64,000 bases of DNA, taken from the IMG/VR virus record IMGVR_UViG_2778261161_000002; one strand, written 5' to 3'. Positions 1 to 64,000 of the stretch are shown one piece after another. Position 1 is the first letter of the stretch. The number at the start of each line of letters is the position of its first letter. Source of the DNA: a virus (taxonomy: Duplodnaviria; Heunggongvirae; Uroviricota; Caudoviricetes). The translations under genes and the position numbers were made by a program. The notes under the pieces are model-generated. The model was not told the DNA's origin. It saw only the letters and a list, made by a program, of their open reading frames with translations, and did no database searches.

Positions 1-60
1 GCGCGCACTCCATGTGTTAGCCGTACTCAACAGGGGGATCTTTTCACCGCTGGTACCGAG

Positions 61-86
61 TTCTCTTAAACCAAGGTTTAGGATTG
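61..86. other. cix/hix-like crossover site for the invertase (imperfect palindrome around AAACC-AA-GGTTT)
   Basis: TTCTCTTAAACCAAGGTTTAGGATTG resembles Hin/Gin/Cin recombination sites; overlaps the 3-prime end of cin. Confidence 0.45.
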
Positions 87-638
87 AAATGATGACGCCG
101 GAAACTTCTTATAAAGCGTGGAAACAGCCACATCATAGATGATTGCAACCTGCTTACGGGGGATGCCCTTCTCGAGCAATCGCCGCATTTGCTGCCATGT
201 TTCTTCTTGGTATTTAGGCCGACGCCCACCTATACGACCTTCTGCGCGAGCTGCATCAAGTCCAGCGCGTGTACGTTCAACGATAAGCTCACGTTCCATT
301 TCTGCCAGCGCCCCCATTACGTGAAAGAAAAAGCGCCCCATTGGTGTACTGGTGTCGATGGAGTCAGTGAGACTCCGGAAGTTAATGCCTCTGTCACGCA
401 GCTCTTCCACCAGCACAACTAAGTGACGCATGCTGCGCCCAAGACGATCTAACTTCCATACGACTAGGGTGTCACCTCTGGAAAGCATACGGAGAACCTT
501 TTTTAACCCTGGGCGTTCAGCCTTTTTGCCGCTCGCCTTATCCTCAAAAATTAGCTCACATCCTGCGCTTTCAAGGGCGTTTCGTTGTAAAGCGGTGTTT
601 TGGTCATTAGTTGATACGCGAATGTATCCAATAAGCAT
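78..638 (-). CDS. cin: serine DNA invertase, Cin/Gin/Hin/Pin family
   Basis: 186 aa; N-terminal GYIRVSTNDQ catalytic-serine motif and C-terminal HTH; near full-length match to P1 Cin as recalled. Confidence 0.9.
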   Translation of the reverse strand: MLIGYIRVSTNDQNTALQRNALESAGCELIFEDKASGKKAERPGLKKVLRMLSRGDTLVVWKLDRLGRSMRHLVVLVEELRDRGINFRSLTDSIDTSTPMGRFFFHVMGALAEMERELIVERTRAGLDAARAEGRIGGRRPKYQEETWQQMRRLLEKGIPRKQVAIIYDVAVSTLYKKFPASSFQS

Positions 639-642
639 ATGT

Positions 643-665
643 CCCCCCTTGTATGTTAAGGGGGG
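643..665. promoter_or_regulatory. GC hairpin in the cin leader that contains the cin Shine-Dalgarno
   Basis: CCCCCCTT-GTATGTT-AAGGGGGG; on the minus strand the 3-prime arm AAGGGGGG lies 5 nt before the cin ATG. Confidence 0.25.
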
Positions 666-743
666 AGATTTTAGAAGATGTCCTGTAAGGAAATAACAAA
701 CTGACTAAGTTAGTGGCGCATTAGATGTTATTTCTGGAGGGGT

Positions 744-1070
744 ATGTTTGCAGATTATGAAAATCTGGCTGTAGTAGTCATAACATCCCTACTAAGTGGA
801 ACCGGCGTATTCCTTCTCGGAGTTAGAGACGGGCGCATTTCTGCGTCCCTGCTCAATCTTGCGAGTGAATTGTTTACTGCGGTAACAGCCGGGCTTGCGG
901 GGTATGGGGTGGCGGTTAGCCAAGAATGGCCTGAAGGTATCATTTTCTGCGTTGTTCTGATTGCCAGTAACAACGGTAGTGAAATTTTACAGGGCTTGAA
1001 GTCCAGAGCTAGTAACGTCTTGAATCTCTTAAGCGTAATAGCGAATGGGGGAAAAGGTGGAGAGAAATAA
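744..1070 (+). CDS. holin-like small membrane protein (LydA-like)
   Basis: 108 aa, three hydrophobic segments; position beside cin as for P1 lydA; stop overlaps next start. Confidence 0.5.
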   Translation: MFADYENLAVVVITSLLSGTGVFLLGVRDGRISASLLNLASELFTAVTAGLAGYGVAVSQEWPEGIIFCVVLIASNNGSEILQGLKSRASNVLNLLSVIANGGKGGEK

Positions 1071-1516
1071 TGGGTAACTTTGGAAATTATTTCATTTTTA
1101 TCATGGCATTTGTTGCCATCATTGACCGTTTCATTTTTCGTCGCAAGAGTGTTGAGATTTTGAGTATTGGTGACGCTGTAGTGAAAGAATCCGCTATAGC
1201 ATTTCCTGTTTCGCTACGTGTTAAGCGAAGCTGGGTCAGCAATGCTCAAATCGAATATTGGTTGCAAGACCTGAAAAATCCATCTGTGGTTATTTCAGGG
1301 AAAACGCGACCAGTTGACGCCTCAAAACGCGGTGAGAGAGAAGAGTATTTGCTCATCGATACGAAATATCTTGAGCCAACGAAGTGGGATCTGAAAGTCA
1401 CATTGACTAACGGTAACTGCCGACTGAATCCGCTTTATCGCATTTTCCCTATCAATGACTGCATAGAGCGCCAGTTTACGATCGAAAAGCGTGAAGGAGA
1501 CTGGGATGTCAAATAA
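1070..1516 (+). CDS. LydB-like protein (possible antiholin)
   Basis: 148 aa, translationally coupled to the holin-like gene; call is positional. Confidence 0.4.
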   Translation: MGNFGNYFIFIMAFVAIIDRFIFRRKSVEILSIGDAVVKESAIAFPVSLRVKRSWVSNAQIEYWLQDLKNPSVVISGKTRPVDASKRGEREEYLLIDTKYLEPTKWDLKVTLTNGNCRLNPLYRIFPINDCIERQFTIEKREGDWDVK

Positions 1517-2126
1517 GAATAATTATGTTCTTCTTAATTATGCTGAATTAAACGAAAAGGGGCTGGCAAAACTCGTCAAAGAAATCAGCAAAGGTGGTTA
1601 CAAGATAGCGAGGGTGATCCCTGCAAGTAATGGCAGGAAGAAAGATGGGATCATGACGCGCACGTTTACCCTTATTGGTATTGATGAACAGACAATGGAA
1701 GTTCAGGTTAACGATACCGGCGATATATCTGGGATCAAACTGAATGGTAAAACAGTACCGTTCAAGCCAGTAAAAACAATGTCGGCTTTGGGGCAATCTC
1801 TTGCGGCTTTATTTAATCGCGGAGCAACTTCTTTCCAGAAGTCATTAGCTCGAAAACTTGCTCGTGCAGCAAAAAATATTGATGACGGAAATAAGAAGCG
1901 GCAGGGAGTTAAATCTAACGCTCAGAAATTAGCTGAAGCGAAAGAATCACGTGATGCACTCCGTGAAGATATCGCTAATGCTAACGACAAACTGTCTAAA
2001 CTCCAGAGCAAGTCAGACAAAGTAATGCAAGATACGGGTAACGTTAAAGCTGCCTTGTCTCAGGAAGTAGCTAAGACACGTGCTCTTAAAGAAGAAATCG
2101 CGCGTCTGGAGGATGAGCATGATTAA
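1506..2126 (+). CDS. hypothetical coiled-coil protein, dar-like operon
   Basis: ORF with GGAG 5 nt upstream of ATG at 1506; charged helical C-terminus. Confidence 0.5.
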   Translation: MSNKNNYVLLNYAELNEKGLAKLVKEISKGGYKIARVIPASNGRKKDGIMTRTFTLIGIDEQTMEVQVNDTGDISGIKLNGKTVPFKPVKTMSALGQSLAALFNRGATSFQKSLARKLARAAKNIDDGNKKRQGVKSNAQKLAEAKESRDALREDIANANDKLSKLQSKSDKVMQDTGNVKAALSQEVAKTRALKEEIARLEDEHD

Positions 2127-4062
2127 CAATCCTTTACGAATTAATATTCAGTCTACTTTTGCTGATACGATCCCCGGCTATATGCCAAGTCGCTGGTCTT
2201 CAGAAGAATTAAGCGAAGATGACCTGATTTTTGAGGCGGCGACCTTAGAAGATATTGAGCTTGCCTATATGGGCAATGAAATTCTGGTTGTGTCTGACGA
2301 AGCTATGTTTGAGTCCATAACTACAACCAGAATTCGGTTAGCTCAAACAATGCGAGCTTTCGTCCGTGCGCTGAATCGTGGCCTGAATGGTACGAATATT
2401 ATGGCAGGGACTGATGAAGCTGGGACCGATGAAAATGGACGTAATTGTATTGGTGGTGCGATTATCGGTCGTGTACGTCGGGTAGCTAATATCCCTGTTT
2501 TGACCGCGCAGATACCGCTTACTGACGGGCAGAGTACAAGCATAATTTTCCACTCTCCAACAGCTGACGGGGCAAAAATAAAGAGTAACGACGAGCTTGT
2601 TGCATTTCAGTTTTTACTTAATAAGCGTAACGTAACTCACGTTGTCGCCCCGATTGGTGGGAGAGATGTTTCTTTAAGCCAGGTATGCCAGGCGCTATCT
2701 AATTTGATTGAGCGTAACAGCGAAAAATTTAAGAAAGCAAAAGAGCGCCAGGACAAAATGAAGGCAGATATTGAGAGTTATCTCAATGAAGCAGATAAAC
2801 TGGCAGAAGAACGGTCAATAATGATTGATCAGGTGGACGTTGCGCAACGTGGGCTGACTGAAAAGCGTGCTGCTCTTACGGAGATGCAAAAAAAACTTGA
2901 TGCCCAGAAAGCTATCAATGAGGAATTACAAGCAAAACGCGATAAATTGTTGTCTGCTAAAGGTGAAAAAACGAAAGAACGAGCGTTTAGTGACCAGCTG
3001 CGACATGTAAAACATAATCTTGCCATTGACGGAAAAACAGTGCTTGATAATGGCGCTGAAGTTAATTATGTCACGTCCGGCAGTGACAATTTCGTTACGA
3101 TAGTAGCACCTGAAGGTAAATTCAGTATTGATGCCAGTGCTGTCAAAGGAGGCAGTTTGGCAGATGCTGCAACCAAATTACTTAAAGCCTACCGAGAGCA
3201 TAACGCAGATAAATATAAAGTTGATGTGTTACCAGGCCAGTTGGAAGACTCCGAACCACCACAGACAGACCCCGAAACGAACCCAGTATTACAACCAGAG
3301 AGCCAAGATGTAGGTGAATACCACTATGCACTTCAATCTCGCCCGGCTGGTGTTGGTGCTGTTCCGGATGGAAATAAAGCCGTGCTTGATCGTCCTGACC
3401 AGGCTGATCAGTATTACGAATATGCTCGTCACGGTATCATTACGTATGACCGTAAACTGACAGATGAAGAAGTCAGCCAGTACGAGTTGCTTTATCTTCC
3501 TGATGAAGATGAGCTGAAAGATTTTGCAGGCCAATTGGTTGCGTCCAGCATGTCGAAACATATTGATGGCTATGTGGACCTGTTTGGCAGTGACCTGAAA
3601 ACATTCAAGGCGCAAGTGAAAATTCTTTTCCGCAAAGCGTTTCCAAACGTGGCGTATCCACTTAGTGATGGGGAGAACCTTTTCATTATGGACGTGTATA
3701 ACGCCCTTCAAAATCATTCAAGCGAAGTAAAAACAGAGCATGTGGTTGAGCCAGAATCACAACCACAACCACAACCACAACCACAACCAGCACCAGAACA
3801 GGAGTCGGAGCCAGAAGAAGCGGGTGAATCAGCAAGTGAAGCTGATCAGGAAGCAGATAAAGCGCTGGAGTACCTGAAATCCGTGCCGGAGCAGTTTACA
3901 TCCCGCGATCTGACGGTCATCAGTGCTGAACTTGATCATGTGCAGGAAGCAGCAAACGCTCTAATCAGTGCAGGTCGATACGACGAGAACGAAGCCACTG
4001 TGGGTGCAGCAGTTGACTACCTGATCAATATTCTGGCTGAAATTCAGCAGGGAGGTGTTTAA
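2119..4062 (+). CDS. large virion-associated protein (DarA-like by position), with PQ repeat linker
   Basis: about 647 aa ORF, GGAGGA before ATG 2119; coiled-coil centre, (PQ)5 linker, acidic tail; no motif proves DarA identity. Confidence 0.45.
   Translation: MINNPLRINIQSTFADTIPGYMPSRWSSEELSEDDLIFEAATLEDIELAYMGNEILVVSDEAMFESITTTRIRLAQTMRAFVRALNRGLNGTNIMAGTDEAGTDENGRNCIGGAIIGRVRRVANIPVLTAQIPLTDGQSTSIIFHSPTADGAKIKSNDELVAFQFLLNKRNVTHVVAPIGGRDVSLSQVCQALSNLIERNSEKFKKAKERQDKMKADIESYLNEADKLAEERSIMIDQVDVAQRGLTEKRAALTEMQKKLDAQKAINEELQAKRDKLLSAKGEKTKERAFSDQLRHVKHNLAIDGKTVLDNGAEVNYVTSGSDNFVTIVAPEGKFSIDASAVKGGSLADAATKLLKAYREHNADKYKVDVLPGQLEDSEPPQTDPETNPVLQPESQDVGEYHYALQSRPAGVGAVPDGNKAVLDRPDQADQYYEYARHGIITYDRKLTDEEVSQYELLYLPDEDELKDFAGQLVASSMSKHIDGYVDLFGSDLKTFKAQVKILFRKAFPNVAYPLSDGENLFIMDVYNALQNHSSEVKTEHVVEPESQPQPQPQPQPAPEQESEPEEAGESASEADQEADKALEYLKSVPEQFTSRDLTVISAELDHVQEAANALISAGRYDENEATVGAAVDYLINILAEIQQGGV
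3758..3788 (+). repeat. (CACAAC)x5 tandem hexanucleotide repeat encoding PQPQPQPQPQ
   Basis: perfect tandem repeat read directly in the sequence inside the 2119..4062 CDS. Confidence 0.85.
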
Positions 4063-4430
4063 TGACCATCTCTGTTTTAGACCGCCTGAAATTAGGTAAA
4101 GAGCTATCAGATCTAATGCAGGCGCAGAAAACTGCGCCAGTATTGCAACGCGTCACCATTGGTAAGCAGATTGTTGATGTGATGCTGAAATTGGGCCTGG
4201 GGACTGCCGCGCAACCGGCAGCGGAACCGCAACAACAGGCTGATCCTGTTGTAGATGAAGTCCCTAAGATAGTGACTGACTTCCTGGGCGGTGTGTTCAC
4301 AAAGTCCACACAAATGGAATTTATTGATGCGCTGCGTGGGATCTCAAACTATGTTGGCGAGTTCCTTACGTTGGAGCAGGCTAAAGAGCAGACCATAAGC
4401 TGGGTGAAAGCTAACGGTTATGCCGGGTAA
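4062..4430 (+). CDS. hypothetical protein
   Basis: 122 aa ORF, TAATG overlap with upstream gene. Confidence 0.5.
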   Translation: MTISVLDRLKLGKELSDLMQAQKTAPVLQRVTIGKQIVDVMLKLGLGTAAQPAAEPQQQADPVVDEVPKIVTDFLGGVFTKSTQMEFIDALRGISNYVGEFLTLEQAKEQTISWVKANGYAG

Positions 4431-4432
4431 TC

Positions 4433-4456
4433 AAAAGGGGCTGAAATGCCCCTTTC
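4433..4456 (+). terminator. intrinsic terminator-like hairpin
   Basis: AAAAGGGGC-TGAAAT-GCCCCTTT followed by T-rich tract. Confidence 0.55.
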
Positions 4457-4512
4457 ACTTATCTGTTCTCACATAAATCACACACTTTTTACACTCACAG
4501 CTTTCTCTATAG

Positions 4513-5910
4513 TTGGAGTGTATTTTGAACAAATCAGTTACTTCTGCGCTTTCCGAGGCCGCAGATATTAACAGCGTCATTGCTCTGGTTTCTTCATTAG
4601 AGAGGAAAGAAACACACCTGGGGCGAAGTAGCTACGTAGTCACCAGCAAAGGTGCAGAGGTAAAGACGGCTTTTAAGGTCGTTGATGCCAGCAGTCTGAT
4701 CATTTCGAACAACCTTGACGGTACGATTAACCCGGCCTTCCCGGAAGAACTCCAACCACGAGATCGTACCCGGCTATCCAGCAAACTCCAGGTTAACCGT
4801 ATTGCCTCCAATTTACGCCCGGCACAATTAACGGATTCCGGTATGAGCAGCCACGGAGCGCCTATAGTTGGTCCGGACAACGTTGTTGAATCCGGCAACG
4901 GAAGGAGTATGGGTATCTGGCGTGCCTATGAGCAAGGACAGGCGGATGAGTATCGCCAGTACCTGATCGACCATGCGAAAGAGTTTGGTCTGAATCCTGA
5001 CGAAATTTCGCAAATGTCTATGCCCGTACTGGTGCGAGAAAGACTCACAGATGTAGACCGCGCTCAATTTGCCCGCGATTCAAACATTAGCGATCTGCAA
5101 GAGATGGCAGCAAGTGAAAAAGCGTATGCGGATGCGCAATTTCTCACTGAGAGCGTCATGGCGCTATTTAATCCTTCAGATGATGGAAATCTGCTGGCGC
5201 GGTCCAATGATGCGTTTATTCGTGCGTTTTTGCGCGAAATTGGCGATACAGCGACGGCAGGCTTGCTTACTGCCGATGGGCGTCCCACGAAACAGCTTAT
5301 CGATCGCATCCAGAATGCAATTTTTGCCAAAGCGTACAAGGATGAAAGGCTTGTTCGGCTGGTGTCGGAAGAGCCAGATCCGGAAATGCGTAATATCCTG
5401 ACCGCATTAAATACGGCAGCCAGCGATTTTGCGCAAATGCAGTCGCTGTCTGGCGACGCTCACCATGACGCAGTAACAGGCTTAGTGGACGGTATAGAGC
5501 AGGTTAATGGCCTGGATACACAGGCGATAGCAGCACTCCAGGAAGCAATTAATCTTGTACGTGAAGCCAAAGACAACGGTCAGGCCGTTGAAGAAGTGAT
5601 CGCCCAAAGGGGGTTATTCGGCGACAGTACACCGGAAGCTGAGGCATTGGCGCTATTCATCGTAGCAAATAATCGCAGTGCGAAGCGTATGGGGGCAGCA
5701 TTCAAAAAAATGGCGCAAAAAATCAACGACGAGCTGACTCATAAACAACAGGCATTGGGCGATATGTTCGGCGGTGGCGATGTTGATCTGCGTCGTATTT
5801 TGTCTGCTGTATCTGATGAAATTGAGGGTGAATTTGGCGAAGGGAAAGGTCTGAACTTTGCTATGTTTGAAAATTCTACGGATCTAAATAATTGCCGTAC
5901 GGAAAACTAA
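4513..5910 (+). CDS. hypothetical protein (possible virion internal protein)
   Basis: 465 aa ORF with uncertain TTG start; no recognisable catalytic motif. Confidence 0.45.
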   Translation: MECILNKSVTSALSEAADINSVIALVSSLERKETHLGRSSYVVTSKGAEVKTAFKVVDASSLIISNNLDGTINPAFPEELQPRDRTRLSSKLQVNRIASNLRPAQLTDSGMSSHGAPIVGPDNVVESGNGRSMGIWRAYEQGQADEYRQYLIDHAKEFGLNPDEISQMSMPVLVRERLTDVDRAQFARDSNISDLQEMAASEKAYADAQFLTESVMALFNPSDDGNLLARSNDAFIRAFLREIGDTATAGLLTADGRPTKQLIDRIQNAIFAKAYKDERLVRLVSEEPDPEMRNILTALNTAASDFAQMQSLSGDAHHDAVTGLVDGIEQVNGLDTQAIAALQEAINLVREAKDNGQAVEEVIAQRGLFGDSTPEAEALALFIVANNRSAKRMGAAFKKMAQKINDELTHKQQALGDMFGGGDVDLRRILSAVSDEIEGEFGEGKGLNFAMFENSTDLNNCRTEN

Positions 5911-5974
5911 ACCAACCGCTGAAATCACATACTGATTATGCTGCCGCAAAACTGGAAACGATTTGCGGTGATTC

Positions 5975-7657
5975 ATGGCAACGAAAGACAAAAACAAAGG
6001 CTTTCTGTCAGCATTGAAGAAAGCCTTCAACGGTGGTGATGTTACGCCCGCCGATCCGGTCGTTTTTACGAGCGGACATAGTGTCGTTGCTCGTTCCGGC
6101 CTGTCTGCTTTACGTCCAGGCATCCTGGGGAGCAATAGCGATGGCATGACGAGTGAGGCAGATTCAATTTCTTTATCCGCTGAACTGCCCGGCGAGCGCC
6201 TGCAAAAGTACAACATCCTGGAAACGATGGCTAAAAGCCCGACTATCTCGACGGCTTTAAACATTCACATTGCACATGCGCTTGCGCCTTCAAAAAAAAC
6301 CGGACAGGCATTCATCCTTTCGCCAAAGGATGGTTCCGATGCCGAGGCAGTAAGTAGATGTGAAGAGTTAACCGCTGATTTGGGGGCGATGATTAATGAC
6401 GGACTTCCTTCATGGGCCATGATCATGGCGATCTTTGGGGTGTCTTATGTCCGACCTTATGCTGAACAGGGCAGGGGGATAACAGGCATTGAGTCCAGTT
6501 ATTACACTCTGCCACATTTCGTCCAGGAATTTTATCGCGGTAGCCAGCTGGTTGGATTCAGTGGTGATTACATCCTGGATACGCATAGTTTGCGCAGAGT
6601 AATAACCGAACCGTGGAATCTGGTTTCCATGAAAAATCCCTATTGGACGCCACAGCATAAAGTTATTCCGGTTAGCTACGGCACAAAAGGGTACTCACTG
6701 TTAAGTGAGCAGGCTGATAAGCCGTTAATGGAGACGCAGAATTACGGAACTTCATTCCTGGAATACAGCTATGAACCTTACCTTAATTTATGTGCTTCGC
6801 TCGCCGCGCTGAAATCAACGCGAAATAATGCAGCCAAAATTGACCGCCTGATTGCTCTTACGACGAACACACTGGACCCGGTTAATGCGGCGAACTATAC
6901 GCGTGGCGTCAGCCAGGCATTGAAGCGTCATAGTGACCTGGTGGCGCAAAGGTCGATTAATGCCAACGCTATTCCGACTGTGCTTAACCATCTGATACCT
7001 GTTATGGGAGACGGGAAGAACGGCATCACCATTGATACGCAATCCATACCCGCAGATATCAGTGGTATCGAAGACGTTATGTTTCACCTCCGGCAGCTTG
7101 CTGCAAGCCTCGGCATTGACGCAACAATGCTTGGCTGGGCTGATCAGATGAGCGGAGGGCTTGGAGAAGGCGGCTGGCAGCAAACTGCTATCCAGGCTGC
7201 ATTGCGTGCGAACTGGATCAGACAGGCCGCCCAGCGAACTATTTATCGGCTTCTGGACATTCACCTCGCTTATAAATACGGCAAGGTTTACACCGAAACA
7301 AACCGCCCTTATGACGTGCAATTCAACTCAATGAACACTGCTATCCAGGAAGAGGAAAACCGGGAACTGGATGCACGCGCCAACTTTGTTGCTGTCATCT
7401 CCCAAATTATGGACCAGATCCAGAACAACCCGAAACTGGCTGGTAGTGACGCGTTTATGCGTTATCTGTTCACTGAGCAGTTGCACATCGACGATGACAC
7501 TCTCAACACCATGATCAAAGAGTTTAAGGCGAATGAATCAGAGCAAAACAACGAGCATGGTATGTACGAATCCGCGCCGTTGTCGTCCGGTGACGATCCG
7601 GAAAACTGGACGCCAGAACAGTTAATAAACTTTGCAAAATTTGTGATGAGCAATTAA
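5975..7657 (+). CDS. putative portal protein (Prt-like)
   Basis: 560 aa; size and position directly upstream of a protease/scaffold-like gene; positional inference only. Confidence 0.35.
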   Translation: MATKDKNKGFLSALKKAFNGGDVTPADPVVFTSGHSVVARSGLSALRPGILGSNSDGMTSEADSISLSAELPGERLQKYNILETMAKSPTISTALNIHIAHALAPSKKTGQAFILSPKDGSDAEAVSRCEELTADLGAMINDGLPSWAMIMAIFGVSYVRPYAEQGRGITGIESSYYTLPHFVQEFYRGSQLVGFSGDYILDTHSLRRVITEPWNLVSMKNPYWTPQHKVIPVSYGTKGYSLLSEQADKPLMETQNYGTSFLEYSYEPYLNLCASLAALKSTRNNAAKIDRLIALTTNTLDPVNAANYTRGVSQALKRHSDLVAQRSINANAIPTVLNHLIPVMGDGKNGITIDTQSIPADISGIEDVMFHLRQLAASLGIDATMLGWADQMSGGLGEGGWQQTAIQAALRANWIRQAAQRTIYRLLDIHLAYKYGKVYTETNRPYDVQFNSMNTAIQEEENRELDARANFVAVISQIMDQIQNNPKLAGSDAFMRYLFTEQLHIDDDTLNTMIKEFKANESEQNNEHGMYESAPLSSGDDPENWTPEQLINFAKFVMSN

Positions 7658-7670
7658 CCGGAGGGAAATA

Positions 7671-8669
7671 ATGCAATCACTGAATACTGTTACGGATCGC
7701 TTCTCCCTGGTAGAGAAAATCCGCAAACACACACCGCAGAACAACCGAAATTATGTCATTCAGTCGGTACGAGACACATTCAACTCGCCAGAAACAAAAG
7801 AGCGTATCGCGCTGGGTGAGATGTATGGTTATTACGGTCATGGTCGCCGGGCGATGCACTATAACAAAACGAAAAGCCTGAACTTGCCGGAAGTCTCTGT
7901 TGTGATGGTAGATGGGAAGCCTGTTGTATTGGAGAACGTGCCGTCAAACAGGACTATCGACATTTCGATTGACGACAACGGCATTGTTACGCATACGCAG
8001 GAAATACTGGATACAGACACCGGGCGTATTGTTCAGGGCATGATTAATTCTGGTGCTGGTGGTTGGTCGTGGGCTACATCTGGTCCAGATTCATCGGTAT
8101 CCCTGGTAAAGTCTTTCCACGGCTTTGATTACGTAACTGTGCCTAACTATATCAGCCTCGACAAGAAAAGCCTGATGCTTGAATCAGCAGAAGAGCGCGA
8201 TGCGGCTATTCATGCAGCACTTATCGAACAAGGTTTTACCGATAACGCTGCTACGGATCTGGTTCACCACTTTTCAGCAATGAAAAATCAGCAAGCCATG
8301 CTCGAATCTGCACATCGTGAAGCCCTGGAATCAGAATTGATGCTCCTTGAAGTGGAAAACATACAGCTTCGAGATAAGCTGCGCGCTCAAACAGCGATGA
8401 TGGAAAGCCAGGGGGAAAATGCAAAGCAATGCCGCCGGATTTTGCGTGACGCTATCCAGGAAATGCCTGTTTTTATCAGCGCAGAACAGCGCCGGGCGCT
8501 CTGCCGTATGCAGTCTGAAGATGATGCCCGCATAGTGGCTGCGATGCTTGAATCTCTTGGGGCAAATGCTACTTATGGCTTACCGGTATCAGGCAAGAAA
8601 GAACCAGAGTTATCACCGAAGGAGAACAAAAACACCACCCCGTTACTCTTCGTTTCTAGAAGGGGGTAA
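7671..8669 (+). CDS. putative head maturation protease / scaffold (Pro-like)
   Basis: 332 aa with C-terminal coiled coil; follows the portal-like gene. Confidence 0.3.
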   Translation: MQSLNTVTDRFSLVEKIRKHTPQNNRNYVIQSVRDTFNSPETKERIALGEMYGYYGHGRRAMHYNKTKSLNLPEVSVVMVDGKPVVLENVPSNRTIDISIDDNGIVTHTQEILDTDTGRIVQGMINSGAGGWSWATSGPDSSVSLVKSFHGFDYVTVPNYISLDKKSLMLESAEERDAAIHAALIEQGFTDNAATDLVHHFSAMKNQQAMLESAHREALESELMLLEVENIQLRDKLRAQTAMMESQGENAKQCRRILRDAIQEMPVFISAEQRRALCRMQSEDDARIVAAMLESLGANATYGLPVSGKKEPELSPKENKNTTPLLFVSRRG

Positions 8670-8675
8670 TCGCCT

Positions 8676-8697
8676 TGTTAAGTTAAATTTCTAACAT
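8676..8697. promoter_or_regulatory. TGTTAAG...TTTCTAACA motif (operator-like site A)
   Basis: member of the dispersed TTTCTAACA/TGTTAGAAA family; upstream of the RepL-like gene. Confidence 0.4.
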
Positions 8698-8782
8698 AGT
8701 GTATTTATATACACTGTTGATCCTGGTGGATGGGATCGAGTAGGATCGCGGTCACTGCTCCGGTAGCGACTGCCAAAAAAGC

Positions 8783-8808
8783 AAAAGCCGCTGAGAAGCG
8801 GCTTTTTG
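8783..8808 (+). terminator. rho-independent terminator
   Basis: GCCGCT-GAGA-AGCGGC followed by TTTTT. Confidence 0.65.
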
Positions 8809-8869
8809 GGTGTATAAATCCACTGCCATAGATTTATACGGTAGATAGATTTTTTCACGGAACTATCTG

Positions 8870-9832
8870 GTGAGTATTTTAAATTCAGTTTCAGTAACTT
8901 TCAACACTTCTGAGTATAAAAACAACACTGAATACCACAAAAAAATCAAAGGTCATCAGTTGAGTTTTTTTGCTCGTCATAGCGGTCTTCTTTCCCCTTC
9001 ACATAGCGCCATTATTGCCGAGTTCGCCAACCTGGCAGGGTCTACCGATGAATACATGATCCGTCGCTCATATGCTGATATGTCCGAGATTACAGGACGC
9101 AGCATTTCTACTGTGCGCCGGGCATTTGCTGAAGCGACGAAGTGCGGAATGCTTGTTAAGCAACATCAGGTAGCGAATAACAATGCCCAGGTGTGTAACG
9201 TATATCGGTTTACGACACAATTTCTCCACTTCATTCATGTAGCAATGGAGATAGGGGGTAAGCAGGGCATCAAATTTGCCAACGCCACAAAGCTGGTTAA
9301 GCAATTGATTTCAAAGGTACGTTATTTTTTTGAAACTGGGAACCCCCTGTTCAAATTGAACAAGTCCCCCCATGTTCAAAATGAACAGCCAATAGAAAAT
9401 AAGAGTCACTCTATAGCCAAAAGAAGAGAAAGATCATGCGCGGTTCAGCCAAAGGCTTCACCAGCAGATAGTACTCAAGCGGATAATGGGGGACTGGATA
9501 AAAAAACAGTAATCAGGGAAGAACATACCAACCACTGCCTGGCGGCGGCAAAAGCGAGAGCTGCAAAGCGTCGTTCAGACGAGGGGCACGCAAAACGGCA
9601 GGCTCTGTATCGTACCGCTGAAAAGCTGGCAAAAAAATTTGCATGGATACGTAGTGCCGCTACCGCAGTGAATAAGCCTAAACAATCCAGTGCCCTGGAT
9701 TTCTCAATGGATTATTCTGGCTCCCAGGGGTGTGTAACCATTGGTGAAGCCTTTGACCTGATGAAACAACGTGGCTATCGGTCTGAATTTGACCGGGAGG
9801 ATTGGTCAATCCCTGCGGGATTTAGGGGATGA
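8870..9832 (+). CDS. putative replication / DNA-binding protein with winged-helix region (RepL-like)
   Basis: 320 aa; HTH-like segment ITGRSISTVRRAFAEATKCGMLVK; preceded by operator-like motif and a GATC cluster. Confidence 0.35.
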   Translation: MSILNSVSVTFNTSEYKNNTEYHKKIKGHQLSFFARHSGLLSPSHSAIIAEFANLAGSTDEYMIRRSYADMSEITGRSISTVRRAFAEATKCGMLVKQHQVANNNAQVCNVYRFTTQFLHFIHVAMEIGGKQGIKFANATKLVKQLISKVRYFFETGNPLFKLNKSPHVQNEQPIENKSHSIAKRRERSCAVQPKASPADSTQADNGGLDKKTVIREEHTNHCLAAAKARAAKRRSDEGHAKRQALYRTAEKLAKKFAWIRSAATAVNKPKQSSALDFSMDYSGSQGCVTIGEAFDLMKQRGYRSEFDREDWSIPAGFRG

Positions 9833-9886
9833 CCTGTGTGTCTACAAAGCATCCCAATGATCGGAAAATGCTCGCTCGATGATTTG

Positions 9887-9916
9887 TGTTAGAAAATTAA
9901 TTTGCTGTTTCTAAAT
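9887..9916. promoter_or_regulatory. paired TGTTAGAAAA / TTTCTAAAT motif (operator-like site B)
   Basis: motif family member ahead of the c4/icd/ant module. Confidence 0.4.
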
Positions 9917-10094
9917 CGGAATGTATGATCTGCATCATCGACTGAAGTCATCCATTGCTGAAATTTTTAGTTGATCTTCCATGTTTTCAGGCTTATATTC
10001 ATGCCGTCGTAGCAAATTCTGCGACCAGGTTTGACAGCCTGAATGTTAGTGCGGACAACCGCAGATTTCCGATATTGCGGTATTTTTGTGTCCG

Positions 10095-10215
10095 TAAACC
10101 GCGTTACGCCCGAATTATGGTGGGGCGTGATGGGGAGGCTTCGGCCTGCTGGTCTCACTAACGCCAGTCTGTCAACCCTGTCACGTCCTGCCACCTGTTT
10201 GACAGCGGGTAGCAG
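10095..10215 (+). ncRNA. c4-like antisense RNA region of an immI-type module
   Basis: GGTCTCACTAACGCC (10151-10165) is complementary to the direct repeats CCTGAATGTTAGTGCGG (10037-) and CCTGTTAGTGAGGCC (10224-); the latter overlaps the icd RBS; exact RNA ends unknown. Confidence 0.4.
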
Positions 10216-10245
10216 GTTGTTAAACCTGTTAGTGAGGCCGTAACT

Positions 10246-10470
10246 ATGGTTAATGCCAATCCTTGCTCACGTCCAGAATTCATCTGGCGTTTCCACTCCC
10301 TGCAAAAACACTGCGATCACTTCGCAATTGCCGCAACCGAAAAAGAAGCCCGTTCTCTGATCCCTGATCAGCATGGTGTTCTTACTGGTCGTTTCTCTAC
10401 TTCCCCACAACCAAACACTAATCCCTGGTATCGCAATATTACCAATCCCGGCATTGCGGAGGCACACTGA
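10246..10470 (+). CDS. icd: Icd-like small protein
   Basis: 74 aa ORF overlapping (ATGA) the antirepressor start; paralogue at 50240..50455. Confidence 0.45.
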   Translation: MVNANPCSRPEFIWRFHSLQKHCDHFAIAATEKEARSLIPDQHGVLTGRFSTSPQPNTNPWYRNITNPGIAEAH

Positions 10471-11177
10471 TGGATATCTGCATTCTTGAAAAGCCATCAA
10501 TGACCAGCATTGAGATCGCGGAGCTGGTGGGAAAACGTCATGACAATGTGAAGCGTACCATTGAAACATTAGCCGAATCCGGCGTTATTGTTCGTCCTCA
10601 AATTGAGGATGAACCAAAAATAGATGTAATGGGGCGTTCTCGATTAATTCAGGTGTTCCGATTTAGCGACGAGCAAGGCAAACGAGACAGTATCATTGTA
10701 GTCGCACAGCTTTGTCCTGAGTTTACTGCCCGGCTGGTGGACCGCTGGCGCGAACTGGAAGAACAAGTACGCCAGCCGTTGACCGAAATAGAGATGATCG
10801 CCGCAATGGCTGCAAATGCAGTTCAGCAGCAAAAGCGGCTTCATGCTGTTGAGTCAAAGGTTAGCCAGGTCGCTGAAACCGTCGAGCAAATCAAGAAGGG
10901 CAATATGCCAGATGGTTACATTGGCTACCGCCAGCTGGCGGCGAAATGCGGCCTGACTGAAGCCAAATGTCGCAACCTTGTCAACGCTTACCGGATTCCC
11001 ACCGATACACATGAGTTTTTAACTCCAGAGGGGGTATTGTCGCGTCGTTCCATCGTGGCCTTATCTCCCTTCATGAATGCTTTTAACCGGATGATGTCGG
11101 AGGCTGAACACCGAGGAAAACGCTGGTATCACCCCAAAATGGGGCAATTCCAGGTGATCGGTTGGGGAGGTGAGTGA
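10470..11177 (+). CDS. ant: Rha-family antirepressor-like regulator
   Basis: 235 aa; N-terminal SIEIAELVGKRHDNVKRTIETL matches the Rha domain signature as recalled; paralogue at 50455..51396. Confidence 0.55.
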   Translation: MDICILEKPSMTSIEIAELVGKRHDNVKRTIETLAESGVIVRPQIEDEPKIDVMGRSRLIQVFRFSDEQGKRDSIIVVAQLCPEFTARLVDRWRELEEQVRQPLTEIEMIAAMAANAVQQQKRLHAVESKVSQVAETVEQIKKGNMPDGYIGYRQLAAKCGLTEAKCRNLVNAYRIPTDTHEFLTPEGVLSRRSIVALSPFMNAFNRMMSEAEHRGKRWYHPKMGQFQVIGWGGE

Positions 11178-11382
11178 TGGACATCATGCAGGCGGTAAAA
11201 AAAATCAGGGAAGGACAGGCTGAAGTGTGCCGCCGTAAAGCATGGAGTGTTGGTGTATGGGCCTGGCCTGATAATTACTCTACTACCGGATGGTTTTGTA
11301 TTAATGGACTCCAGATCCGGGAAGTTGATTTATCGACGGCTGATATAGTCGGTAATGATTGGATCGTGACTTGAAGCGTGAT

Positions 11383-11407
11383 GCCCCGGCCTGGCCGGGG
11401 CTTTTTT
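11383..11407. terminator. bidirectional intrinsic terminator
   Basis: GCCCCGGCC-T-GGCCGGGGC followed by TTTTTT. Confidence 0.7.
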
Positions 11408-11892
11408 CATGCCTCATTAGTTGAGGTTGCTGCGTCTCCGACTGGTAACAGAGCGGTATTGTGTGGTTCGCCAGCAGGCCAGCGATAGCCAGACACTCTT
11501 GATGTTGGGAATGCGCGAATATTAACCGCATCCCCCTGGTTCCCACCCAAGACAAGCAGATCGCCATTGGCGCGGCGTCCGACAACGAAGCCTACGTGCC
11601 CACCGCCTACGCGGGTAAATACAACGATACATCCGTATGCCGGTGTATCTAATTTCTCGCCCCAATCCAGATAGGATTTTGCCGACTCAAATCTTGTTGA
11701 GCGGATGCCTACACGTTCCAGCATTGCACCGACAAATGCTGCGCACCACGGCGTTTCATCGTCTTTAATTCCGCCGCGCTTGATGTCGCGCCAGAACTGA
11801 ACGATTTCAGGGTTGTGTTTAGCGCCTTTTATTTCAGTCAGGCCAATGTGCTTACGGGCTTCAATTAGCCAGCGAGGTTCAATGTTTGCCAT
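11407..11892 (-). CDS. NlpC/P60-CHAP-like cysteine peptidase (phage-associated)
   Basis: 161 aa; Cys in PWCAAFVG and His in GGHVGFVVG spaced as in CHAP-type peptidases. Confidence 0.45.
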   Translation of the reverse strand: MANIEPRWLIEARKHIGLTEIKGAKHNPEIVQFWRDIKRGGIKDDETPWCAAFVGAMLERVGIRSTRFESAKSYLDWGEKLDTPAYGCIVVFTRVGGGHVGFVVGRRANGDLLVLGGNQGDAVNIRAFPTSRVSGYRWPAGEPHNTALLPVGDAATSTNEA

Positions 11893-12043
11893 ATTTTTCT
11901 CCCGGTCATGGGTTAATAAGTAGGCAAACTATGGGGAGTATGTGATTTTGACGGTAGTATCGTCCCCCTGAAAATAACATTCTCCATACCCTCTCAACCG
12001 TACCGCATAGCGGAATTTTTTACGGTTTAGAGGGGGAAATCCT

Positions 12044-15000
12044 TTGGACAAACTACTTCATTCAATCAGTGAAGCCTCCAGCTTAGGCGAACTGATTGAA
12101 ATTGTTAGTCGGTTGCATAAATTACGTGCTGTTGCGACCTTTGGCGTCAGGAAAGCCGATGGCGTCAGTATTCAGAAAACACGCCGGGCAGCAAACAATG
12201 CCGCAGTAAATCTTCTTAATTCCCTTCCGCCCGGCTTCGATGGGGCGAAATTAACTGACGAACAACGTCAGATTCTTGCTGGGTATACCGGTGAAGGCGG
12301 CCTGACAGATGGTGAGGGCAGCCAATACGAATACTACACGCCACAGTTTATGGCTGAAGGTATATGGGATCTGTTTGCTGACTACGGTATTGATGGCGGG
12401 CACGTACTGGAACCATCAGCGGGCACAGGTATTTTCCAGGAGACAAAACGGCAGGGCATGATAATGACCAGCGCCGAACTGTCTCCGATTTCTGGTCGAA
12501 TAAACCAGCTTTTGCACCCGGAAGACGATGTGAATATCGGGGCGTTTGAGGCGCTGGCGGCGAAAGATGCAATGTATGACCACGCTGTTGGTAACGTACC
12601 GTTTGGTGAAGGGCGTTCCGGCGTTGCCGGGCTTGATCCGGCATATGCAAACGAGAAGAACGTTGGCAATTACTTTGTGCTGCGCACGATCGACAAGGTT
12701 AAGCCTGGTGGGCTTATCGTATTGGTGGTGCCAAATGGCATGACCGATGGTACGAAATATAAAAAATTGCGCGATAAAGTCAGCCGTAAAGCGGAATTTT
12801 TGGGCGCGCATCGTATGCCTTCCGGTACGTTCAGTGAATCAGGTACAGATACCGTGGTGGACGTATGGGTATTGCGTAAACACCCGGAAGCCTTCCTGGA
12901 GATGATCCCCGATACGGATGATTCGACGCTCAAATCGGCAAACGTCCTTTGGGATACCTTCCTCAAAGGAAAATGGTTTACAACCGAAGGGAAGCGATTT
13001 GTTTACGGCGACATGGAACGTACCAGCTTCCGCAATACCCTGGTGGTGAAAAAAGACGGTCGTGTATCCAATGAGTCGATGAAAACCGCGCTATCTCGTC
13101 GCTTTGATAGTCGCATCAATTGGGATTTGCTCGGCGTAACTACTCAGGCATGGCAGGGCGCGAAAGTGGGCGATAAACGCCTTGTAGGCGGTATCTGGCA
13201 TGAGTTTGATGGTCTGAAATGGGTTAAGGACACGACAACCAAATCCTCCGCGCTTGATGTAAGTCGATATGGTGTTTCGACGTTTGGCGATCTGCAGATC
13301 GCGTTCCAGTCAACAAACGGGATTCTGGCTTTGTCATGGGACCAGATATCGGCGATCGCGTCCGACTATCCATCGGTTGTCAGTGATGAAGTGGCAGCAA
13401 TGATTCGCTTTGCTGGCAAGCAGCGAGAAAAAGACAGGGAGCGCGTTATGCGCGGTGCACTGATAGGTCAGTTGATCAACAAGGCACTTGATTTGCGTAA
13501 CCTGGGGGTGAACGTTGATGACAAACTGGCAGATGCATCCCGCCTGGCGGCAGCAGAAGTTGCGAAGTATGGACCACCGCACGCGATTAAGCTGAATGGG
13601 CTTGCTGAAGCTGGCGCTAAAAACTGGATGACGTTCACTGGCAATGTGAAACAGGATGGTTCCACTTCTGACCTTCTGGCAGGGCGACTTGATGTAACGG
13701 ATGGTGCTGCCGGTATTGACTTTACGCGTCCTGAACAAGTGATAGCACATCTTTTTAGTGATGTAGCCCTTAATCCTATAACGCTGGGCGACTTTCGTGA
13801 GGCGTTTGCTGGTGAACTGCCAGAGGACGACGACGCGGCCCTTGAATACCTGGCGAAATTTGATGATATCGCTATTGATGGGTATGGCTGTCTGCTGCCG
13901 ATGGACCGCGCCACCAGCGGCGATGTTGCAACCAAAACAGCACTGCTGGTGGGTTGGCGTGATGCGTCAACAGGTGAGCAGAAAGCGAACTTTGAGCGTC
14001 AGTTGGCGAAAATCGAAGAGAAACGCATTTTCACGCCACTAAATAAAGTCACCGTTAATCTGAACGCCCGCTGGCTGGATCGCCGCTTGATAAAAGAGTT
14101 CCTGGCAGAGCAGGGCTATGACGAGTTTAAGTACACTGAACCTGATCTGAAGGTCGTCGATGGCATTCTGGTATCTCCGGACGATTACGAAGGTAAGGAC
14201 GGGGTATTTACCGGCTATCAGCTACGAACCGTAAACGGCAAAAACGGGAATGAGTTCAAGAAGGCCAACAATAAAGACGGCTTCCTGAACCAGTTAGAAA
14301 ACTACCTGAACGGTGTTAAACCGCGTGGGCAGAACGCTAACGAGTACCTGGATAAAATTGCTCAACTGGAAGTTAGCTTTAACGACTGGTTACGCACTCA
14401 CCCGCAGGCTGATCAGATAGCCCGCGAGTATAACGACGCATTCAATGGTTTCATTCCGTTCACGCATTCTGACGCACCGCTTGGCCTGGAAGGGATTAGT
14501 GGAAAGCGCATTCCTCTGACTTATCAGAATGAAGAAGTTCGGCGCTTGTCAGAAGATGGGCGCGGCATCATGGGATTTGGTACCGGGCTGGGTAAAACCA
14601 CGACCGCGCTTGCGCTTGAGGCGTATAACTTCGAAACAGGTCGCACTAAACGCACGTGTATTGTTGTTCCGAAGGCGGTTTATCAGAACTGGTATCACGA
14701 GGCACAGAGTTTCTACAGTGCTGATGCCTTCGCCAATATGATGTTTATCGGTTTGGATGAAGTTCGTGATGACAGCGGAAATATTCTGACCGCGCCGGTG
14801 CTTGATGAAAATGGCGAACCACGCCTCGACAGTAACGGGCAGCCTCTTACCAGAAATGTTGTGAAAGAGTCCGCCAGCGCCGTTATCGTTCAGCGCATGA
14901 ACATGATCCCGTCGTCAAATTGGCGAACGGTCATCATGACAAAAGAACAATTCGCGTCTATCCCGCTACGAGAAAAAACCATCGAGGAGAACTCACAGCA

Positions 15001-18000
15001 AGCTGTCTTTAATGCTGTGGAAATGGGGCGTCTTGACCTGGCGTCTGGCAAACACCGTGATGCACAGAAGAAGAACAAGATTAAGGATCAGGCCGCGAAT
15101 ACCGGTACAACGAAGAAGCAGAATATCCCGTACTTTGAGGATATGAACTTCGATAGCGTGATTGCCGACGAGGGGCATAACTACCGCAACTCCTTTAATG
15201 CCGGGCGTGAAGCGGGACAACTGGCATATTTGCCTAACCCGGCAGTATCCAAGATGGCCCGCGACATGGCTGTAAAAGCTGCGTACATGATGAAACGCAA
15301 CAACGGACGTGGTGTAGTCATGCTGACGGCAACTCCGCTGGTGAACAGTCCGATTGATGCCTTCAACATGCTGTCTACTGTCATTCCGCAGGAAGAGTGG
15401 ATGCGCATGGGCATCATTACGCCTGATGATTTCGTTCGTGTGTTTGGCAAAACAGCCACAGTTCAGGTCCAGAAAATTTCCGGGGAAGTGGAAGAGAAGC
15501 AGGGGCTGGTGGGCTTCCAGAACCTTGATGGCCTGCGTGGTATTTTCCATCGTTGGACCACTCTGAAGACTGCCGCAGATGTCGGAGCGACGGTTAAAAT
15601 TCCCGACATCATCGAGAACACCTTGCAGATCCCGATGACAGGGGAGCAGGAGTCTGCTTATGAAGAACTTCGTAAGCGTGCTCAGGAGTTAAGTCGCAAT
15701 GATGAGCTGACAGTCGATGAAAACGGGCATATCACTAACGACAAACCGGATGATTTCATCTTCTCCATCATCCGTGACATGGACAAGGTTGCTATAGACC
15801 CGGATCTGTATGCCAGTGCGATTACATTCCAGTTCCCCGTTGAGCTTGCAGACCAGGTAAAAGCTATTGCTGATGCCTTGCCAAAAGTAGCTGGTGGTAA
15901 AGTGGCAGATGATGTTGATGAGGCCGAGGAAGACGGCGCTGGCGGGCTGGTCAGTACGCGTACCAGCAAGGTAGTGAAGACCGCTTTTAGTGAACATCCG
16001 ACGCATGTTGAAATACGTGCCAGCATTGAACTGGAAGCTGAAATACTGAAGGCCATTGCGGCTGCCGGTATTGATATGCAGCAGGTATCGCACCCCATCC
16101 CGCCGAAGTATGCCGCGCTGATCGAAAATCTTCGTGAAGGTCTGAAGAACGGTAAGCAGATCGTCTTTATTGATGAAAAAGCCCAGCACCAGAAGCTGCG
16201 CCGTATTATCGCCAGTGCACTGCAAATGCCGGAGCAGGAGATTGGCATTATCAATGCGACGACAGTTAGCCAGGCTGGCGGCATCAAGCTGAAGAAGGTG
16301 AATAAGCCGACCGAACCTACTCCAAACAAAAACGGTGAATACAAAGAAGGGGCATGGGAAACCTACTACAGCAAACTTGCCCAATATGAGGATTATCTCT
16401 CAGCTAAAAATGATGCTGGCCTTGAGGGCATGGAAGGTATTGCCGCCGACTATAACGAAGGTCGCACGCGCATCATAATCTGTAACAAGAAGGCTGAAGT
16501 AGGTATTAACCTGCACATCGGGACAACCGATATCCACCACCTGACACTACCCTGGACACCAGCCAGTATCGACCAACGAAATGGGCGCGGTGCGCGCATA
16601 GGTTCACCGCAAGAGAAGGTCAATGTTCACTACTATTGTGGCAAAGGCACATTCGACGACTTCCGTCTGGATACGCTGAAACGTAAGAAAGACTGGATCA
16701 AGATGGTGATGACCTCCGACATGTCAGAGATCGCCAATGGTGATGTGGATGATGCTGATGAACGCGCCATTATGCTGGCGGCAAACCCGGAAGAACGCCG
16801 CGCAATCATGGCTCGCCAGGCGCAAGAGCGTGAAGAACGTCTGAAACTGAAAGCACAGCGCGAGGCCAACAATGCTCTCGATATCTACCTGAAAGCGGCA
16901 AACGCCGCCGGAAAAGATATCGGCATGATGGAGACAGAACTGAAAAGCGCGATGGAACAGATAGAGTATTACCAGCGCAATCTTGACGACCTGATAAAAG
17001 CGGGTACGAACAGGAATGGGCAAAAATACGCGCTTGAGCAGTTGAGTAGCTACAGAAAACGTGCGCGGGTGCTGCGGTTTGCGATCACCAGGGCAAAAGA
17101 CGCGGATACCATAATGAAACGCTCTCGTGGTGATGTGGAGCGCGCTATTAAGTCTGGTGTGCTGGATATCAGTATCGATGTTATTCAGAACCCACAGGAA
17201 TATATGCGCACTGACAAGAATATCCTGTTGCATAAAGGTAGTTATTACCGTGCAGTCATTGATGATCGCGAAACAACAGCGATTGTCCGGGTGGAAAAAA
17301 TTGACGGTGAAAAAGCACAATACATCTGTCGTATCGCCTGGCTGGATAGAGCAAGTCGTTACGCTCGATCACCGGGGTCAATCGTTACATTGCCGTTTGA
17401 CTCTGTGATTGAAGCGGTAACTTTTGAAGAGGGGGTTGCTGAATCGCGCGCAACGGCTGCGCGTGGTGTTCAGTGCCACCAGCTATCAACAATACTTACT
17501 CGCGATCAGTTCTATGATGCTATTCGCAATGGGGTAATGAATGTTATTGCTGGTAAACCTGGTAATGCATGGGGCGGTGGATCAGCTATTAAATACTGGG
17601 CATATCGCACAGAAGATGGTCAGATCGCGCTGTCATCGGCCTATGATGGCGTGATAGGCCAAAAAATCGGGCGAGCATCGGATATAGCACCTGAACGATG
17701 GATATATCCTGATGGCAACGACGAGGCGCTGAAGCGTGAAGTGGCAAAAATACAAGCCAGTGATAACCCGCTGAATATCGTGGACGGAGAGGGATTCCTC
17801 CAGGCATTGTATGGGTATGATTACATCCAGGGAATGCAGGCATGGGGCGCACAGGCAACGATGGATGATGTTGCCAAGGAGTTCGAAAACTGGATGGCTG
17901 GGCGTGGTCTGTCAGGTCGTTCGCTTAATAAAGTCACTTCTGAAGATATTCTTAGCTTGTTCCGTAAACCGTCCGGAGAAGGTCTGGAATCATTCTGGAG

Positions 18001-18880
18001 GACCGTGCTGGCATACCGTTTATTCCAGGGCAGGATGAAAGCCTTTAGCAATATCGATGATATTGAACGGATGTTTAATCAGGTCAAGATCGCGAAAATT
18101 AAGGCGAAGATCGAAAAAACACGTTCTGCGCTGGTGGCCTGGCGCGATGCATTGTTTGAGCAATATAAATCACTCAGTGATGCAGATGGATGGGCGGCGC
18201 TGGAACAGTTGGCGAATAATGGGGTAGATGGGGCGAAACTCGCCATTGTCCAGGCTGATAACCCCCTGGAATCACCGGCAGCACAGTGGATTAAGGTGGG
18301 GGCTGTCATCAATGCATTTGATGAAAAACACATTAGTAAGGACGATTTTGCTGATGCTGTTTCTGTTAATCGCCTGGTAGAAATGGCTACCCGCCGCGCC
18401 CGTGAGTTGAAAGATGGCGACTATGTGAATGAGTTGCCGGATACGCTCAAATCGGCAACGTGGCAGGACTATGTATCGCTGAAAAACGGCGGGGCCACTG
18501 AATCAGAGATCGCGGAAAGGCTTGAGCAGGCTGAAAGCAAAAGAGAAGAGCAGGCGGCAGTGGCTGAAGCCAGAGCTGATGAAGCGGCAAATGATGACTA
18601 TATCATTGTGGTTAATGATAAGCCTATTCGCGCTAAGGCGCGTGTTCGCGGGCGCTGGTGGAGCGTCAGCGAGGACGTTGGCGCGGTTTATCTCATTGCC
18701 GACCAACCAGGTTCCTCGACAATACGGAACGCCAAAGACGCGATTAAGAAGATTGGCGGGCGTTTCTGGAATTTTGAAGTGAATCCGGTCGCGGATGTGG
18801 ACTTTGACCGTCCGGCGTGGATGGTATCTACGCGTTACTCGGTAGATGAACTGCGTAAAATAATCGCCGATGCGGCTTAA
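12044..18880 (+). CDS. darB: DarB-like methyltransferase-helicase giant protein
   Basis: 2278 aa; N6-adenine MTase motifs (LEPSAGTGIF, NVPFGEG) then SF2 helicase motifs (GTGLGKTTTALA, DEGHNYRN, TATPLVNSP, QRNGRGARIG). Confidence 0.8.
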   Translation: MDKLLHSISEASSLGELIEIVSRLHKLRAVATFGVRKADGVSIQKTRRAANNAAVNLLNSLPPGFDGAKLTDEQRQILAGYTGEGGLTDGEGSQYEYYTPQFMAEGIWDLFADYGIDGGHVLEPSAGTGIFQETKRQGMIMTSAELSPISGRINQLLHPEDDVNIGAFEALAAKDAMYDHAVGNVPFGEGRSGVAGLDPAYANEKNVGNYFVLRTIDKVKPGGLIVLVVPNGMTDGTKYKKLRDKVSRKAEFLGAHRMPSGTFSESGTDTVVDVWVLRKHPEAFLEMIPDTDDSTLKSANVLWDTFLKGKWFTTEGKRFVYGDMERTSFRNTLVVKKDGRVSNESMKTALSRRFDSRINWDLLGVTTQAWQGAKVGDKRLVGGIWHEFDGLKWVKDTTTKSSALDVSRYGVSTFGDLQIAFQSTNGILALSWDQISAIASDYPSVVSDEVAAMIRFAGKQREKDRERVMRGALIGQLINKALDLRNLGVNVDDKLADASRLAAAEVAKYGPPHAIKLNGLAEAGAKNWMTFTGNVKQDGSTSDLLAGRLDVTDGAAGIDFTRPEQVIAHLFSDVALNPITLGDFREAFAGELPEDDDAALEYLAKFDDIAIDGYGCLLPMDRATSGDVATKTALLVGWRDASTGEQKANFERQLAKIEEKRIFTPLNKVTVNLNARWLDRRLIKEFLAEQGYDEFKYTEPDLKVVDGILVSPDDYEGKDGVFTGYQLRTVNGKNGNEFKKANNKDGFLNQLENYLNGVKPRGQNANEYLDKIAQLEVSFNDWLRTHPQADQIAREYNDAFNGFIPFTHSDAPLGLEGISGKRIPLTYQNEEVRRLSEDGRGIMGFGTGLGKTTTALALEAYNFETGRTKRTCIVVPKAVYQNWYHEAQSFYSADAFANMMFIGLDEVRDDSGNILTAPVLDENGEPRLDSNGQPLTRNVVKESASAVIVQRMNMIPSSNWRTVIMTKEQFASIPLREKTIEENSQQAVFNAVEMGRLDLASGKHRDAQKKNKIKDQAANTGTTKKQNIPYFEDMNFDSVIADEGHNYRNSFNAGREAGQLAYLPNPAVSKMARDMAVKAAYMMKRNNGRGVVMLTATPLVNSPIDAFNMLSTVIPQEEWMRMGIITPDDFVRVFGKTATVQVQKISGEVEEKQGLVGFQNLDGLRGIFHRWTTLKTAADVGATVKIPDIIENTLQIPMTGEQESAYEELRKRAQELSRNDELTVDENGHITNDKPDDFIFSIIRDMDKVAIDPDLYASAITFQFPVELADQVKAIADALPKVAGGKVADDVDEAEEDGAGGLVSTRTSKVVKTAFSEHPTHVEIRASIELEAEILKAIAAAGIDMQQVSHPIPPKYAALIENLREGLKNGKQIVFIDEKAQHQKLRRIIASALQMPEQEIGIINATTVSQAGGIKLKKVNKPTEPTPNKNGEYKEGAWETYYSKLAQYEDYLSAKNDAGLEGMEGIAADYNEGRTRIIICNKKAEVGINLHIGTTDIHHLTLPWTPASIDQRNGRGARIGSPQEKVNVHYYCGKGTFDDFRLDTLKRKKDWIKMVMTSDMSEIANGDVDDADERAIMLAANPEERRAIMARQAQEREERLKLKAQREANNALDIYLKAANAAGKDIGMMETELKSAMEQIEYYQRNLDDLIKAGTNRNGQKYALEQLSSYRKRARVLRFAITRAKDADTIMKRSRGDVERAIKSGVLDISIDVIQNPQEYMRTDKNILLHKGSYYRAVIDDRETTAIVRVEKIDGEKAQYICRIAWLDRASRYARSPGSIVTLPFDSVIEAVTFEEGVAESRATAARGVQCHQLSTILTRDQFYDAIRNGVMNVIAGKPGNAWGGGSAIKYWAYRTEDGQIALSSAYDGVIGQKIGRASDIAPERWIYPDGNDEALKREVAKIQASDNPLNIVDGEGFLQALYGYDYIQGMQAWGAQATMDDVAKEFENWMAGRGLSGRSLNKVTSEDILSLFRKPSGEGLESFWRTVLAYRLFQGRMKAFSNIDDIERMFNQVKIAKIKAKIEKTRSALVAWRDALFEQYKSLSDADGWAALEQLANNGVDGAKLAIVQADNPLESPAAQWIKVGAVINAFDEKHISKDDFADAVSVNRLVEMATRRARELKDGDYVNELPDTLKSATWQDYVSLKNGGATESEIAERLEQAESKREEQAAVAEARADEAANDDYIIVVNDKPIRAKARVRGRWWSVSEDVGAVYLIADQPGSSTIRNAKDAIKKIGGRFWNFEVNPVADVDFDRPAWMVSTRYSVDELRKIIADAA

Positions 18881-18916
18881 CAGATAAGGAGCGGCCCCAA
18901 CCGGGGCCGAATTTGA

Positions 18917-19351
18917 ATGACGACACTAATTGACACTGTAAAACCGACGGAATCCTACCTTGAGGACATTTTGCCGCAGGCGCTCAATGGCAGGAGTGAA
19001 GAGGCGTTTCTGGATGCATATCTGAATGGCATGGTGGAAAGGCTGAAACGAGATCCACAGCTTTATCACCTTTATGGGCCGTGGTGGCCTGCGCTTAAAA
19101 CGTTATTGCTGGAGCGCGGCGACATATCATTTGGACAAGTTGTAGATAGTGATGTGGCAGAGATCTACAAAATGAGTCGCCCGGCGCTTACGGTTTTGGC
19201 TGGGCATCTGTATTCGAGCGATCGCCTGGAAAATGACGCGGTATACAATCCTGTTCATGCTCTGGAAGTCGCACCTTATGCCGATGATACAGAGCCATAC
19301 GTGTACACAAGTTACGACGAGTCTATAGAGAAATATCGAATCATGGGGTAG
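18917..19351 (+). CDS. hypothetical protein
   Basis: 144 aa ORF directly after darB. Confidence 0.45.
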   Translation: MTTLIDTVKPTESYLEDILPQALNGRSEEAFLDAYLNGMVERLKRDPQLYHLYGPWWPALKTLLLERGDISFGQVVDSDVAEIYKMSRPALTVLAGHLYSSDRLENDAVYNPVHALEVAPYADDTEPYVYTSYDESIEKYRIMG

Positions 19352-19353
19352 CC

Positions 19354-19614
19354 ATGCGAAAGAATCGTAGGTTTACGGTCGAAGACCTAAAGGAATATTC
19401 CATATCGAAGGGGTATGTCCTTGAGTTCCACCGATACAAGAAGGTTTTTACGCTGCGAAAAGCAGAAAACCCCGCGAACTGGAGCTGGGTATACTTTCCT
19501 CACACCGATGATAAGTTGGTAGAACTTGTTGATGATTTAACCTATGAAGGTTGGTTGATCGCAATCGACAAGACAATCAAAGAATTATCCGAACAGGATA
19601 AAATAACCCTTTAA
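19354..19614 (+). CDS. hypothetical protein
   Basis: 86 aa ORF, tightly spaced. Confidence 0.4.
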   Translation: MRKNRRFTVEDLKEYSISKGYVLEFHRYKKVFTLRKAENPANWSWVYFPHTDDKLVELVDDLTYEGWLIAIDKTIKELSEQDKITL

Positions 19615-19750
19615 AAATAACAGGTTGGGTAAATGCCATGCGATTTACCCTCCTTGTTGATTAAGGTCACTCTTTACTCTAAAAGCAAATCCGACCTGTT
19701 GCATATAGACCATCCTTGAGTAGTATCTCTCTTGTTTTATAAATCTAACG

Positions 19751-20245
19751 TTGTTGTTATTATTTCGCATATTTACTATCAATAGGTGTGTTAGAAAAAT
19801 AGCGCGAAAGAGAAGGCGTCGCAGTGAATATTCTGAAACATCCCCACATGCCGCAGCTCTTAGAGAACTGGAGAAAAACCCAGATCTAATCAAAAGGAAC
19901 CATGAGCATTACGAGCAGGTTCGCGTCCTGGACTGGTTGTATCGCAATATGCGTTATGTGTATGAGCATACTCACGCCACTCCAAACGGTGGCCTGCGAG
20001 GCATAAGGACGGCAATAAAAATGGTGGCAGAGGGCCAAAAGAAGGGATATCCCGATCTTTCTATAGACCTTGCTTGTGGGGGATACCACGGAATGCGCAT
20101 TGAGATGAAACATGGGAGAAATCGCCTGACTCCCGAACAACTCGTCTGGATGACCCGCCTCACTGAAGCCGGTTACTACTGCTTTGAGGCGCGCAGTGCC
20201 GCTGAAGCCATAAAAGCTATCACGGAGTATGTTTGTCTTGATTAA
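19751..20245 (+). CDS. VRR-NUC domain nuclease (start uncertain, probably near 19937-19949)
   Basis: C-terminal 100 aa carry the VRR-NUC pattern TPNGG...GYPDLSIDL...RIEMKHG...LTPEQLVWM; track start is TTG and an operator-like motif lies inside the 5-prime part. Confidence 0.5.
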   Translation: MLLLFRIFTINRCVRKIARKRRRRSEYSETSPHAAALRELEKNPDLIKRNHEHYEQVRVLDWLYRNMRYVYEHTHATPNGGLRGIRTAIKMVAEGQKKGYPDLSIDLACGGYHGMRIEMKHGRNRLTPEQLVWMTRLTEAGYYCFEARSAAEAIKAITEYVCLD

Positions 20246-20259
20246 ACGGAGAAATCGTT

Positions 20260-20460
20260 TTGCGTTTACTTAACGTGGCAGAACTTATCCCTGCAGGAAC
20301 TAATGCTATCGCTCGTCGTCGCTCATGGCAGCAGGCTCTATGTATTGAGATCTCGAAACGTATCAATGGAAGTTTTGAAGCTCGCAATATTGTTACTGGC
20401 GATAAGGTTCACATAACCCCGGAAAGTGCAAGCGCTGATGATTGGGAGTTTGTGCATTGA
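20260..20460 (+). CDS. small DUF2829-like protein (Tad2-like fold candidate)
   Basis: 66 aa; ARRRSW ... ADDWEFV fits the DUF2829 signature as recalled. Confidence 0.4.
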   Translation: MRLLNVAELIPAGTNAIARRRSWQQALCIEISKRINGSFEARNIVTGDKVHITPESASADDWEFVH

Positions 20461-20756
20461 GCAAAAAATATCATGTGAGTCTGGCGTTCGCTGACGATGC
20501 GGGGAGGACGCGGAGTATCACGTTGAGCACGCCGGTTAAGGCTGTGACAGCGCCGTTAATCCGTGAAGCTCTCAGAGAGCTGGAATTGGGGGAAAACTCG
20601 GCACTGTTGTCGGTTAGTTGGTTAGGGAAAATGTCAGAGAAACAATACGTGGATGGAGTTACCCCAATAACAGTAATGAGGCTACTTTCATTGCTGCAAT
20701 GGGCCATCGTACCTGTATTTATCGCGTATCTTATTTATCAGGCTGCAACACAGTAA
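20442..20756 (+). CDS. small C-terminally membrane-anchored protein
   Basis: about 100 aa, C-terminal hydrophobic helix LSLLQWAIVPVFIAYLIY; overlaps upstream gene; start uncertain. Confidence 0.35.
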   Translation: MGVCALSKKYHVSLAFADDAGRTRSITLSTPVKAVTAPLIREALRELELGENSALLSVSWLGKMSEKQYVDGVTPITVMRLLSLLQWAIVPVFIAYLIYQAATQ

Positions 20757-20763
20757 TTGCATA

Positions 20764-20790
20764 AAAACCCGCCAATTAGCGGGTTTTTTG
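20764..20790 (+). terminator. rho-independent terminator
   Basis: AAAACCCGC-CAATTA-GCGGGTTTTTTG. Confidence 0.75.
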
Positions 20791-20831
20791 TTTATTGCAT
20801 CTTCCGATACCGTCATCAAACTAATAAAATA

Positions 20832-20852
20832 TGTTAGAAAACTAATTTAACA
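20832..20852. promoter_or_regulatory. TGTTAGAAAACTAATTTAACA palindromic motif (operator-like site D)
   Basis: motif family member 18 nt before the ATG at 20870. Confidence 0.4.
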
Positions 20853-20869
20853 AAGTGACGGGAACAGCA

Positions 20870-21982
20870 ATGAGTCAACACACTGATACTTCTAATCTGG
20901 AAATTATCTCGACAGCAATTGAAACGCTGCGCACACAAATCGCTCTTATACAGAAACGGAATCCGGGTGATGACCTGTCAAAGCGACTGCACGAGAGTGT
21001 CATTGCCACTACAGATAACCTGGTGGCGGAAATCAACAAGCTGCTTGATGATGGGGCAGTTGATTACAATAAGCTGGTGGATCAGTTTGAGGAATACCAA
21101 CAAGCTGTTAATGATGGCTTGATCCGTTTTTCACAAGTCACAGGCGTATCAGCGACAGTTGAAAGCCTGGGTGATGCAGTTAATCAATTTGCCGCGAATA
21201 TGCGTAATGAGATCGGCAATCTGGAAGCGCGTCTTGAACAGGCAAATACACTGCGTAAATCTGCCGAAGCCGATTTGAACCGTTACAAAAAAGACTATCC
21301 GCCCAGCCTGACAAAGCGGCTGGATGTTGCGGAGAAGGATAACCGCGCGCTGAAAAGAGAGCGCCGGGAACTAAAAGAGCGTTTAACCAAGCTCAATCAG
21401 CAATGCATTGATTATCAAGGCGAAGGCGTCACACTGCGTAAAAAGTTAGCTACAGCGCAGAGCATTATCGAAACATTAAAGCGAGAGTGCTCACAGCTTG
21501 GTCACGATCTGAACCGTGCTTGTGGCATGGGACAAAGACCAGAGACATTTCCACTCATGTATGATGGGCGGGATGCCATTGCCTACATCCATGAGTATCC
21601 GCACGGCCTGGTTGCGGAAACTGGGCAGCGTGGCGAAGCACTGCTGACGGCTAATTACCATCAACAAATCAGAACCAATCGCCTGTTAACGATGGATGTG
21701 ATCCCATCGGTATGGGGAACGCCGCTTTACTATCGCCTGCCGGGCTTCGAAAAGGACTGGAATACCGACATAGACGAATGTCTCGCAGATAAAATTATGG
21801 CGTACCTGGAGACGGATTTTCCGCGCTTATATCGCCGGATTATGGACTCTAAGGATGCGCCAATCGATGAATTAAAAATGCGTCCGGAGACGCTGGAGGC
21901 AATCAAGCAGACGGAGTTTGATACTGTATTCAGTGTGGCCTGCATTCCAAGCTGTTTCCATGAAAGCATCCCGTTCATGTAA
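20870..21982 (+). CDS. hypothetical coiled-coil protein
   Basis: 370 aa; long N-terminal coiled coil, Cys/His-containing C-terminus. Confidence 0.5.
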   Translation: MSQHTDTSNLEIISTAIETLRTQIALIQKRNPGDDLSKRLHESVIATTDNLVAEINKLLDDGAVDYNKLVDQFEEYQQAVNDGLIRFSQVTGVSATVESLGDAVNQFAANMRNEIGNLEARLEQANTLRKSAEADLNRYKKDYPPSLTKRLDVAEKDNRALKRERRELKERLTKLNQQCIDYQGEGVTLRKKLATAQSIIETLKRECSQLGHDLNRACGMGQRPETFPLMYDGRDAIAYIHEYPHGLVAETGQRGEALLTANYHQQIRTNRLLTMDVIPSVWGTPLYYRLPGFEKDWNTDIDECLADKIMAYLETDFPRLYRRIMDSKDAPIDELKMRPETLEAIKQTEFDTVFSVACIPSCFHESIPFM

Positions 21983-22078
21983 GGAGATCGTCGTCAGGAA
22001 ATCATTGACGCTTGCCGGGTATGGGCGAACGAATGGGATAAGAAGAATGGGGGGGTAGAAGATCTTTATGGGAAATAA

Positions 22079-22250
22079 TGTGTTAGAAATCTAAAATCAC
22101 AATTCGAATGTATTGATTGTGAAGATAACTTAACATAGAATTTTCCTTGCTGGTGGGCGGTACCCACGTTTCGCTTGCTGGGCTTGATAGTCACTTATTG
22201 GTTATTGTTCTCCCACCAGCATTTAACAAATTAAAGTGTTAGAAAAATAT
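22079..22250. promoter_or_regulatory. cluster of TGTTAGAAA-type motifs (sites E/F)
   Basis: TGTTAGAAATCTAAAATCACA at 22081 and TGTTAGAAAAA at 22238, plus TTAACATAGAA half-site. Confidence 0.35.
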
Positions 22251-23312
22251 GGTAATACAAGAGCACGCTTTGGCACCGTGCAGGCCAAAGTTCAGCAGGT
22301 TTAGTGCGGAAAGTGGTTTCAGAGAGAGCACTTTGCGGAGTAAACGACAATACATGTTGAGCCACGGAAGGTCTTTTTAAGGTGTTCATTGATGATGGTC
22401 CGGCAGAGAGTAACGGTACATGCTGTATCTAATCATCAATGCACATCTTCAACATTAAGGAGGCATAGGGATTTTTGTGGCGGTTACCTTTTGCCCTGAG
22501 TCTCCTTAATGTTGCGGTAATGCACCTATGCGGATGTGGCCTTGCATTGTGTCTTGAAAGAATGGGGTAAGGCCGGGGATATCCCCAGGGGGAGGCACCC
22601 CCGCTGCAACGAACAGCCACAGACGGCAGTCGAGTGATGGAAACGTGTAAAGACTTTAAACCTCGTTACGGCTGGCGTGGCAAACGCGACAACCGAGACA
22701 GAGCGGTGACGGGCGGAGAGAGTGCCGCATCAAGAAAGAAGCCGACTTGTGATCCCTTTCTGCGGGCATTTGAAAGTGAATCCAGCTCAGGCAGTCGGCT
22801 TCTTTCTTGTGTGAGATGTAGCGTATTTGCCCATCTTCGGGTGGGCTTTTTTAGGGTTTTCGTCATGGTTAGCGACTTTGCGGCGGTTTAGAAACCGACC
22901 ATTAAAGTAAATGCAAACGATGATCTGATGATGGTAGCGGCCTAAGAAGCCTGACGCCACGGGGTATGAGTCGTCCCCCGTCAAAAAATCGACCGCAGAG
23001 TGTCCCCGTCTGTGTATTAGGGAACGGGGAGGCATAACAGGCAAGGGCGCTGGTGTGATTAACCAGATGAATGAGAAGGGTCAGGTCTTTCTGGTCAGCG
23101 CCCTTACCTGTTACGTCCCTCCAGCGTAACAGCCATTGCTTGATGGCACCCTGGGAGAATTTCTTGTAACGGGTAAATCCCGTCATGCTGAAGGCGCTAA
23201 TCACGCTGGAAGCCAGGGTTATGCATCCCCTGTTACCGAATTGCAGCCAGGGCGCGATGCGCCGAAAAGCATACGGAGGTGGAAGCCCTCGCCGGAGACG
23301 TACCCGGCAAGT

Positions 23313-23389
23313 GATGGTGTAGCTCAGTAGGATAGAGCAGCAGCCTTCTAAGCTGTCGGTCGGTGGTTCGAATCCATCCACCATCGCCA
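23313..23389 (+). tRNA. tRNA-Arg (anticodon UCU)
   Basis: hand-folded cloverleaf: 7-bp acceptor GATGGTG/CACCATC, anticodon loop CTTCTAA, T-loop TTCGAAT, encoded CCA; resembles E. coli argU. Confidence 0.85.
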
Positions 23390-23391
23390 AT

Positions 23392-23464
23392 GCCGGTTTA
23401 GCTCAGTTGGTAGAGCGCCTGCCTTGTAAGCAGGATGTCAGCGGTTCGAGTCCGTTAACCGGCA
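23392..23464 (+). tRNA. tRNA-Thr (anticodon UGU)
   Basis: acceptor GCCGGTT/AACCGGC, anticodon loop CTTGTAA, T-loop TTCGAGT. Confidence 0.85.
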
Positions 23465-23476
23465 CCGACACAACAG

Positions 23477-23550
23477 GTAAGGGTATTTTGCGACGTCGGA
23501 GATCGCCGTGCTTGGCAGAGGGTTCGAATCCCTACGAAGTACCCTTACCG
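23477..23550 (+). other. tRNA-like remnant (non-canonical)
   Basis: GGTTCGAATCC T-loop motif inside a 10-bp stem GGTAAGGGTA/TACCCTTACC; no canonical cloverleaf. Confidence 0.3.
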
Positions 23551-23921
23551 TTGTGATGAAGTGCAGCTCTTTGAAGCAACCAGAAGATAAGCATCTGGCT
23601 TCACAACATAAACCGCATGAACGACCAATAAACGGTAGTCCGTATGGAGAACACCCCGTTGAGGAAGAGGCCTGGCCGGAACCGTAACCGGCACTACAAC
23701 GTTGAGAACACTGGCGTAACGGGGTCATATCCCAATCTATGAATAAATGTTGCGTTGCAGCGTGACAACCAGTGTTCTCAACATTGTGGTGAATGCGCAG
23801 GCTGATGCGCGAAAGACATTGCAGCTATTGCGGAAAAGAGCTGTTCGGCGGGGCAATTAAACGCCCGTGAGAGTCTGAAATAACCGCAAGCCGGAGATCA
23901 GCACCGGTCGCCACAATCAGC

Positions 23922-24008
23922 GGAGAGTAGGGGGCATGGTGCTCAAGCGGTCTTGAAAACCGTCCCATTGCGCAAGCGATGATGGTTCGATTCCATTACT
24001 CTCCGCCA
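23922..24008 (+). tRNA. tRNA-Ser (anticodon UGA), type II with long variable arm
   Basis: acceptor GGAGAGT/ACTCTCC, anticodon arm GGTCTTGAAAACC as in E. coli serT, T-loop TTCGATT, CCA encoded; D-arm atypical. Confidence 0.55.
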
Positions 24009-24168
24009 TCGCAACGTTAAGAGTATTTGGCTAATTAAGCGAATGCCGGAAGCAGAACCGGATCATCAAATGCGTACAGGCGTCATCGCCGCCCAGCCAG
24101 CCAAGTGCTCTTACCATTGCGGTGAATGCGGCTAAGCGCACGCGGAACAGTTAAAACAATCCTCCTTA

Positions 24169-24492
24169 GTGGTTAAGTCAAACATCCCGGCGTTAATTGT
24201 TAACTGGTTAACGTCACCTGGAGGCACCAGGCACCGCAATCTAATAAAGTTTCAAGCAATGGGGTTTTTGTTGTCAGACTTCAGATATAGATGGTTGTGG
24301 AAGGAGAGCCTGTACATAGTGCAGTTATTTCTTCCGCTATTTGTCTGCTTTGTCATGCTTCCTGAGCTGAAATACGCAATTTCAGACACTTTAAGCACTA
24401 TCGTTACTTTTGTGTTTTATCTTTACTTTGATTACTTATTGAGCACTAAAATCAATGAATTATCCGAGGAAATGCAAGGTGGCTGTAAGTGA
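24169..24492 (+). CDS. small hydrophobic protein in tRNA island (start uncertain, possibly 24259)
   Basis: AT-rich ORF with two hydrophobic helices. Confidence 0.3.
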   Translation: MVKSNIPALIVNWLTSPGGTRHRNLIKFQAMGFLLSDFRYRWLWKESLYIVQLFLPLFVCFVMLPELKYAISDTLSTIVTFVFYLYFDYLLSTKINELSEEMQGGCK

Positions 24493-24620
24493 TGGATTTT
24501 TGGGCGTTTGCCGATAAGAACCCTGGTTGGACATTTTTATTTTTGCTGGTGGTTGCATATGGGGTCGAGCAAGCGGCTAAAGCCTTACGCGGTTCTGGCA
24601 AAAAGCGTAAGCGGAATTAA
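24492..24620 (+). CDS. 42-aa membrane peptide with basic tail
   Basis: MDFWAFADKNPGWTFLFLLVVAYGVEQAAKALRGSGKKRKRN; TGATG overlap with upstream ORF; ends 10 nt before tRNA-Ile. Confidence 0.3.
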   Translation: MDFWAFADKNPGWTFLFLLVVAYGVEQAAKALRGSGKKRKRN

Positions 24621-24629
24621 CAGTAATCT

Positions 24630-24705
24630 GGCCCTTTAGCTCAGTGGTTAGAGCAGGCGACTCATAATCGCACGGTCACCGGTTCAAATCCGGTAGGGGC
24701 CACCA
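24630..24705 (+). tRNA. tRNA-Ile2 (anticodon CAU, ileX-like)
   Basis: near-identical to E. coli ileX over the D and anticodon arms; encoded CCA. Confidence 0.8.
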
Positions 24706-24759
24706 TATTTGGTTGTAACACGGCGTATGGCACATGCGTCGTTAGCGGTCTGGTGTAGC

Positions 24760-24779
24760 TGTTAGGTACCTTACTAACA
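24760..24779. promoter_or_regulatory. TGTTAGG...CTAACA palindromic motif (operator-like site G)
   Basis: TGTTAGGTACCTTACTAACA upstream of 25160 gene. Confidence 0.35.
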
Positions 24780-25159
24780 CTGCATGGGCACATCAGGTAG
24801 CCGGAATGTGCAAGTCACCGCTGGAGGGATAGCGGACTCAGGGACTCACCATCCTGGCGATTCGGTGTGACAGCCGGAATAGCACGGCGCACAACAGGAA
24901 AAGGCGTTTAATTAACGCGAGCGCCGTTTCCGTTGTGGTAATTGCGGCTATGCGCTCGTGACGAAGCCATTTTCATTCACTACGTTCTGATAAGTGACGT
25001 CGCCGGGAGTGGCTAACCTGGCAGGTGGAGGCACCACCGCCACAACTCCTCTCAATTCATCATATAGCCGCTCAGGCTGTACCTCTTAATTAATACGAAG
25101 TTACGACATCACTACCGGTACTTCCGGGGGATAGTCGCGCGTGTAAAAAAGGAGACGTT

Positions 25160-25735
25160 ATGTTAATGGCGAACGATAACGCATATGCAGAAGAAGATCT
25201 CATTTTGAGTGACTTCATAGGGAAGCGGGAACGCTGGACCCAAAAGCGAGAGGAACTTTACGCCTCATTAGTTCGCAAAGGCGTCAATATCGAAACCGCA
25301 CAGAGCGGCGATATGACAGTGGTAAGCGTTGGATTGCACGGTGTAAGCGTGTCAGCAATCAATCATGAGCCATACGTTGCGTTATCCGAGTCAATGGTAA
25401 GGTTAGTTAAGTTCCTGAAGTACACAGAAGCGAATAATGTAATCATTGGCAAAAAGAATATCCCTTTTTCCTCGGCTTTTTACTGGATGATGAAAGGGCT
25501 TGATGCCCGGCGGACATCATGGCCTAAAGGGAGCTATATATCGATGTTCCGTGGCAGCATTGGCAGCAAAGAAAAGCTCTTCGAATTCTTGCCGGAAGAG
25601 GCATTCGATATTGTGGAAGGGTGCGATGTGATGGTGATGCCTCGCCTGGTAATGATGAATGGGGATTTACAGGCGCAGACAGACTGGTTTGCAACTGGTG
25701 TGGATATTATCGCGACTGACTGGGAGGCTTTCTGA
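25160..25735 (+). CDS. protein with C-terminal DUF2829 (Tad2-like) domain
   Basis: 191 aa; C-terminus FSSAFYWMMKGLDARRTSWPKGSYISMF ... DIIATDWEAF parallels the 33382..34083 C-terminus. Confidence 0.5.
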   Translation: MLMANDNAYAEEDLILSDFIGKRERWTQKREELYASLVRKGVNIETAQSGDMTVVSVGLHGVSVSAINHEPYVALSESMVRLVKFLKYTEANNVIIGKKNIPFSSAFYWMMKGLDARRTSWPKGSYISMFRGSIGSKEKLFEFLPEEAFDIVEGCDVMVMPRLVMMNGDLQAQTDWFATGVDIIATDWEAF

Positions 25736-26127
25736 TGTACGGGACTACCAAATTAAGCACTCAACAGGCCACCAATATGGAGTGGTCTATCGCTAACTGT
25801 AAGATCGTGTCATGCAATGTCACGCGTACTGATGTGGGCCATAAAAGCACTATAACAGGCTATCTAGTAATGACCACCAGGGGGATGAGGGTTAGATTTC
25901 GCTGGAAAGCAGAGCAAGTAACGCCATTCAGAGAGCCATCAATGCCGCTGCAGGTTGAGCAGGATTATCTATGTTTACCAGAAATAGATGGAGGAATGCT
26001 GGTGGAGTCTGATGGTAGTAAGGCTGATTTTGAAGCCAATTTGAAGCTGGCACAGGCCGTAATCAATAGTTATCGCGGAAAGTGGATCGCAAAAGTGAAA
26101 CATGTTGTTCGTTTGTCTCGCTGGTAG
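25735..26127 (+). CDS. hypothetical protein
   Basis: 130 aa, ATGA overlap with upstream gene. Confidence 0.45.
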   Translation: MYGTTKLSTQQATNMEWSIANCKIVSCNVTRTDVGHKSTITGYLVMTTRGMRVRFRWKAEQVTPFREPSMPLQVEQDYLCLPEIDGGMLVESDGSKADFEANLKLAQAVINSYRGKWIAKVKHVVRLSRW

Positions 26128-26128
26128 C

Positions 26129-26162
26129 GTTAGATATTTAATATTAATTTTCTAATATAATC
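26129..26162. promoter_or_regulatory. GTTAGATA ... TTTTCTAATATAAT motif (operator-like site H)
   Basis: motif family member about 75 nt upstream of the lpa-like gene. Confidence 0.4.
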
Positions 26163-26235
26163 ATCTTTTTACCAGTCTATACAGTTTTAACATTCTCATT
26201 ATCATCCCCTCGGTCATTTCCTGCCCGGGGGATTA

Positions 26236-26628
26236 ATGGAACAAATCAGCAGCGCAGAAATTGCGGATATCATGATCAGGGCTGACTGCTATCTGACAGT
26301 CACTGAAATTACCACTCTCGCCAAAGAAAAATACCCTCATCTCCATGTTTCACGAGTAAGTGTAACTAACATCATTCGTCATTTTGTTCGTTCAAGCAGG
26401 GCAATCTGTGAGCTGGATGATCGTGTGTATCCACGAAAATACTGGCTACATGGTCTGAACGGATATCAGTTCAAGGTGCGCGGGCGCACGCCTGAATACG
26501 GTAGCTTACTGGTTAAAAACTGTAGCAGGAAATCAGTCGAACAGGCGCGAAAAGAGCAACGAGAGCTGGTGGACATGGCGAATAAGCTGTGGAATGCCGC
26601 CGTTAAAAAGCGTGGTGTTGCTTTATGA
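26236..26628 (+). CDS. lpa: Lpa-like late promoter activator (positional)
   Basis: 130 aa basic protein overlapping the start of pacA, as gene 10/lpa does in P1. Confidence 0.45.
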   Translation: MEQISSAEIADIMIRADCYLTVTEITTLAKEKYPHLHVSRVSVTNIIRHFVRSSRAICELDDRVYPRKYWLHGLNGYQFKVRGRTPEYGSLLVKNCSRKSVEQARKEQRELVDMANKLWNAAVKKRGVAL

Positions 26629-27989
26629 GTCTGGTTAATTGGGAGGAGCACCGCGCCCGCTTTATAGCGTTGCGTGAAGAAAAAGGGATCACTGTAAAGG
26701 AATACTGTGAGGAGCATGGCCTTAGCTTCAATACAGCCAGAAAGCATCTCAATATGAAAAAAAATGAGGTGCGGTCGCAGGTAAAGACAACAAAAAAAAG
26801 CACCAAATCACCTGAAAAAAAACGGGCGGGAAGAGCAACAAAAAAGCTGGAAGAGGGCGCAGAAAAAACAAAATTTACAGAAATTGACAATTCGCAGGGT
26901 GCAGGTTCTTTCCGAAGTATGCCAAGAAAGAAAACTCCGGATCATGAAAGTAATACCAATAATAACAATGAGATAAAAGAATCTGTCAGGAGATCATTGC
27001 GCGAAAAAATGGCGAAAATGATCCCCGAAGAAGATAAAAGCGCCCCAAAAATTGAGGGATCTTCAGCAATGATCCCTGGCGGTGCTGTGCAACGTGCCAC
27101 ATTGCCCACTACGAATGTGGCTCGCGACATGATGAAGAACGGCGCAGAAGAACACCTGCGGTTAGCAATTCAAATGGCGCAAGAGCGCGCACTTCAGTAT
27201 CAAAGCATTGTTGATCAGGAGGCCGAACGTCTACAGGCGGAAATAGACGCCTTGGGCGATAAAGAGCCAGAAGGAATGCACCCTGGGCAGCGCCTTCTCG
27301 GTCTAATCAGTGACGCGGCCTACTACATGAATGATTTTATCAGTAGGTTGGCAGCTATATATCAGTCCGAACAAAAGCTGCGACAGGGGGATGAAAAGCT
27401 TCGTCAGAGCGCTCGCCAGCAAGCATTCAAAGAGGCTGAGGCCAGAGAAAAACTCGAATTAGCACGCCTACAGGCCGAACAGCGTGGCAAAGAGATTGAA
27501 TATCGCATTGGCGCTGACGCACGCGCAGCCAGAGTTATCGCCGCCGCTATACGTATGCGTGAGCGCGAGGAACTGGATGATATCGGTGTTGCTGAATACA
27601 TCGAGCGCCAGGGGGTCAGCGTCCCGGCTATCCTCGCGGCGCGCGCGGCGAAAGCTATCACTCTTCTCGAACCACCTGTTTCTGACGTCAATGATGTTGA
27701 TGATGAACAGCTGGACAAAGAGGCAAGGGAGTTTGCGACGCTTCAGGCTAACCATCCGCAATGGCTGGCAGAGCGCCGGGCGGATGTGGCAACCATTGTT
27801 GAAGAATTGGGGTGCGGAGATTACGACCGCAATGGCGAGCGTAAAGCTGGAGAATTCGAGGCCAACGACGAAGAGCTGGATATTGACCCTTCGGCAACGG
27901 CTGAAATTTACGGTGATTATGATGCATCTGATGCAGGGTATGACGCCGGAGATGATGATATCGCGATAGAACCGCCGGAGGATGATTAA
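26625..27989 (+). CDS. pacA: terminase small subunit-like (PacA-like)
   Basis: 454 aa, N-terminal HTH-like region, charged centre, acidic tail; immediately precedes the large terminase. Confidence 0.55.
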   Translation: MSLVNWEEHRARFIALREEKGITVKEYCEEHGLSFNTARKHLNMKKNEVRSQVKTTKKSTKSPEKKRAGRATKKLEEGAEKTKFTEIDNSQGAGSFRSMPRKKTPDHESNTNNNNEIKESVRRSLREKMAKMIPEEDKSAPKIEGSSAMIPGGAVQRATLPTTNVARDMMKNGAEEHLRLAIQMAQERALQYQSIVDQEAERLQAEIDALGDKEPEGMHPGQRLLGLISDAAYYMNDFISRLAAIYQSEQKLRQGDEKLRQSARQQAFKEAEAREKLELARLQAEQRGKEIEYRIGADARAARVIAAAIRMREREELDDIGVAEYIERQGVSVPAILAARAAKAITLLEPPVSDVNDVDDEQLDKEAREFATLQANHPQWLAERRADVATIVEELGCGDYDRNGERKAGEFEANDEELDIDPSATAEIYGDYDASDAGYDAGDDDIAIEPPEDD

Positions 27990-29497
27990 TGGCTGGAGGG
28001 CGCAAGATTAAATGCGTCACCAGCGATCCACGCTGGCGCGATATGGTAATCAAATACCGCTACAACTTTACCCAGGCTGTTGTCGATATTTTTGGGATGT
28101 TCCCCTCCCACCAGCAGCAGCAGATCATTCAGTCCGTGCAGGAAACGGGGAGTAGGACGACCGTCACGTCCGGACACGGAACGGGGAAGTCGTCCCTTAC
28201 CGCGATGTTGCTGTTGATTTTCATGATCCTGTTCCCCGATGCCCGTGTCATCATTGTTGCTAACAAGATAGGCCAGGTAAAAACAGGCGTATTCAAATAC
28301 GTTAAACAGTATTGGGCGAATGCAGTTAAGCGTCATGGGTGGTTGCAGACCTATTTTGTCCTCTCTGACACCATGTTTTATGAGCGCTCCCGTAAGGGGA
28401 TTTGGGAAGTTCTCTGCAAAGGTTATCGACTCGGCAACGAAGAAGCGCTGGCGGGGGAACACGCGGCACATTTGCTTCTAATTCTGGATGAAGCATCTGG
28501 TATATCTGATAAGGCGATCGGCGTAATGACCGGTGCTCTTACTGAAGAAGATAACCGGATGTTGATGCTATCCCAGCCAACAAGGCCAAGTGGTTATTTT
28601 TACGATTCGCACCATTCTCAAGCAAAAACCCCAGACAACCCGAAAGGGATCTGGACAGCAATTGTTCTTAACTCGGAAGAATCACCGTTCGTCACACCAC
28701 AATTCATCAAGCAGAAGCTTCTGGAATATGGGGGGCGCGATTCTATTGAGTACATGGTCAAGGTGCTTGGTCAGTTCCCACGAGAAATTAACGGCTATTT
28801 GCTTGGTCGTGATGAATGCGATCGCGCTGCTCGCCGCAAGGTGCTGTTGGAGAAAAACTGGGGATGGGTGGCAACGGCTGACGTTGGTAATGGGCGAGAT
28901 AAGTCGGTCCTCAACATCTGCAAGGTATCTGGTCACAGGGATAAGCGGCGCGTTGTTAACTTTAAGGTAATGGAGATGCCTGGCACTATGGACCCATTGG
29001 CCTTTGCTGACTTCATATATAACGAATGTACGCCGGAAAAATACCCGAATATAACAATCGCGGTTGATGCTGATGGTTTTGGTTCTGATACGTGTGCGCA
29101 GTTGGTGCGTCGTGGTGCGAACCCGGTACGTATTCGGTGGGGAAAACCCATGTTTGCGAACAAAGACAGGGAGCGATTTGTTAATCAGCGTGCCTACGCA
29201 AATATTATGGCGCGAGATGCCATAAAGTCAGGGCGTATGCGGATAGACAGTGACCCTAAAACGGCAGAGCAAGCGTCAAAAATCCCCTTTTTACTGAATG
29301 AAGAAGGGAAAATGGCGATGATGCGCAAAGAGCACATGCGGCAAAAGCTAAACATCAAATCGCCTGACCGATGGGATACCTACTGCTTCACTATGCTGGT
29401 GGACTATGTGCCTGCTAATGAAGATATTGGTGCCGAAATGGCAACTTTCCGAGATCAGGTTCTGGCGGATATCGAAATGCCGGATCTGGATATATAA
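27989..29497 (+). CDS. pacB: terminase large subunit (PacB-like)
   Basis: 502 aa; Walker A SGHGTGKS, Walker B LLLILDEASG, C-terminal nuclease-like region with VDADGFG. Confidence 0.8.
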   Translation: MAGGRKIKCVTSDPRWRDMVIKYRYNFTQAVVDIFGMFPSHQQQQIIQSVQETGSRTTVTSGHGTGKSSLTAMLLLIFMILFPDARVIIVANKIGQVKTGVFKYVKQYWANAVKRHGWLQTYFVLSDTMFYERSRKGIWEVLCKGYRLGNEEALAGEHAAHLLLILDEASGISDKAIGVMTGALTEEDNRMLMLSQPTRPSGYFYDSHHSQAKTPDNPKGIWTAIVLNSEESPFVTPQFIKQKLLEYGGRDSIEYMVKVLGQFPREINGYLLGRDECDRAARRKVLLEKNWGWVATADVGNGRDKSVLNICKVSGHRDKRRVVNFKVMEMPGTMDPLAFADFIYNECTPEKYPNITIAVDADGFGSDTCAQLVRRGANPVRIRWGKPMFANKDRERFVNQRAYANIMARDAIKSGRMRIDSDPKTAEQASKIPFLLNEEGKMAMMRKEHMRQKLNIKSPDRWDTYCFTMLVDYVPANEDIGAEMATFRDQVLADIEMPDLDI

Positions 29498-29524
29498 AGC
29501 CCCGCGATGCGGGGCCGGTTGTGA

Positions 29525-30562
29525 TTACCAGAGCTTCGCGGCGTACTGCGTTTGGGGGAATGTGTATCCGTAACGTTCTTCGATTGCTTTGCCGTATTTT
29601 TTACGAGCTTCATTCAGTTTAATGCCGGTCAGGTCGTCTCCAGAGGCCATCATTACGTCTAACAATTCCAGATCCATTTTATCCAGCCTTGCCATTGCTT
29701 CACGTGATGTACGTATCTTACGTTCAATGATATGGCGAATAGCCGGATCGGCATCCTCCAGCATCTTAGCGGATTTCTGCTTAAGGCTTTCATTGCGAAT
29801 ATCGATGTTCCTTAAGATGTACGACTTCGCAACGTAGCTTGGCTGGTGTTTTTCCAGGTCACGAACACGATATAAGTTAAAATCGCCGAGAAGGCTGCAA
29901 GGTACCGATTCGACGCCAGAATAAATTGTAATGCTCCGGCGTTCACCAACATTATTGACAACGGGGATCGTTGTCTTCGGTAGTCTTGCGAAAACCAATG
30001 CGCCATGTGCGCCAACTCTAAAGCGAGAAAGGGCATTGCTGCCTTCGATGTTTGTTGTCAGCACAACATCTGTATATGCCTCTTTACGCGCCCGGTAGAT
30101 CTCGCCTTCAGGCTCAGCTTCAAAGAAGCGCTGTTCTTCTTCAAGAGCACCTACGATTTGAGAAAAAACCCTATTTTTCAGGCTTTTCTTTATGATTTTG
30201 TCGTATTTTTTTAGCAATTGTTCACGTGTAAATGTACGTGTTGTTGTAGCGCTTTGCACAACGACATGCGTGCTTTGATTGGTGTCCTCAATGATGAATG
30301 GGATCGGAGAATATACAGACTCAACAATGTTCGACGCTTTGCCGTCGGCATCGCGGCACATGTCAACGAAGGCTTTCCATTCAGCAAGACATTTTTCAGC
30401 TTCTTCTAATATGTTTTGGTCATGCGTTAATGCAACATGGCGGAATTCCTCGCCAGCATAACTGGTATCATGGAAAACAGAGTTTGCGACCACCAGCTCT
30501 TTCCACCGTTCAGCGGTTTGCAGGAACCGTTTGTACTCTTTCTCGATCGACTTCTTACTCAT
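29525..30562 (-). CDS. hypothetical protein at immunity-region position
   Basis: 345 aa, transcribed from the rox side toward pacB; operator-like motif at its 5-prime end; no recognisable domain. Confidence 0.45.
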   Translation of the reverse strand: MSKKSIEKEYKRFLQTAERWKELVVANSVFHDTSYAGEEFRHVALTHDQNILEEAEKCLAEWKAFVDMCRDADGKASNIVESVYSPIPFIIEDTNQSTHVVVQSATTTRTFTREQLLKKYDKIIKKSLKNRVFSQIVGALEEEQRFFEAEPEGEIYRARKEAYTDVVLTTNIEGSNALSRFRVGAHGALVFARLPKTTIPVVNNVGERRSITIYSGVESVPCSLLGDFNLYRVRDLEKHQPSYVAKSYILRNIDIRNESLKQKSAKMLEDADPAIRHIIERKIRTSREAMARLDKMDLELLDVMMASGDDLTGIKLNEARKKYGKAIEERYGYTFPQTQYAAKLW

Positions 30563-30577
30563 TATTCCTACTCGATT

Positions 30578-30598
30578 TAGTTTTCTAACATAAAATTA
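30578..30598. promoter_or_regulatory. TTTTCTAACATAAAAT motif (operator-like site I)
   Basis: reads TGTTAGAAAACTAA on the minus strand about 20 nt before the 29525..30562 start; TTTTAGAAAA at 30664. Confidence 0.4.
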
Positions 30599-30771
30599 CT
30601 ATGACAAATTTATGTCGAATAACAGAGTGAGTAAAGGATCGAACTGTGATTTTTTGTCATCAATTTTAGAAAACCAACCGTAGAAACCACACTTCGCAAA
30701 TTAAAGACCATGAAGGCAACGTGTTACTGGTCATCATCAATCTATGATGGATTTAAAAAAATCGGCATTTT

Positions 30772-30805
30772 ATAACTTTAAATAATTGGCATTATTTAAA
30801 GTTAG
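30772..30805. other. rox-type recombination target site
   Basis: TAACTTTAAATAAT-TGGC-ATTATTTAAAGTTA; arms and (reverse-complemented) spacer match the rox site of phage D6 as recalled. Confidence 0.8.
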
Positions 30806-30956
30806 GCTATAATCATGTGTAGATGAACAGTGTTGACATCACTGAAAATACGTGCCTCGAATCAAAGGCTTGTATTTTGAAAATTAACTTATAGCTACCC
30901 TGTCATTTTTATATTTTTCGCGTAGCGTCATCTGTATATAGAGGTGTAATAGTTTC

Positions 30957-31985
30957 ATGAGTGAATTAATTATCTCTGGCAGTTCCGGTGGTTTTCTGCG
31001 CAACATTGGCAAAGAGTACCAGGAAGCCGCAGAAAACTTTATGCGGTTCATGAATGACCAGGGGGCTTATGCGCCGAATACTCTGCGCGACCTCCGGTTG
31101 GTGTTTCATTCCTGGGCGCGCTGGTGTCACGCTCGCCAGCTTGCCTGGTTTCCGATCTCACCAGAAATGGCCCGCGAGTATTTTCTTCAGCTGCATGATG
31201 CCGATCTGGCTTCGACCACCATTGATAAGCACTACGCCATGCTGAACATGCTGCTTTCGCATTGTGGCCTTCCGCCACTTTCGGATGATAAAAGTGTTTC
31301 TCTGGCTATGCGGCGCATCCGGCGCGAAGCGGCAACTGAAAAAGGCGAACGAACAGGCCAGGCTATACCGCTTCGGTGGGACGATCTGAAACTGCTCGAC
31401 GTCCTGTTGTCCAGGTCAGAACGGCTGGTGGACCTGCGCAACCTGGCTTTTCTCTTTGTTGCATACAATACGCTGATGCGTATGTCGGAAATATCGCGTA
31501 TTCGTGTAGGTGATCTGGACCAAACAGGTGACACTGTCACGCTACATATTTCACACACGAAGACAATAACGACCGCCGCCGGGCTTGATAAGGTGCTTTC
31601 CCGTCGCACTACCGCTGTGCTGAATGACTGGCTGGATGTTTCCGGGCTTCGCGAGCATCCTGACGCTGTGCTGTTCCCGCCGATACACCGTAGCAATAAG
31701 GCCAGGATCACGATAACGCCCCTTACTGCACCTGCAATGGAGAAAATATTCAGCGACGCCTGGGTGTTGCTGAATAAAAGAGATGCTACGCCAAACAAAG
31801 GAAGATACCGGACGTGGACCGGGCATAGTGCACGCGTCGGGGCCGCTATTGATATGGCTGAAAAGCAGGTGTCTATGGTGGAGATCATGCAGGAAGGAAC
31901 CTGGAAGAAACCGGAAACACTTATGCGGTATCTTCGCCGTGGCGGCGTGTCTGTGGGGGCTAATAGCCGCCTGATGGATTTGTAA
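30957..31985 (+). CDS. dre: Cre-family tyrosine recombinase (Dre-like)
   Basis: 342 aa; colinear with P1 Cre (WFP..PE, NLAFL..AYNTL.R..EI.RIRV.D, HSARVGAA.DMA); rox site 150 bp upstream. Confidence 0.9.
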   Translation: MSELIISGSSGGFLRNIGKEYQEAAENFMRFMNDQGAYAPNTLRDLRLVFHSWARWCHARQLAWFPISPEMAREYFLQLHDADLASTTIDKHYAMLNMLLSHCGLPPLSDDKSVSLAMRRIRREAATEKGERTGQAIPLRWDDLKLLDVLLSRSERLVDLRNLAFLFVAYNTLMRMSEISRIRVGDLDQTGDTVTLHISHTKTITTAAGLDKVLSRRTTAVLNDWLDVSGLREHPDAVLFPPIHRSNKARITITPLTAPAMEKIFSDAWVLLNKRDATPNKGRYRTWTGHSARVGAAIDMAEKQVSMVEIMQEGTWKKPETLMRYLRRGGVSVGANSRLMDL

Positions 31986-31989
31986 ATTA

Positions 31990-32020
31990 AATTTCTAACA
32001 CATCTTTTTAGATTAACATC
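31990..32020. promoter_or_regulatory. TTTCTAACA ... TTAACAT motif (operator-like site J)
   Basis: motif family member before the 32059..35983 operon. Confidence 0.4.
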
Positions 32021-32058
32021 TTTGCTGTAAAGTACCCTCGCCTATTTAGGAGGGTGCT

Positions 32059-32403
32059 TTGCAGAGTCAAATCACGGAATCAAGACGCTTCAAGGTGGAT
32101 GGTTACACCGTAACCTTCGCCGCTGGTGTTAAGAACAGTCATGCTGTCGTTGTGTTCGGCATCATGACCGGGCTTGAGGCCGTCCCTGTGTTTACCCTCG
32201 AAAAAAACTGGCGAAATCTGGAGGAAGCAGAAAGCTACGTCCGGAAAGTAACCATCATTGCCGCCGAAAAACTCCTGGCCCACTATCAGGAAAATTATCG
32301 CACTATGGTCGAGAAGATTAATCTCGCTTTCACTCGCCCCACTACCGGCTTTATTGCACCGGATACTAATGCAGGTCGATATCCTGCAAGGGGGCGTCGG
32401 TGA
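32059..32403 (+). CDS. hypothetical protein
   Basis: 114 aa ORF, first gene of operon. Confidence 0.45.
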   Translation: MQSQITESRRFKVDGYTVTFAAGVKNSHAVVVFGIMTGLEAVPVFTLEKNWRNLEEAESYVRKVTIIAAEKLLAHYQENYRTMVEKINLAFTRPTTGFIAPDTNAGRYPARGRR

Positions 32404-32876
32404 AAACTTATTACCCATCTCTGAATTGTTACCCGTCTTCCTATCCAGAATTATCCGGGAAGCTGTTAGCTCTATTAGCTAAAGCACCTACGGAATGGTT
32501 TAAGCCAGTCGTTATCAATCCACACTTCCTGGATTACGGAACTGTTCGCACTCGTAACGAACTCAAAAACCTACTGGCGCATGGATTCATTCGACACCGT
32601 GCCGGGAAAGGCTATCAGTTAGCGATTGCGCCAGAAGAGGCCGTGCGGCTATTCGCATATCGTGACAGCCAGACAAAAGCTCGGGTAATAGCTCAAATAC
32701 TTCATAACGGCAGCACCTATGCCCGCCAGTTTGGCGGCGACACGTCGCAGTTCTTGCGGGCGGTGCGATCGCTGGAGGAGCAAGGAGTTATTGAAAGTTC
32801 CTGTCTTCCTGTTCCTACCGTTCCACATATCAAACGTCGGGTTTACACCTTCACGCAGAGAGCTAAAAAACAATGA
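32400..32876 (+). CDS. hypothetical protein, possible winged-helix
   Basis: 158 aa; overlapping start/stop. Confidence 0.4.
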   Translation: MKTYYPSLNCYPSSYPELSGKLLALLAKAPTEWFKPVVINPHFLDYGTVRTRNELKNLLAHGFIRHRAGKGYQLAIAPEEAVRLFAYRDSQTKARVIAQILHNGSTYARQFGGDTSQFLRAVRSLEEQGVIESSCLPVPTVPHIKRRVYTFTQRAKKQ

Positions 32877-33367
32877 TTTACGTAAAAGTGAAACGCCTAC
32901 ATCCGGCAGCAAAACTTCCAGCTTATGCCACCTCCGGATCGGCGGCGATGGATTTTGAGGCTGTTGAAATAAAACCATGCGTCGATAGCAATGGTGCAAT
33001 TTCCTCAAGCTGGTGGGTGTACACCGGACTGGCTATGGAGATCCCGCCCGGCTGGTGTCTGAAACTCTATCCGCGCTCCGGATTGGGCTGCAAAAAACAT
33101 ACTCGCCTGGCTAACTGCGTAGGAATTATCGACTCCGATTATCGCGGTGAAATCATGGCAAAACTGATTACTGATCCCGGCGGGGAAGGCGTTTGTCTCA
33201 AGCCTGGAATGGCTGTCATGCAAGGCATTTTTGAGCGTGTTGAACAAGTCTCACTAGTCGAGGTTGAGGAACTCAACGAAACGGAACGTGGTGCTGGTGG
33301 CTTTGGTAGCACATCGGAAGACCACTTTGAAATCAAGCGCACACCGCTTCAGTACGCAAAGTTTTAA
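32873..33367 (+). CDS. dut: dUTPase
   Basis: 164 aa; GIIDSDYRGE and other dUTPase motifs. Confidence 0.8.
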   Translation: MIYVKVKRLHPAAKLPAYATSGSAAMDFEAVEIKPCVDSNGAISSSWWVYTGLAMEIPPGWCLKLYPRSGLGCKKHTRLANCVGIIDSDYRGEIMAKLITDPGGEGVCLKPGMAVMQGIFERVEQVSLVEVEELNETERGAGGFGSTSEDHFEIKRTPLQYAKF

Positions 33368-33381
33368 GCAGAGGAAAGGCT

Positions 33382-34083
33382 ATGAATTACATGACAACGA
33401 AAGAGCTTTTTAAGTTCCTTCCCAAATACAAAGCTCACAAAAACGTTAGTGCATCGAAAATCAAAAATGTTGTTATTTTCGGAGTAACTGCTTCCCCACT
33501 TTGGGGCTGCATCGAACTCGTTGAACCAAAAGGGGCAACAGTTTGTGTTGACGCAATTTTTTTACAAAAACACCGACCAAAAACTGGCGGGTATCTGATC
33601 GTTTATGAAAACGGTTATCTGTTCTATGCCCCGGAGAAACCATTTGAGCAATGCTATGGCCTGGTTAACGACGCCTCCGAAAATGGGGTATCGCTCAGCA
33701 TTGAAGGTCACAATGGGGTGACATTCATTACAGCCAGGGACGTAACTATTTCTGCTGGCGGTATCGCTACTCTACAAGAAGAAATCGACCTTGAAGCAGC
33801 CGACTTTTCTGACGCGCTGATGTGGCTGAAGGATGGCAAGAAAGTTGCTCGACGCGGGTGGAACGGCGAAAACCAATTCTGCTGGCTGGTTCCTGACAAA
33901 CAGGGTGCTTCAAGACTAACCCCTATAAAACATGCCGCAAACGGAGAGCTTGAAATCAATTTCGACTCTCCTCTTGCTCCTTATGGTGCGCATTTCGTTT
34001 TGAAAAATGCACAAGGTGTAGTTGTTCCATGGATGCCTTCTGTAGGTGACCTGCTGGCATGTGACTGGTTTGTAGTGGAGTGA
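33382..34083 (+). CDS. protein with C-terminal DUF2829 (Tad2-like) domain
   Basis: 233 aa; FSDALMWLKDGKKVARRGWNG ... VVPWMPSVGDLLACDWFVVE fits DUF2829 as recalled. Confidence 0.55.
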   Translation: MNYMTTKELFKFLPKYKAHKNVSASKIKNVVIFGVTASPLWGCIELVEPKGATVCVDAIFLQKHRPKTGGYLIVYENGYLFYAPEKPFEQCYGLVNDASENGVSLSIEGHNGVTFITARDVTISAGGIATLQEEIDLEAADFSDALMWLKDGKKVARRGWNGENQFCWLVPDKQGASRLTPIKHAANGELEINFDSPLAPYGAHFVLKNAQGVVVPWMPSVGDLLACDWFVVE

Positions 34084-34089
34084 TTTAAC

Positions 34090-34896
34090 GTGGAAAATAC
34101 TAAAGCAATTCAATACCGCTTGCGTAATGGCCTGCTGGTGGCTGTTAACGCCGACATGTCACTGCCGTTTGACACGATTGAACGCACCATAATGACGTAT
34201 CTCGGCTTTAATGAAGAACTGAATGAAGAGCATGGCGTAGCTATATGGAGTGATGCAGACAGCGGCGTTCGTCGTTACATCACCGCCAGGGGCAAAGACT
34301 ACTCTCTGGAAGAACTGTTTGCCCTTGCGCAGTCTTTCGAATGTGTAGCATTAGACCTGTTTAATGATCCTGCTATAGCGCAACGACTTATACGCGAGCT
34401 TGGGCTATCCGTTACACCAATTATCTTTAAAAATGGCAGCCTGACTGGCACATGGCGCGTAGAACGCATATCAAACTACCTTCCATATAACCGACAGTTA
34501 AATGGAGTAATCTCCGGCGTTAATCAGCCCGTAGCATGTGAAAATGTAAACCTGGTTGTCGCTGTTTTGGCAACCGCATGTCGTGTTATCGGTTTGGCTA
34601 AACAGGCATTTATTCATTTCCCAAATGGTGCAGAAGGTAGCGCAGAGATTATCGCGTGTGATTTCGAATTTACCTGGATGCTACGCGAATATCTGGACCA
34701 AACAGTATTCCGTGCCGAAGAACTGGATATGTATATCACGTCAACGATTCCAGACGATGTGCGAGCTGAAGCAATCGCTACAGCCAGGGCGAAATGCCGT
34801 GCGGCGATTGCAGAACAGGCCAAAGAAGAACAGTCCGATGAAGTCGCGGCAGATGTGGAGGCAGAGGTAGCGGAGGATGCTGATGCTGACGCCTAA
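34090..34896 (+). CDS. hypothetical protein with acidic C-terminal tail
   Basis: 268 aa; C-terminus EEQSDEVAADVEAEVAEDADADA; overlaps downstream terminase-like gene. Confidence 0.45.
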   Translation: MENTKAIQYRLRNGLLVAVNADMSLPFDTIERTIMTYLGFNEELNEEHGVAIWSDADSGVRRYITARGKDYSLEELFALAQSFECVALDLFNDPAIAQRLIRELGLSVTPIIFKNGSLTGTWRVERISNYLPYNRQLNGVISGVNQPVACENVNLVVAVLATACRVIGLAKQAFIHFPNGAEGSAEIIACDFEFTWMLREYLDQTVFRAEELDMYITSTIPDDVRAEAIATARAKCRAAIAEQAKEEQSDEVAADVEAEVAEDADADA

Positions 34897-35983
34897 AAAC
34901 ATCACCGAATTACCAGAGTGGAGAGAGCTGGTAAGCAAATATAGCCATGACTGGGCATTAGCAGCAGAAGAGTTGATGGGTGTTAAGTTAACCCACCAGC
35001 AAAAGCTAATTGTTGAGGCGATTCAACAAAAAGGTTCAGCAGTCAGCGTCACCACTCCTGAAGGGATAGGCCAAAAGACGGTTATCGCTATAATTAGTAT
35101 TCTTTATACAATCCTGATGCCTGAGTCTAAAACGGTTATTGTTTCCCCAAAGTTCTATAATTGTCGCAGGCAAGTTATCCAATACATAAGTACGTATTGG
35201 GATAGAGTCAGTAACAGAATCCCATTGCTGGGAGAATATTTTAAAGTCGATGGAAACGGCATCAATCATCGTTACCGGGAATATTGGGGCTGCGAAATTA
35301 AGCCATATCACCGAAATTATGAGGAAGGTTTCGGTGGATATTATGCTGAACATCTTTTAATCATTGTTACGGAGGCGGCTCTTGCTGGCGATCGGCTATT
35401 CAGCATGTTAAGAGCATCGTTAGTAAGTGACGATTCACGTATACTTTTAATGTCCGCTCCTTCAGAGGAGGAGCATGGACACTTTTACGATTCCCATCAT
35501 GGTCGTGCTAAATCAGAAGAAAATCCATGTGGTATTTATACAGCCATCAAGCTGAACGCAGAAGATACCCCCATTATTTCTCAAGGTTATCTTGATAACA
35601 TTGCAGAAATATATGGTGGTAAAAACAGCGATTACTACCGTCGTATGATTCTTGGTGAGTTTCCTGGTATTAGGGAGGCTGTTCTTGAATCAGATATGCC
35701 GAAGACAATGCGCTTTTCGATGCCTGATGGTAGTGAATGGATAATGCCATTACGAGTGATAGCCCGGCATCATGCACAGCACCACGCCAAAAAACATGGC
35801 GTTACAACATTGGAGTGGTTGAAATCGCACACCATTCCACTCTTCACTGCAGATCACAATGCTATCGTTGAGTGGGCAAAAACAATTCCGTGGGAGAATG
35901 TTGCTGAATACGCCCACATGCTAAAACCGCCGAAAGACAGGCAAGAAATTAGCTGGCTGACAGCAGAAAAAATCATTGAGTGA
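34877..35983 (+). CDS. terminase large-subunit ATPase-domain paralogue lacking the nuclease domain
   Basis: 368 aa; aligns with PacB ATPase region (GIGQKT vs GTGKSS; shared FYDSHH); Walker B reads LLIIVTEA (D to T); C-terminal 100 aa unrelated to PacB nuclease. Confidence 0.6.
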   Translation: MLMLTPKNITELPEWRELVSKYSHDWALAAEELMGVKLTHQQKLIVEAIQQKGSAVSVTTPEGIGQKTVIAIISILYTILMPESKTVIVSPKFYNCRRQVIQYISTYWDRVSNRIPLLGEYFKVDGNGINHRYREYWGCEIKPYHRNYEEGFGGYYAEHLLIIVTEAALAGDRLFSMLRASLVSDDSRILLMSAPSEEEHGHFYDSHHGRAKSEENPCGIYTAIKLNAEDTPIISQGYLDNIAEIYGGKNSDYYRRMILGEFPGIREAVLESDMPKTMRFSMPDGSEWIMPLRVIARHHAQHHAKKHGVTTLEWLKSHTIPLFTADHNAIVEWAKTIPWENVAEYAHMLKPPKDRQEISWLTAEKIIE

Positions 35984-36018
35984 TAGTAGGAAGCCCGCCT
36001 GGTTGAGCGGGCTTCTTT

Positions 36019-36399
36019 TCAAATATTGGAACCATATAGTTCACGTAGTTTTTCCGCTACTGAAGATACGGGGATTTCACCAGTTGCAGCCCCCACCGCA
36101 AGTTCCACCAGCACGGGAGAATCATATACCTGTATACCGTTACGGCGTAGAAATAGCAGCGCACTGTTTAGCGCGGTACGCTTATTGGCATCATTGAATA
36201 TATGCCCTCTCGCAGTAGCCACCAGGTAGGTTGCGGAGACTTCGAAAAGGTCGGTGATCTCTTCGTAGGCAACTCTGGCCTGAACTCTCCCGATAATGGC
36301 CTCTGCCCTACCCGGATCTGACATTCCCGGCAGGCCGCCGTAGCGGCTTATATTCGCATCATGAAGCGCAATAAGTTCTTCCGGTGATATATGCCTCAT
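36019..36399 (-). CDS. doc: Doc toxin (Fic-fold kinase)
   Basis: 126 aa nearly identical to P1 Doc as recalled. Confidence 0.9.
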
Positions 36400-36620
36400 T
36401 ATCGGTTAACCAGTTCCTTGTTGGTGGAGTCCAGGGTGTCAAACAGGGATGCAAATTCAGCATCCAGCGCCGCCTTTTTGTAGGCTTCGAAAGTAGCCTT
36501 GCTGACAATTACTGCTGGTTCACGGCCTCTGCGGGTGATTTCAACCTCTTCCCCGGCTTCAACATTGTTGAGCAATTCAGAAAGGTTGCCGCGCGCGGTA
36601 CGGAAGTTAATGGACTGCAT
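36399..36620 (-). CDS. phd: Phd antitoxin
   Basis: [15 protein letters not shown]... matches P1 Phd; overlaps doc. Confidence 0.9.
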
Positions 36621-36628
36621 AAACACCT

Positions 36629-36650
36629 CGTGTACTCGTTATGTGTACAC
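36629..36650. promoter_or_regulatory. phd-doc operator-like palindromes
   Basis: GTGTAC-N7-GTGTACAC directly upstream of phd. Confidence 0.45.
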
Positions 36651-36692
36651 AATCATAAACTTCACAGGCATAAAGCACCAGCACTTTGCAGC

Positions 36693-37082
36693 TTAAATGA
36701 CCGGACAATCATCAAACTCCCCACTTCGGGCATCATTGATGACATGAGTGATCACACCAAAAACAGCATTACTACCCGTGTAACCATCGTCATCTACTGG
36801 TAACGCCTCTTTCTTCCCGGTGCTTAAATCCTCCAGGTGCTGGCGCGGATACTTTCGGTATCTCTTTATGCGATATTCACCCTCCATAGCGCACACAAGC
36901 AGCGAACCATCAACTGGAGTAAGCGAAGAATCAACCACCAGCAAAGCACCCTGCAATATTCCCTCACGGTGATGGCTGTCTGCCGCCCGCATGAAGTATG
37001 TCGCTGATGGATGCCTGATTAGTTGCTGATCAAGAGAAATTCTGCTTTCAACATAGTCCGCCGCAGGAGAAGGGAAGCCCAT
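36693..37082 (-). CDS. humD: UmuD-like S24 peptidase (HumD)
   Basis: 129 aa LexA/UmuD-type fold; LexA box upstream. Confidence 0.75.
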   Translation of the reverse strand: MGFPSPAADYVESRISLDQQLIRHPSATYFMRAADSHHREGILQGALLVVDSSLTPVDGSLLVCAMEGEYRIKRYRKYPRQHLEDLSTGKKEALPVDDDGYTGSNAVFGVITHVINDARSGEFDDCPVI

Positions 37083-37102
37083 AGCGTTTTCACCTCAATA
37101 AT

Positions 37103-37122
37103 ACTGTTCATTTATACAGTAT
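37103..37122. promoter_or_regulatory. LexA (SOS) box
   Basis: TACTGTTCATTTATACAGTA = CTGT-N8-ACAG consensus. Confidence 0.75.
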
Positions 37123-37169
37123 ACATTAAAGAGACACCTTTGGTGCAAACGCGTTATCGCCGGTCATCA

Positions 37170-37454
37170 TTAACTCCTACATTCAGGGCAAGAGTTCCCT
37201 TCCGCAAAATAGGGGAAACTGCTATCAAGCTCATCACACCATCTGCGATGGTCGTAGCACCAAAACGCCTCCCACGGTGCACGGAAATACTTCATCCACC
37301 AGGACACTCGATCAGGTATATCTGCTGGTGGCAGCTCTTCTGGCAATAATTTGCCTGATAATTCCCTTTCCGCCCGCGCCAGCATTCCTTTTAGACTCGC
37401 ATTCTCTTTTTCAAGAATCTCTATGCGCGCCTGTAACTCAGCTTTCGTTGGCAT
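37170..37454 (-). CDS. hypothetical protein with coiled coil and Cys-rich C-terminus
   Basis: start set to internal Met to avoid long overlap with upstream gene. Confidence 0.35.
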   Translation of the reverse strand: MPTKAELQARIEILEKENASLKGMLARAERELSGKLLPEELPPADIPDRVSWWMKYFRAPWEAFWCYDHRRWCDELDSSFPYFAEGNSCPECRS

Positions 37455-38205
37455 GGTCCGCCTCATGTTTATCAGCCACCAGCGGCAATAAAGCCTTCGC
37501 CATTTCATGAACCAACATGGCATCAATGACGCCTAGCGTATGGCCCGGCTTAATCTTTAATGCGGCCTCAAGATAGCCTCTTTCCAGAGTGGTTTTTACG
37601 CTTTTCCTGGGCGCTTGTTGGGAACTATCCGGAAAATCCGGATGGTTCCCAGCCTCATAAGCTACCCGCAACCAGTGCATGAATGTTTCCGCAGACACAC
37701 AACCGCAGTCCACATCGATTTTCCCGCGTTGCTGTTCCAGCCATTGCTCAAAATCTAACTTGTAAGCCTTACTTTCAGACTTAACTTTCTGAGACGCTAT
37801 GCGAGCTGCTTCATACTGTTCACGAGTGACAACCGATGTAAACGCACTGCGATCAAGGTCACTGATATCGCAAATAATGCCATCAATGGAATAATTCTTT
37901 GATGATTGGTAATTTTTATGGCGCGTACCAAAAAGAACCGTAGCGCGACTACTACCTGGCATCGTAATGGATAGATGGCAAAAATCTTTTCCATCAGGCC
38001 ATCCACGCCCCTTAGATAATTCCTTCACTAACAAGTCAATCAGTGTCATAGCTTTACCATCCTTGCAAGGCGCTAAAGCTATTTTGGCAAGCTCCAATAC
38101 TTCATCTGCTGTGTATCCAGCACCGTGACCATACATTTCGATACGGGAAATAATATCTGAAATACGCTCTTTAGTGATTCTTGTCATAGTTTTATTTCCT
38201 TGCAT
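37438..38205 (-). CDS. hypothetical protein
   Basis: 255 aa; N-terminal about 40 aa paralogous to the N-terminus of 39254..40174. Confidence 0.45.
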   Translation of the reverse strand: MQGNKTMTRITKERISDIISRIEMYGHGAGYTADEVLELAKIALAPCKDGKAMTLIDLLVKELSKGRGWPDGKDFCHLSITMPGSSRATVLFGTRHKNYQSSKNYSIDGIICDISDLDRSAFTSVVTREQYEAARIASQKVKSESKAYKLDFEQWLEQQRGKIDVDCGCVSAETFMHWLRVAYEAGNHPDFPDSSQQAPRKSVKTTLERGYLEAALKIKPGHTLGVIDAMLVHEMAKALLPLVADKHEADHANES

Positions 38206-38393
38206 GGTTCGCCTTTACGGCAAACAGCTACACGGTCATTTCTTACATTAACCACAGTCACCGTTCCGTCATCGCATTGAATAACGATGAAAGGGTGTTC
38301 ATTCTCTTTTGTGCAATGTTGCTGTTCCCCTGCTGTAACAGTGAGGGGAATTAATAAAATAATAATTACTGCGAATTTACTAAATGTTGCCAT
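38184..38393 (-). CDS. small secreted protein
   Basis: 69 aa; signal-peptide-like N-terminus, four Cys. Confidence 0.35.
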   Translation of the reverse strand: MATFSKFAVIIILLIPLTVTAGEQQHCTKENEHPFIVIQCDDGTVTVVNVRNDRVAVCRKGEPCKEIKL

Positions 38394-38417
38394 AGCAATC
38401 TTTCTTTCTGTTTTTCA

Positions 38418-38711
38418 TTATGGTTGAATCCAGTTATCTTCAATAGCAATGCTCAATCTTTGTAACCATTCTGCTAATTTCAGCATTGCTTCTCTTTCGC
38501 TTAAACCACGAGGAAAATCATCAAGCGATATTGTTGGCTTGAAGTTTCCCAAATTATCCATTTCAACGGTCAGATTTTGCTCCAGCACGGTATTCCTTAC
38601 GCGGCTATTGTGCCGAAGCAAATATACTGAACGTGATTTATTGGTTTTGTGGTCGAACGTATATTCGGTAAGTATCATCTGGCTTCCGCCATGATTATTA
38701 CCGCGCCACAT
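38418..38711 (-). CDS. hypothetical protein
   Basis: 97 aa ORF. Confidence 0.35.
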   Translation of the reverse strand: MWRGNNHGGSQMILTEYTFDHKTNKSRSVYLLRHNSRVRNTVLEQNLTVEMDNLGNFKPTISLDDFPRGLSEREAMLKLAEWLQRLSIAIEDNWIQP

Positions 38712-38997
38712 AATTACTCCGTGTTAATTTTACCTTTATCGCGAACACCTTTACCGGTTTATCGCCGAAGTGCGGGTGTGTGATTATCTTGATTTCATAG
38801 CCGTCATACGGAACATCAATTCTGCGGCTGGAATCGTCGCGCTTCGGATATCCCTTTGTGATAATCAGGCGGTCATACTTACGGTTAACGAGGCGCTTAT
38901 TCCAGTAGTCATTACACAGGCGATACTCTTCCGTTTTCTCCCCGCGAATCATGGCATCGAAGTATTCACCTTTAACGGCAAGTTGCAGGTTAGCCAT
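38698..38997 (-). CDS. ASCH-like (DUF3850-type) small protein
   Basis: LQLAVKGEYFDAMIRGEKTEEYR resembles ASCH-domain N-terminus. Confidence 0.4.
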   Translation of the reverse strand: MANLQLAVKGEYFDAMIRGEKTEEYRLCNDYWNKRLVNRKYDRLIITKGYPKRDDSSRRIDVPYDGYEIKIITHPHFGDKPVKVFAIKVKLTRSNYVAR

Positions 38998-39257
38998 TAC
39001 CTCACCTCCAGTCTCCATACCGCCTGACCAATCCGGCTGGCATGGGTATCTTTGGATACTGTTCCGTCTTTAGCCAGCTCCATAAGAATTTTGCGCAAAT
39101 CTGCCGAACGCCATTCTTCATCAGGAAATTCCTTCTCCATTGCCAACCGCAGATTCCAGGTTGCCATCCTGAATGGATATTCCCCGCCGAGAGCTTTATC
39201 TTGCAGGGCAGCCCGGGAACGCATCACCTGCAAAACCTTCTCTTTTACATCCATCAT
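38997..39257 (-). CDS. hypothetical protein
   Basis: 86 aa ORF in operon. Confidence 0.35.
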   Translation of the reverse strand: MMDVKEKVLQVMRSRAALQDKALGGEYPFRMATWNLRLAMEKEFPDEEWRSADLRKILMELAKDGTVSKDTHASRIGQAVWRLEVR

Positions 39258-40174
39258 TCCGCCTCCTGCGGCGGTTCTGGTAGCGGCATCCAGTGAGTTA
39301 CTTTCGATGCCGGTTCTTCCCCATCGTCAGTAACTGCCCACCATTTGTTTCTCGACCAATCGTAATACCCTTCGAAGGTATTGCACTCAGTCCAGCCGTA
39401 AGACTTACCCCAACACCAAACATACTGTTTATCGTTCGGCATTCGCTCACTACAGCTTATCCAACTATCCGGAGTTCCCGGAGAGTTGCCATTTACATCG
39501 AAGTTTGGCTCTGCGTCCTGAACCAGGAGGATGTAACCATTCTTGGCCGTATCAAGTTCTAACGCCTCGGTGACGGTGCCGAAATAGCGATTACCTAAAT
39601 CAGCATCACAAGTGCTTACATCAATGGAAACTTCCATGCCTTCGATTAATTCTGGCAAGTTGTAAGTTTGGCTTACAGGTTGGCTACCCTGAAGCATGGC
39701 AGCGTGGCAGGCTTCATCAACCATAGCTTCTACGTTTTCGAGAAGTACGTAACTGTACTGCTGCCCACTAACCCATTCTTTTCTGCGAGGTAATGCGCGT
39801 GGGTCCGCTACAATGGTTCGCAAACGTTCCAGAACAGCAGGCACTACCGGCTCTACTGCCAACTGACTGGCATATTTGTTAATGGTAACGATAAGCTCTT
39901 GCTCGGCCTCATCCAGACAATCACCGATACCTCGCCTGTCACCGTCAAAATCATCGAAATCGGCACGAATCCTGGCAACCTCCCGGATTGCGGACAACAC
40001 TTCACCAGGAATAAGCGGAGAGTTGCCCGATAGTACATTCTGCTCCAGTGATGCCAGAGCAATTCGTGCCAGTTCTTCCGCTTCTTCTGCTGGCAGTACA
40101 ACGTTGCTACCAGGTCCGTATGTTTCGCGCCACTGCTTGATTGTCAGCAGTCGCTCTTTGGTAATAGTGGTCAT
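39254..40174 (-). CDS. DUF551-like C-terminal domain protein
   Basis: 306 aa; C-terminal WISC...W.W...HWMPLPEPP pattern. Confidence 0.45.
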   Translation of the reverse strand: MTTITKERLLTIKQWRETYGPGSNVVLPAEEAEELARIALASLEQNVLSGNSPLIPGEVLSAIREVARIRADFDDFDGDRRGIGDCLDEAEQELIVTINKYASQLAVEPVVPAVLERLRTIVADPRALPRRKEWVSGQQYSYVLLENVEAMVDEACHAAMLQGSQPVSQTYNLPELIEGMEVSIDVSTCDADLGNRYFGTVTEALELDTAKNGYILLVQDAEPNFDVNGNSPGTPDSWISCSERMPNDKQYVWCWGKSYGWTECNTFEGYYDWSRNKWWAVTDDGEEPASKVTHWMPLPEPPQEAE

Positions 40175-40180
40175 AGTTAG

Positions 40181-40561
40181 TTACTCTCCATAGTCTAATT
40201 TAACAAGTCGGCATTTGAGATATCCAAAATTCTCTGGCTTGGCATCTCTTAAATAAAATTCTTCAGGGAGTTTCCCCCTTATTTTTAATCTGCATAATTC
40301 TGTAAAAAACAACCCCCTATGATTTACAGGCTCACAACGCGGCATTATCACAAACAACCCAATCCTGCTACCTGATATCACAGGACATAACGCGGCATCG
40401 TTAATTGTCGACATTTGGCGCTCCTGCAAGTTAGCCAGCAAACCATGTAAAAATAGTTTCCATGATTTAAATGTTGGAATTTTTATCACGTAATGTCGCA
40501 AAACTATTACTACACGCGTTGCACCACGCCGGTTAATATAAGCTCGCCTGAAGTTTGTCAC
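40181..40561 (-). CDS. hypothetical protein
   Basis: 126 aa ORF; start uncertain. Confidence 0.3.
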   Translation of the reverse strand: MTNFRRAYINRRGATRVVIVLRHYVIKIPTFKSWKLFLHGLLANLQERQMSTINDAALCPVISGSRIGLFVIMPRCEPVNHRGLFFTELCRLKIRGKLPEEFYLRDAKPENFGYLKCRLVKLDYGE

Positions 40562-40615
40562 GGTCTAATCTCCACCCTCTGAATCTGACAGAGTTCGCGG
40601 TGTGTTAACGCCATA

Positions 40616-41113
40616 TCACTCTCCTTTGATGCGAATGCCAGTGGTACTCATTCTCCTGATTTCCCAGAGCACACGAGGAACACCACCGTTTCCGACCGGA
40701 TCGCGTTTACTCCGCAGGGCGACGCTTGATTCCGCCCAGCTTTTTCTTGGAGGAAGCTCTTTCACACGAACAAAACCAGCTGCGCGAAGAGATGCTCCTG
40801 ATTCATCTGCCTGGGTGTACGTAATACAACGTTGATAACCCATAGCTTTTGCTGCCCGCCAGATAGCACCATAAAGCGCGCTGTTAGCGTTGCGTTCTCC
40901 TGTGGTACATGTGCGATTTACTTCAAGCGTTAATCCATCGTCCAAATGTCGTGCAACAGGTCTACCGGCTGTCGCCACACCTATCAATTCTCCGGCATCA
41001 TTTCTCAGACCAATGCTGAATTTATGCCCCACCGGGGGTTTATTGTGTCGGTGATGTCTGGATATAAACGCCTTCGCAACACGAAGAGTAACCGGTGAAA
41101 TCTGCACTCTCAC
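40616..41113 (-). CDS. GNAT-fold-like phage protein
   Basis: 165 aa, GTG start overlapping upstream stop; C-terminus GIRIKGE shared with upstream gene. Confidence 0.35.
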   Translation of the reverse strand: MRVQISPVTLRVAKAFISRHHRHNKPPVGHKFSIGLRNDAGELIGVATAGRPVARHLDDGLTLEVNRTCTTGERNANSALYGAIWRAAKAMGYQRCITYTQADESGASLRAAGFVRVKELPPRKSWAESSVALRSKRDPVGNGGVPRVLWEIRRMSTTGIRIKGE

Positions 41114-41586
41114 TCTCCTTTGATGCGAATGCCAGCGGCGCGTGGCACATTAACTTCCACGATGCGCACTGTTGGTTTGTACATCTCAATTGCTGTCAGC
41201 CAGTCAGTTCCTGTCATGCGCTTTTCTGCATCGCCATTAGTCCACTGAACTGGTACACCAATAGCCTTCATCGCGATTTCTATTTCCCCGGCAATGGCGC
41301 TTTTTCCGCAACCAGTAAAACCAGATACAACGACAAGAACTTCGCCTTTTGCTGGTTTTATTTCCCGCGCCTCCACCTCTGCAATTCGGCACATAGCATC
41401 GATATTTGTGTCTTCCTGGCGTTTAACTTCATCCAATAATGCCAACGCGATATCTGGCGAAAAGTGCTTCATAAAATCGTTAAGCGCATTAATTCGCTGA
41501 TCGAAAGGCATTACAGGCGCTTCACCAGCAATTTTTGTTTTTTCAGCAATTTCACGAAGCTTTTGATAGTCAATTTTGTTTGTCAT
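41110..41586 (-). CDS. P-loop containing small phage protein
   Basis: 158 aa; Walker-A-like SGFTGCGKS; C-terminus GIRIKGE. Confidence 0.35.
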   Translation of the reverse strand: MTNKIDYQKLREIAEKTKIAGEAPVMPFDQRINALNDFMKHFSPDIALALLDEVKRQEDTNIDAMCRIAEVEAREIKPAKGEVLVVVSGFTGCGKSAIAGEIEIAMKAIGVPVQWTNGDAEKRMTGTDWLTAIEMYKPTVRIVEVNVPRAAGIRIKGE

Positions 41587-42461
41587 GCCACTACCTCTTC
41601 GAATTTCAACTCCAATTGGTCACCCCAGATTTCACATGATTCGGAACACGAACCAGTATCAAACCGCTTGGCCTGCACCATCGCCTGATACAAATTTCTG
41701 TAGTCGCTGTCGGCATACATTCTGGCAATCCCGTCAAGCGTCAGGTGACCACGGTACATAACGTCTTTACCTGTTCTGCGATGACCATCCCTGACGTGTT
41801 TGCCTGTAACCAGTTCATTAAAAACCCGCATCAGACCTGGTTCGTCTTTACATGCAAGCCCCAGCTTTTGCGTTGACTTTTTGATGCAAAAAACACAGTT
41901 CCCGAGGTGCTCCGGGATTTGCAAATCAAAAGGTTGTTTTCGCCACCACCGGATAACATCCGACTTATCAAAATCTGACAGCTCGGCAAGATACCGGACG
42001 CCCGGTTTCGGTTTCAGCCTACGGGGTTCGTCCGCACGAATACCCAGCCATGTGATGTAATTCCCTCGCCCAAAATGGTCATCGCAATATTTCGTGAAAG
42101 GGGTGAGTTTTAGCCTGTCAGTACAGAACGCGCCGCCGATGTATGGCGTACCGTACTTTTTAACCATGTCCATAAACGGTTTAAGCACCGGCATTCGCGT
42201 CTGAATATCCTTTGGTTCCCATTCCGTATAACCATTTGGCTGCCCAAGTTCTGGATTTATATCGACCTGCAACACCGTTAGCGGTACATTCCAGAACTTC
42301 ACAACCTCACGAATAAAGCGATACGTCAGAGGATGTTCACAGCCGGTATCCATAAAAATGAAATGGACGCTAGCGCCAGCTTTTCGCTGTGCTTCCATCA
42401 GATGAACGAGATAAGCCGATGTTCGTCCACCTGAAAAGCTGACGACTTGATGCATACTCAC
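41583..42461 (-). CDS. PAPS reductase-family ATP pyrophosphatase-like protein
   Basis: 292 aa; SFSGGRTS PP-loop motif. Confidence 0.65.
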   Translation of the reverse strand: MSMHQVVSFSGGRTSAYLVHLMEAQRKAGASVHFIFMDTGCEHPLTYRFIREVVKFWNVPLTVLQVDINPELGQPNGYTEWEPKDIQTRMPVLKPFMDMVKKYGTPYIGGAFCTDRLKLTPFTKYCDDHFGRGNYITWLGIRADEPRRLKPKPGVRYLAELSDFDKSDVIRWWRKQPFDLQIPEHLGNCVFCIKKSTQKLGLACKDEPGLMRVFNELVTGKHVRDGHRRTGKDVMYRGHLTLDGIARMYADSDYRNLYQAMVQAKRFDTGSCSESCEIWGDQLELKFEEVVA

Positions 42462-42464
42462 GGT

Positions 42465-43157
42465 TTATTCCTGAACGCGCTTAAACTCGATTACCCATAC
42501 CCACGGGTTAGATAGCCAGTTATCCTGCCCGTAAATACTGCGCCAGATATCACCAAAACCAACGCGATAAACAGCTTCCGGCGGCGTAATTTTGTACATC
42601 GCCGGAGATGCGCCTTCTGCTTTAGCATCTGCCTCGCTCATATCACGCAGCCGTTCCACACGCACGTCGGTAATTTCCAGCAAAATGCGCGATGCCCAGC
42701 GCGGCATGTGAATTGATGGACGCCACCCGCCATCAAATTTTTCATTCACAGTGTGAGGTTTCCAGTCGGCATCATCGGGTATCGACCACAAGCCGTAATC
42801 ACCCGGCTTTTGCTCACAACTGGCCCGATAAATCCTTGCTGCGTTCTTCTCATCGCCACGACAAAGGTTGTCGTTCCAGTCCACACTGCAACCATCCTCA
42901 TTGCCTAATATCGCCCACGCCTCACGGACCCATATGCGATCACCAACGTTACCGAACGGGCATAAACCATGTTCAGGTGCATCCATAACGTGGGTATAGA
43001 CACCATTGCGTTTCTTGGTCGGTTTACGGATAACCAGGCAGTTATCGGCCCTGACATTTTTTACAGGTCGGCGAGTCTGCGTCTTCCTTCCTTCGAGGAT
43101 GGCCCTGACCATCTCATCGTTAAAAATCATCCCGCGTTCTTTCATTTTTTGATCCAC
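42465..43157 (-). CDS. ASCH/PUA-like domain protein
   Basis: 230 aa; FNDEMVRAILEGRKTQTRRP N-terminus. Confidence 0.4.
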   Translation of the reverse strand: MDQKMKERGMIFNDEMVRAILEGRKTQTRRPVKNVRADNCLVIRKPTKKRNGVYTHVMDAPEHGLCPFGNVGDRIWVREAWAILGNEDGCSVDWNDNLCRGDEKNAARIYRASCEQKPGDYGLWSIPDDADWKPHTVNEKFDGGWRPSIHMPRWASRILLEITDVRVERLRDMSEADAKAEGASPAMYKITPPEAVYRVGFGDIWRSIYGQDNWLSNPWVWVIEFKRVQE

Positions 43158-43161
43158 CTCA

Positions 43162-44157
43162 TCAGTTATTGAACGTGATCACTCCGCGCTCGATGGCGAA
43201 GTCGAAAAGCTGGTTAGCTGCTACGTAAAGGCGTATGCCATGTGCTTTTTCCCATGCCCGGACATCGTTTTCTGCGCTTCTGGCGCAGTCATCGCAAAGA
43301 GGAACAGCCCAGCGGTCGTGTTCGTTTAACGAGCGGGCGCGGTACATGAATGGGTGATTAACCTTGCCGCCGCAGCCTACACACGGGCGAGACACCACAA
43401 ACCGGAGATAAGCCGGGCTTTTTCCGAGTAAGGTTTTTGGACGGCGCATATATAGGAGGCCAGAATCTTCATCGACGGACAGATTGACGATCTGCTCTGC
43501 GGAAATATCCACCAGCTCGCGGGTACTATGCTCCCAGGTAATATCCGACTCTTTCAGAGTGCCGGTAGGGATTTCAGTTTTTGGCTGACAAAATGCAATG
43601 CGACCAGCTTCATCAGGCAGTTCGTCTTTAAGATTCCGGCGAATGGCCCAAAAGGTGAGTTCAACCATGCTCAGATCGCGATCTGGCGGAAGTTTTAACT
43701 CGCTGGCAGCCCAGTTCATAATCCAGTTGGCGCGATTCAGTGACAGTTGGTCTTCCAGCTTGCCGTATCCCTTCATCATGTATTCCGCATCATGCTTCCA
43801 GCACAGGCGAACGGCAGAACCGTTATAGAAATGGGTGGTTAACTGGTGGCTGCAATCGCGCTTATCATGCGCCTGGCAATCGTGAATGTTGGTGCTAACC
43901 CAGTGAACGAGAGAATCCTCACCACCTAACGCGTTAAATACGCGCTCACTTTGAAAAAAGGGTGCCAGTGACTGGTTGGTAACCAGTGAATAATTCAGGT
44001 CAACGACACCATCAGGGGTGTTTTCAGCCTGTTCACGCGGCAATGGGGATATAAGAAAACGACGTCCTGCGCCGATGTAATTGCTGGTGGGCTTATCTAC
44101 AGGAAAGACAGCCACACCAGTTTCATTTACGACATATGGGGTGATTATTGCACTCAT
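43162..44157 (-). CDS. DUF968-like protein with C-terminal Cys-rich motif
   Basis: 331 aa; CVGCGG...H...CDDC cluster. Confidence 0.35.
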   Translation of the reverse strand: MSAIITPYVVNETGVAVFPVDKPTSNYIGAGRRFLISPLPREQAENTPDGVVDLNYSLVTNQSLAPFFQSERVFNALGGEDSLVHWVSTNIHDCQAHDKRDCSHQLTTHFYNGSAVRLCWKHDAEYMMKGYGKLEDQLSLNRANWIMNWAASELKLPPDRDLSMVELTFWAIRRNLKDELPDEAGRIAFCQPKTEIPTGTLKESDITWEHSTRELVDISAEQIVNLSVDEDSGLLYMRRPKTLLGKSPAYLRFVVSRPCVGCGGKVNHPFMYRARSLNEHDRWAVPLCDDCARSAENDVRAWEKAHGIRLYVAANQLFDFAIERGVITFNN

Positions 44158-44199
44158 AATGCATACCGACTCTGTTTTGTTCCGAGCGGTAAAATAATA

Positions 44200-44229
44200 T
44201 GTTAGAAAACTAAAATCAATGTTCTAACG
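44200..44229. promoter_or_regulatory. TGTTAGAAAAC ... TGTTCTAACG motif pair (operator-like site K)
   Basis: motif family member inside the leftward operon. Confidence 0.4.
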
Positions 44230-44255
44230 CATTTTTGAGTGCGTAAGTGATTTGA

Positions 44256-44948
44256 TCAGACTTTAAGCTGCCCTCCCTTCACCTGCATTAGCGTCAGATT
44301 TCCGCAAAAAACCGCGCCCGTGTCTATGTAGTGCTGATTCCAGTATGCTTTTGGTCTTCGTACCGGTGTGTGCCCAAAGATAAAGCGATCTGCGCCTGTA
44401 ATTTCTCCACCAATGCCATCTATCGAATCACCGACGCGACTGCGCGACCAGACAACATCAAAAAGCGACACATCCTTACCGAACTGGTACTCTCCACCTG
44501 GATAGTCGGCATGGGCTATAACGATAGTTTCATGCCCGGTGTTCAACTCAATGATATATGGCAGACGCTTTACCAGCTCCACCAGCGCCCTGGCTAATAT
44601 TTCCTGATCAGCGTCCAGCATGAAGAACCATTGTCCGCCATTCATTAGCCAGTTATTCACGTTGCCATCAGGACTTAACGCATCGATCATTAATCGCTCG
44701 TGGTTTCCCATAACCGACCGAAACCAGGGCATCTGCAATAGCTCCAGGCATTCAACATTTTCGGTGCCGCGATCGATAAGGTCGCCAACCGATATCAGTA
44801 AATCCTGCGCCGGGTCAAAATCCACACGATGGAGTTCGGACATCAGTCTGGTGTAGCAACCATGCAGATCACCAACAACCCATATGTTTCTGTAGCCAGA
44901 ACCATCAATACGGCTATATAAATTCACTTCATGCATAGCCTGTGTCAT
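44256..44948 (-). CDS. Ser/Thr protein phosphatase (lambda PPase-like)
   Basis: 230 aa; GDLHG, GDLIDRG, GNHE metallophosphatase motifs. Confidence 0.8.
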
Positions 44949-45256
44949 GCGGCAACCTTCTCACGCAGCCAGATACAAACCGGACCATCTTCAGTGTCAT
45001 GAATAGAGCCAACAAACCAGCCTTCACCCTCTGGTCGCTCCGGTTCCCAGGCGGCAATATCGGGACCAGCTGCGTCCAGATCAAAATCATCTTCATCCAT
45101 ACTGCGAATAGTCCACTGAAGATTATTTCCCTTCATCCAGGCGTCAAATTCCTCAGTGGAAATATATTCACGGCCTGCGCAAAACTTTTCATACTCCGGA
45201 TGTGTCCAGCAGCCATATTCATCACGTTCTACCGGCATTTCTTTAATTGTGCTCAC
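44945..45256 (-). CDS. hypothetical acidic protein
   Basis: 103 aa ORF. Confidence 0.35.
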
Positions 45257-45477
45257 TCTTCATCCTCCAAATCGGCAACGGCCTCCATCACATCAGAACC
45301 GCGAATAAACTCAAAAGCACGGCAAGCCATTTCAAACACCTGTTGTTCTTGCGGATGCGGTGACTCCCAATACTTAAAACCAGGTCGATGCTCGTAACCC
45401 ATCATGGAATAAAAATCGCCAGCAAGTTCAATCGCGGCATCAACAAGTTCGCGATTTGTCATCGTCTGTTCTGTCAT
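45253..45477 (-). CDS. hypothetical protein
   Basis: 74 aa ORF. Confidence 0.35.
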   Translation of the reverse strand: MTEQTMTNRELVDAAIELAGDFYSMMGYEHRPGFKYWESPHPQEQQVFEMACRAFEFIRGSDVMEAVADLEDEE

Positions 45478-45749
45478 TTTGTTTTCTCCTGTCTGAACAT
45501 CACTATCATCAGGTCGCCTTTTGTCGCTATCCTGGCTGTTGTGCCTGGTTCTATGCGGCTAAGTTCAAATGCGTCATAGAACGCTTCTAATGCCTTCTGG
45601 CGTAGTTCCTGTTTGCGCCGTTTTTTCCACTGTTTTAGGAAAATGGAACCCAGCCATCGCCATGTACTGGACATGATGTAAAGCCAACCGAGAAGTGCCA
45701 GTCCGGTATTTAGGGCCGTATCGATCGTTATCGTGGTGTCGATATTCAC
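45474..45749 (-). CDS. small membrane protein
   Basis: 91 aa, one TM helix, basic C-terminus. Confidence 0.35.
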   Translation of the reverse strand: MNIDTTITIDTALNTGLALLGWLYIMSSTWRWLGSIFLKQWKKRRKQELRQKALEAFYDAFELSRIEPGTTARIATKGDLMIVMFRQEKTK

Positions 45750-45994
45750 TGTGGAGGCTCCTGCTTTTCTGCCTTCAATACCATGCGAGAACCATCATCC
45801 AGCTCCCAATTAATTTCACCGCCTTCAGCCATGACTAGATGCCAAACGAGTTGTGCGGCCTCGTTGGTTACATCGCGACCGCGATCATTGCCGACACGAC
45901 GTTTTGTTCCATCCCCTAAGTCACGCATTTTTGCCAACACGATTGTTTTTGATAGCGGTGAAAAACCAAGCTGTAGTCGTGCTGAATTGCTCAC
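45746..45994 (-). CDS. hypothetical protein
   Basis: 82 aa ORF. Confidence 0.35.
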   Translation of the reverse strand: MSNSARLQLGFSPLSKTIVLAKMRDLGDGTKRRVGNDRGRDVTNEAAQLVWHLVMAEGGEINWELDDGSRMVLKAEKQEPPQ

Positions 45995-46755
45995 TGTTTG
46001 CCTCCTTTTCCAAGCTGGGCGGCGATATCTTCGAGAACGCCATCAGAGAATGAGCGGTCAAAATCACCTTCCGGCGCATTAGCCATAAACTCAGTAGAGG
46101 TAAGAATCATCCGGGCAATATCCGCGGCGTTCTTCGCAGTATCATCAATAAAACCAGCTTCCCAGGCAGCCAGCATTCTGTTCGCCACAAAGTAAGCGCC
46201 CTCCTTGCGTGCTTCAGTCTTCACTTCAGCCAGAAAAGCATCGGTGGCTGGTGTTTGCGGCATCCCTCCATCTGTTGCGCAGATATACGCATCAGATATT
46301 TCATCCTGCTCGCCATCAAACACGTAGCAACTCTGTGCGATAAATTTATTCAGCCCTGCATTCTCCGCCGCCAGCGCCGCGCGATTACCCTCCAGCTCTG
46401 CAATGCGCTGTTTTGCGGCATCAAGTTCAATCGATAATTTTTCCAACTGCTCTTTATGCTTCTTGTATTCCTGATATGCGTGCCAGGACTGACCTTTGCG
46501 CACACTATCAGTAATATCAGTAATCTGTTCTGGTGTTAGCGTGGTCAGTGGCTGTGCTGGGAAAATCAGCACTTTCCCGGAATCCCAATCAAAACCAGCG
46601 TGAATTGACTGAACCTCAACTGAGGGTGTTGAACCAATGCTGCCAGGCGAATGAACAACGATCGTTACATCCATATCGCGACGATGGCTGTGGTTATTGG
46701 ACAAAATACGATTCACCAACTCAGAAAATTTGGAGAATTTCATGCGGAGCCTCAA
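45991..46755 (-). CDS. early-operon coiled-coil protein (paralogue of 47159..47662)
   Basis: 254 aa; shares C-terminal domain TDAFLAE...A.R.LAA...GFI. Confidence 0.4.
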   Translation of the reverse strand: MRLRMKFSKFSELVNRILSNNHSHRRDMDVTIVVHSPGSIGSTPSVEVQSIHAGFDWDSGKVLIFPAQPLTTLTPEQITDITDSVRKGQSWHAYQEYKKHKEQLEKLSIELDAAKQRIAELEGNRAALAAENAGLNKFIAQSCYVFDGEQDEISDAYICATDGGMPQTPATDAFLAEVKTEARKEGAYFVANRMLAAWEAGFIDDTAKNAADIARMILTSTEFMANAPEGDFDRSFSDGVLEDIAAQLGKGGKQ

Positions 46756-47162
46756 TATGCAAAATAGACAGTTGCCACACCGTTATAGTGATCAAACGAT
46801 ACGGCGTTTACTTCATAGCTGGCAGGAAGCTTCGAGCCGAGAACGTATCCGGGCCACGTTTTCCATGGAATTTCTCTACTCTCACTATCCCCATATACCG
46901 TACATCCAAGTGAACCTACAGCCTCGTCATAACGTTTGCCGCATGTTATGAAACCTATATTTTTCTTGCCGGTCTTAATGGCGATTGGGTGAACACTAGC
47001 TGATGCATTGGCAGCACGCTGTGACTGTTGGTTTGCGATATTCGCAGAGTTCGCAGCAGCTACAGCAGCCGTGGTCGCGGCGGTAGATGCCACAATAACT
47101 GCTGAAGCCTGCGCCTGTTGGGTAATGGTCAGCAATGCCGCCACAAAAATCATCCTCTTCAC
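46752..47162 (-). CDS. secreted protein with Ala/Thr-rich N-terminal region
   Basis: 136 aa; signal-peptide-like N-terminus. Confidence 0.4.
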   Translation of the reverse strand: MKRMIFVAALLTITQQAQASAVIVASTAATTAAVAAANSANIANQQSQRAANASASVHPIAIKTGKKNIGFITCGKRYDEAVGSLGCTVYGDSESREIPWKTWPGYVLGSKLPASYEVNAVSFDHYNGVATVYFAY

Positions 47163-47662
47163 TTGTCAGCTCCTTTGCGAATCTGTTCCGCCCATTCTTC
47201 AAGGGATTTCTCCGCATATTCACCGGACAGGCCATCAATCGGGTGCGGTTCATTAGCCAACTCTTCTTTCGCTGACAGAATCATGCGCGTAACGTCGAAA
47301 ACTTCACGTAAAGACTTATTGATAAATCCGTGGTTGAAAGCAGCAGCAAGACGGCTTGCGGTATAGTTAATCCCCTCGTTGCGAGCCTCCGCACGAATTT
47401 CAGCCAGGAAAGCATCGGTGACTGGCATATTTCCTGTTGCCTTCATGGCCTCCAAAATAACCAGAACGCCATCTCTCCCTGCCACCTCGCAGATAACCTC
47501 GGTGTTGTCGCCAACAACATCGCAGAATGCCTGAACTGCTTTACGAGCAAGTGCATTCTCCGCCGCCAGCGCAGCACACGCTTTCTCAAGTCGGGAAATT
47601 TCCGTTACATACTCAGCGTTACGCTCTGCCAGTTGTGCGGGCGTTAAACCTTCAGACTTCAT
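47159..47662 (-). CDS. early-operon coiled-coil protein (paralogue of 45991..46755)
   Basis: 167 aa; shared C-terminal domain. Confidence 0.4.
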   Translation of the reverse strand: MKSEGLTPAQLAERNAEYVTEISRLEKACAALAAENALARKAVQAFCDVVGDNTEVICEVAGRDGVLVILEAMKATGNMPVTDAFLAEIRAEARNEGINYTASRLAAAFNHGFINKSLREVFDVTRMILSAKEELANEPHPIDGLSGEYAEKSLEEWAEQIRKGADK

Positions 47663-47969
47663 ACACTCTCCTTTCGAAATAAACGTACTGATTAATCATG
47701 CCCAGGGGCATTTCGAGTTTTTCCGCGATCTCACGGCGGGGAACACCACACTGATGAAGCTGCCGTGCCAGTTCTATATCGCTCTGCCGGTATTTGGCTG
47801 ACGGATGAAAGTCTCCTTTCAGAATCATGCTGATCCCCAACTCCCGCGCTTTAGTCCTGACGGCATCACCGGTACGACCGATCAGCTTCCCAATACTCTC
47901 GACCGTCATAGTTCCGGCGCACTGGCGGAGTATCATGATTTCTGCCCTTCCCCATCCCCGCCAGCTCAC
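47652..47969 (-). CDS. hypothetical protein, possible HTH
   Basis: 105 aa ORF. Confidence 0.35.
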   Translation of the reverse strand: MSWRGWGRAEIMILRQCAGTMTVESIGKLIGRTGDAVRTKARELGISMILKGDFHPSAKYRQSDIELARQLHQCGVPRREIAEKLEMPLGMINQYVYFERRVYEV

Positions 47970-48577
47970 GCAGAACTCCTTCTAACCAAAAGAACGCCAT
48001 CTTCAGAAACAACGTTGCAGGACTTCAGGTAATTCATTGCCTCTTTCGGTAATGGATTCTTTGGATCGGCGTTTGCCAGGGATTTCGATAACCTCATGAT
48101 AAATTTGATCATTACCTTCTGGCGGAGCTTGTGCTCATGAGATAAAGAAAGGTAATAGGAAATGGTATGGGCTAAACGCTCACGAAGCTGTTCTGTGCCG
48201 TGATATACAGCAGCGATATCACGCAGTGCATTGACCAGTTCCCGGTAAATATGCGGAGCAACCTGGCATTCAATGTTGGTTGGTGACTCATAAATTACAG
48301 TCAGCCCCAGCTTTTCAGCCAGCGCGTGCTCTGCACGAGCACCAACCGATTCTTCCCATCGATTGAGCAAATAAATCGCATCAGCAGAACGCACCATTGC
48401 CAGGCAAATATCCATGTATTCACTCTGGCAAAGGCCACCAGGTAACACCGCTGGATTCAGAACGATATGCCCTTCAGCCATCAGCTCGCTCGCTTTCGCA
48501 TTAAACGCCGCACGGTTGTAATCTGGATAACCAGTCATCGGCCCCGCGATGTAAATTTTCAAAACACGTTTCACCAT
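47966..48577 (-). CDS. DUF4406-like (nucleoside 2-deoxyribosyltransferase-like) protein
   Basis: IYIAGPMTG...NRAAF motif near N-terminus; start set to Met after the coupled small ORF. Confidence 0.5.
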   Translation of the reverse strand: MVKRVLKIYIAGPMTGYPDYNRAAFNAKASELMAEGHIVLNPAVLPGGLCQSEYMDICLAMVRSADAIYLLNRWEESVGARAEHALAEKLGLTVIYESPTNIECQVAPHIYRELVNALRDIAAVYHGTEQLRERLAHTISYYLSLSHEHKLRQKVMIKFIMRLSKSLANADPKNPLPKEAMNYLKSCNVVSEDGVLLVRRSSA

Positions 48578-48731
48578 CAAAATTTCCCCAAAATCGTGAC
48601 GCAAAACATAAGCACTGCGAAAAGCTCAATACCAAGTTCAAGTAGCGCCAACGCCCCGAAAAACAACACATAGAACAGGCCAATCTCATTCACAGATGGC
48701 TGGTGGATCGCACTTAAAGCTATAAGCATCA
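48576..48731 (-). CDS. 51-aa hydrophobic peptide, first gene of the leftward operon
   Basis: GGAGGA 4 nt before ATGATG; two hydrophobic helices; stop overlaps next start; below ORF-track size cut-off. Confidence 0.35.
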
Positions 48732-48770
48732 TGTCCTCCAAACAGTTATCAGGAATGATATTAATGTTTT

Positions 48771-48800
48771 GTGTTAGAAAATCAATTTTGAATATCTAAC
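48771..48800. promoter_or_regulatory. TGTTAGAAAA ... ATATCTAACT motif pair (operator-like site L)
   Basis: in divergent region between ref and the leftward operon. Confidence 0.45.
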
Positions 48801-48849
48801 TGTTTTGATCAATCATAGAAAAATAGCTGAAAAGTAAGAGGCAGCCATC

Positions 48850-49428
48850 ATGCAGAAACAGAGCTATTGGGAGAAACAGAGACAAAAAGCCATGCAAAAA
48901 TTGGCTGACCCAGCCTGGCGAGAGGAACAAAGGGCAAAGCGCCTTCAACAAGCTCAACGCCAGCAGCAGCGAGCGAGAGAAAAAGCCGCATCGCCTGAAT
49001 ATCGGCAAAAGAAAATTGAAAAAGCAAAGCAATATGAACAGCGGAGAAAAGATAAAGCTGTATCCGCTCCGCCCAAAAAAACACGCACGTCACGCGGCCT
49101 GAAGGGCAGATCACTCACAGCCGATGAACGCCGGATACAGACCGCTATCGGTACTCTCCCCTGCATTGCCTGCCATATTCACGGGCAACATAGCCCAGTG
49201 GTATCCCTGCACCATATCTTCGGGAGAACGGCAGAGAACGCACATAAATATGTCCTCCCTTTGTGTAAATGGCACCACCAGTACGCAGCGCCAGCCGAGG
49301 TCCGAGAACAATATCCCTGGCTGGTCCCTGTTCATGCTGATGGAAAAATAGGCGGAAAAGCAGATTTCATACGGCACAATGCCGATGAAATGGCGTTGTA
49401 TCAGATGGCGATTGAATTAATAAATTAG
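48850..49428 (+). CDS. ref: Ref-like HNH endonuclease (recombination enhancement function)
   Basis: 192 aa; basic N-terminus and C-terminal GLKGR...LPCIACHIHG...SLHHI...WHHQ.AAPAEVRE.YPWLVPVHADG matching P1 Ref as recalled. Confidence 0.8.
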   Translation: MQKQSYWEKQRQKAMQKLADPAWREEQRAKRLQQAQRQQQRAREKAASPEYRQKKIEKAKQYEQRRKDKAVSAPPKKTRTSRGLKGRSLTADERRIQTAIGTLPCIACHIHGQHSPVVSLHHIFGRTAENAHKYVLPLCKWHHQYAAPAEVREQYPWLVPVHADGKIGGKADFIRHNADEMALYQMAIELIN

Positions 49429-49446
49429 TTTTCTAACATTTTAAGT
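49427..49446. promoter_or_regulatory. TTTTCTAACATTTTAAG motif (operator-like site M)
   Basis: motif family member just after ref. Confidence 0.35.
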
Positions 49447-49759
49447 TGAATTGTAAATTTCTCCGATGTACATTCACTACCGATTGGCACACCGGTCAAC
49501 TTTTTGAGACAAACTGTTTAGTTTTTCGTATTATTGCCCCCGCCATACCTATGGCGGTGCAATATAGGTGGCTGAAAAGCCCCCGTTGACTCACGGTGTT
49601 CCAGCCTTTATTGCGCCGCCACCAGACCGTGGAACAGTCGATGGCGGCTCCGAAAGCAAGGAGTCACTACACTATGAACAACTACAGTCTTTTCCCATCA
49701 CTCGTCGTCCACCACTCACGCGATAATCTGCATTCTTTATTCGCGCTGGGGGAGTCAAA

Positions 49760-49927
49760 ATGACTGTTCGCTACCTCAACTTTCAAATCAAGAACATTAC
49801 TGGCGGTTGCTATGACTGGTTTGTCACTCTCGGAAAAGAAGTGATTACCGGGAAGCTGGATGAAGTGAAAGCTAAAGCAATGGCCTACGCCTGCAAGCAA
49901 GCCCGGAAGAAATCCGCCAAAGCATAA
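49760..49927 (+). CDS. 55-aa basic small protein
   Basis: GGGGGAG RBS then ATG; below ORF-track size cut-off. Confidence 0.3.
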   Translation: MTVRYLNFQIKNITGGCYDWFVTLGKEVITGKLDEVKAKAMAYACKQARKKSAKA

Positions 49928-50094
49928 AATACTGACTGTTGCGCCCTGGCATTATCGTGGGGTATATTTCTACGGCACCTTAGAAAAACGGGTGCCGGGA
50001 TTGGAACCCCGGATAATGCAAAAGGCGACACAGACGCCGAAAGCGTCTTTTCTTGTGTCATGCCATCGCACAGCCATACGTAGCGTTTAGCTCA

Positions 50095-50215
50095 GAGATC
50101 AATGGTAGTGCTGGCTGGGCTGCCGAAAGGCAGGCCGGTTCCCTTTTGCGCCGGTAGTTCCAACCCAGTCAGTGCTACCGCCATTGAGATTGGAACCTCA
50201 CGCGGTAGCTCCTTA
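50095..50215 (+). ncRNA. second c4-like antisense RNA region (distinct specificity)
   Basis: GGTAGTTCCAACC (50152-) complementary to repeated GATTGGAACC elements at 50000 and 50189; same layout as 10030-10240 with different sequence. Confidence 0.35.
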
Positions 50216-50239
50216 AATTAGCAAAAGGAGGCTGCCAAT

Positions 50240-50455
50240 ATGGCTACTATCCCTACCCCAACTCATTCTGAATTTATCTGGCGTTTCTATTCCTGCCAAA
50301 AACACCTGTATATCTGCGTCATGGCTGCAACCGAAGCAGAAGCTCGTTCATACCTTCCTGAAGAACCCTGCATTTTTGCCGCACGCTTCACTCTTGATGC
50401 GATGGAGATCCTCAATTACTGGAATCTGCCAATGAACTGCGTGGAGGTGCACTGA
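50240..50455 (+). CDS. icd: Icd-like small protein (copy 2)
   Basis: 71 aa; paralogue of 10246..10470. Confidence 0.45.
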   Translation: MATIPTPTHSEFIWRFYSCQKHLYICVMAATEAEARSYLPEEPCIFAARFTLDAMEILNYWNLPMNCVEVH

Positions 50456-51396
50456 TGAATCTGTCCATCTCTCAAAAAGCGACAATGACCAGCATTGAGA
50501 TCGCGGAACTGGTAGGAAGTCGCCAAGATAGTGTGAAGAGAACTATCGAAACACTGGCTAAAAAGAGTGTGATCCAATTTCCACAATCTGTGGAAATTGA
50601 AAATAAACAATCAGTTGGCCCTCGTCGATTTTCCAAGGCTTACATCTTTGAAGGCGAACAAGGCAAGCGCGATAGTATCATTGTCGTCGCACAGCTCTCT
50701 CCGGAATTCACCGCCCGGCTGGTGGACCGCTGGCGCGAACTGGAGAATGCCAGGGGACCGTTAAAATCAAAAGCCGAAATCCTGGCTGAAATGGCGCAAA
50801 TGCATCTTGAGCATGAACGCCGGATCAACGCCGTAAATGCCCAGGTAGCCGAGGTATCAGCACAAGTATCGATGGTCGCTGAAACACTCGAGCAAATAAA
50901 GAAAGGCAATATGCCGGAAGGCTACATTGGCTACCGCCAGCTGGCGGCGAAATGCGGCCTGACTGAAGCCAAATGTCGCAACCTGGTTAACGCTTACCGG
51001 ATACCCACTGATACGCATGAGTTTTTGACTCCCGACGGTTTGCTTGCGCGACGCTCAATTGTGGCCCTGGCCCCCTTCCGGAAAGCCTTTAAGCAGGTTA
51101 TGTCGGAGGCAGAACCACGCAACAAACGCTGGTATCATCCAAAGATGGGGATGTTTCAGGCAATCCACCATCCTGTGCCTGAAAGTCCAAAGGCAAACCT
51201 GTCGTTGCATACCGCCAGAGAGAGGATTAAAACAGGGTATGCAATCGTATGCCGTCGAGCATCTTGGCCTGAAGGTGTATGGGTATGGCCCGAAGGTGGA
51301 TCACGAAAGCACTGGCGCACTATCCGGGATGGGAAAATCCATGCGATTGATTTAGCTCCAGAGGATGTTGTTGCTACGGACTGGATTGTTAGTTAA
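50455..51396 (+). CDS. ant: Rha-family antirepressor-like regulator (copy 2)
   Basis: 313 aa; N-terminal and central regions nearly identical to 10470..11177, different C-terminus. Confidence 0.55.
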   Translation: MNLSISQKATMTSIEIAELVGSRQDSVKRTIETLAKKSVIQFPQSVEIENKQSVGPRRFSKAYIFEGEQGKRDSIIVVAQLSPEFTARLVDRWRELENARGPLKSKAEILAEMAQMHLEHERRINAVNAQVAEVSAQVSMVAETLEQIKKGNMPEGYIGYRQLAAKCGLTEAKCRNLVNAYRIPTDTHEFLTPDGLLARRSIVALAPFRKAFKQVMSEAEPRNKRWYHPKMGMFQAIHHPVPESPKANLSLHTARERIKTGYAIVCRRASWPEGVWVWPEGGSRKHWRTIRDGKIHAIDLAPEDVVATDWIVS

Positions 51397-51404
51397 TTAC
51401 TGTT

Positions 51405-51426
51405 GCCCCGGCCTGTCCGGGGCTTT
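51405..51426 (+). terminator. intrinsic terminator-like hairpin
   Basis: GCCCCGG-CCTGT-CCGGGGC then TTT; same design as 11383-11407. Confidence 0.5.
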
Positions 51427-51455
51427 AACTACTAAATAACCGGATTCTCCGCACG

Positions 51456-51740
51456 ATGAAGAAAATAGATTTCACTTACTCTGCTGCCACAATCCAGCGA
51501 CGTTTCAGTCTCATAAGGGAAGTGGAACTATCAAAAAACTGGTATCAAATTCTACTGGATGAAGAGTTTTCACTGATGGTTATAGCAGAAAAATTGGCTA
51601 TGCCGAATGACCGGCACAAGGTCATAGCCAGCCTGGATCTGGTGACAAACAGATACTGGGAATCCGAGGAACTACTTGAAGTTGGCTTGATACGCGAGAT
51701 GATAGAACAGGCTGTTCCCCTCCACTTACAGCAACCATAA
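51456..51740 (+). CDS. hypothetical protein
   Basis: 94 aa ORF. Confidence 0.4.
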   Translation: MKKIDFTYSAATIQRRFSLIREVELSKNWYQILLDEEFSLMVIAEKLAMPNDRHKVIASLDLVTNRYWESEELLEVGLIREMIEQAVPLHLQQP

Positions 51741-51876
51741 TTGAAAGGTCTTAACGATAGTCTGCCACGAATAGTTACTTTCACTGCCTAAAGTTATTTA
51801 ATTGCATTACAAAGTGTAAATTAGTAACATTAGAATCTCACACAGCACTATAACTATATGTTTTTTATGTAAAAGG

Positions 51877-52236
51877 ATGATAATCGTGGCTACTAAAATT
51901 AAACTTGAAAACCCTCAAACTGGCGAATCAATCACCGGTTTTTATGGTTTTTCCTGGACTACATTCTTGTTTGGTGCTTTTCCAGCTTTGTTCAGGAAAG
52001 ACTTTATAACTTTTATTGGGGTATTCGTAGTGATGCTGATACTGGCATTCCTCACAGCCGGAATTGGCCCGTGGATTGCCTCATTTATCTGGGCGTTCAT
52101 GTATAATAAATATTTCACCGTAAATAAGATAAAACAAGGCTTCATTTTTGCTGGTTCTCACACAGAAAATGAGTTGGCTGCTAGCAAGCTAGGATTGTCA
52201 TTAAATCAAAACAACTGCAAAACTATTACCGAGTAA
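51877..52236 (+). CDS. two-TM inner membrane protein (DUF2628-like)
   Basis: GFYGFSWTTFLFGAFPALFRKDF motif and two hydrophobic helices; AT-rich; start may be GTG 51886. Confidence 0.45.
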   Translation: MIIVATKIKLENPQTGESITGFYGFSWTTFLFGAFPALFRKDFITFIGVFVVMLILAFLTAGIGPWIASFIWAFMYNKYFTVNKIKQGFIFAGSHTENELAASKLGLSLNQNNCKTITE

Positions 52237-52276
52237 TAGCCAAAAAGCAGGCTTAATAGTAAGCCTGCTATGTCAA

Positions 52277-53098
52277 TCACGAATCTCTCTGACAATTCAG
52301 AAACATAAACGCCCGCTTGTCTGTTAAATCCGTAACATAATACTCTCTCATGCCTGTAGGTTTTATTCTACGAGCATATACAAACTTATGAACTGGTTGT
52401 TTTTCCCCATAACTTACATCAGTCCTAAATTCATCAACCACGCTACCATCTTTTTCGACTTCCTTCCTCACCAGCTTATTTTCTAATGCTGGCTTTAATT
52501 CGTCCATGCCACTAAAAGCATCCTGGCCTGTACTATTGCCTCGATTTCCGCGCGGCAAATCCCAGGAGAAATAAGTGCCATAGTCAGTAATCACACGATC
52601 CCAGACTCCGGTATCCCCCATATAGTTAGAGCGCTTTCCATTGTAGGTTACAGCCACTTTACAGGAGTACGTTTCTTCATTCCCTCCAGCCTTACTCGCT
52701 GTGGTTGCAGGGATATTTTGGATAGATGCGCTTACGTCATCTTGCGTTAATTCCTCAACTGGAGCAAATTCATATATGGGTGTGCCGAGGCTATTTAAAT
52801 ATAACTTATATCTAACCCTAAGCGCACTTCCATCTGAGAATTCATACGTTCCCAGGCATTGGAGCTTATTTTTTTCTCTTATCTCATTGATCTGATTATA
52901 AGCATCAATTACAGAGATTGCTTCCTGATCGTCCTTCAGCAGTTCATTATAATCATCAATTAACATCTGTCTGGTTTTAGGGGCATTGCAGTCAATTTTG
53001 CTAAAATCATAAGCAAAGGCAAATGTGGGAACAGAGAGAGCAACAACAGTAGCAAGTATTGTTGAGGAACATCTTTTTCCATTTTTTATAAAAAACAT
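52277..53098 (-). CDS. secreted protein of unknown function
   Basis: 273 aa from Met with GGAG RBS; signal peptide ending AFA; AT-rich. Confidence 0.45.
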   Translation of the reverse strand: MFFIKNGKRCSSTILATVVALSVPTFAFAYDFSKIDCNAPKTRQMLIDDYNELLKDDQEAISVIDAYNQINEIREKNKLQCLGTYEFSDGSALRVRYKLYLNSLGTPIYEFAPVEELTQDDVSASIQNIPATTASKAGGNEETYSCKVAVTYNGKRSNYMGDTGVWDRVITDYGTYFSWDLPRGNRGNSTGQDAFSGMDELKPALENKLVRKEVEKDGSVVDEFRTDVSYGEKQPVHKFVYARRIKPTGMREYYVTDLTDKRAFMFLNCQRDS

Positions 53099-53393
53099 TT
53101 CATTAACTCCATACTTTACCATCTTAGCCGCGAGCGCGGTCCCTAAAACCATTAACTTCACTGCACCGTTCCTTCATGCAATCAAAATGACTTTTATGTT
53201 ATAAAAATAATCAGCCAAATCAACATGATTTAGGCCAAATTTCTGTCAAAAAATAAAATCCACAAAAAGTGGTTGACACTATTTTGGAAATCACAAACTG
53301 CACATAATCCATCGCGCTAACGGCTCCCGTTGAAGGTTCTTTTGACGATTAACTTTCAGCCGAAGCGCGGTAGGGAGTCATAACGCCAAAGCA

Positions 53394-53417
53394 GGCCGCC
53401 ATGTGCGGCCTTTTTTT
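53394..53417 (+). terminator. plus-strand intrinsic terminator
   Basis: GGCCGC-CATGT-GCGGCC followed by TTTTTTT, 28 nt before the 53445 start. Confidence 0.65.
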
Positions 53418-53444
53418 GTATCCGTCATCCGTGGAGGAAGGACA

Positions 53445-54098
53445 ATGGAAAAGATCGCAATATTCAGCCTGACCACCAGCAAGCCTCAAATGCTCACTGC
53501 AATACTGAAAGACGGTGCTCTCATTATTAACGAAGTAAAACCCCTTCCCGCGTCAGCATTGGAGCAAAAGCAAAAAATTCCTCCAGCTATAGCAGCCCTG
53601 CGGAAAAGCAAATTTAAGGTACTGGTAGACGAAATTACGCCAACGATCTCCGCTGGCACCGGAGCAAGCCAGGTGACTCTCAAGACCCGTCATGCCGATG
53701 GCAGAGCAGCAATCATCGTCGGGATGGAGAGATACAGAGAGTTAAAACTCCAGAAGCTATTATCCCTGCCGCAAAATAACAAAGGTGCTTTCGAAATCCC
53801 CGACTCCATCGTTGACACCGAATACAACGGTAACGGAGAAGAAGTCTACCGGGTGAACTGGCAGGATATCAGGCCGGAACATATTCTGATGATCCTGTGT
53901 TGCTACGCGACCGTATACCACAACGTTGCCAGTGCAGATTACGTAGAGCAGATGACCGGTACAGTCGAGAAAGAGCAAAAAACAGGCATACTCGCTTCGT
54001 TCCTTTCCATTATTGGGCATGAAAAAGTTAAAGCAGGCACCTCCCAGCCAAAGTCACTGGCCGGGAAAGAAGTTGATGAAGATACCGTGATACTTTGA
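53445..54098 (+). CDS. hypothetical protein (tail-cluster position)
   Basis: 217 aa from Met with GGAGGAAGG RBS. Confidence 0.45.
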   Translation: MEKIAIFSLTTSKPQMLTAILKDGALIINEVKPLPASALEQKQKIPPAIAALRKSKFKVLVDEITPTISAGTGASQVTLKTRHADGRAAIIVGMERYRELKLQKLLSLPQNNKGAFEIPDSIVDTEYNGNGEEVYRVNWQDIRPEHILMILCCYATVYHNVASADYVEQMTGTVEKEQKTGILASFLSIIGHEKVKAGTSQPKSLAGKEVDEDTVIL

Positions 54099-54233
54099 TC
54101 ACATTAGTAGCTTTGTTAACTCCCTCAATACCAGGTAGAAGAGTAACAAAAATATTGACGCAAGTATTTGCGTGGTCAATGAGGCGTTCATAAACAGATC
54201 AATAAGCTTTAACAATTCTAGAATAACATCCAT
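54099..54233 (-). CDS. 44-aa hydrophobic peptide
   Basis: MDVILELLKLIDLFMNASLTTQILASIFLLLFYLVLRELTKLLM; GGAG 8 nt upstream; below ORF-track size cut-off. Confidence 0.3.
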   Translation of the reverse strand: MDVILELLKLIDLFMNASLTTQILASIFLLLFYLVLRELTKLLM

Positions 54234-54411
54234 GTCATTCACTCCGTTTAATTTTTAATCTAATGCCAGCAAATGAAGCTGGCCCCCGCATAAAGATTAA
54301 TGAAAGTCACTTGTCACCAGTGAGGGGATCCCTGAACTGGTGGCCTGTCTGTTTCTCGCATTTCACACCCTGCATACAGTTTCCCCCAGGTTATGACTGA
54401 GAGGCTTTGTT

Positions 54412-54741
54412 ATGGGCTATAGCAGACTCGACGATAGGTACATTGAAGACGATATTTTTCGTGCGCTGTTTCACCAGGAAATGATTAAGCGGGTATCGGA
54501 GTATCACTCTGATAATTTCCAGTACACGATAAAGATTGATGAAGTATATCGTTCAGACCTTGCAGCCTACAGGGCGTATGGCAATGCAGATTTGCGCTGG
54601 GTATTCCGGGTGCTGGTGGGCCATGAGTCAGAAATGGAAGAAATGCCCGCAGGGACCACGTTAACTCTTCCTGATGTGGCATGGCTGAGGAACAAGATCC
54701 GTGATTACGCAAGCGCGGAACCGGAGATAGAAAATGCCTGA
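54412..54741 (+). CDS. tail protein X-like (LysM-like) protein
   Basis: 109 aa; YRAYGNADLRWVFRVLVGHESEMEEMPAGTTLTLPDV resembles P2 gpX. Confidence 0.35.
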   Translation: MGYSRLDDRYIEDDIFRALFHQEMIKRVSEYHSDNFQYTIKIDEVYRSDLAAYRAYGNADLRWVFRVLVGHESEMEEMPAGTTLTLPDVAWLRNKIRDYASAEPEIENA

Positions 54742-55927
54742 TTTCCTGAAAAACCAGGACGGGCGCTATATCACTGACGGCCTGTCCTCTAAGGACTTCA
54801 CGCGTTTATTCGACCTTATCAGGAAAGAACAAACCCGTAAGCGCCGACAAGCTCACCGGACGCTGACGCCAGGTAGACTGAGGAACAAATCCGCCGAAGA
54901 TATTCTCAAGTTAGGGAAGAAAAAAGGCGGCACGTTCTTCACGCGAGACGACCTGAAAGGTTTCGAAAAGCTACGGAGTAAAACGCGCGAAAAATATGAC
55001 AGCAAGACGGCTGGCATCACATACGCCCAGCTGGTGGCATCCAGCCAGGCAATCGATATTAAGCGTGCAAATAACGCCGTGGATGACGGATCTGGTATCA
55101 AAAGAGCTACACCCGTATCTCTTCGCCACAATGTGATTAATATCCGCGTAGAAGCATCGGATATATCCGTCCACCAGCACCATATCGTCCGGATACGCTT
55201 TGAAGAATGGGAGCAGATGGTTGATGACATCGCAGAAGACGATAAATCAGCTCTCAAAATCACTAAATCACTGTGCGCCGGGCGAGTGTCTTTCGATTGT
55301 GACTGTGGTCGTCATCAATACTGGTATCGTTACATCGCCACTGCGGGTAACTTTGCCCTGGCACCGCCAAAAGAATACGCCTATCCAAAAGTTCGCAACC
55401 CGAAGCTGCAAGGCGTCGCCTGTAAACACGTGATCCACTCAATGACGCGGTTACAGTCCGCCAGTTGGCAAATGAGTATTGCTCGTGCGCTACAAAAGGC
55501 TGCAACGCAAATTGCATTTGGTGACGATCGCCGCCGTACAACCAAACACTTCTCAAAAGAAGACGAGAAGGAGTTTAATCGCAATCGTAGCAGTAAAACG
55601 AACGTTGAAGCCGCCAAACGCGAATGGAGGCTCTATCAGAAGCGCCAGGCAGCTTTAAGTACAAAACTGGCAAAGGACAACGGCAAGATCGACAAACTAC
55701 GTGACCAATTGACCAAGGCCAGAAAGTTGTCAGATGCACAGAAAAAACGGGCGGCAGCAAAAGAAGCGGCCTTGCAACGTGAGAAACAGAAAAACAAGGA
55801 GCTTCAGCAACGCCTTGCCGATCAGTTCGCACTGAAGAAGCAGGCGTTCATTGATGCGCTTGTCATGGCTGGAACACCACCAGCACAAGCTGAAAAAATG
55901 TTCATGGAGTATGTAAAAAAAGCATAA
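54734..55927 (+). CDS. SWIM zinc-finger protein with C-terminal coiled coil
   Basis: 397 aa; CxC...CxH arrangement (FDCDCGRHQ ... GVACKHVIH). Confidence 0.45.
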   Translation: MPDFLKNQDGRYITDGLSSKDFTRLFDLIRKEQTRKRRQAHRTLTPGRLRNKSAEDILKLGKKKGGTFFTRDDLKGFEKLRSKTREKYDSKTAGITYAQLVASSQAIDIKRANNAVDDGSGIKRATPVSLRHNVINIRVEASDISVHQHHIVRIRFEEWEQMVDDIAEDDKSALKITKSLCAGRVSFDCDCGRHQYWYRYIATAGNFALAPPKEYAYPKVRNPKLQGVACKHVIHSMTRLQSASWQMSIARALQKAATQIAFGDDRRRTTKHFSKEDEKEFNRNRSSKTNVEAAKREWRLYQKRQAALSTKLAKDNGKIDKLRDQLTKARKLSDAQKKRAAAKEAALQREKQKNKELQQRLADQFALKKQAFIDALVMAGTPPAQAEKMFMEYVKKA

Positions 55928-55960
55928 ACCACACATAGCCTAGCTGCCTAGGCTAGGCTT

Positions 55961-56689
55961 TCATCTTTTTGAAAAATCAATTTCCGTTTTATCAAATAAA
56001 TTTGAAATATCAGCAACCAATTTATTAAAATCATGATCGCCATTATAAAGCGAAGTCTTCTTTATTGCCATTACAAAATCATATAACTTTTCTGGGGAGT
56101 CAATACCAACCCCTCTACTTTTAAAAAGCTCAATGATAACTCCAACATCATCATATAATAACTTTATTGCCGCCATAATCTCTTTTTGCTGCCTAAGCAA
56201 TCTCTCAAGTTCATTTTTATTTTCATCCATAATTCTTTTGTTGAATTGTGTATCATTAATACTTTTTATTATTTCAGTCTCTTTTATTTGCAACGCCTTT
56301 CTTTTATTTTGATCCATGTCGGCATCCAAATACCTTATCTCTGTATATATTTTACTTGTTAGCTTTGATACGCAAAGAGTGACAATCGGAGCTGCAATTG
56401 ATGCAATAATTCCAAAAATAAATGGCAAGCAAAAATGATAAAGCCAAGGAGACAAAACGCCTTCATAAACTAGAGGAATCTTACCTCCAACAAATGTTAC
56501 AGATAAAGTATATAGGATATCATCCTTTGACTTCATCAATATTAGTATATCTTTCCAATTAATAATTAGAAAAGAAATTAATATATATGCAAACACTTTA
56601 TTAAAAAGCTTGTCTTTTATGGCATCTCCAAAAGATACTTTTATTAGATCATTTTCAGTCAATTTTTCTGTTGATGAATCTGTATTCAT
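55961..56689 (-). CDS. AT-rich two-TM membrane protein with long helical C-terminal domain
   Basis: 242 aa; TM helices about residues 33-53 and 80-105; very low GC; no family recognised. Confidence 0.6.
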   Translation of the reverse strand: MNTDSSTEKLTENDLIKVSFGDAIKDKLFNKVFAYILISFLIINWKDILILMKSKDDILYTLSVTFVGGKIPLVYEGVLSPWLYHFCLPFIFGIIASIAAPIVTLCVSKLTSKIYTEIRYLDADMDQNKRKALQIKETEIIKSINDTQFNKRIMDENKNELERLLRQQKEIMAAIKLLYDDVGVIIELFKSRGVGIDSPEKLYDFVMAIKKTSLYNGDHDFNKLVADISNLFDKTEIDFSKR

Positions 56690-56751
56690 ATAAACTACCG
56701 TGATTTCTAATATCTATTTTATGAAAATAGCGGTCATCCAGACCGCCAAAC

Positions 56752-57111
56752 TCAAATACCAACCAAGCTTTCAAGAGGAATGCCAAACTGGGAATGTAAA
56801 CGGCGAATCATAGGTAACGTCAAATTTCGTGTCCCATTTAGCACTTCGTAAACACGATTTGACTTACCAATCGCCGGTTCCAGATCCTTCACGGTCAGCC
56901 CTTGCTGTTCCATACGGAATTTAATGGCCTCAATAGGTGATGGTGGCTCAATTGGGTAATGTTTTTTCTCGTACTCCTCAATGAGAAGACTCATAACCTC
57001 AAAGAAATCACCTTCCGGAGTATTCATTTCCGGTTCGTTATCGAACATCGGTTCGACCGCACGCAGTGCGGCCTCATAATCTTGTTCTGTACGGATAGGT
57101 TTAATGTTCAT
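56752..57111 (-). CDS. HigA-family (COG5499-type) HTH antitoxin-like regulator
   Basis: 119 aa; C-terminal GLTVKDLEPAIGKSNRVYEVLNGTRNLTLPMIRRLHSQFGIPLESL parallels E. coli HigA. Confidence 0.6.
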   Translation of the reverse strand: MNIKPIRTEQDYEAALRAVEPMFDNEPEMNTPEGDFFEVMSLLIEEYEKKHYPIEPPSPIEAIKFRMEQQGLTVKDLEPAIGKSNRVYEVLNGTRNLTLPMIRRLHSQFGIPLESLVGI

Positions 57112-57123
57112 TAATTACAAAGG

Positions 57124-57150
57124 AAAGCCCACTTGCTAAGTGGGCTTTTT
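57124..57150. terminator. intrinsic terminator hairpin (bidirectional)
   Basis: AAGCCCACTT-GCTA-AAGTGGGCTT with flanking T/A runs. Confidence 0.6.
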
Positions 57151-57167
57151 GTATGTGTTTTACTATA

Positions 57168-57506
57168 TCAGGCTGCTTTTTTATTCAGGTTCCGCTGAGA
57201 AATAAATTTTTCAGCAGTATTGATACGACTTAACTCTTCCTGAACGCGCATATCATTTTCGACTTCCCACAGATCTACTGCGGTCTGAAGATTAATCCAA
57301 AAATCTACAGAAGTATCGAATGCTTTTGCCAGGCGATATGCCATATCCATCGTTAGCTTACGATTATTATTAACAAGAGCACTTACGGTGTTACGATGAA
57401 CATGAAGTATTTCTGCTAACTCGTTGATCTTCAGCTCTAACGGCTCCAGGTATTCGTACAGCAGGATATCACCTACGGTCGTCGGTTTTCTGGTTGCCTG
57501 TTTCAT
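57168..57506 (-). CDS. higA: HigA antitoxin (XRE-family HTH)
   Basis: 112 aa; canonical HigA HTH pattern. Confidence 0.8.
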   Translation of the reverse strand: MKQATRKPTTVGDILLYEYLEPLELKINELAEILHVHRNTVSALVNNNRKLTMDMAYRLAKAFDTSVDFWINLQTAVDLWEVENDMRVQEELSRINTAEKFISQRNLNKKAA

Positions 57507-57576
57507 TTTTTGCCCTTACTAGCGTGCGTATTAAGTGGACTCTGGTCAGAACCCGGTCCGTAACCGGGTATCTGTT

Positions 57577-57879
57577 TTAGTATTTGTGAGGGTCGAGATA
57601 CAAGTCCTCGGCCTTTCCGTTAACCCACTTAAAAATTAACCTATATTGCTTATTCACCCTTACTGATGAATAGCCATTTAGCTTCCCTGACAGTTCCTCA
57701 TACCGATTACCTGGTGGTGATCTTAAATCCTTACAGGTAGTTGCGGCATTGATAATGTCCAACTTCCGTGACAATGTCATATGAATATCAGGAGGTATCT
57801 TTCTATGTGGTGTTGAAAATTCAAAAAAATCATCAAGCCACGCATCCCTGAAATCCTTTATGTTAATTTTTTTGGTCAT
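57577..57879 (-). CDS. higB: HigB toxin (RelE/ParE superfamily killer protein)
   Basis: 100 aa; F.D.WL..FFE ... GNRYEELSGKL ... QYRLIF killer-protein signature. Confidence 0.8.
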   Translation of the reverse strand: MTKKINIKDFRDAWLDDFFEFSTPHRKIPPDIHMTLSRKLDIINAATTCKDLRSPPGNRYEELSGKLNGYSSVRVNKQYRLIFKWVNGKAEDLYLDPHKY

Positions 57880-58041
57880 TAGTCATTTGATCCTCCGTGA
57901 TGATTACCGAATGCCATAACTATAGCGCACCGTTGCACTGTGCGCAAGTGCATTTTATGAATTCCCCCTCCTTCATCCAAAATCACAATCTCCCGAAAAT
58001 CTTCCTTTCGATACCTGACAGATCGACCTTTGAGGATGCTT

Positions 58042-58833
58042 ATGGGCCGTTTTGACGAATGGTTTGCTGACGATGTAAACCTGGCAAGTAAGGAGTCAGA
58101 ACATGACTGCACGCAGAGAGAAACGCCAGCGCCGATTGAAGCGAATGCAGGAGGCGCGCCGGAACATGGCAATACCAGTTCGGATTCATTCAGCATTCTG
58201 GAAGAGCAACCCGCCGCCAAAGCTGATAGCCATGATAATTTTGCTGATAGCAACGGTGGCCTTACTCCGGACGCTGGCGAATCAAATATAGCCACACTTC
58301 CACCTTCCCTGGCTGGCAGAGAACCGACTCCACAGCTAAAAGCACGCTATAACGGGCATAAAGCCTTTAACGACCAAATCCGCGCAGACTGGATGCTGAT
58401 TATTGAATCCAGCCCAGACGCGTTTCAGGCTCTCTTATATCGACCAGATGTTGGCACATATGGGGTAGTCAGCGACGAAACAGGAGAAGAGTCATTCACT
58501 GAACTGGATAACAACCAGCGCGAACTGACTTACCAGGAACCTGAAATCGTTTATGTGCTGGATAACCCGGACGGGCGTGACTCTCTCCATGCGATTGACG
58601 CAGACGGTGAGCAGGATGGCTTAACCGATGATGTTCTGATTCTGCGTATTGCAGCAAATAACGTCCCCGTCGGATCAATTCTTGAATGGAATGAAGAGAT
58701 GGTAAACGGCGTAGCCCGCCGCTGGTGGTACGTGCACCGTATTTTTAGCTACGGCACACAGCATGTTGGTTCGCTTTACTACTGCATACCGGCCAGGAAT
58801 TTTGATACGACTCAAAACGGAGTGATCGAATGA
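58042..58833 (+). CDS. putative tail/baseplate protein
   Basis: 263 aa from Met with GAGGA RBS; in cluster ending with spike gene. Confidence 0.4.
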   Translation: MGRFDEWFADDVNLASKESEHDCTQRETPAPIEANAGGAPEHGNTSSDSFSILEEQPAAKADSHDNFADSNGGLTPDAGESNIATLPPSLAGREPTPQLKARYNGHKAFNDQIRADWMLIIESSPDAFQALLYRPDVGTYGVVSDETGEESFTELDNNQRELTYQEPEIVYVLDNPDGRDSLHAIDADGEQDGLTDDVLILRIAANNVPVGSILEWNEEMVNGVARRWWYVHRIFSYGTQHVGSLYYCIPARNFDTTQNGVIE

Positions 58834-59597
58834 CTTCAAATAAAACCCTCCTGGCGCGAACAGGTGAATGGCAAACCTCACGCACAGGAAAATTCCAGAC
58901 CACGGGCTTTGAAAGCGTGGATAACGCGTTTGCTACGCTAATCAGCAATATCTTTTCTGATATCTTACTGGTGGCCCCCGCGCCGGAAGAAAAACGCTTT
59001 GCGTCATTCCTGAATCGTCCACCAGCAGAGCGTGTCTATGTGGCCCGTTTCGACAATGCGATCGAGTTTCTTAAAGCAGTTCGTCGCGCAAATGCCGGGC
59101 AAGGGAGAAAACCTGAAAACCAGAACATTAACCGGGATGCTCTCCCCCTGGTCAATATCTCACGCACTATGGATATCAATTATATCAACGATGATCAGCA
59201 GATTGACCGCAAAAAAGTAGCCAGTTTTTGCGAACCGGATACCGGAATGCCTTTAGCAGAACTGGAATACACCCAGGCCATTCTGACGTATGACGTTACG
59301 TTAATGGCAACTGATAAAGCGACCATGAGTCTGATGTGTAATTCGCTGGGCGCACGGCTTCGCCTGATGACAGGTACACAATTTGAAGCAACCACTCACC
59401 TTGTTCGTGTCCCGGTCCCGCTGATTTGCTCGATACAGGATGCCAAAGAAGTCGGATTTACGGATGTTTCGGCACCAATTGGAGAAGAGCGTATTTATGC
59501 CACACAAGCGCCGATAAGTGTGATTGCAGACGTGATCACAGCATGGGAGTTGGACGCAAAACGTATTATTACCGAAACCTCGATATCTATGGGGTGA
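58830..59597 (+). CDS. putative tail/baseplate protein
   Basis: 255 aa; overlapping start/stop. Confidence 0.4.
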   Translation: MTSNKTLLARTGEWQTSRTGKFQTTGFESVDNAFATLISNIFSDILLVAPAPEEKRFASFLNRPPAERVYVARFDNAIEFLKAVRRANAGQGRKPENQNINRDALPLVNISRTMDINYINDDQQIDRKKVASFCEPDTGMPLAELEYTQAILTYDVTLMATDKATMSLMCNSLGARLRLMTGTQFEATTHLVRVPVPLICSIQDAKEVGFTDVSAPIGEERIYATQAPISVIADVITAWELDAKRIITETSISMG

Positions 59598-59600
59598 TAA

Positions 59601-60581
59601 GTGGCCCAGGAGTTACAACAATATTTTCTACAGTCAGTGCTCATTAACGATAACAAAGTGCCACGAGACTGGATTTTTACCGCAGTATATGTAGAAAAAA
59701 CCAGCCTCAAAGCCCCTTTGCTAAAACTGGAAATTCATGACGCTACCGGCACCGTAATTGATGACTGGAAAGCCAAATACGGTGCATCGCTGGTGGCTGA
59801 AATGGGCGATCCAAACGGTAATGTAGGCACTTTTAAAACAGATTTCTTTGTTACGTCTGCAATGCTGGCTGGTGATGTTGTTACCGTTATTGCTGTCAGT
59901 GAAGACGTGCGCAGGTTTAAGATCCCCTCCCCGCGCACAAATTTACATACCAACAAAACACCAGACGCTATATTCAAGGCATATTCCGGCAAGCTTAAAA
60001 TTACCAGCAGCGTGCTAAAACGCGCAGTTACATATCATCTGAATGCTGGTGACAAACCGTCAAAAATGCTTTCGGAGATAGCGCGAGACAAAGGTGCATT
60101 GTGTTGGGTATGTCGGGGGGAATTTAACTTTTACACCCTGGCTGATCTGATGAAGCAAACGCCATCATTTACCTACGAGGGGAATAACCCTAAAGCAGAA
60201 TACACTTTGTCAAAAATGCGCCTACTCCAACAGGAACATGCGTCAACAGCAAAGAATCAATATCGTTTTGTTGGGTATTCCATGACCGATGGCTACGTCG
60301 AATATGGCGATAGCTCACTCCCAGTGCGTTATATATCCGACTCTGATATGGAAACTCTTCGCAATATGCAGCTGTCTCTCGTCCCCAAAATGGATATAGA
60401 AGTCGCAGGCAATCCTGATATAAAACCGGGGATGGTAATAGAGATTATCGTATACCGCTATGACCAGGAAAACCGCATTGATGAATCAATGCCCCGTAAG
60501 CTGATAGTAAAAAATGTTGCGCACTTTGAGGACCGCGTAGGCTACACAACACGAATGATATTGGGAGTGCCGAACAAATGA
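59601..60581 (+). CDS. putative baseplate hub protein
   Basis: 326 aa directly upstream of, and overlapping, the spike gene. Confidence 0.35.
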   Translation: MAQELQQYFLQSVLINDNKVPRDWIFTAVYVEKTSLKAPLLKLEIHDATGTVIDDWKAKYGASLVAEMGDPNGNVGTFKTDFFVTSAMLAGDVVTVIAVSEDVRRFKIPSPRTNLHTNKTPDAIFKAYSGKLKITSSVLKRAVTYHLNAGDKPSKMLSEIARDKGALCWVCRGEFNFYTLADLMKQTPSFTYEGNNPKAEYTLSKMRLLQQEHASTAKNQYRFVGYSMTDGYVEYGDSSLPVRYISDSDMETLRNMQLSLVPKMDIEVAGNPDIKPGMVIEIIVYRYDQENRIDESMPRKLIVKNVAHFEDRVGYTTRMILGVPNK

Positions 60582-61231
60582 AGCGTAGAGCGCAAATTGT
60601 TGGAACTGTGCACCCGGCAGGGCTTATGCGTGCTCAAGTCCGTGTTTTACCTGACTGGAATGGCGTTCCTGATGACGATCTACCCTGGGCGGAATACCAG
60701 TTACCCATCGGGAACGCTTTTGTACCTACAGTCAAAGGTGACCTGGTCTGGGTAGAGTTTCCTTATTTAGATGTTAACGGTCGAATAGACACCAGACGCC
60801 CAATGATAGTTGGTGCCGCTCAGGATGCACCGGGAGGAATTCCAAACGTTGCACCAGAAGCATCTGGCAAAGGCAACGGCTGGACGCCGCCGGAAGTAGA
60901 TGGAGCACCTCCCCGCCCCCAAATCTCAGCAACGAAAGACTTCGTTATTCACCGCAACAATATTCTTGAAGTACGAACTGCTGGTGGCGGCTATGAAATT
61001 GCCAATACGGCAGCTGGCTCAAGGATTGGCATGAATGAGTCCGGGCAGATATATATCATTGGTCCGGCTGATGTAATCGTGAATGCAGGAGGGAGTGTTA
61101 ACGTCAAATCAGCCAACAACATCAATGTTAATGGGGAAAATATAGCTGTCACCGCTAACGGGGACATAGCTTTCAAGGCAGGAGGAACCTTTCAGGCCAC
61201 TGCTGGCAACTTCGATTTCAAGAAAGGATAG
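60578..61231 (+). CDS. baseplate spike protein (gpV-like)
   Basis: 217 aa; N-terminal OB-fold pattern (GDLVWVEF) and Gly-rich beta-helical C-terminus. Confidence 0.55.
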   Translation: MKRRAQIVGTVHPAGLMRAQVRVLPDWNGVPDDDLPWAEYQLPIGNAFVPTVKGDLVWVEFPYLDVNGRIDTRRPMIVGAAQDAPGGIPNVAPEASGKGNGWTPPEVDGAPPRPQISATKDFVIHRNNILEVRTAGGGYEIANTAAGSRIGMNESGQIYIIGPADVIVNAGGSVNVKSANNINVNGENIAVTANGDIAFKAGGTFQATAGNFDFKKG

Positions 61232-61247
61232 AAAATGCACCCATTTA

Positions 61248-61282
61248 TGTTAGATAATTAACATGCATTTTCTAACATAAAT
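61248..61282. promoter_or_regulatory. TGTTAGATAATTAACA palindrome plus TTTTCTAACATAAAT (operator-like site N)
   Basis: motif family member immediately upstream of the rdgC homologue. Confidence 0.45.
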
Positions 61283-61290
61283 GGTGAGAC

Positions 61291-62196
61291 ATGAGATCAG
61301 TCGCTTTCAAAAATATCTTCATCTATCGTCTTTCACGCGAAGTTAACTGGGATACCGCAGAAGTAAATGCTGCCCTTAGCAAGTTTGTGTTTACCCCATG
61401 CGGTTCTCAGGATATTGCTAAAGCTGGTTGGACCCCCGTCCTTGGCGACAACCTCACCCATGAATACAAGGGTTTTCTTCTGATACAGCATAAACGAGAG
61501 GAAAAAATCCTACCTTCTCAAGTGCTCAAAGAAGAGCTACAGAAAAAAATCCTGAAACTTGAAGAAGAACAAGACAGAAAGCTGAAGAAGACCGAAAAAG
61601 ATTCGCTGAAGGATGAAGTGCTTCACTCTCTTCTTCCTCGTGCTTTCACGAGAAAATCAGTCGCTAAAATCCTGATAGACCGAAGCAATCATCTGGTTTT
61701 TGTCGAGGCGAGCAGTGCTAAAAAAGCAGAGGATCAGCTGGCTTTGTTACGGAAATCTCTTGGCAGCTTGCCCGTTGTCCCCTTCTCTCCGAAAGACCCA
61801 TTAGAACTGACCATCACTGGCTGGATTAAAAATGGCTTCCCGAACGGTTTCCGTGCCGGTGAGGAAGCGACCTTAAAAGCATTGCTTGATGATGGCGGCG
61901 CGGTCCGCTGCAAAAAAGTGGACCTGCTATCCGACGAGATCATGAGTCATATAGAAGCTGGTAAGGTTGCAACCACAGTTGCGGTTAACTGGCAAGACCG
62001 TGCATTTTTCAGACTGAATGACGATATGAGTATCAAGGCTTTGTCGTTCAGCGACGAATTGTACGACCAGAACGACGATATTGATCGAGGGGATGTTGCT
62101 CAACGATTTGACGCTGACTTTATCCTGTTTACTGCTGAATTATCAGCGATGTTCACTTCGCTGGTGGAGGCCGTTGGTGGTGAAGCAGAACGTTAA
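61291..62196 (+). CDS. hrdC: RdgC homologue (recombination-associated protein)
   Basis: 301 aa colinear with E. coli RdgC ([50 protein letters not shown]). Confidence 0.85.
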
Positions 62197-62209
62197 CAAT
62201 AGACCTCTT

Positions 62210-62860
62210 ATGGTGAGTCTTTGTGATTTCACGGGGAAAATGGTCGCCCCCTGGCTGGAGCATGGTATAGATGCTGTTATCGTCGATCCACAACACGCAA
62301 AGACCACAGATGAGCTGATGCAATCAGGCGCAGTTCTGACACGTATCAGTGCGATTATCGATAGTGATGAAGTTTATGCTTTTCTCCGAAATAATTTACA
62401 ACGTATTGTGTTTTTAGCTGGTTTTCCGCCGTGCACGGACCTTGCTGTTTCCGGTGCGCGCTGGTTTGCACATAAGGCTGACAAAGATCCGGTTTTCCAG
62501 TTCAAAGCGATGCAAGTCGTCTGGCAGTGTTACGACATTGCAAAGATGATTGGTTTCCCGTACATGATTGAAAACCCGGTCAGCCAAATATCGACATTCT
62601 GGCGTAAACCTGATCACATCTTCCATCCTTACCACTTCACTGCATATTGCAAGGAAGACAATTACACCAAAAAAACATGCCTCTGGAGCGGGCAGGGCTT
62701 TGTCATGCCTGATGCCCTAATGGACGAATCATTAGGCAAGCCAGATAACAGAATCCATACCGCGCCACCTGGGCCTGAAAGGGCTAATTTTCGAAGTGCT
62801 ACTCCGAATGGATTCGCAAAAGCAGTTTTCGAAGCAAATAAGGGGGTGCTCTATGAGTAA
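62210..62860 (+). CDS. compact C5-cytosine methyltransferase-like protein
   Basis: 216 aa; FPPC (motif IV-like) and IENP (motif VI-like); no separate target-recognition domain. Confidence 0.5.
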   Translation: MVSLCDFTGKMVAPWLEHGIDAVIVDPQHAKTTDELMQSGAVLTRISAIIDSDEVYAFLRNNLQRIVFLAGFPPCTDLAVSGARWFAHKADKDPVFQFKAMQVVWQCYDIAKMIGFPYMIENPVSQISTFWRKPDHIFHPYHFTAYCKEDNYTKKTCLWSGQGFVMPDALMDESLGKPDNRIHTAPPGPERANFRSATPNGFAKAVFEANKGVLYE

Positions 62861-63758
62861 ATCTCTAGTAAGCACAGCCATAGAAAGACATGATTCGATG
62901 GCGGAAATTAGCTATATGCGCACCATTCGGACTCCGGATGAATACGAGCGTCCGATCTTCAAATGGGTAGGCGGTAAATTTTCAGAGTTGCCTATAGTGC
63001 TTGAGCATCTACCACACGGTAAGCGGTTAATAGAACCATTCGTTGGTGGCGGTTCCGTATTTACGAATGCAGGATTTCGCCACAACCTGCTTAATGATAT
63101 TAACGGTGACTTGATTAACTTCTATCAGACATTGCAGCGAGAAAGACATTCTCTAGTCACGCTGTCATATAGTTTTTTCCAAAATTACAACAACGCTGAC
63201 GCTTACCTCGAAGTGCGTGAGGCATTTAACAGAGGAAAGTATGACCAACTACATCATGCTGCTGCCTTTTTGTACCTTAATCGGCACTGTTTTAATGGCG
63301 TAACACGGTACAACCAAAATGGCGAGTTCAACGTAGGGTATGGTAAATACAAAGCGCCCTACTTCCCACATGCAGAGATGGAGGCATTTTTGGCTGATGA
63401 CGTACTCAAAAACACTTCCTTTGTATCAGGTGACTTTGCTGGCGTCATCGAGGCGGCTGGTGAAGGCGATGTGATTTTTTGCGATCCGCCGTATGAACCG
63501 CTGCCGGATACAGAAGGGTTTACCAGTTATTCAGGAAATAGCTTCCGTTTCGACGAACAGAAACGGCTGGTATCTCTATTGGTGGAAGCCCACCAGCGCG
63601 GCGCTAAGGTAGTGATTACAAATAGTGGTGCGCCAAACATCCGTGAACTATATGAAGGAAACGGGTTTAAAGTACATCATATGGCAGCCAGACGGTCGGT
63701 TTCCTGCAAGGCGTCAACACGTGTAGTTGCTAACGATATAATTGCAATAATGAAGTAA
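62853..63758 (+). CDS. Dam-like N6-adenine DNA methyltransferase
   Basis: 301 aa; FKWVGGK, EPFVGGGS, DPPY motifs; start overlaps upstream stop (ATGAGTAA). Confidence 0.8.
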   Translation: MSKSLVSTAIERHDSMAEISYMRTIRTPDEYERPIFKWVGGKFSELPIVLEHLPHGKRLIEPFVGGGSVFTNAGFRHNLLNDINGDLINFYQTLQRERHSLVTLSYSFFQNYNNADAYLEVREAFNRGKYDQLHHAAAFLYLNRHCFNGVTRYNQNGEFNVGYGKYKAPYFPHAEMEAFLADDVLKNTSFVSGDFAGVIEAAGEGDVIFCDPPYEPLPDTEGFTSYSGNSFRFDEQKRLVSLLVEAHQRGAKVVITNSGAPNIRELYEGNGFKVHHMAARRSVSCKASTRVVANDIIAIMK

Positions 63759-63761
63759 AAA

Positions 63762-63787
63762 ACGCCGCAGTAGCGGCGTTTACTTTT
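63762..63787. terminator. bidirectional intrinsic terminator between convergent genes
   Basis: ACGCCGC-AGTA-GCGGCGT with A-run before and T-run after. Confidence 0.7.
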
Positions 63788-63806
63788 TCATGTGGCGAAA
63801 TACCTA

Positions 63807-64000
63807 TTAACCTAACTTCGCCCAGGTATCACGCAGCCCAACGGTGCGGTTAAATACCGGTTTTTCCGCCGTAGAATGGCGGCTGTCGAGGCAGAAATAA
63901 CCTTCACGCTCAAACTGGAATGCTTTACCCGCTACCGCTTCTTTCAGCGACGGTTCAGCAAAGCCTTGTTTGATCACCAGCGATTCCGGGTTAATCACCG
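63807..64000 (-). CDS. glnS: glutaminyl-tRNA synthetase, 3-prime end (partial, continues beyond window)
   Basis: minus-strand translation [18 protein letters not shown]...[35 protein letters not shown] matches E. coli GlnRS C-terminus as recalled. Confidence 0.8.

Follow-up and report, generated by a model that had tools for sequence, protein, structure and literature searches.

Three consecutive genes of an Escherichia coli phage-plasmid raise the question of whether close packing reflects a shared function. The window (the whole stretch of DNA analysed, 64,000 nucleotides from a tailed-phage record) carries three consecutive minus-strand open reading frames (ORFs) that occupy exactly positions 41583-44157. 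The first-pass annotation of this DNA had placed the three genes at precisely these coordinates and proposed that they act together as one DNA/RNA modification or counter-defence module. We combined profile searches, structural modeling, and comparative genomics to ask what each gene encodes and how often the three are found together. Our preferred reading, to which we assign a probability of roughly 60%, is that the trio consists of independent accessory genes that are adjacent by chance and do not make up a dedicated system.

The trio and its phage-plasmid context

The element that hosts the trio is a P1/D6-type E. coli phage-plasmid. It shares 99.6% identity with ~92-kb E. coli plasmids and has D6/P1-like gene content (phd/doc, humD, ref, and icd) as well as C4 antisense RNAs and tRNAs. 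Annotated plasmid genes in RefSeq match the trio region at 99.6% identity as well. As a mosaic of phage genes that already carry annotations, the block is routine, and RefSeq contains near-identical copies of it.

All three genes lie on the minus strand and are separated by gaps of 3-4 nt. Gene 1 (41583-42461, 292 aa) encodes a NinC orthologue, gene 2 (42465-43157, 230 aa) an ASCH-domain protein of the YqfB type, and gene 3 (43162-44157, 331 aa) a DUF968 protein of the P1 PdcB / Qin YdfU family. Directly upstream of the DUF968 gene, in the same operon, is a gene for a NinI / P1 Ppp-like Ser/Thr metallophosphatase (44256-44948, minus strand, 230 aa; Pfam Metallophos, 59 bits; phrog_246 "NinI-like," 366 bits). 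The phage D6 counterpart of this phosphatase is annotated as "similar to P1 ppp." The downstream neighbor of NinC encodes an Ead/Ea22-like protein (41110-41586, minus strand, 158 aa; Pfam Ead_Ea22, 28.8 bits), and the two genes share 4 nt where NinC stops and the Ead/Ea22-like gene starts. This gene is the end of the block common to the closest plasmids, with the best E. coli plasmid similarity stopping at window position about 41109.

Every plus-strand ORF within the trio region is shorter than 100 aa, and the GC skew is negative at 36-48 kb, which fits minus-strand coding. Genes 1, 2, and 3 score 313, 303, and 349 bits, respectively, against PHROG profiles (phrog_424 for gene 1 and phrog_874 for gene 2). 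Each has many homologues, so the trio members are genuine genes and not ORFs that arose by chance. The search for promoters and terminators gave no signal above shuffled background. We propose that the trio belongs to an extended, densely packed accessory operon that runs leftward in this P1/D6-type element and is filled from the same gene families as the lambdoid "nin" and "ea" regions. The trio genes would be co-transcribed, yet would not form one dedicated system.

The comparison with lambda considered NinB, NinC, NinG/RusA, YbcO, NinH, and NinI as the nin gene pool. As in the nin region, this stretch of the window holds a NinI-like phosphatase, a YbcO/YdfU-related His-Me protein, and NinC, and the genes shared with lambda and P1 are non-essential and delayed-early in those phages. 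Unlike lambda nin, the window is a phage-plasmid replicon with a different gene order and orientation. NinB, NinG, and Q were not found near the trio, and the ASCH-like gene does not belong to the classical nin set.

Gene 1 encodes a NinC orthologue

The product of gene 1 is identical to phage lambda NinC at 228 of 285 residues (80%) with no gaps. This alignment identifies gene 1 as the lambda NinC orthologue, with the same length, PP-loop, and invariant cysteines. Stx phage genes annotated as NinC share 93% DNA identity with the window gene. The settings differ: lambda ninC comes after ninB, between P and Q, whereas the window gene sits in a phage-plasmid accessory operon, after the ASCH-like gene and before the Ead/Ea22 gene. 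NinC is non-essential in lambda (PMC10695390).

The earlier assignment of gene 1 to the PP-loop proteins of the PAPS reductase family was borne out. The Pfam PAPS_reduct profile (PF01507) matched at 37.7 bits against a cut-off of 22.5, over residues 6-72 only, and the PP-loop motif near the N-terminus is intact (S10-G-G-R-T-S15, SGGxDS-like), with S10, G11, G12, R13, and S15 invariant across 24 NinC family members. The invariant cysteines of NinC are C113, C126, C189/C192 (CxxC), and C272/C276 (CxxxC).

Genuine PAPS/APS reductases (CysH) have a C-terminal catalytic Cys in an ECGLH-type motif. We rejected NinC as an enzyme of this kind, as its C-terminus (...DTGSCSESCEIWG...) has no ECGLH and its scores against the NCBIfam models for CysH fall far short (21.9 vs. 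154 for PRK02090, 14.8 vs. 165 for TIGR00434, and 13 vs. 254 for TIGR02057). Among the PADLOC defence models, the best match of NinC was to SspD (48.8 bits, residues 5-148, covering the N-terminal half only), and weaker scores were obtained for BrxP (17.8) and DndC (17.2). The family level of DndC in TIGR03183 was not reached (17.8 vs. a cut-off of 290.4). With SspD, DndC, and BrxP, NinC shares the N-terminal PP-loop ATP-pyrophosphatase core, and its conserved cysteines could hold a metal or Fe-S center. Unlike these proteins, NinC is carried by phages rather than located in a host defence island.

The locus was also rejected as a Dnd, Ssp, or BREX type 4 phosphorothioation system, with family scores too low and partner genes missing. 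No cysteine desulfurase, DndD/SspC ATPase, or DndE/SspB DNA-binding component was found among the ORFs at 38698-46755, where ten proteins were scanned with Pfam and PHROGs and eight with PADLOC. The annotation of the closest plasmid likewise contains no phosphorothioation partner genes, and the literature that we searched held no report of phosphorothioation by NinC.

A nucleic-acid role for NinC is suggested by its nearest characterized relatives, SspD, DndC, and BrxP, together with its repeated fusion or adjacency to Dam. In 112 distant NinC loci, a phage Dam methyltransferase was fused to NinC in 17 and adjoined it in 13. For the NinC family, the genes that recur nearby are NinB, a phage Dam methylase (as a fusion or as a neighbor), and DUF968 in a single lineage, but not the ASCH-like gene. 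NinC may be an adenylating PP-loop enzyme that consumes ATP and binds a metal or Fe-S center through four cysteines, and its substrate would most likely be nucleic acid, probably DNA. The kinship of NinC to phosphorothioation enzymes, its PP-loop, its four invariant cysteines, and the presence of Dam in about a quarter of distant loci make a DNA-directed activity worth seeking in lambda.

Gene 2 encodes an ASCH-fold protein that resembles YqfB

The description of gene 2 as ASCH/PUA-like held for the fold but not for the Pfam profile, as ASCH (PF04266) scored 18.2 bits, below its gathering threshold of 21.2, on a fragment spanning residues 160-186. Across 62 diverse homologues, 12 match ASCH at E-values up to 0.01 (best 2.9e-6) and none matches any other family. 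The AF2 model of the protein (pLDDT 86.9) has the ASCH beta-barrel fold. Gene 2 encodes an ASCH-fold protein of a very large phage family, PHROG 874, which comprises 43,570 clusters at 50% identity.

The octapeptide G23-R-K25-T-Q-T28-R-R30 fits the pattern GxKxx[T/S]xR. Among the 62 diverse members, K25 never varies, and conservation of G23, T28, and R30 is 90% or higher. In the alignment to YqfB, K25/T28/R30 correspond to K21/T24/R26. E181 is also at least 90% conserved and pairs with YqfB Glu74 in a gapped pairwise alignment only, at a modest z = 3.0 against shuffles. Catalytic roles of the YqfB residues come from mutagenesis (PMC6972931), and the octapeptide agrees with the GK[T/S]R subgroup that has been defined among ASCH tRNA ac4C erasers (bioRxiv 10.64898/2026.02.27.708502). 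The gene 2 protein shares with YqfB both the GxKxxTxR octapeptide and a C-terminal "VIEFK" strand. Unlike YqfB (103 aa), it is phage-encoded, more than twice as long at 230 aa, and interrupted by three variable inserts in the ASCH barrel (about aa 31-66, 85-145, and 183-205), which are swapped among alleles and make these alleles mosaic.

The first-pass annotation had viewed the ASCH protein as a binder of modified nucleic acid. With its YqfB-type Lys/Thr/Arg residues, the protein seems to be an enzyme and not simply a reader of modified bases, and this part of the claim calls for correction. We predict a YqfB-type amidohydrolase that would strip an N-acyl group off a cytosine-type base, the candidate substrate being N4-acetylcytidine, either free as the nucleoside or within tRNA. 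The swappable surface inserts would probably set substrate or partner specificity. Going by its YqfB catalytic residues, the PHROG 874 family could be a phage-encoded N4-acetylcytidine eraser.

Gene 3 encodes a PdcB-type DUF968 protein

Gene 3 matched the whole Pfam DUF968 profile (PF06147; positions 1-171 of 171) over residues 161-325 at 153.3 bits, against a cut-off of 27.8. Seven cysteines are invariant in DUF968 (C94, C119, C190, C259, C262, C288, and C291), so the earlier description of gene 3 as DUF968-like and Cys-rich was correct. The protein is 94.9% identical to the product of a D6 gene annotated as pdcB-like, 38.7% identical to P1 pdcB across 99% of its length, and about 26% identical to YdfU-family proteins. 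It is a P1 PdcB-type DUF968 protein and, along with the Ppp/NinI phosphatase, a member of the phage-plasmid backbone. In the window and in D6-type elements pdcB follows ppp, unlike in P1, where it follows phd-doc-pdcA. The P1 gene is non-essential (PMC10695390, PMC10067587).

PdcB and YdfU (DUF968) belong to group 7 of the His-Me finger proteins. In gene 3, a conserved N-terminal Cys/His region precedes a C-terminal zinc-ribbon His-Me finger, in which C259, C262, C288, and C291 form the structural zinc site (CxxC...CxxC). We rejected an active HNH endonuclease, since PFMY and CARSAE stand where DPHH and CHxxLH would be expected and H280 is the only histidine retained. P1 PdcB has PYIV and CQRDIE at the same positions. 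Because the catalytic histidines are lost, the "HNH endonuclease" label on the P1/D6 PdcB clade is probably wrong. Twelve lambdoid/Vibrio-type homologues keep DPHH and (C/H)HxxLH (one ends in IH), and these may be active nucleases, unlike the gene 3 clade. The PdcB-type protein would have kept the zinc-ribbon scaffold and probably binds DNA or a partner protein without cutting.

An Orf/NinB-like domain has been reported for some Gram-positive DUF968 proteins (PMC4118853). BLASTP found no NinB similarity in gene 3, and HHalign of a DUF968 alignment (25 sequences) against a NinB alignment (30 sequences) returned a probability of 0.1%.

The three genes rarely occur together

The three families remain plausibly nucleic-acid-directed, as was first suggested, given the SspD match and Dam links of NinC, the YqfB Lys/Thr/Arg residues and putative Glu of the ASCH-like protein, and the placement of DUF968 among the His-Me-finger families. 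The checks proposed with that suggestion, profile searches and genomic-neighborhood analysis, assigned the folds but found linkage of the trio to be rare. Our locus samples were the best-scoring 80 per scan, which are dominated by Enterobacteriaceae and include loci that are not phylogenetically independent. In these best-scoring viral loci, the trio was complete in 4 of 79 when the ASCH-like gene served as anchor, in 4 of 80 with NinC as anchor, and in 6 of 35 with DUF968. NinC adjoined the ASCH-like gene in 7 and DUF968 in 12 of the 79 best-scoring ASCH-anchored loci, and no neighbor was conserved across them. Neither partner was found in 67 of the 80 best-scoring NinC-anchored loci. The DUF968 gene had the Ppp phosphatase directly upstream in 34 of 35 loci, the remaining one ending at a contig edge; an ASCH-like gene adjoined it in 19 of these loci and NinC was carried in 7. 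The Ppp/NinI phosphatase is the sole stable partner of the DUF968 gene.

In 5,426 complete E. coli genomes, the whole block was found in 12 and parts of it in 1,458. Among E. coli plasmids, at least 12 have an identical block, as do several IMG/VR contigs. Phage D6 has DUF968 with neither NinC nor an ASCH-like gene, the Stx phage Ss-VASD has NinC alone, and the 112 distant NinC loci include an ASCH-like gene in only 3, in two of them more than 6 kb off. Each gene of the trio is mostly found without the other two, and the components do not co-occur next to each other in divergent genomes as those of a conserved multi-gene module do.

In the phage-plasmid lineage, NinC (at least 98% identity) lies immediately after the ASCH-like gene in 12 of 13 loci, in two upstream contexts. 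Across these loci NinC is 98-99% identical, while the adjoining ASCH alleles range from 57 to 99%. Near-identical NinC genes beside divergent ASCH alleles point to a cassette that was inserted recently and then recombined, and away from co-evolution.

Some observations run against independence. The regular succession of the ASCH-like gene and NinC in this lineage is one, and a distant lineage with DUF968 downstream of NinC hints at a link between those two. Co-transcription and folds that touch nucleic acid also leave room for cooperation, as far as can be read from sequence alone.

Alternatives to independent accessory genes

We consider it unlikely that NinC is a nucleic-acid-modifying PP-loop enzyme in a Dam-type context and that its copy here marks a low-level modification of phage DNA (or tRNA) against host defence. 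It would either carry out a thiolation that depends on ATP and is assisted by cysteine or Fe-S, or modify DNA at its bases or in a phosphorothioate-like manner. NinC would act beside Dam-type adenine methylation and, in some phages, together with a PdcB/YdfU-type His-Me protein. The kinship of NinC to phosphorothioation enzymes, its PP-loop, its four invariant cysteines, and the presence of Dam in about a quarter of distant loci make a DNA-directed activity worth seeking in lambda.

A quite unlikely alternative pairs NinC with the PdcB/YdfU-type DUF968 protein in DNA modification or processing, often with Dam, and treats the ASCH-like gene as an inserted passenger. Twelve distant loci have a full-length DUF968 homologue (134-204 bits against the profile of the window clade) at 0-2.2 kb downstream from NinC; eight of them carry a NinC-Dam fusion and four a long NinC that has no detected Dam domain. 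Stop and start codons overlap in three of these pairs, short DUF968 proteins occur in 5 more loci, and in one phage-plasmid locus (L095/L164) NinC comes right after DUF968, with no ASCH-like gene. However, lambdoid phages habitually carry both families in the interval from the replication genes to Q, so their linkage may just mirror a shared "nin" gene pool. Between the two genes lie anywhere from 0 to 4 others, and the 17 loci may stem from one or a few lineages. In addition, no PdcB-type gene lies within 8 kb at 67 of the 80 close NinC loci, 28 of 35 PdcB-type loci have no NinC, the lambda nin region itself has NinC but no DUF968 gene, and the window-clade DUF968 protein is predicted to be catalytically dead.

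The single module of the first-pass annotation, in which NinC would install a sulfur- or adenylate-dependent modification, the ASCH protein would recognize or edit it, and the DUF968 protein would target or cut DNA, is very improbable in light of the independent occurrence seen by comparative genomics. Tight co-transcription, the nucleic-acid-related folds of all three proteins, and the recurrence of the identical block in plasmids and IMG/VR contigs speak for such a module. The full trio is nevertheless a small minority of the occurrences of each gene, D6 and Stx phages hold single members, and the uniformity of NinC beside variable ASCH alleles points to insertion and recombination. Furthermore, the gene 3 clade has no catalytic histidines, and the scanned neighboring genes offer no Dnd/Ssp-type sulfur donor, ATPase, or DNA-recognition partner. 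Calling the trio a "system" would be misannotation. The analysis sharpens three testable hypotheses on very common phage genes, one each for NinC, PHROG 874, and the PdcB clade.

Least probable of all is a functional pair of the ASCH-like protein and NinC, in which, for example, NinC would make and the ASCH protein would trim or read an N-acyl or thio base: their succession in 12 of 13 phage-plasmid loci favors it, but NinC accompanies only 7 of the 79 best-scoring ASCH-like loci, an ASCH-like gene is found in 0 of 67 Stx/lambdoid NinC loci and is absent from 109 of 112 distant ones, one insertion site, passed on by descent and recombination, would account for near-identical NinC beside divergent ASCH alleles, and the ASCH-like family is vastly larger than that of NinC (43,570 clusters at 50% identity vs. 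about 5,000 hits in a NinC search of 90%-identity clusters).

Gene order and conservation of the locus

Three consecutive minus-strand genes occupy 41583-44157, and their ORF limits match exactly those in the first-pass annotation. In leftward order, they encode a DUF968 protein of 331 aa (gene 3, 43162-44157), an ASCH-like protein of 230 aa (gene 2, 42465-43157), and a NinC-type protein of 292 aa (gene 1, 41583-42461), with intergenic gaps of 4 and 3 nt. A 230-aa phosphatase (44256-44948; phrog_246, "NinI-like phosphatase") is encoded 98 nt upstream of gene 3, and downstream the start of a 158-aa Ead/Ea22 ORF (41110-41586) overlaps the stop of gene 1. GC skew is negative from ~36 to 48 kb, and plus-strand ORFs across the trio interval are all short. 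A consensus scan for promoters and terminators from 38 to 50 kb found nothing above the shuffled background, Rfam gave no match within 41-45 kb, and a repeat search returned short matches only, except for one 29-nt joint outside the trio. The tight packing on one strand and the absence of promoter or terminator signals in these scans indicate that the trio is part of one long leftward operon. Each of the three ORFs is intact, full-length, and conserved, so a pseudogene or chance-ORF reading was rejected.

Across 97% of the 3.3-kb trio region, identity to ~92-kb E. coli plasmids such as NZ_CP067430 is 99.6%; the genes annotated on that plasmid are those of a P1/D6-type phage-plasmid (phd/doc, S24 peptidase, dut, ref, icd, and a Rha-family regulator). 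Similarity to phage D6 itself is restricted to the DUF968 and phosphatase part of the region. The window contains two P1-type C4 antisense RNAs (9993-10198 and 49975-50185), one with an a1/b1 target and the other with isrK before it, along with three tRNA genes (23313-24702). These elements resemble the immunity and accessory regions of P1-type phages, and the content is consistent with a P1/D6-like phage-plasmid having two immunity-type regions.

We evaluated co-occurrence by using each gene as an anchor in IMG/VR and seeking the other two within 8 kb. Among the 79 best-scoring ASCH-like loci, NinC was immediately downstream in 7 and DUF968 immediately upstream in 12, and the full trio was found in 4. 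The 80 best-scoring NinC loci included 13 genes of at least 98% identity; 12 of these followed an ASCH-like allele (the alleles being 57-99% identical) and one directly followed DUF968, while the other 67 loci (93-96% identity, Stx/lambdoid) carried no ASCH-like gene, DUF968, or phosphatase. For DUF968, the phosphatase was directly upstream in 34 of 35 loci, the remaining locus terminating at a contig end; an ASCH-like gene followed in 19 and NinC was present in 7. Clustering of all ASCH-like gene neighbours identified no conserved partner. Of 5,426 complete E. coli genomes, 1,458 contain parts of the region and only 12 match at least 80% of it. Phage D6 differs in having neither NinC nor the ASCH-like gene, and Stx phage Ss-VASD has NinC alone, placed in the early-left region.

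These distributions show DUF968 and the phosphatase as a stable backbone pair, accompanied by two independently mobile cassettes. No conserved trio emerged across the anchored loci, and the earlier proposal of one modification or counter-defence module is not borne out, given the scarcity of the full trio and the many partnerless NinC loci. The three genes are best read as separate accessory functions brought side by side through mosaic evolution of the kind usual in phage early regions. The observation of the trio is nonetheless correct, and the fold assignments hold. Because public records already contain and annotate these sequences, and the nearest relatives of the genes are named lambda and P1 genes, the finding itself is not new. 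What value remains lies in three hypotheses on the individual genes: NinC would be a DNA-directed PP-loop enzyme, the members of the ASCH family would be phage N-acyl-cytosine amidohydrolases, and PdcB would be a pseudo-nuclease.

NinC

Gene 1 matches Pfam PAPS_reduct at residues 6-72 (37.7 bits against a cut-off of 22.5), belongs to phrog_424 ("PAPS reductase"), and encodes a good PP-loop, SGGRTS, all of which upholds its assignment to the PAPS reductase-family PP-loop proteins. It is 80% identical to lambda NinC across 285 residues, and Stx-phage records name a 93%-identical gene NinC; on sequence identity, gene 1 is NinC. A real PAPS reductase was rejected, with CysH-model scores far under their cut-offs and a C-terminus without an ECGLH-type motif. 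Among 24 NinC family members, with identity down to 51%, invariant cysteines include a CxxC (189/192) and a CxxxC (272/276). The best PADLOC defence-model match was SspD (48.8 bits, E = 1.8e-13), followed by BrxP and DndC, all ATP-pyrophosphatases of DNA phosphorothioation. No Dnd or Ssp partner genes were found among the genes near gene 1 by Pfam, PHROGs, PADLOC, or the annotation of the closest plasmid. Lambda ninC is dispensable according to CRISPRi and classical data (PMC10695390), and literature searches for an experimentally determined function of NinC or PdcB returned essentiality data only.

A 54%-identical NinC lies after NinB at all five lambdoid prophage sites examined, with classical nin genes downstream. 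Relatives of ~51-55% identity include natural fusions of 465-511 aa that carry a phage Dam N6-adenine methyltransferase domain (PF05869) at the C-terminus (proteins P0214, P0226, P0237, and P0239; loci L269-L288), one example being that of Vibrio phage 44E38.1, and many lambdoid contigs have a separate Dam gene overlapping the NinC start. Anchoring on two distant NinC proteins gave 112 non-redundant loci. Of these, 37 have NinB immediately upstream of NinC; 17 carry a NinC-Dam fusion, 13 have Dam next to NinC, and 6 have Dam at another place in the locus. This fusion and adjacency offers a genuine "Rosetta-stone" hint that NinC may act on DNA. A profile made from the NinC-Dam fusion proteins found no Dam-type methylase in the window. 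In the same set, 12 loci have a full-length DUF968 homologue 0-2.2 kb downstream of NinC and 5 have a short one. An ASCH-like gene was present in just 3, at a distance of more than 6 kb in two of them. The NinC-DUF968 link is of interest but confounded: both families are at home between the replication genes and Q, anywhere from 0 to 4 genes separate NinC from DUF968, and these loci may represent a single lineage.

In some close relatives (P0131; locus L005:8697-9368), NinC is cut after ~230 residues and continues in frame into a DUF551 C-terminus. This fusion is a deletion joint, so NinC is dispensable in this element.

The ASCH-like protein

Gene 2 scored below the Pfam ASCH cut-off (18.2 against 21.2 bits, residues 160-186), and its family, phrog_874, has a function-less label. 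With 43,570 clusters at 50% identity (E up to 1e-3), the family is very large. Its members usually match in N-terminal and C-terminal stretches on either side of a middle that varies. Pfam ASCH matched 12 of the 62 diverse homologues (best E = 2.9e-6), and no other family matched any of them. An AlphaFold model from a shallow alignment (32 sequences, 63-91% identity) was unusable (pLDDT 52.9), and one built with the 62 diverse representatives reached pLDDT 86.9 and pTM 0.84. Querying PDB sequences with gene 2 alone gave nothing significant (E = 0.6 to ASC-1), and two profiles gave no matches; only fold comparison succeeded.

YqfB is an N4-acetylcytidine amidohydrolase for which Lys21, Thr24, and Arg26 are essential and mutation of Glu74 reduces turnover 100- to 1,000-fold (PMC6972931). 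A 2026 preprint reports 19 ASCH proteins that strip ac4C from tRNA and distinguishes two octapeptide subgroups, GK[T/S]R (YqfB-type) and GKER (bioRxiv 10.64898/2026.02.27.708502). The octapeptide of gene 2 is G23-R-K25-T-Q-T28-R-R30; the family shows no variation at K25 and at least 90% conservation at T28, R30, and E181. Global HHalign against YqfB forced a meaningless C-terminal alignment, and we instead aligned the two proteins pairwise with gaps and scored the result against shuffled sequences; here K25, T28, and R30 fall on YqfB K21, T24, and R26, and E181 probably on E74, with a modest z of 3.0. We infer from this conservation that gene 2 is a probable N-acyl-base amidohydrolase, not a passive "reader". 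The ASCH fold proposed earlier stands. PADLOC had no match to gene 2.

Between near-identical flanking DUF968 and NinC genes, the ASCH-like alleles (the window and loci L011, L085, L087, L089, and L093) are intragenic mosaics, with an almost identical ASCH core and inserts at ~31-66, 85-145, and 183-205 aa swapped in differing combinations. Such exchange suggests diversification of what may be a specificity surface.

A second ASCH-type protein of 106 aa is encoded at 38698-39018 on the minus strand (phrog_625; PGAP names a homologue "ASCH domain-containing protein"). Its octapeptide, GEKTEEYR, is the canonical GxKxxExR, placing both ASCH subtypes in one operon. PADLOC did not match this protein.

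The DUF968 protein

The assignment of gene 3 as a Cys-rich DUF968-like protein was well supported by Pfam (153.3 bits against a cut-off of 27.8, residues 161-325) and by a retained zinc-binding CxxC...CxxC. It shares 94.9% identity with a D6 gene annotated pdcB-like, 38.7% with P1 PdcB over 99% of its length, and ~26% with the YdfU-family proteins that lambdoid phages carry. The subtype close to gene 3 is a narrow one of 19 clusters, mainly on ~90-kb contigs. P1 pdcB is non-essential (PMC10695390, PMC10067587).

DUF968 is a member of the His-Me finger superfamily (PMC5714182), and PHROGs label gene 3 "HNH endonuclease" (phrog_96). We aligned gene 3 with 12 distant full-length homologues adjoining NinC genes, which carry DPHH...HD...(C/H)HxxLH. 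Gene 3 and its clade have PFMY...HD...CARSAE in its place, and P1 PdcB (locus L340:3001-4044) has PYIV...CQRDIE at these positions; gene 3 keeps H280. This comparison of gene 3, P1 pdcB, and loci L270-L322 shows the HNH histidines (DPHH, CHxxLH) kept in lambdoid/Vibrio-type full-length homologues and gone in the P1/D6 PdcB clade. Judging from this loss, the clade is probably inactive as an HNH nuclease, and the common labelling of pdcB as an "HNH endonuclease" is probably mistaken.

An Orf/NinB-like domain has been proposed for Gram-positive DUF968 proteins (PMC4118853), and we searched for it because it would tie DUF968 to the lambda ninB-ninC adjacency; it was undetectable in gene 3 by BLASTP or HHalign. 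PADLOC gave no matches for the DUF968 protein, the phosphatase, or Ead.

The adjoining XF1762-family gene

A 165-aa protein encoded at 40616-41113 on the minus strand matches the NCBIfam XF1762 family (204 bits) and the PHROG "Mom-like DNA modification protein" (1e-41), with Pfam Mom sub-threshold (22.5 against 27.1) and no PADLOC match. As a candidate for DNA modification it ranks with any trio member. No related trio-carrying locus has the gene, but prophages in E. coli chromosomes commonly carry it beside an Ead/Ea22 gene. Two copies of a 29-nt direct repeat (40616-40644 and 41110-41138, 97% identical) form the 3' ends of the adjacent XF1762 and Ead/Ea22 genes, and the two encoded proteins share the C-terminal residues ...GIRIKGE. 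The match to the closest plasmids breaks off exactly at this repeat, which looks like the recombination joint of an XF1762 cassette insertion.

What the first reader, a model, noticed from the sequence alone, without database searches (positions are those of the whole stretch)
49980..51426. Second immI-type module with different antisense specificity
A second icd-like/Rha-antirepressor pair is nearly identical in the protein N-terminal regions to copy 1, but its upstream complementary elements are unrelated in sequence (GATTGGAACC targets vs GGTAGTTCCAACC). Both copies end in the same style of GCCCCGG hairpin terminator. Two antirepressor systems with orthogonal antisense control in one genome suggest hetero-immunity or anti-immunity against related prophages.
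Basis: partly seen in the sequence, partly recalled or inferred. Interest (0 to 1): 0.55.

Follow-up and report, generated by a model that had tools for sequence, protein, structure and literature searches.

The report
Second antisense-RNA-gated antirepressor operon
This D6-like phage-plasmid carries a second, intact copy of the small-RNA switch that phage P1 uses to keep its antirepressor silent; it has different RNA recognition sequences from the first copy, but the switch is a known kind and the second copy was already noted in related plasmids.

Summary
The window is a D6-like phage-plasmid: 93-97% identical to phage D6, and 100% identical over the 811 bases compared (49430-50240) to E. 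coli plasmid CP057047.1.

**Two complete modules.** Each reads promoter, a1/b1 leader, C4 antisense RNA, a2/b2, icd, Rha-type antirepressor, hairpin.
- Module 1 (9887-11401) has a 7-nt a site and a 7-nt b core (GTTAGTG) identical to P1's.
- Module 2 (49939-51423) is the IsrK/C4 type studied in Salmonella Gifsy-1. Its sites are a = TTGGAAC and b = GCAAAAGG, and b2 lies on the icd2 ribosome-binding site.

**Function is supported.**
- Predicted cognate RNA duplexes are much more stable than cross duplexes.
- Across 112 related loci, the four sites co-vary with the antisense loops.
- Near-identical relatives (D6, RCS47, pEC361_3) change a1, a' and a2, or b1, b' and b2, together.
- Both ORFs are intact and under purifying selection, so module 2 is not a relic.

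- The proteins are 67% (Ant) and 45% (Icd) identical, not nearly identical.
- Both quoted strings come from copy 2.
- A third C4-like RNA lies at 49547-49626.
- The C-terminus of Ant2 has a Tad2-like fold.

The hetero-immunity role is plausible by analogy with P1/P7 but untested. The second c4/icd region was already reported in D6-like plasmids, so novelty is modest.

The parts
49939..49968 (+). Putative module 2 promoter: -35 TTGCGC, 18-nt spacer, -10 TATATT; start site near 49975
   Evidence: Read from the sequence. The hexamers and spacing are kept in RCS47 although the spacer sequence differs. The Rfam isrK match starts at 49975. It fails the strict consensus scan because only 3 of 6 bases match in the -35. 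Inferred.
49975..50053 (+). IsrK-like leader RNA carrying the a1 and b1 decoy sites and its own intrinsic terminator
   Evidence: Rfam RF01394 isrK, 59.4 bits against a gathering score of 50, full length. A terminator-like stem at 50032-50048 followed by TTTCTTGTGT was found by scan.
50001..50007 (+). a1 site TTGGAAC, in the loop of hairpin CCGGG/CCCGG
   Evidence: Complementary to a' at 50157-50163.
50018..50025 (+). b1 site GCAAAAGG
   Evidence: Complementary to b' at 50142-50149.
50098..50185 (+). C4 antisense RNA of module 2 (mature form by analogy with P1: 50104-50179, 76 nt)
   Evidence: Rfam RF01695, 76.7 bits against a gathering score of 45. Canonical fold at -46.4 kcal/mol, z = -5.46, 0 of 200 shuffles as stable.
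50142..50149 (+). b' recognition loop CCTTTTGC (loop of C4 hairpin 2)
50157..50163 (+). a' recognition element GTTCCAA (single-stranded junction of C4)
50190..50196 (+). a2 target TTGGAAC in the icd2 leader
50221..50231 (+). b2 target GCAAAAGG overlapping the icd2 Shine-Dalgarno sequence AAGGAGG (50225-50231)
   Evidence: In the leader folded alone, the Shine-Dalgarno sequence also lies inside a local hairpin.
50240..50455 (+). icd2, a 71-aa Icd-like cell-division inhibitor
   Evidence: NCBIfam phage_ICD_like, 49.4 bits against a cut-off of 25. 63% identical to P1 Icd. pN/pS 0.06 against D6.
50455..51396 (+). ant2, 313 aa: Rha-type antirepressor core (aa 1-237) fused to a Tad2-like domain (aa 249-313, 51199-51393). 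Its start overlaps the icd2 stop (TGATG).
   Evidence: PHROG 63 'anti-repressor Ant', E = 2.8e-60. Pfam Phage_pRha, 28.1 bits, just under the 29.9 cut-off. 67% identical to Ant1. The C-terminus is 40% identical to orf66 of module 1. pN/pS 0.36 against D6.
51405..51423 (+). GC-rich end hairpin GCCCCGGCCTGTCCGGGGC with a weak TTT tail
   Evidence: Not called by the terminator scan.
9887..9900 (+). Module 1: candidate D6-type C1 operator TGTTAGAAAATTAA, abutting a possible upstream promoter (TTTGCT-17-TATGAT, 9901-9929)
   Evidence: The motif occurs 17 times in the window against 1.1 expected. Sites lie upstream of c1, lpa, ref and repL. Promoter positions. Inferred.
9971..9999 (+). Module 1 promoter TTGATC-17-TATATT, which aligns with P1 promoter P1c4 (P51b)
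9993..10045 (+). Module 1 a1b1 leader (a1 TTGACAG 10031-10037, b1 GTTAGTG 10045-10051), followed by a hairpin at 10059-10080 and a T run
   Evidence: Rfam RF03163 c4-a1b1, 54.4 bits against 46.7. Positions.
10113..10198 (+). Module 1 C4 RNA (mature 10119-10195, 77 nt); b' CTCACTAAC 10154-10162, a' CTGTCAA 10169-10175
   Evidence: Rfam, 66.3 bits. One base different from P1 c4. Fold z = -4.52.
10199..10236 (+). Module 1 a2 (TTGACAG, 10199-10205) and b2 (GTTAGTGAG, 10228-10236) ahead of icd1
   Evidence: Identical to the P1 a2 and b2 sites.
10246..11177 (+). icd1 (10246-10470, 74 aa) and ant1 (10470-11177, 235 aa, Rha-type), joined by a TGATG overlap
   Evidence: (Phage_pRha, 37.2 bits against 29.9).
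11177..11374 (+). orf66, a 65-aa Tad2-like protein joined to ant1 by a TGATG overlap; homologue of the Ant2 C-terminal domain
   Evidence: AlphaFold model with pLDDT 93. The top 16 PDB matches are all Tad2 structures, with TM 0.73-0.77. Pfam Tad2-like is only 15.2 bits against a cut-off of 25.
11383..11401 (+). Module 1 intrinsic terminator GCCCCGGCCTGGCCGGGGC followed by TTTTTT
49547..49626 (+). Third C4-like RNA (b' TGACTC 49587-49592, a' TGTTCCA 49597-49603), preceded by promoter-like GAGACA-17-TATTAT (49506-49534) and an operator-like motif at 49425-49438 (minus strand)
   Evidence: Rfam C4, 40.2 bits, below the gathering score of 45; E = 1.1e-5 for the region. Canonical fold, z = -4.63. 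Conserved in D6-like plasmids and in a divergent S. dysenteriae plasmid. Motif.
49630..49927 (+). Targets and cargo of the third C4-like RNA: a2 TGGAACA (49630-49636); b2 GAGTCA on a Shine-Dalgarno sequence (49661-49666); a 29-aa remnant of an icd-like ORF (49674-49763); an ATGA-coupled 55-aa ORF (49760-49927, D6 orf85)
   Evidence: The icd-like ORF is full length in locus L126. The 55-aa ORF matches PHROG 7786, function unknown.

Best explanation
**What it is.** Module 2 (49939-51423) is a complete, working copy of the C4/IsrK-type antisense switch that gates an antirepressor operon.

**Proposed mechanism**
1. A promoter near 49939-49968 starts transcription at about 49975.
2. Many transcripts stop at the terminator at 50032-50055. 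This yields a short IsrK-like RNA that carries a1 (TTGGAAC) and b1 (GCAAAAGG).
3. Read-through transcripts contain the C4 RNA (50104-50179). By analogy with P1, C4 is cut out of the transcript and accumulates.
4. The two exposed elements of C4, b' (CCUUUUGC) and a' (GUUCCAA), pair with b2 on the icd2 ribosome-binding site and with a2 31 nt upstream. This blocks icd2 translation.
5. Because the ant2 start overlaps the icd2 stop (TGATG), ant2 translation is blocked too.
6. The short a1b1 RNA can compete for C4 and turn the operon on, as shown for IsrK in Gifsy-1.

**Specificity.** The recognition sequences differ from those of module 1 at 3 of 7 a positions and 6 of 8 b positions. Module 1's a site and 7-nt b core are identical to P1's. 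The two switches should therefore not cross-regulate.

**Consequence.** In an established carrier cell both antirepressors stay silent. On entry into a cell that lacks the cognate C4, they are made. This gives the plasmid a second immunity specificity of the P1/P7 kind.

**Shown here:** the sequence anatomy, the folds, family membership, covariation and intact ORFs.
**Inferred:** processing of C4, repression, the decoy effect, and the target of Ant2.
For: **Family scores.** Both RNAs score above Rfam's curated thresholds: C4 76.7 against 45, isrK 59.4 against 50.

**Fold.** The C4 fold is canonical, with z = -5.46.

**Target positions**
- b2 overlaps the Shine-Dalgarno sequence, and a2 lies 11 nt after the 3' end of C4.
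- The terminator after b1 was found by scan.
- In 64 kb, paired a/b sites exist only at the module's own a1b1 and a2b2.

**Duplex energies**

| C4 RNA | Targets | Energy (kcal/mol) |
|---|---|---|
| module 2 | module 2 sites | -14.0, -9.7, -14.7, -15.0 |
| module 2 | module 1 sites | -4.7, -3.3, -7.6, -4.0 |
| module 1 | module 2 sites | -6.0, -2.3, -6.3, -10.0 |

**Covariation across 112 unique loci.** Share of loci with at least 7 nt of complementarity:

| Site | Cognate | Non-cognate |
|---|---|---|
| a2 | 96% | 7% |
| b2 | 90% | 7% |
| a1 | 88% | 8% |
| b1 | 78% | 11% |

**Coordinated switches in close relatives**

| Element | a | b |
|---|---|---|
| window | TTGGAAC | GCAAAAGG |
| D6 | TTGAGAC | GCAAAAGG |
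| RCS47 | TTGAGAC | GTCAAAGG |
| pEC361_3 | TTGGTCT | GTCAAAGG |

In each case all three copies of the element change together. Module 1 does the same between the window, D6, P1 and P7.

**Link to the experimental system.** Gifsy-1 has isrK directly followed by a C4 match of 69 bits, then anrP. There, trans IsrK raises anrP translation more than 100-fold (PMC4825925).

**Coding capacity**
- icd2 passes NCBIfam phage_ICD_like.
- pN/pS is 0.06 for icd2 and 0.36 for ant2 against D6.
Against: - There is no expression or genetic data for this element.
- The proposed promoter fails the strict consensus scan, and no C1-operator-like motif lies next to it. The nearest is about 500 nt upstream, at 49425-49438.
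- The end hairpin has a weak U tract.
- Ant2 is unrelated to P1 Ant1 and to Gifsy-1 AnrP, so its target cannot be carried over from either system.
- Ant2 falls just under Pfam's Rha cut-off, 28.1 against 29.9.
- The a' of the third C4-like RNA shares a 6-nt core (GUUCCA) with the a' of module 2, so some cross-talk at the a site is possible.
- Gifsy-1's authors explain IsrK action through alternative mRNA structures around an ORF that overlaps the C4 region. They do not invoke a processed antisense RNA, so the two precedents are not fully reconciled.
Confidence: 0.8

Rival explanations
1. Module 2 is regulated as described, but its cargo does not act on the plasmid's own C1 immunity. On this view it is an accessory cassette for conflict with other prophages or with host defence. 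Ant2 would inactivate repressors of unrelated resident prophages. Its fused Tad2-like domain (and orf66 in module 1) would soak up Thoeris signalling nucleotides. The C4 gate would limit expression to the moment of entry into a new cell.
For: - The cassette is variably present: D6-like plasmid CP057763 lacks it.
- It sits at a different locus in P1-like plasmids, between pacB and c1 in RCS47, where its cargo gene is unrelated.
- The same leader type is widespread in lambdoid Stx phages and in Gifsy-1.
- The orf66 model has a Tad2 fold: pLDDT 93, and all top 16 PDB matches are Tad2 with TM about 0.75.
- No C1-operator-like motif lies next to the module 2 promoter.
Against: - Ant2 is 67% identical to Ant1, which occupies the classical immI position beside repL. 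A shared target is the simplest expectation.
- The Tad2-like domain scores below Pfam's threshold, 15.2 and 11.9 against 25, and ligand-binding residues were not examined.
- PHROG 63 already covers the full fused architecture, so the fusion may simply be a common antirepressor form.
Confidence: 0.3
2. The two modules are not orthogonal. Partial complementarity is enough for each C4 to damp the other's operon, so module 2 is redundant back-up dosage and not a second specificity.
For: - The a sites share 4 of 7 bases (TTGACAG against TTGGAAC).
- The best cross duplex, module 1 b' on module 2 b2, reaches -10.0 kcal/mol.
- The Ant proteins are paralogues with a recently homogenised stretch of about 120 nt.
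Against: - Cross energies are far weaker than cognate ones, and the gap is wider than the P1/P7 gap. P1 and P7 are reported as heteroimmune through small immI differences (PMC6906374).
- The b elements share almost nothing.
- Across the family, non-cognate pairs reach 7 nt of complementarity in only 7-11% of cases, against 78-96% for cognate pairs. Selection acts on exact matching.
- Close relatives keep all three copies of an element in step.
Confidence: 0.1
3. Module 2 is a decaying duplicate or remnant with no current function.
For: - The end hairpin has a weak U tract.
- The neighbouring third cassette has a truncated icd-like ORF, so decay does occur at this locus.
Against: - Both ORFs are full length and the same length as in D6, with pN/pS below 1.
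- The RNAs score above curated thresholds.
- Compensatory three-way changes are kept between relatives that are 96% identical.
- The region is found in about 96 plasmids.
Confidence: 0.04

Closest known systems
immI operon of phages P1 and P7 (c4 antisense RNA, icd, ant1/ant2)
   Same: - The order of parts is the same: a1b1, C4, a2b2, icd, antirepressor.
- C4 has the same fold and sits in the same transcript as its targets.
- b2 lies on the icd ribosome-binding site.
- icd and ant are translationally coupled.
- Icd2 is 63% identical to P1 Icd.
- Specificity is set by two short elements that change together with their targets, as between P1 and P7.
   Different: - The recognition sequences are different (TTGGAAC and GCAAAAGG).
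- The leader is of the isrK type, with a clear intrinsic terminator.
- The antirepressor is Rha-type with a Tad2-like C-terminus and is not homologous to P1 Ant1/Ant2.
- No C1 operator lies next to the promoter.
- The location is between ref and a pmgF-like gene, not beside repL.
isrK-STnc1160-orf45-anrP-isrJ locus of Salmonella prophage Gifsy-1 (PMC4825925)
   Same: - The same pair of Rfam elements lie next to each other, isrK then C4.
- a1/b1 on the short terminated RNA equal a2/b2 ahead of the cargo gene.
- The cargo is an antirepressor-like gene.
- Experiments show that the short RNA activates translation of the long one in trans.
   Different: - In Gifsy-1 no separate icd-like ORF is annotated or visible between C4 and the cargo gene: the b2/Shine-Dalgarno site lies directly ahead of the annotated anrP start.
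- AnrP is unrelated to Ant2.
- The published model invokes an ORF that overlaps the C4 region and alternative mRNA structures, not a processed antisense RNA.
- The recognition sequences differ (TTGGCGT and TCACCG).
Second c4/icd region already noted in D6-like plasmid pYU39_89 (PMC6799933), and the annotated orf83/orf82 pair of phage D6 (MF356679)
   Same: It is the same locus with the same gene content. D6 annotates 'inhibition of cell division' and 'putative anti-repressor' there. The paper calls the second antisense-RNA/icd region noteworthy.
   Different: - In what I could read of PMC6799933 (the passages matching my search terms), the only mention of the second region was that one sentence, with no analysis of specificity. 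The D6 genome paper itself was not available.
- This window differs from D6 in the a specificity of module 2 (TTGGAAC against TTGAGAC) and in the b specificity of module 1 (GTTAGTG against ACTTACG).
Tad2 (Thoeris anti-defence 2, DUF2829/PF11195)
   Same: The predicted fold of orf66 matches the solved SPO1 and Myroides phage Tad2 structures, with TM 0.73-0.77. The Ant2 C-terminal domain is related to orf66 by homology. A profile of the family retrieves a bona fide PF11195 member.
   Different: - The sequence score is below Pfam's threshold.
- In module 2 the domain is fused to an antirepressor.
- Nucleotide binding is untested.

Membership tests
C4 antisense RNA (Rfam RF01695) | Covariance-model score at or above the curated gathering score | tested here: met
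   76.7 bits against 45, full-length match at 50098-50185.
C4 antisense RNA (Rfam RF01695) | Long closing stem enclosing two hairpins, with an exposed loop (b') and an exposed junction (a') | tested here: met
   The minimum-free-energy and centroid folds are identical and canonical, at -46.4 kcal/mol, z = -5.46.
C4 antisense RNA (Rfam RF01695) | a' and b' complementary to a2 and b2 just downstream, with b2 on the ribosome-binding site of the next ORF | tested here: met
   7-nt and 8-nt matches at 50190-50196 and 50221-50228; Shine-Dalgarno sequence at 50225-50231. Family-wide covariation is 96% and 90% cognate against 7% non-cognate.
C4 antisense RNA (Rfam RF01695) | Released from the operon transcript by processing, then represses icd and ant translation in trans | not testable with these tools
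   Requires RNA analysis and reporter genetics.
isrK / c4-a1b1 leader (Rfam RF01394, RF03163) | Covariance-model score at or above the gathering score | tested here: met
   isrK scores 59.4 against 50 at 49975-50053. The c4-a1b1 model gives only 22.4 against 46.7 on the same region. In Gifsy-1 one region passes both models.
isrK / c4-a1b1 leader (Rfam RF01394, RF03163) | Carries copies of the a and b target sequences and ends in its own Rho-independent terminator | tested here: met
   a1 at 50001-50007 and b1 at 50018-50025 are identical to a2 and b2. Terminator at 50032-50048 with a T-rich tail.
isrK / c4-a1b1 leader (Rfam RF01394, RF03163) | The short RNA activates translation of the long transcript in trans; Hfq binding | not testable with these tools
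   Shown only for Gifsy-1 (PMC4825925).
P1-type immI operon | Icd homologue directly after the C4 targets | tested here: met
   63% identity to P1 Icd. NCBIfam phage_ICD_like, 49.4 bits against 25.
P1-type immI operon | Antirepressor homologous to P1 Ant1/Ant2 | tested here: not met
   BLASTP of Ant2 against P1 Ant1 gives a best E-value of 0.013 over 67 aa, which is not a credible match. Ant2 is Rha-type.
P1-type immI operon | Translational coupling of icd to the antirepressor gene | tested here: met
   TGATG stop/start overlap at 50453-50457, and the same at 10468-10472 in module 1. Coupling itself is inferred.
P1-type immI operon | C1 operator overlapping an operon promoter | tested here: inconclusive
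   The P1 operator consensus gives no match. A candidate D6-type operator motif (17 sites against 1.1 expected) lies at 9887-9900 for module 1. For module 2 the nearest site is about 500 nt upstream, at 49425-49438.
Rha-family phage regulatory / antirepressor proteins (PF09669; PHROG 63) | N-terminal Phage_pRha domain at or above the Pfam gathering score | tested here: inconclusive
   Ant2 scores 28.1 bits against 29.9 (E = 3.2e-6). Ant1 scores 37.2 bits and passes. Ant2 matches PHROG 63 'anti-repressor Ant' at E = 2.8e-60 over its whole length.
Tad2-like (PF11195) | Profile score at or above the Pfam gathering score | tested here: not met
   orf66 scores 15.2 bits and the Ant2 C-terminus 11.9 bits, against 25.
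Tad2-like (PF11195) | Tad2 fold | tested here: met
   orf66 model with pLDDT 93. The top 16 PDB matches are all Tad2, with probability 1.00 and TM 0.73-0.77; the next match has TM below 0.4. Foldseek E-values are only about 0.02 because the protein is short.
Tad2-like (PF11195) | Binds Thoeris signalling nucleotides | not testable with these tools
   Needs biochemistry.

The most novel reading that the evidence does not exclude
C4/IsrK switches may form a recombination-shuffled, two-element 'barcode' system shared by P1-like, D6-like and lambdoid phages. This plasmid would stack three such switches with different barcodes. Its antirepressors and Tad2-like anti-defence cargo would then be made only on entry into a cell that lacks every cognate C4. 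That would be a form of kin discrimination that also times anti-defence expression. The co-ordinated switches seen between 96%-identical plasmids, at both modules, would be the footprint of an ongoing arms race over immunity specificity.
Probability: 0.3. Interest if true: 0.6.

Novelty: new member of a known kind. Interest (0 to 1): 0.3.

Why it matters
If the two or three switches are truly orthogonal, a resident relative would need every matching C4 RNA to stay immune to this plasmid. This plasmid, in turn, would silence incoming phages of several immI types, including P1-type, because its module 1 a site and 7-nt b core are identical to P1's. That bears on which P1-like and D6-like phage-plasmids can coexist or displace each other, and many of them carry resistance genes.

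The analysis also links two literatures that do not cite each other's mechanism. IsrK of Gifsy-1 is the a1b1 element of a C4 switch, and STnc1160/orf45 overlaps the C4 RNA.

The practical gain for annotation is small but real. PGAP calls a protein ('ash family protein') across the C4 gene.

Tried and rejected
- **P1 C1-operator consensus.** A search with up to 3 mismatches found nothing. A different repeated motif was found instead.
- **Variable-gap pattern scan of viral contigs.** It returned no answer. The fixed-gap pattern worked.
- **Whole-molecule RNAduplex of C4 against the leaders.** It was uninformative because it ignores intramolecular structure. It was replaced by duplexes of the exposed elements only.
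- **The D6 genome paper.** It could not be read by DOI or by PMC id, so I cannot say what its authors wrote about the two modules.
- **Word-indexed homologue search for orf66.** It gave 3 hits. The exhaustive profile search gave 7.
- **PDB sequence search with Ant2.** It gave nothing meaningful.
- **Pfam search with the Icd proteins.** It gave no family; NCBIfam did.
- **Covariation test for the third C4-like RNA.** It was not possible, because its recognition elements are invariant in every copy found.
- **A second GAGTCA before orf85 (49752-49757).** It looked like an extra target, but the column varies among relatives (A/G/T), so I treat it as chance.
- **Module 2 as a recent internal duplicate of module 1.** Rejected. 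The leaders align at only about 45%, and Icd2 is closer to P1 Icd than to Icd1.
Full report
**Identity of the window.** The region of the finding is 96.6% identical to Escherichia phage D6 (MF356679). The first module is 93.6% identical to D6. Bases 49430-50240 are 100% identical to E. coli plasmid CP057047.1 (pRHB39-C21_3, 93 kb), and about 96 plasmids carry most of this stretch. The window is therefore a D6-like phage-plasmid, read in the opposite orientation to the D6 record.

**Check of the observation.** Rfam places two C4 antisense RNAs above the curated threshold of 45 bits: 10113-10198 (66.3 bits) and 50098-50185 (76.7 bits). Upstream of the first it finds a c4-a1b1 element (9993-10045). 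Upstream of the second it finds an isrK element (49975-50053, 59.4 bits against 50). Each C4 is followed by a small icd-like ORF and a Rha-type antirepressor ORF whose start overlaps the icd stop as TGATG. Both units end in the hairpin GCCCCGGCCTG(G/T)CCGGGGC. The second has only a TTT tail and is not called by the terminator scan.

- Ant1 and Ant2 are 67% identical, and the two Icd proteins are 45% identical over 51 residues. They are not nearly identical at the N-terminus.
- The only near-identical DNA (92-97%) is a stretch of about 120 nt in mid-ant, 10882-11000 against 50888-51010. It looks like recent gene conversion.
One is the target and the other is its antisense partner.

**Anatomy of module 2**.
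- A promoter-like pair, TTGCGC-18-TATATT (49939-49968), sits just before the start of the isrK match. RCS47 keeps the hexamers and the spacing although the spacer sequence differs.
- The leader RNA forms two hairpins. a1 (TTGGAAC, 50001-50007) lies in the second loop and b1 (GCAAAAGG, 50018-50025) lies after it. An intrinsic terminator follows at 50032-50048 with a T-rich tail.
- The C4 RNA (about 50104-50179) folds into the canonical shape at -46.4 kcal/mol, z = -5.46. It exposes b' (CCUUUUGC) in the loop of hairpin 2 and a' (GUUCCAA) in the junction.
- Downstream, a2 (50190-50196) sits in a hairpin loop. b2 (50221-50228) overlaps the icd2 Shine-Dalgarno sequence AAGGAGG (50225-50231).
- icd2 (50240-50455) passes NCBIfam phage_ICD_like and is 63% identical to P1 Icd.
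- ant2 (50455-51396) matches PHROG 63 'anti-repressor Ant' at E = 2.8e-60.

**Specificity.**

| Module | a site | b site | Note |
|---|---|---|---|
| Module 1 (window) | TTGACAG | GTTAGTG(AG) | a site and 7-nt b core identical to P1; c4 differs from P1 c4 by one base |
| Module 2 (window) | TTGGAAC | GCAAAAGG | differs from module 1 at 3 of 7 a positions and 6 of 8 b positions |

I computed duplex energies using the exposed elements only.

| C4 RNA | Targets | Energy (kcal/mol) |
|---|---|---|
| module 2 | module 2 a1, a2, b1, b2 | -14.0, -9.7, -14.7, -15.0 |
| module 2 | module 1 sites | -4.7, -3.3, -7.6, -4.0 |
| module 1 | module 2 sites | -6.0, -2.3, -6.3, -10.0 |

This separation is wider than the computed P1/P7 separation in the same table. 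Minor immI differences are reported to underlie P1/P7 heteroimmunity (PMC6906374). Within the 64-kb window, an a site followed within 60 nt by a b site occurs only at each module's own a1b1 and a2b2.

**Is the second antisense RNA functional?** Three lines of evidence say yes.

First, I scanned IMG/VR for the constant parts of hairpin 2 and the junction, leaving the recognition elements free. This returned 120 loci with 60 different combinations of b' and a'. In 112 unique contexts I measured the share with at least 7 nt of complementarity to each site.

| Site | Own (cognate) | From loci of other specificity |
|---|---|---|
| a2 | 96% | 7% |
| b2 | 90% | 7% |
| a1 | 88% | 8% |
| b1 | 78% | 11% |

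Second, close relatives change all three copies of an element together.

| Element | a | b |
|---|---|---|
| window | TTGGAAC | GCAAAAGG |
| D6 | TTGAGAC | GCAAAAGG |
| RCS47 | TTGAGAC | GTCAAAGG |
| pEC361_3 | TTGGTCT | GTCAAAGG |

All four combinations of the two commonest a types and b types occur among relatives, which suggests the two elements reassort. Module 1 behaves the same way. The window and P1 have b = GTTAGTG, D6 has ACTTACG and P7 has GATTGTG, each in b1, b' and b2. This plasmid therefore differs from the D6 reference in one element of each module.

Third, icd2 and ant2 are full length and the same length as in D6. Their pN/pS values are 0.06 and 0.36.

**Mechanism.** Two experimental precedents apply.
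- For P1 and P7, the record annotation states that C4 binds a2 and b2 in the icd-ant mRNA and represses icd and ant translation. It also states that the same transcript encodes both the RNA and its targets.
- For Gifsy-1, the isrK promoter drives a short terminated RNA and a read-through mRNA that is not translated. Supplying IsrK in trans raises anrP translation more than 100-fold. A stable RNA (STnc1160) is processed from the read-through transcript just downstream of IsrK (PMC4825925).

I confirmed that Gifsy-1 has an Rfam C4 match (69 bits) directly after isrK and before anrP. Its isrK region also passes the c4-a1b1 model. Its sites read a = TTGGCGT and b = TCACCG, with b2 on the anrP Shine-Dalgarno sequence. 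The paper's 'orf45' overlaps the C4 region.

The most economical reading is as follows.
- C4 represses by pairing with a2 and b2.
- The short a1b1 RNA competes for C4 and de-represses.
- Coupling passes the effect on to ant.

The processing, repression and decoy steps are inferred for this element.

**Origin.** Module 2 is not a recent copy of module 1.
- The leaders align at only about 45%.
- The module 1 leader is 93% identical to P1 immI.
- The module 2 leader is 85-92% identical to an extra cassette found in hundreds of P1-like plasmids, where it lies between pacB and c1 in RCS47 with an unrelated cargo gene. It is about 68-70% identical to leaders in Stx phages and phiP27.
- A D6-like plasmid without module 2 exists.
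- Several IMG/VR prophages carry two or three isrK-C4 units in tandem.

Stacking modules of different specificity is therefore common in this family.

**What is already known.** D6's annotation lists both icd/antirepressor pairs. [quoted passage not shown] I found no analysis of the specificities, but I could not read the D6 genome paper.

**Additional findings in and beside the finding's coordinates.**
- *A third C4-like RNA at 49547-49626.*
  - It scores 40.2 bits, just under the threshold, and folds canonically with z = -4.63.
  - Its a' (UGUUCCA) and b' (UGACUC) match TGGAACA (49630-49636) and GAGTCA on a Shine-Dalgarno sequence (49661-49666).
  - The ORF behind that site is a 29-aa remnant. 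In a Shigella dysenteriae plasmid the same ORF is a full icd-like gene. It is coupled by ATGA to a conserved 55-aa ORF.
  - Its recognition elements never vary in the copies found, so covariation could not be tested.
- *A Tad2-like domain.*
  - The last 65 residues of Ant2 are homologous to orf66, the separate ORF coupled to ant1.
  - A model of orf66 (pLDDT 93) matches only Tad2 structures at the top of a PDB search, with TM 0.73-0.77.
  - The Pfam score is below threshold.
  - A profile of the family retrieves a genuine PF11195 member.
- *A likely D6-type C1 operator.*
  - The motif TGTTAGAAAAYTAA occurs 17 times against 1.1 expected.
  - Sites lie upstream of c1, lpa, ref, repL, module 1 and the third C4-like RNA. 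These are the positions where P1 has C1 operators.
  - None lies next to the module 2 promoter.

**Verdict.** The finding is real, and it is a well-formed member of a known regulatory family. Predicted orthogonality to module 1 is well supported computationally. The proposed biological role follows from the P1/P7 precedent but is untested. Novelty is modest.

Noticed in passing
window 49547-49927: A third C4-like RNA (Rfam 40.2 bits, below the gathering score; canonical fold, z = -4.6) has its own a2 and b2 targets. It is followed by a 29-aa remnant of an icd-like ORF and a coupled, conserved 55-aa ORF of unknown function. The icd-like ORF is intact in a Shigella dysenteriae plasmid (L126).
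   Followed up: yes
window 11177-11374 and 51199-51393: orf66 after ant1 and the C-terminal 65 residues of Ant2 are homologous. The orf66 model has a Tad2 (Thoeris anti-defence 2) fold, although the Pfam score is below threshold. The domain is a separate coupled ORF in module 1 and is fused to the antirepressor in module 2.
   Followed up: yes
window, 17 sites including 8683, 9887, 26144, 30577, 30664, 48772, 49425: The motif TGTTAGAAAAYTAA occurs 17 times against 1.1 expected. It lies upstream of the homologues of c1, lpa, ref, repL and immI, which are genes that C1 controls in P1. It is probably the D6-type C1 operator. The P1 operator consensus itself is absent.
   Followed up: partly
window 50102-50221: Public annotation of the identical plasmid calls a 39-aa 'ash family protein' CDS across the C4 RNA gene. 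It corresponds in position to 'orf45' of the Gifsy-1 IsrK paper. It is either a mis-call of an RNA gene or a translated ORF that overlaps C4.
   Followed up: partly
window 10882-11000 and 50888-51010: A stretch of about 120 nt is 92-97% identical between ant1 and ant2, whereas the genes are otherwise about 72% identical. This suggests recent gene conversion between the two paralogues.
   Followed up: partly
window 10045-10051, 10154-10162, 10228-10236 against D6 (L128 20905-21295, minus strand): The b specificity of module 1 is P1-type here (GTTAGTG) but ACTTACG in the D6 reference, changed in b1, b' and b2 together. This plasmid and D6 therefore differ in one recognition element of each module.
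   Followed up: yes
loci L029 (9709-11209), L016, L076, L113: Other prophages in IMG/VR carry two or three isrK-C4 units in tandem (656-nt period in L029, L076 and L016; about 866 nt in L113). In the three arrays checked (L029, L016, L076) each unit has a different recognition-element pair; in L029 the ORF listing shows a cargo ORF behind each unit.
   Followed up: partly
locus L127 (CP057763.1): This D6-like plasmid keeps ref, the third C4-like cassette and the downstream regulator but lacks module 2. Module 2 is therefore an accessory cassette.
   Followed up: partly
window 23313-23464 and 24630-24702: Three tRNA genes (Rfam 68-75 bits) lie in the region that corresponds to the D6 tRNA cluster.
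   Followed up: no
window 10059-10090: The module 1 a1b1 leader is also followed by a hairpin (CCGCA...TGCGG, 12-nt loop) and TATTTTTGTG, as in P1 and P7. A short terminated a1b1 RNA like IsrK may therefore also exist for classical immI.
   Followed up: no

What the first reader, a model, noticed from the sequence alone, without database searches (positions are those of the whole stretch)
53270..53444. Strong plus-strand terminator immediately upstream of a late-gene start
A GGCCGC-CATGT-GCGGCC hairpin with a T7 run at 53394-53417 sits 28 nt before the 53445 start, yet the nearest upstream gene is on the opposite strand. Either a short plus-strand RNA of about 100-140 nt ends here (a TTGACA hexamer lies at 53273) or this is an attenuator in the leader of the tail operon.
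Basis: seen in the sequence. Interest (0 to 1): 0.35.

Follow-up and report, generated by a model that had tools for sequence, protein, structure and literature searches.

The report
Phage late RNA complementary to capsid leader
The hairpin and T-run are real and end a conserved, unannotated RNA of about 100 nt, made from a late promoter in front of the phage mat gene, whose hairpin loop is complementary to the 5' end of the major capsid mRNA, which suggests an RNA control on capsid production.

Summary
The window is a D6-like (P1-family) phage-plasmid. The hairpin AGGCCGC-CATGT-GCGGCCT plus T7 (53393-53417) is confirmed, and a relative keeps its stem through a compensatory change. It is not an isolated terminator. 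It closes a ~100-nt block (about 53314-53417) that is more conserved than its flanks. The block lies just downstream of a D6-type late promoter (AATCACAAACT-GCA-CATAAT, 53289-53308; 7 copies of the motif in the window against 0.15 expected).

The RNA folds into a long closing stem, two hairpins and the terminator, and the closing stem covaries. Nucleotides 53331-53347 (TGAAGGTTCTTTTGACG) are a perfect 17-nt complement of the 5' leader of the major capsid (gene 23) mRNA, about 18 kb away and outside the window. None of 2000 shuffles reached 16 nt. The pairing survives in Escherichia, Enterobacter, Citrobacter and Pantoea lineages through double compensatory and G.U changes.

The target overlaps a conserved helix that buries the capsid GUG start codon. 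Best reading: a late, leader-derived regulatory RNA that pairs with the capsid leader, probably activating translation, while its terminator also limits mat transcription. Rfam has no matching family and phage D6 carries no annotation here. There are no expression data, so function and direction are inferred.

The parts
53194..53206 (+). TTATGTTATAAAA, one copy of a dispersed motif (candidate D6-type C1 operator) between the simB-like gene and the RNA promoter. Its role for this RNA is unknown.
   Evidence: TTRTGTTAKAAAA has 10 hits in the window against 0.41 expected. TTTTATGTTA is conserved in the Escherichia/Shigella relatives.
53273..53278 (+). TTGACA hexamer. A TTGAC hexamer lies upstream of the -10 in every lineage examined, about 24-26 nt away by my own count from the printed sequences. 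It is not at -35 distance.
   Evidence: Sequence. Upstream sequences of the D6, Citrobacter, Pantoea and L075 types. In L021/L030/L034 similarity to the window starts just upstream of it.
53289..53308 (+). D6-type late promoter of mat: box AATCACAAACT (53289-53299), spacer GCA, and -10 CATAAT (53303-53308).
   Evidence: The same motif lies upstream of the D6 late operons prt, ddrB, lydA, R, pmgB, 23, 7, 26, darB and upfC. The pattern has 7 hits in the window against 0.15 expected, with 0 of 100 shuffles reaching 7. The box and the A2/T6 positions of the -10 are kept in the Enterobacter type, where the flanks are unalignable.
53314..53417 (+). Predicted ~100-nt non-coding RNA (mat-leader RNA), from the inferred start to the end of the U-tract.
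   Evidence: Identity of relatives to the window, RNA body against upstream region: 100% against 53% (Shigella type) and 80% against 23% (Enterobacter type). No Rfam family matches. No annotation in phage D6. The internal 17-codon TTG ORF (53330-53383) is cut to 7 codons in the Citrobacter type.
53314..53328 (+). P1 closing stem, 5' arm: GCGCTA (53314-53319), an AC bulge, then GGCTCCC (53322-53328).
   Evidence: Minimum-free-energy fold. Both sides change at 2 inner and 4 outer positions across lineages.
53331..53347 (+). Seed TGAAGGTTCTTTTGACG: the 5' arm of hairpin P2 (53331-53338) plus most of its loop (53339-53350). It is complementary to the capsid (gene 23) mRNA leader.
   Evidence: Perfect 17-nt complement in D6 at 54102-54118, and no other copy with up to 3 mismatches. 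0 of 2000 shuffles reach 16 nt. Best non-self duplex in the D6 genome. The loop part has P(unpaired) 0.66-0.85 in four lineages. Pairing is kept by compensatory changes.
53351..53358 (+). P2 3' arm, AACTTTCA.
   Evidence: Folds. Position 8 changes U-A to A-U in the Citrobacter type.
53359..53371 (+). Hairpin P3 (GCCG-AAGCG-CGGT), containing GCGCGG (53365-53370), which is invariant in all lineages. It is a possible second contact with the invariant CCGCGC of the capsid leader.
   Evidence: Invariant columns in alignments A3/A4. CCGCGC is invariant in the capsid leaders. The contact itself is inference.
53373..53386 (+). P1 closing stem, 3' arm: GGGAGTC (53373-53379), a bulged A, then TAACGC (53381-53386).
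53393..53417 (+). Intrinsic terminator: AGGCCGC (53393-53399), loop CATGT, GCGGCCT (53405-53411), and a T-run to 53417.
   Evidence: Compensatory G-C to A-U change in the Enterobacter type. The hairpin still forms when the seed is blocked, and no antiterminator competes with it.
53433..54098 (+). Shine-Dalgarno GGAGG (53433-53437) and the mat coding sequence (53445-54098). With no room for a promoter after the terminator, mat can only be transcribed by read-through.
   Evidence: No Pfam domain.

Best explanation
The hairpin is the intrinsic terminator of a ~100-nt non-coding RNA transcribed from the D6-type late promoter of mat (start near 53315). Most transcripts stop at 53417 and release a structured RNA: a long closing stem P1, hairpin P2, hairpin P3 and the terminator with its U-tail. 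Transcripts that read through become mat mRNA, so the terminator also sets the mat level. The released RNA acts in trans. The loop and 5' arm of P2 pair with the first ~20 nt of the major capsid (gene 23) mRNA, itself made from a late promoter about 18 kb away. That target overlaps the 5' arm of a conserved helix that pairs with the capsid GUG start codon. Pairing should therefore open the helix and switch on, or boost, capsid translation (anti-antisense activation), and may also protect the mRNA 5' end. Shown in silico: the terminator, the conservation, the promoter motif, the RNA fold with covariation, the complementarity with covariation, and the start-codon helix. Inferred: the transcription start, release of the RNA, pairing in vivo, and the direction of the effect.
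For: Terminator: with a compensated stem in relatives.

Promoter: the motif is shared by D6 late operons and occurs 7 times in the window against 0.15 expected.

Conservation: the RNA body is 80-100% identical where the upstream region is 23-57% identical. Only the block from TTGACA onward is kept when the upstream gene is replaced.

RNA structure: the D6, Enterobacter, Citrobacter and L075 types share one architecture. P1 has six positions changed on both sides.

Complementarity: there is a 17-nt perfect antisense match to the D6 capsid leader and no other copy. The longest match in 2000 dinucleotide shuffles is 15 nt. The capsid leader is the best non-self duplex in D6 (-29.6 kcal/mol, next -25.6). 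The plasmid identical to the window over 53100-53500 carries the same target.

Co-evolution of seed and target:
- D6: GGUUCUUUUGAC with GUCAAAAGAACC.
- Citrobacter: GGUACUUUUGAC with GUCAAAAGUAAC.
- Pantoea: GGAAUUUUUGAC with GUCAAAAAUUCC. These are three adjacent changes on both sides, and RNA and leader lie on the same contig.
- All single-sided differences inside the core duplex are G.U wobbles, none A.C.
- 18 same-contig pairs give 16-18 bp duplexes.

Capsid leader: 99% of cells pair. The start-codon helix changes U-A to C-G on both sides. The Shine-Dalgarno hairpin GCCC/GGGC is conserved. P(unpaired) of the GUG is 0.00-0.02 in the free leader and rises to 0.06-0.33 when the target is blocked. 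Cofold binding energies are -5.9 to -16.3 kcal/mol.
Against: - There are no transcript data: the start, termination efficiency and RNA stability are unknown.
- The direction of regulation is inferred. In the simple model the Shine-Dalgarno hairpin stays closed after seed pairing, so activation would need the unproven second contact (GCGCGG with CCGCGC) or ribosome help.
- Covariation rests on about four deep lineages.
- The matrix of duplex energies across lineages is not strictly diagonal.
- The Pantoea RNA does not take the common fold as its minimum-energy structure: the homologous fold is 4 kcal/mol worse, and the seed loop is less accessible.
- Half of the seed is paired inside P2.
- Orphan copies of the RNA with mat persist on large Klebsiella and E. 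coli plasmids; no capsid gene is annotated next to the fragment, and the one such plasmid read in full has only a P1-type capsid gene. This may be plain decay, or it may mean a function that does not involve the capsid.
- P1 itself lacks this leader.
Confidence: 0.55

Rival explanations
1. The RNA pairs with the capsid leader as proposed, but it represses or delays capsid synthesis, for example by recruiting RNase E or III, or by titrating the leader. This would act as a timing brake or a stoichiometry control.
For: It rests on the same complementarity and covariation. The Shine-Dalgarno hairpin is not opened by seed pairing alone. A 17-20 bp perfect duplex is long enough to be an RNase III substrate (own knowledge).
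Against: The free leader already buries both the Shine-Dalgarno sequence and the GUG (P unpaired 0.02 or less). A repressor would therefore act on an mRNA that is already poorly translatable, although gp23 is the most abundant virion protein. The target consistently overlaps the arm that pairs with the start codon, in all lineages.
Confidence: 0.17
2. The block is only a cis-acting leader of mat. The terminator throttles mat, or is overridden by a phage antitermination factor, and the structured region is a loading or stability element. The match to the capsid leader is incidental.
For: The terminator lies between the only promoter and mat. Terminator strength varies between lineages: U7, U5, or an interrupted U-run. 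A review of P1 notes 'strong indications' of antiterminators without direct evidence.
Against: A 17-nt match is not reached in 2000 shuffles, and it is maintained by changes on both sides in three further lineages. That is hard to explain without selection on complementarity. No alternative antiterminator fold exists. No other late leader in D6 shows such a block.
Confidence: 0.13
3. The shared 17-bp sequence is a DNA site, bound by one phage or host protein just downstream of two late promoters in opposite orientations. An operator or roadblock of this kind would co-regulate mat and the capsid gene.
For: Changes on both sides in two copies are also expected if a binding protein changes specificity. 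Both sites lie at about +5 to +35 of late promoters.
Against: Where the two copies differ within one genome, the differences are always those that give G.U in RNA (sRNA G or U opposite mRNA U or G), never A.C. At least 8 such cases occur in the core. Strand-neutral DNA recognition does not predict this. The seed also covaries with the P2 3' arm and lies inside a covarying RNA fold that ends in a terminator.
Confidence: 0.08
4. This is an independent sigma-70 small-RNA gene started from the TTGACA at 53273. It would give a ~130-140-nt RNA that is also expressed in the lysogen.
For: A TTGAC hexamer is conserved upstream of the -10 in all lineages. In P1 the annotated Pmat also pairs a TTGACA with the late -10.
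Against: The spacing to the only acceptable -10 is 24 nt. The promoter scan reports no sigma-70-type site here. At 15-17 nt spacing the hexamers lack the conserved final T in the Citrobacter type. Sequence conservation and the P1 stem begin at about 53314, not at about 53285.
Confidence: 0.05

Closest known systems
Anti-antisense translational activators (DsrA, RprA and ArcZ on rpoS; Staphylococcus RNAIII on hla) - own knowledge
   Same: A trans-encoded RNA pairs with the 5' part of a leader whose own fold hides the ribosome-binding region, and pairing frees it. The RNA ends in an intrinsic terminator with a U-tail.
   Different: Here both RNA and target are phage late transcripts. The seed lies in a hairpin loop and arm rather than in a single-stranded 5' end. 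The target is at the extreme 5' end of the mRNA. There is no sequence or Rfam relationship. The activation itself is untested.
Leader- or attenuator-derived RNAs that act in trans (Listeria SreA/SreB riboswitch RNAs; Sinorhizobium rnTrpL) - own knowledge
   Same: A prematurely terminated 5' leader of an mRNA is released and base-pairs with another mRNA. The same terminator also limits the downstream gene.
   Different: No ligand aptamer, leader peptide or alternative antiterminator hairpin is detectable. Termination appears constitutive at the level of RNA folding.
Phage immunity RNAs: P1/P7 C4 antisense RNA (Rfam RF01695; two copies in this window) and the P4 CI RNA - partly own knowledge
   Same: Small structured RNAs of P1-family or satellite phages that pair through loops with complementary sites in phage mRNA leaders.
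   Different: C4 and CI are processed from early or immunity transcripts and block antirepressor or replication genes by pairing within their own operon. This RNA is terminator-defined, driven by a late promoter, unrelated in sequence, and complementary to a structural-gene leader 18 kb away.
Lambda 6S RNA (PR'-tR'), the short terminated transcript in front of the late genes - own knowledge
   Same: A short transcript ends at a strong terminator just upstream of late genes, and the downstream genes need read-through.
   Different: Lambda's promoter is constitutive and read-through needs Q bound at a DNA site. Here the promoter has the late (activator-type) motif, D6 has no annotated Q-like gene, only mat lies directly downstream, and the RNA body carries a conserved antisense seed.

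Membership tests
Intrinsic (Rho-independent) terminator | G+C-rich stem of about 5-11 bp with a 3-8-nt loop | tested here: met
   7 bp with 6 G-C and a 5-nt loop, at 53393-53411.
Intrinsic (Rho-independent) terminator | U-tract directly after the stem | tested here: met
   7 T at 53411-53417. Relatives have U5 to U7, and Pantoea has an interrupted run.
Intrinsic (Rho-independent) terminator | Transcripts end there in vivo | not testable with these tools
   Needs Term-seq or 3' RACE.
Trans-acting base-pairing small RNA (enterobacterial type) | A discrete unit of about 50-300 nt bounded by a promoter and a terminator, and non-coding | tested here: met
   Late-promoter motif at 53289-53308 and terminator at 53393-53417. 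The internal ORF is not conserved. The promoter is predicted, not mapped.
Trans-acting base-pairing small RNA (enterobacterial type) | Conserved seed complementary to an mRNA leader, maintained by covariation | tested here: met
   A 17-nt perfect match with 0 of 2000 shuffles reaching 16 nt. Changes on both sides in the Citrobacter and Pantoea lineages, and only G.U single-sided changes.
Trans-acting base-pairing small RNA (enterobacterial type) | Chaperone (Hfq or ProQ) binding and a regulatory effect on the target | not testable with these tools
   Only a terminator hairpin with a U-tail is visible. Needs co-immunoprecipitation and reporter assays.
Classical transcription attenuator or riboswitch | Terminator located in the leader between promoter and ORF | tested here: met
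   The terminator ends 27 nt before the mat ATG, and there is no room for a downstream promoter.
Classical transcription attenuator or riboswitch | A mutually exclusive antiterminator structure, leader peptide or known aptamer | tested here: not met
   With the terminator 3' arm blocked, only weak 3-bp alternatives form (-26.4 against -37.6 kcal/mol), and the terminator still forms when the seed is blocked. No Rfam aptamer matches. The leader ORF is not conserved.
Lambda-type Q antitermination unit | A Q-family antiterminator gene in the genome and a constitutive promoter with a qut site | tested here: inconclusive
   The D6 annotation lists no Q-like protein, but the proteins were not searched by profile. 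The promoter carries the late-activator motif rather than a sigma-70 consensus.
Rfam families (C4 RF01695, isrK RF01394, all 4227 models) | Covariance-model score at or above the gathering threshold | tested here: not met
   The best hit is isrK at 14.7 bits (gathering 50, E = 0.99), covering mainly the 3' part including the terminator hairpin.
P1 Lpa-dependent late promoter | A -10 hexamer plus the 9-bp box AAGTNACTT about 4 nt upstream | tested here: not met
   P1 LPmat and LP23 carry AAGTGACTT. No such box lies at 53289-53302, and the box is not enriched in the window (23 hits against 23 expected). A different box, AATCACAAACT, takes that position, so this is a D6-type variant.

The most novel reading that the evidence does not exclude
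D6-like phage-plasmids make translation of their major capsid protein depend on a dedicated late small RNA. That RNA is released by premature termination in the mat leader. Part of what genetics called 'maturation control' would then be an RNA checkpoint coupling the mat locus to head synthesis. It would be a new RNA family that has co-evolved with the capsid leader across Escherichia, Shigella, Enterobacter, Citrobacter and Pantoea.
Probability: 0.38. Interest if true: 0.78.

Novelty: new variant of a known kind. Interest (0 to 1): 0.62.

Why it matters
As far as I know, riboregulation of phage structural genes by a phage's own trans-acting RNA is essentially undescribed. Late gene control in P1-family phages is attributed to the activator Lpa alone. 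If the pairing is functional, it adds a post-transcriptional layer to virion morphogenesis in a widespread group of plasmid-prophages of E. coli, Salmonella, Shigella, Citrobacter, Enterobacter and Pantoea (121 plasmid records in the D6 group alone).

It also offers a compact and directly testable system: a 17-nt seed, a 50-nt leader, and natural compensatory variants that already act as a mutagenesis series. It would supply a new RNA family for annotation pipelines, which currently leave the interval blank. It may also explain why mat sits behind a strong terminator.

Tried and rejected
- Rfam at gathering and at permissive thresholds gave nothing for the region.
- TTGACA as a -35 element: the spacing is 24 nt, and no sigma-70-type site is reported.
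- The P1-type Lpa box AAGTNACTT and the P1 C1 operator consensus are not enriched or are absent.
- Extra copies of the element or of the upstream block in the window: none.
- RNAalifold on MAFFT alignments failed because lineage-specific indels shift the P1 arm. I replaced it with per-sequence folds and hand-registered helices.
- The D6 and P1 genome papers are not held in the library. Literature searches found no description of this RNA.
- The capsid leader of the L075-type contig could not be retrieved.
- The promoter pattern for the Pantoea mat leader missed its target because of a single base difference. I solved this by fetching whole plasmids.
- Mat has no Pfam domain.
- A site-specific inversion site was considered and rejected: the two copies differ within one genome, and inversion would uncouple both genes from their promoters.
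- A leader peptide was rejected because the ORF is not conserved.

Full report
**Context.** The window is 95.7% identical over 52200-54200 to Escherichia phage D6, a P1-family plasmid-prophage. The gene starting at 53445 is mat ('maturation control'; 99.5% identical to D6 Mat, 33% to P1 Mat). The upstream gene (52277-53161) is simB-like and on the minus strand. Neither D6 nor the plasmid records annotate anything in the 283-nt interval between them.

**Observation.** The hairpin AGGCCGC-CATGT-GCGGCCT with seven T's lies at 53393-53417. The mat ATG follows 27 nt later, behind a GGAGG. The consensus terminator scan is permissive (14 hits against 3.4 expected), so the hairpin matters because of its strength and its conservation. 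In Enterobacter-type relatives the stem is AAGCCGC/GCGGCTT, a change on both sides, with a different loop. No promoter fits between the T-run and the ATG, so mat can only be transcribed by read-through.

**What lies around it.**
- An alignment of six diverged relatives shows that 53317-53417 is the most conserved part of the region. Identity to the window is 100% in the RNA body against 53% upstream for the Shigella type, and 80% against 23% for the Enterobacter type.
- In some IMG/VR contigs the upstream gene is replaced, and similarity begins just before TTGACA.
- Printing the upstream regions of all D6 late operons revealed a shared motif, AAATCACAnACT-N3-TAnnnT, in front of prt, ddrB, lydA, R, pmgB, 23, 7, 26, darB, upfC and mat.
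- As a pattern the motif occurs 7 times in the window against 0.15 expected, one copy at 53289-53308.
- P1's own late box (AAGTGACTT) is absent here and not enriched.
- The predicted start is therefore near 53314-53316, exactly where conservation and the first helix begin. TTGACA at 53273 is 24 nt from the -10 and is not a sigma-70 -35 element, although a TTGAC hexamer is conserved upstream of the -10 in every lineage and remains unexplained.

**The RNA.** From about 53314 to 53417 the sequence folds into four elements:
- a long closing stem P1 (53314-53328 with 53373-53386);
- hairpin P2 (53331-53358);
- hairpin P3 (53359-53371);
- a short linker and the terminator.

The D6, Enterobacter, Citrobacter and L075 types give the same architecture independently. 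The Pantoea type prefers another fold by 4 kcal/mol. Hand-registered helices show both-sided changes at six P1 positions, two P2 positions and one terminator position. RNAalifold on the MAFFT alignments failed because indels shift one arm. No Rfam model matches (isrK at 14.7 bits against a threshold of 50). A 17-codon TTG ORF inside the RNA is truncated in the Citrobacter type, so the RNA is non-coding.

**The partner.** The D6 capsid (gene 23) leader, just after its own late promoter, reads CCCGTCAAAAGAACCTTCACGCCGCGCCC. Its CGTCAAAAGAACCTTCA is the exact reverse complement of 53331-53347.
- These are the only two copies in D6, even allowing up to 3 mismatches.
- The longest match of 2000 dinucleotide shuffles of the RNA body to the D6 genome is 15 nt.
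- In a genome-wide sliding RNAduplex scan, the capsid leader is the best non-self site.
- Gene 23 lies outside the window. The plasmid pE2863-2, identical to the window over 53100-53500, carries the same leader about 18.4 kb downstream.

**Co-evolution.** I recovered cognate RNA-leader pairs from further lineages.

| Lineage | RNA | Capsid leader | Pairing |
|---|---|---|---|
| Enterobacter | UGAGGGUUCUUUUGACG | UGUCAAAAGAACUUUCA | 14 Watson-Crick + 3 G.U |
| Citrobacter | GGGUACUUUUGAC | GUCAAAAGUAAC | U-A to A-U flip, one bulge |
| Pantoea | GGAAUUUUUGAC | GUCAAAAAUUCC | Three adjacent both-sided changes; RNA and leader on one contig |

Pantoea variants carry GUCAAAAGUUCC or GUCAAAGAUUCC, each giving a single U.G pair. 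Every single-sided difference inside the core duplex gives G.U and none gives A.C. This favours RNA-RNA pairing over a shared DNA site. Eighteen same-contig pairs give 16-18 bp duplexes. Cognate duplex energies range from -18 to -29 kcal/mol, but the cross-lineage matrix is not strictly diagonal.

**Likely mechanism.** The capsid leader has a conserved fold (99% of cells paired on 10 sequences). An inner hairpin, GCCC-loop-GGGC, holds the Shine-Dalgarno sequence. An outer helix pairs UUCACG with CGUGAA, which includes the GUG start codon. That outer helix becomes CUCGCA/UGUGAG in the Citrobacter and Pantoea types. The RNA's target overlaps four or more nucleotides of the outer helix's 5' arm in every lineage. 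The start codon is 0.00-0.02 unpaired in the free leader and 0.06-0.33 unpaired when the target is blocked. The Shine-Dalgarno hairpin stays closed. The invariant GCGCGG of P3 could pair with the invariant CCGCGC next to that hairpin, but this is untested.

I therefore favour translational activation, with repression as the main variant. The terminator has no competing antiterminator and still forms when the seed is blocked. So it is not a classical attenuator. It probably both releases the RNA and limits mat.

**Comparison and novelty.** P1 has only about 20 nt between the LPmat -10 and mat, and its gene 23 leader is unrelated. Among sequenced phages only D6 carries the element. The mechanism class, a leader-derived base-pairing RNA with anti-antisense activation, is known. 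The family, the late-gene setting and the capsid target are not described in Rfam or in the literature I could search. All functional steps remain inferences without expression data.

Noticed in passing
window 9884, 19786, 20829, 26148(-), 30581(-), 44197, 48769, 53194, 61245, 61268(-): The motif TTRTGTTAKAAAA occurs 10 times (up to 1 mismatch) against 0.41 expected. Copies lie upstream of the c4-a1b1 locus and of the ref-like gene, and in D6 upstream of the capsid/orf52 divergent region. It is probably the D6-type C1 repressor operator. The P1 operator consensus (recalled from memory) has no hit.
   Followed up: partly
window 9993-10198 and 49975-50185: Two immunity-type RNA loci: c4-a1b1 plus C4 at 9993-10198, and isrK plus C4 at 49975-50185. 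Each lies upstream of an icd/antirepressor pair, so the phage has duplicated immI-like modules, one of them with an IsrK-like RNA.
   Followed up: no
window 692, 4476, 5923, 11928(-), 11973, 53289, 57981: Copies of the D6-type late promoter (AATMACANNST-N3-NANNNT), which differs from the P1 Lpa box AAGTGACTT. Citrobacter and Pantoea relatives use a further variant, (A)GTACAAACCGC-ATAA.
   Followed up: partly
window 52246-52269: The hairpin AGCAGGCTTA-CTAT-TAAGCCTGCT lies between the convergent orf80-like (+) and simB-like (-) genes. It is a candidate bidirectional terminator.
   Followed up: no
window 54294-54312 (minus strand): A perfect P1-type late box with correct spacing, AAGTGACTT-tcat-TAATCT, points leftward toward a small minus-strand ORF (54099-54242) and antisense into mat. 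The box is not enriched overall, so this may be chance.
   Followed up: no
L046 and L047 (CP052521.1, NZ_CP061751.1) and many Klebsiella, Raoultella and Serratia plasmids: Large conjugative plasmids carry an orphan ref / leader-RNA / mat / gene 26 / gene 25 / higBA fragment of a Citrobacter-type phage, next to an ars operon. No capsid gene is annotated next to the fragment. The one such plasmid read in full, NZ_CP061751.1, has only a P1-type capsid gene elsewhere on it.
   Followed up: partly
window 23313-23386, 23392-23464, 24630-24702: Three phage-encoded tRNA genes. The D6 record annotates tRNA-Thr, tRNA-Asn and an unusual tRNA-Ser(UGA); their correspondence to these three positions was not mapped.
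   Followed up: no
L045 (P1 58773-58830, gene 23 leader): The P1 capsid leader is unrelated in sequence, but its 5' end (CUCUUCC) is complementary to its own Shine-Dalgarno region (GGAAGAG). A self-sequestered capsid leader may therefore be a general feature of the P1 family (by eye only).
   Followed up: no
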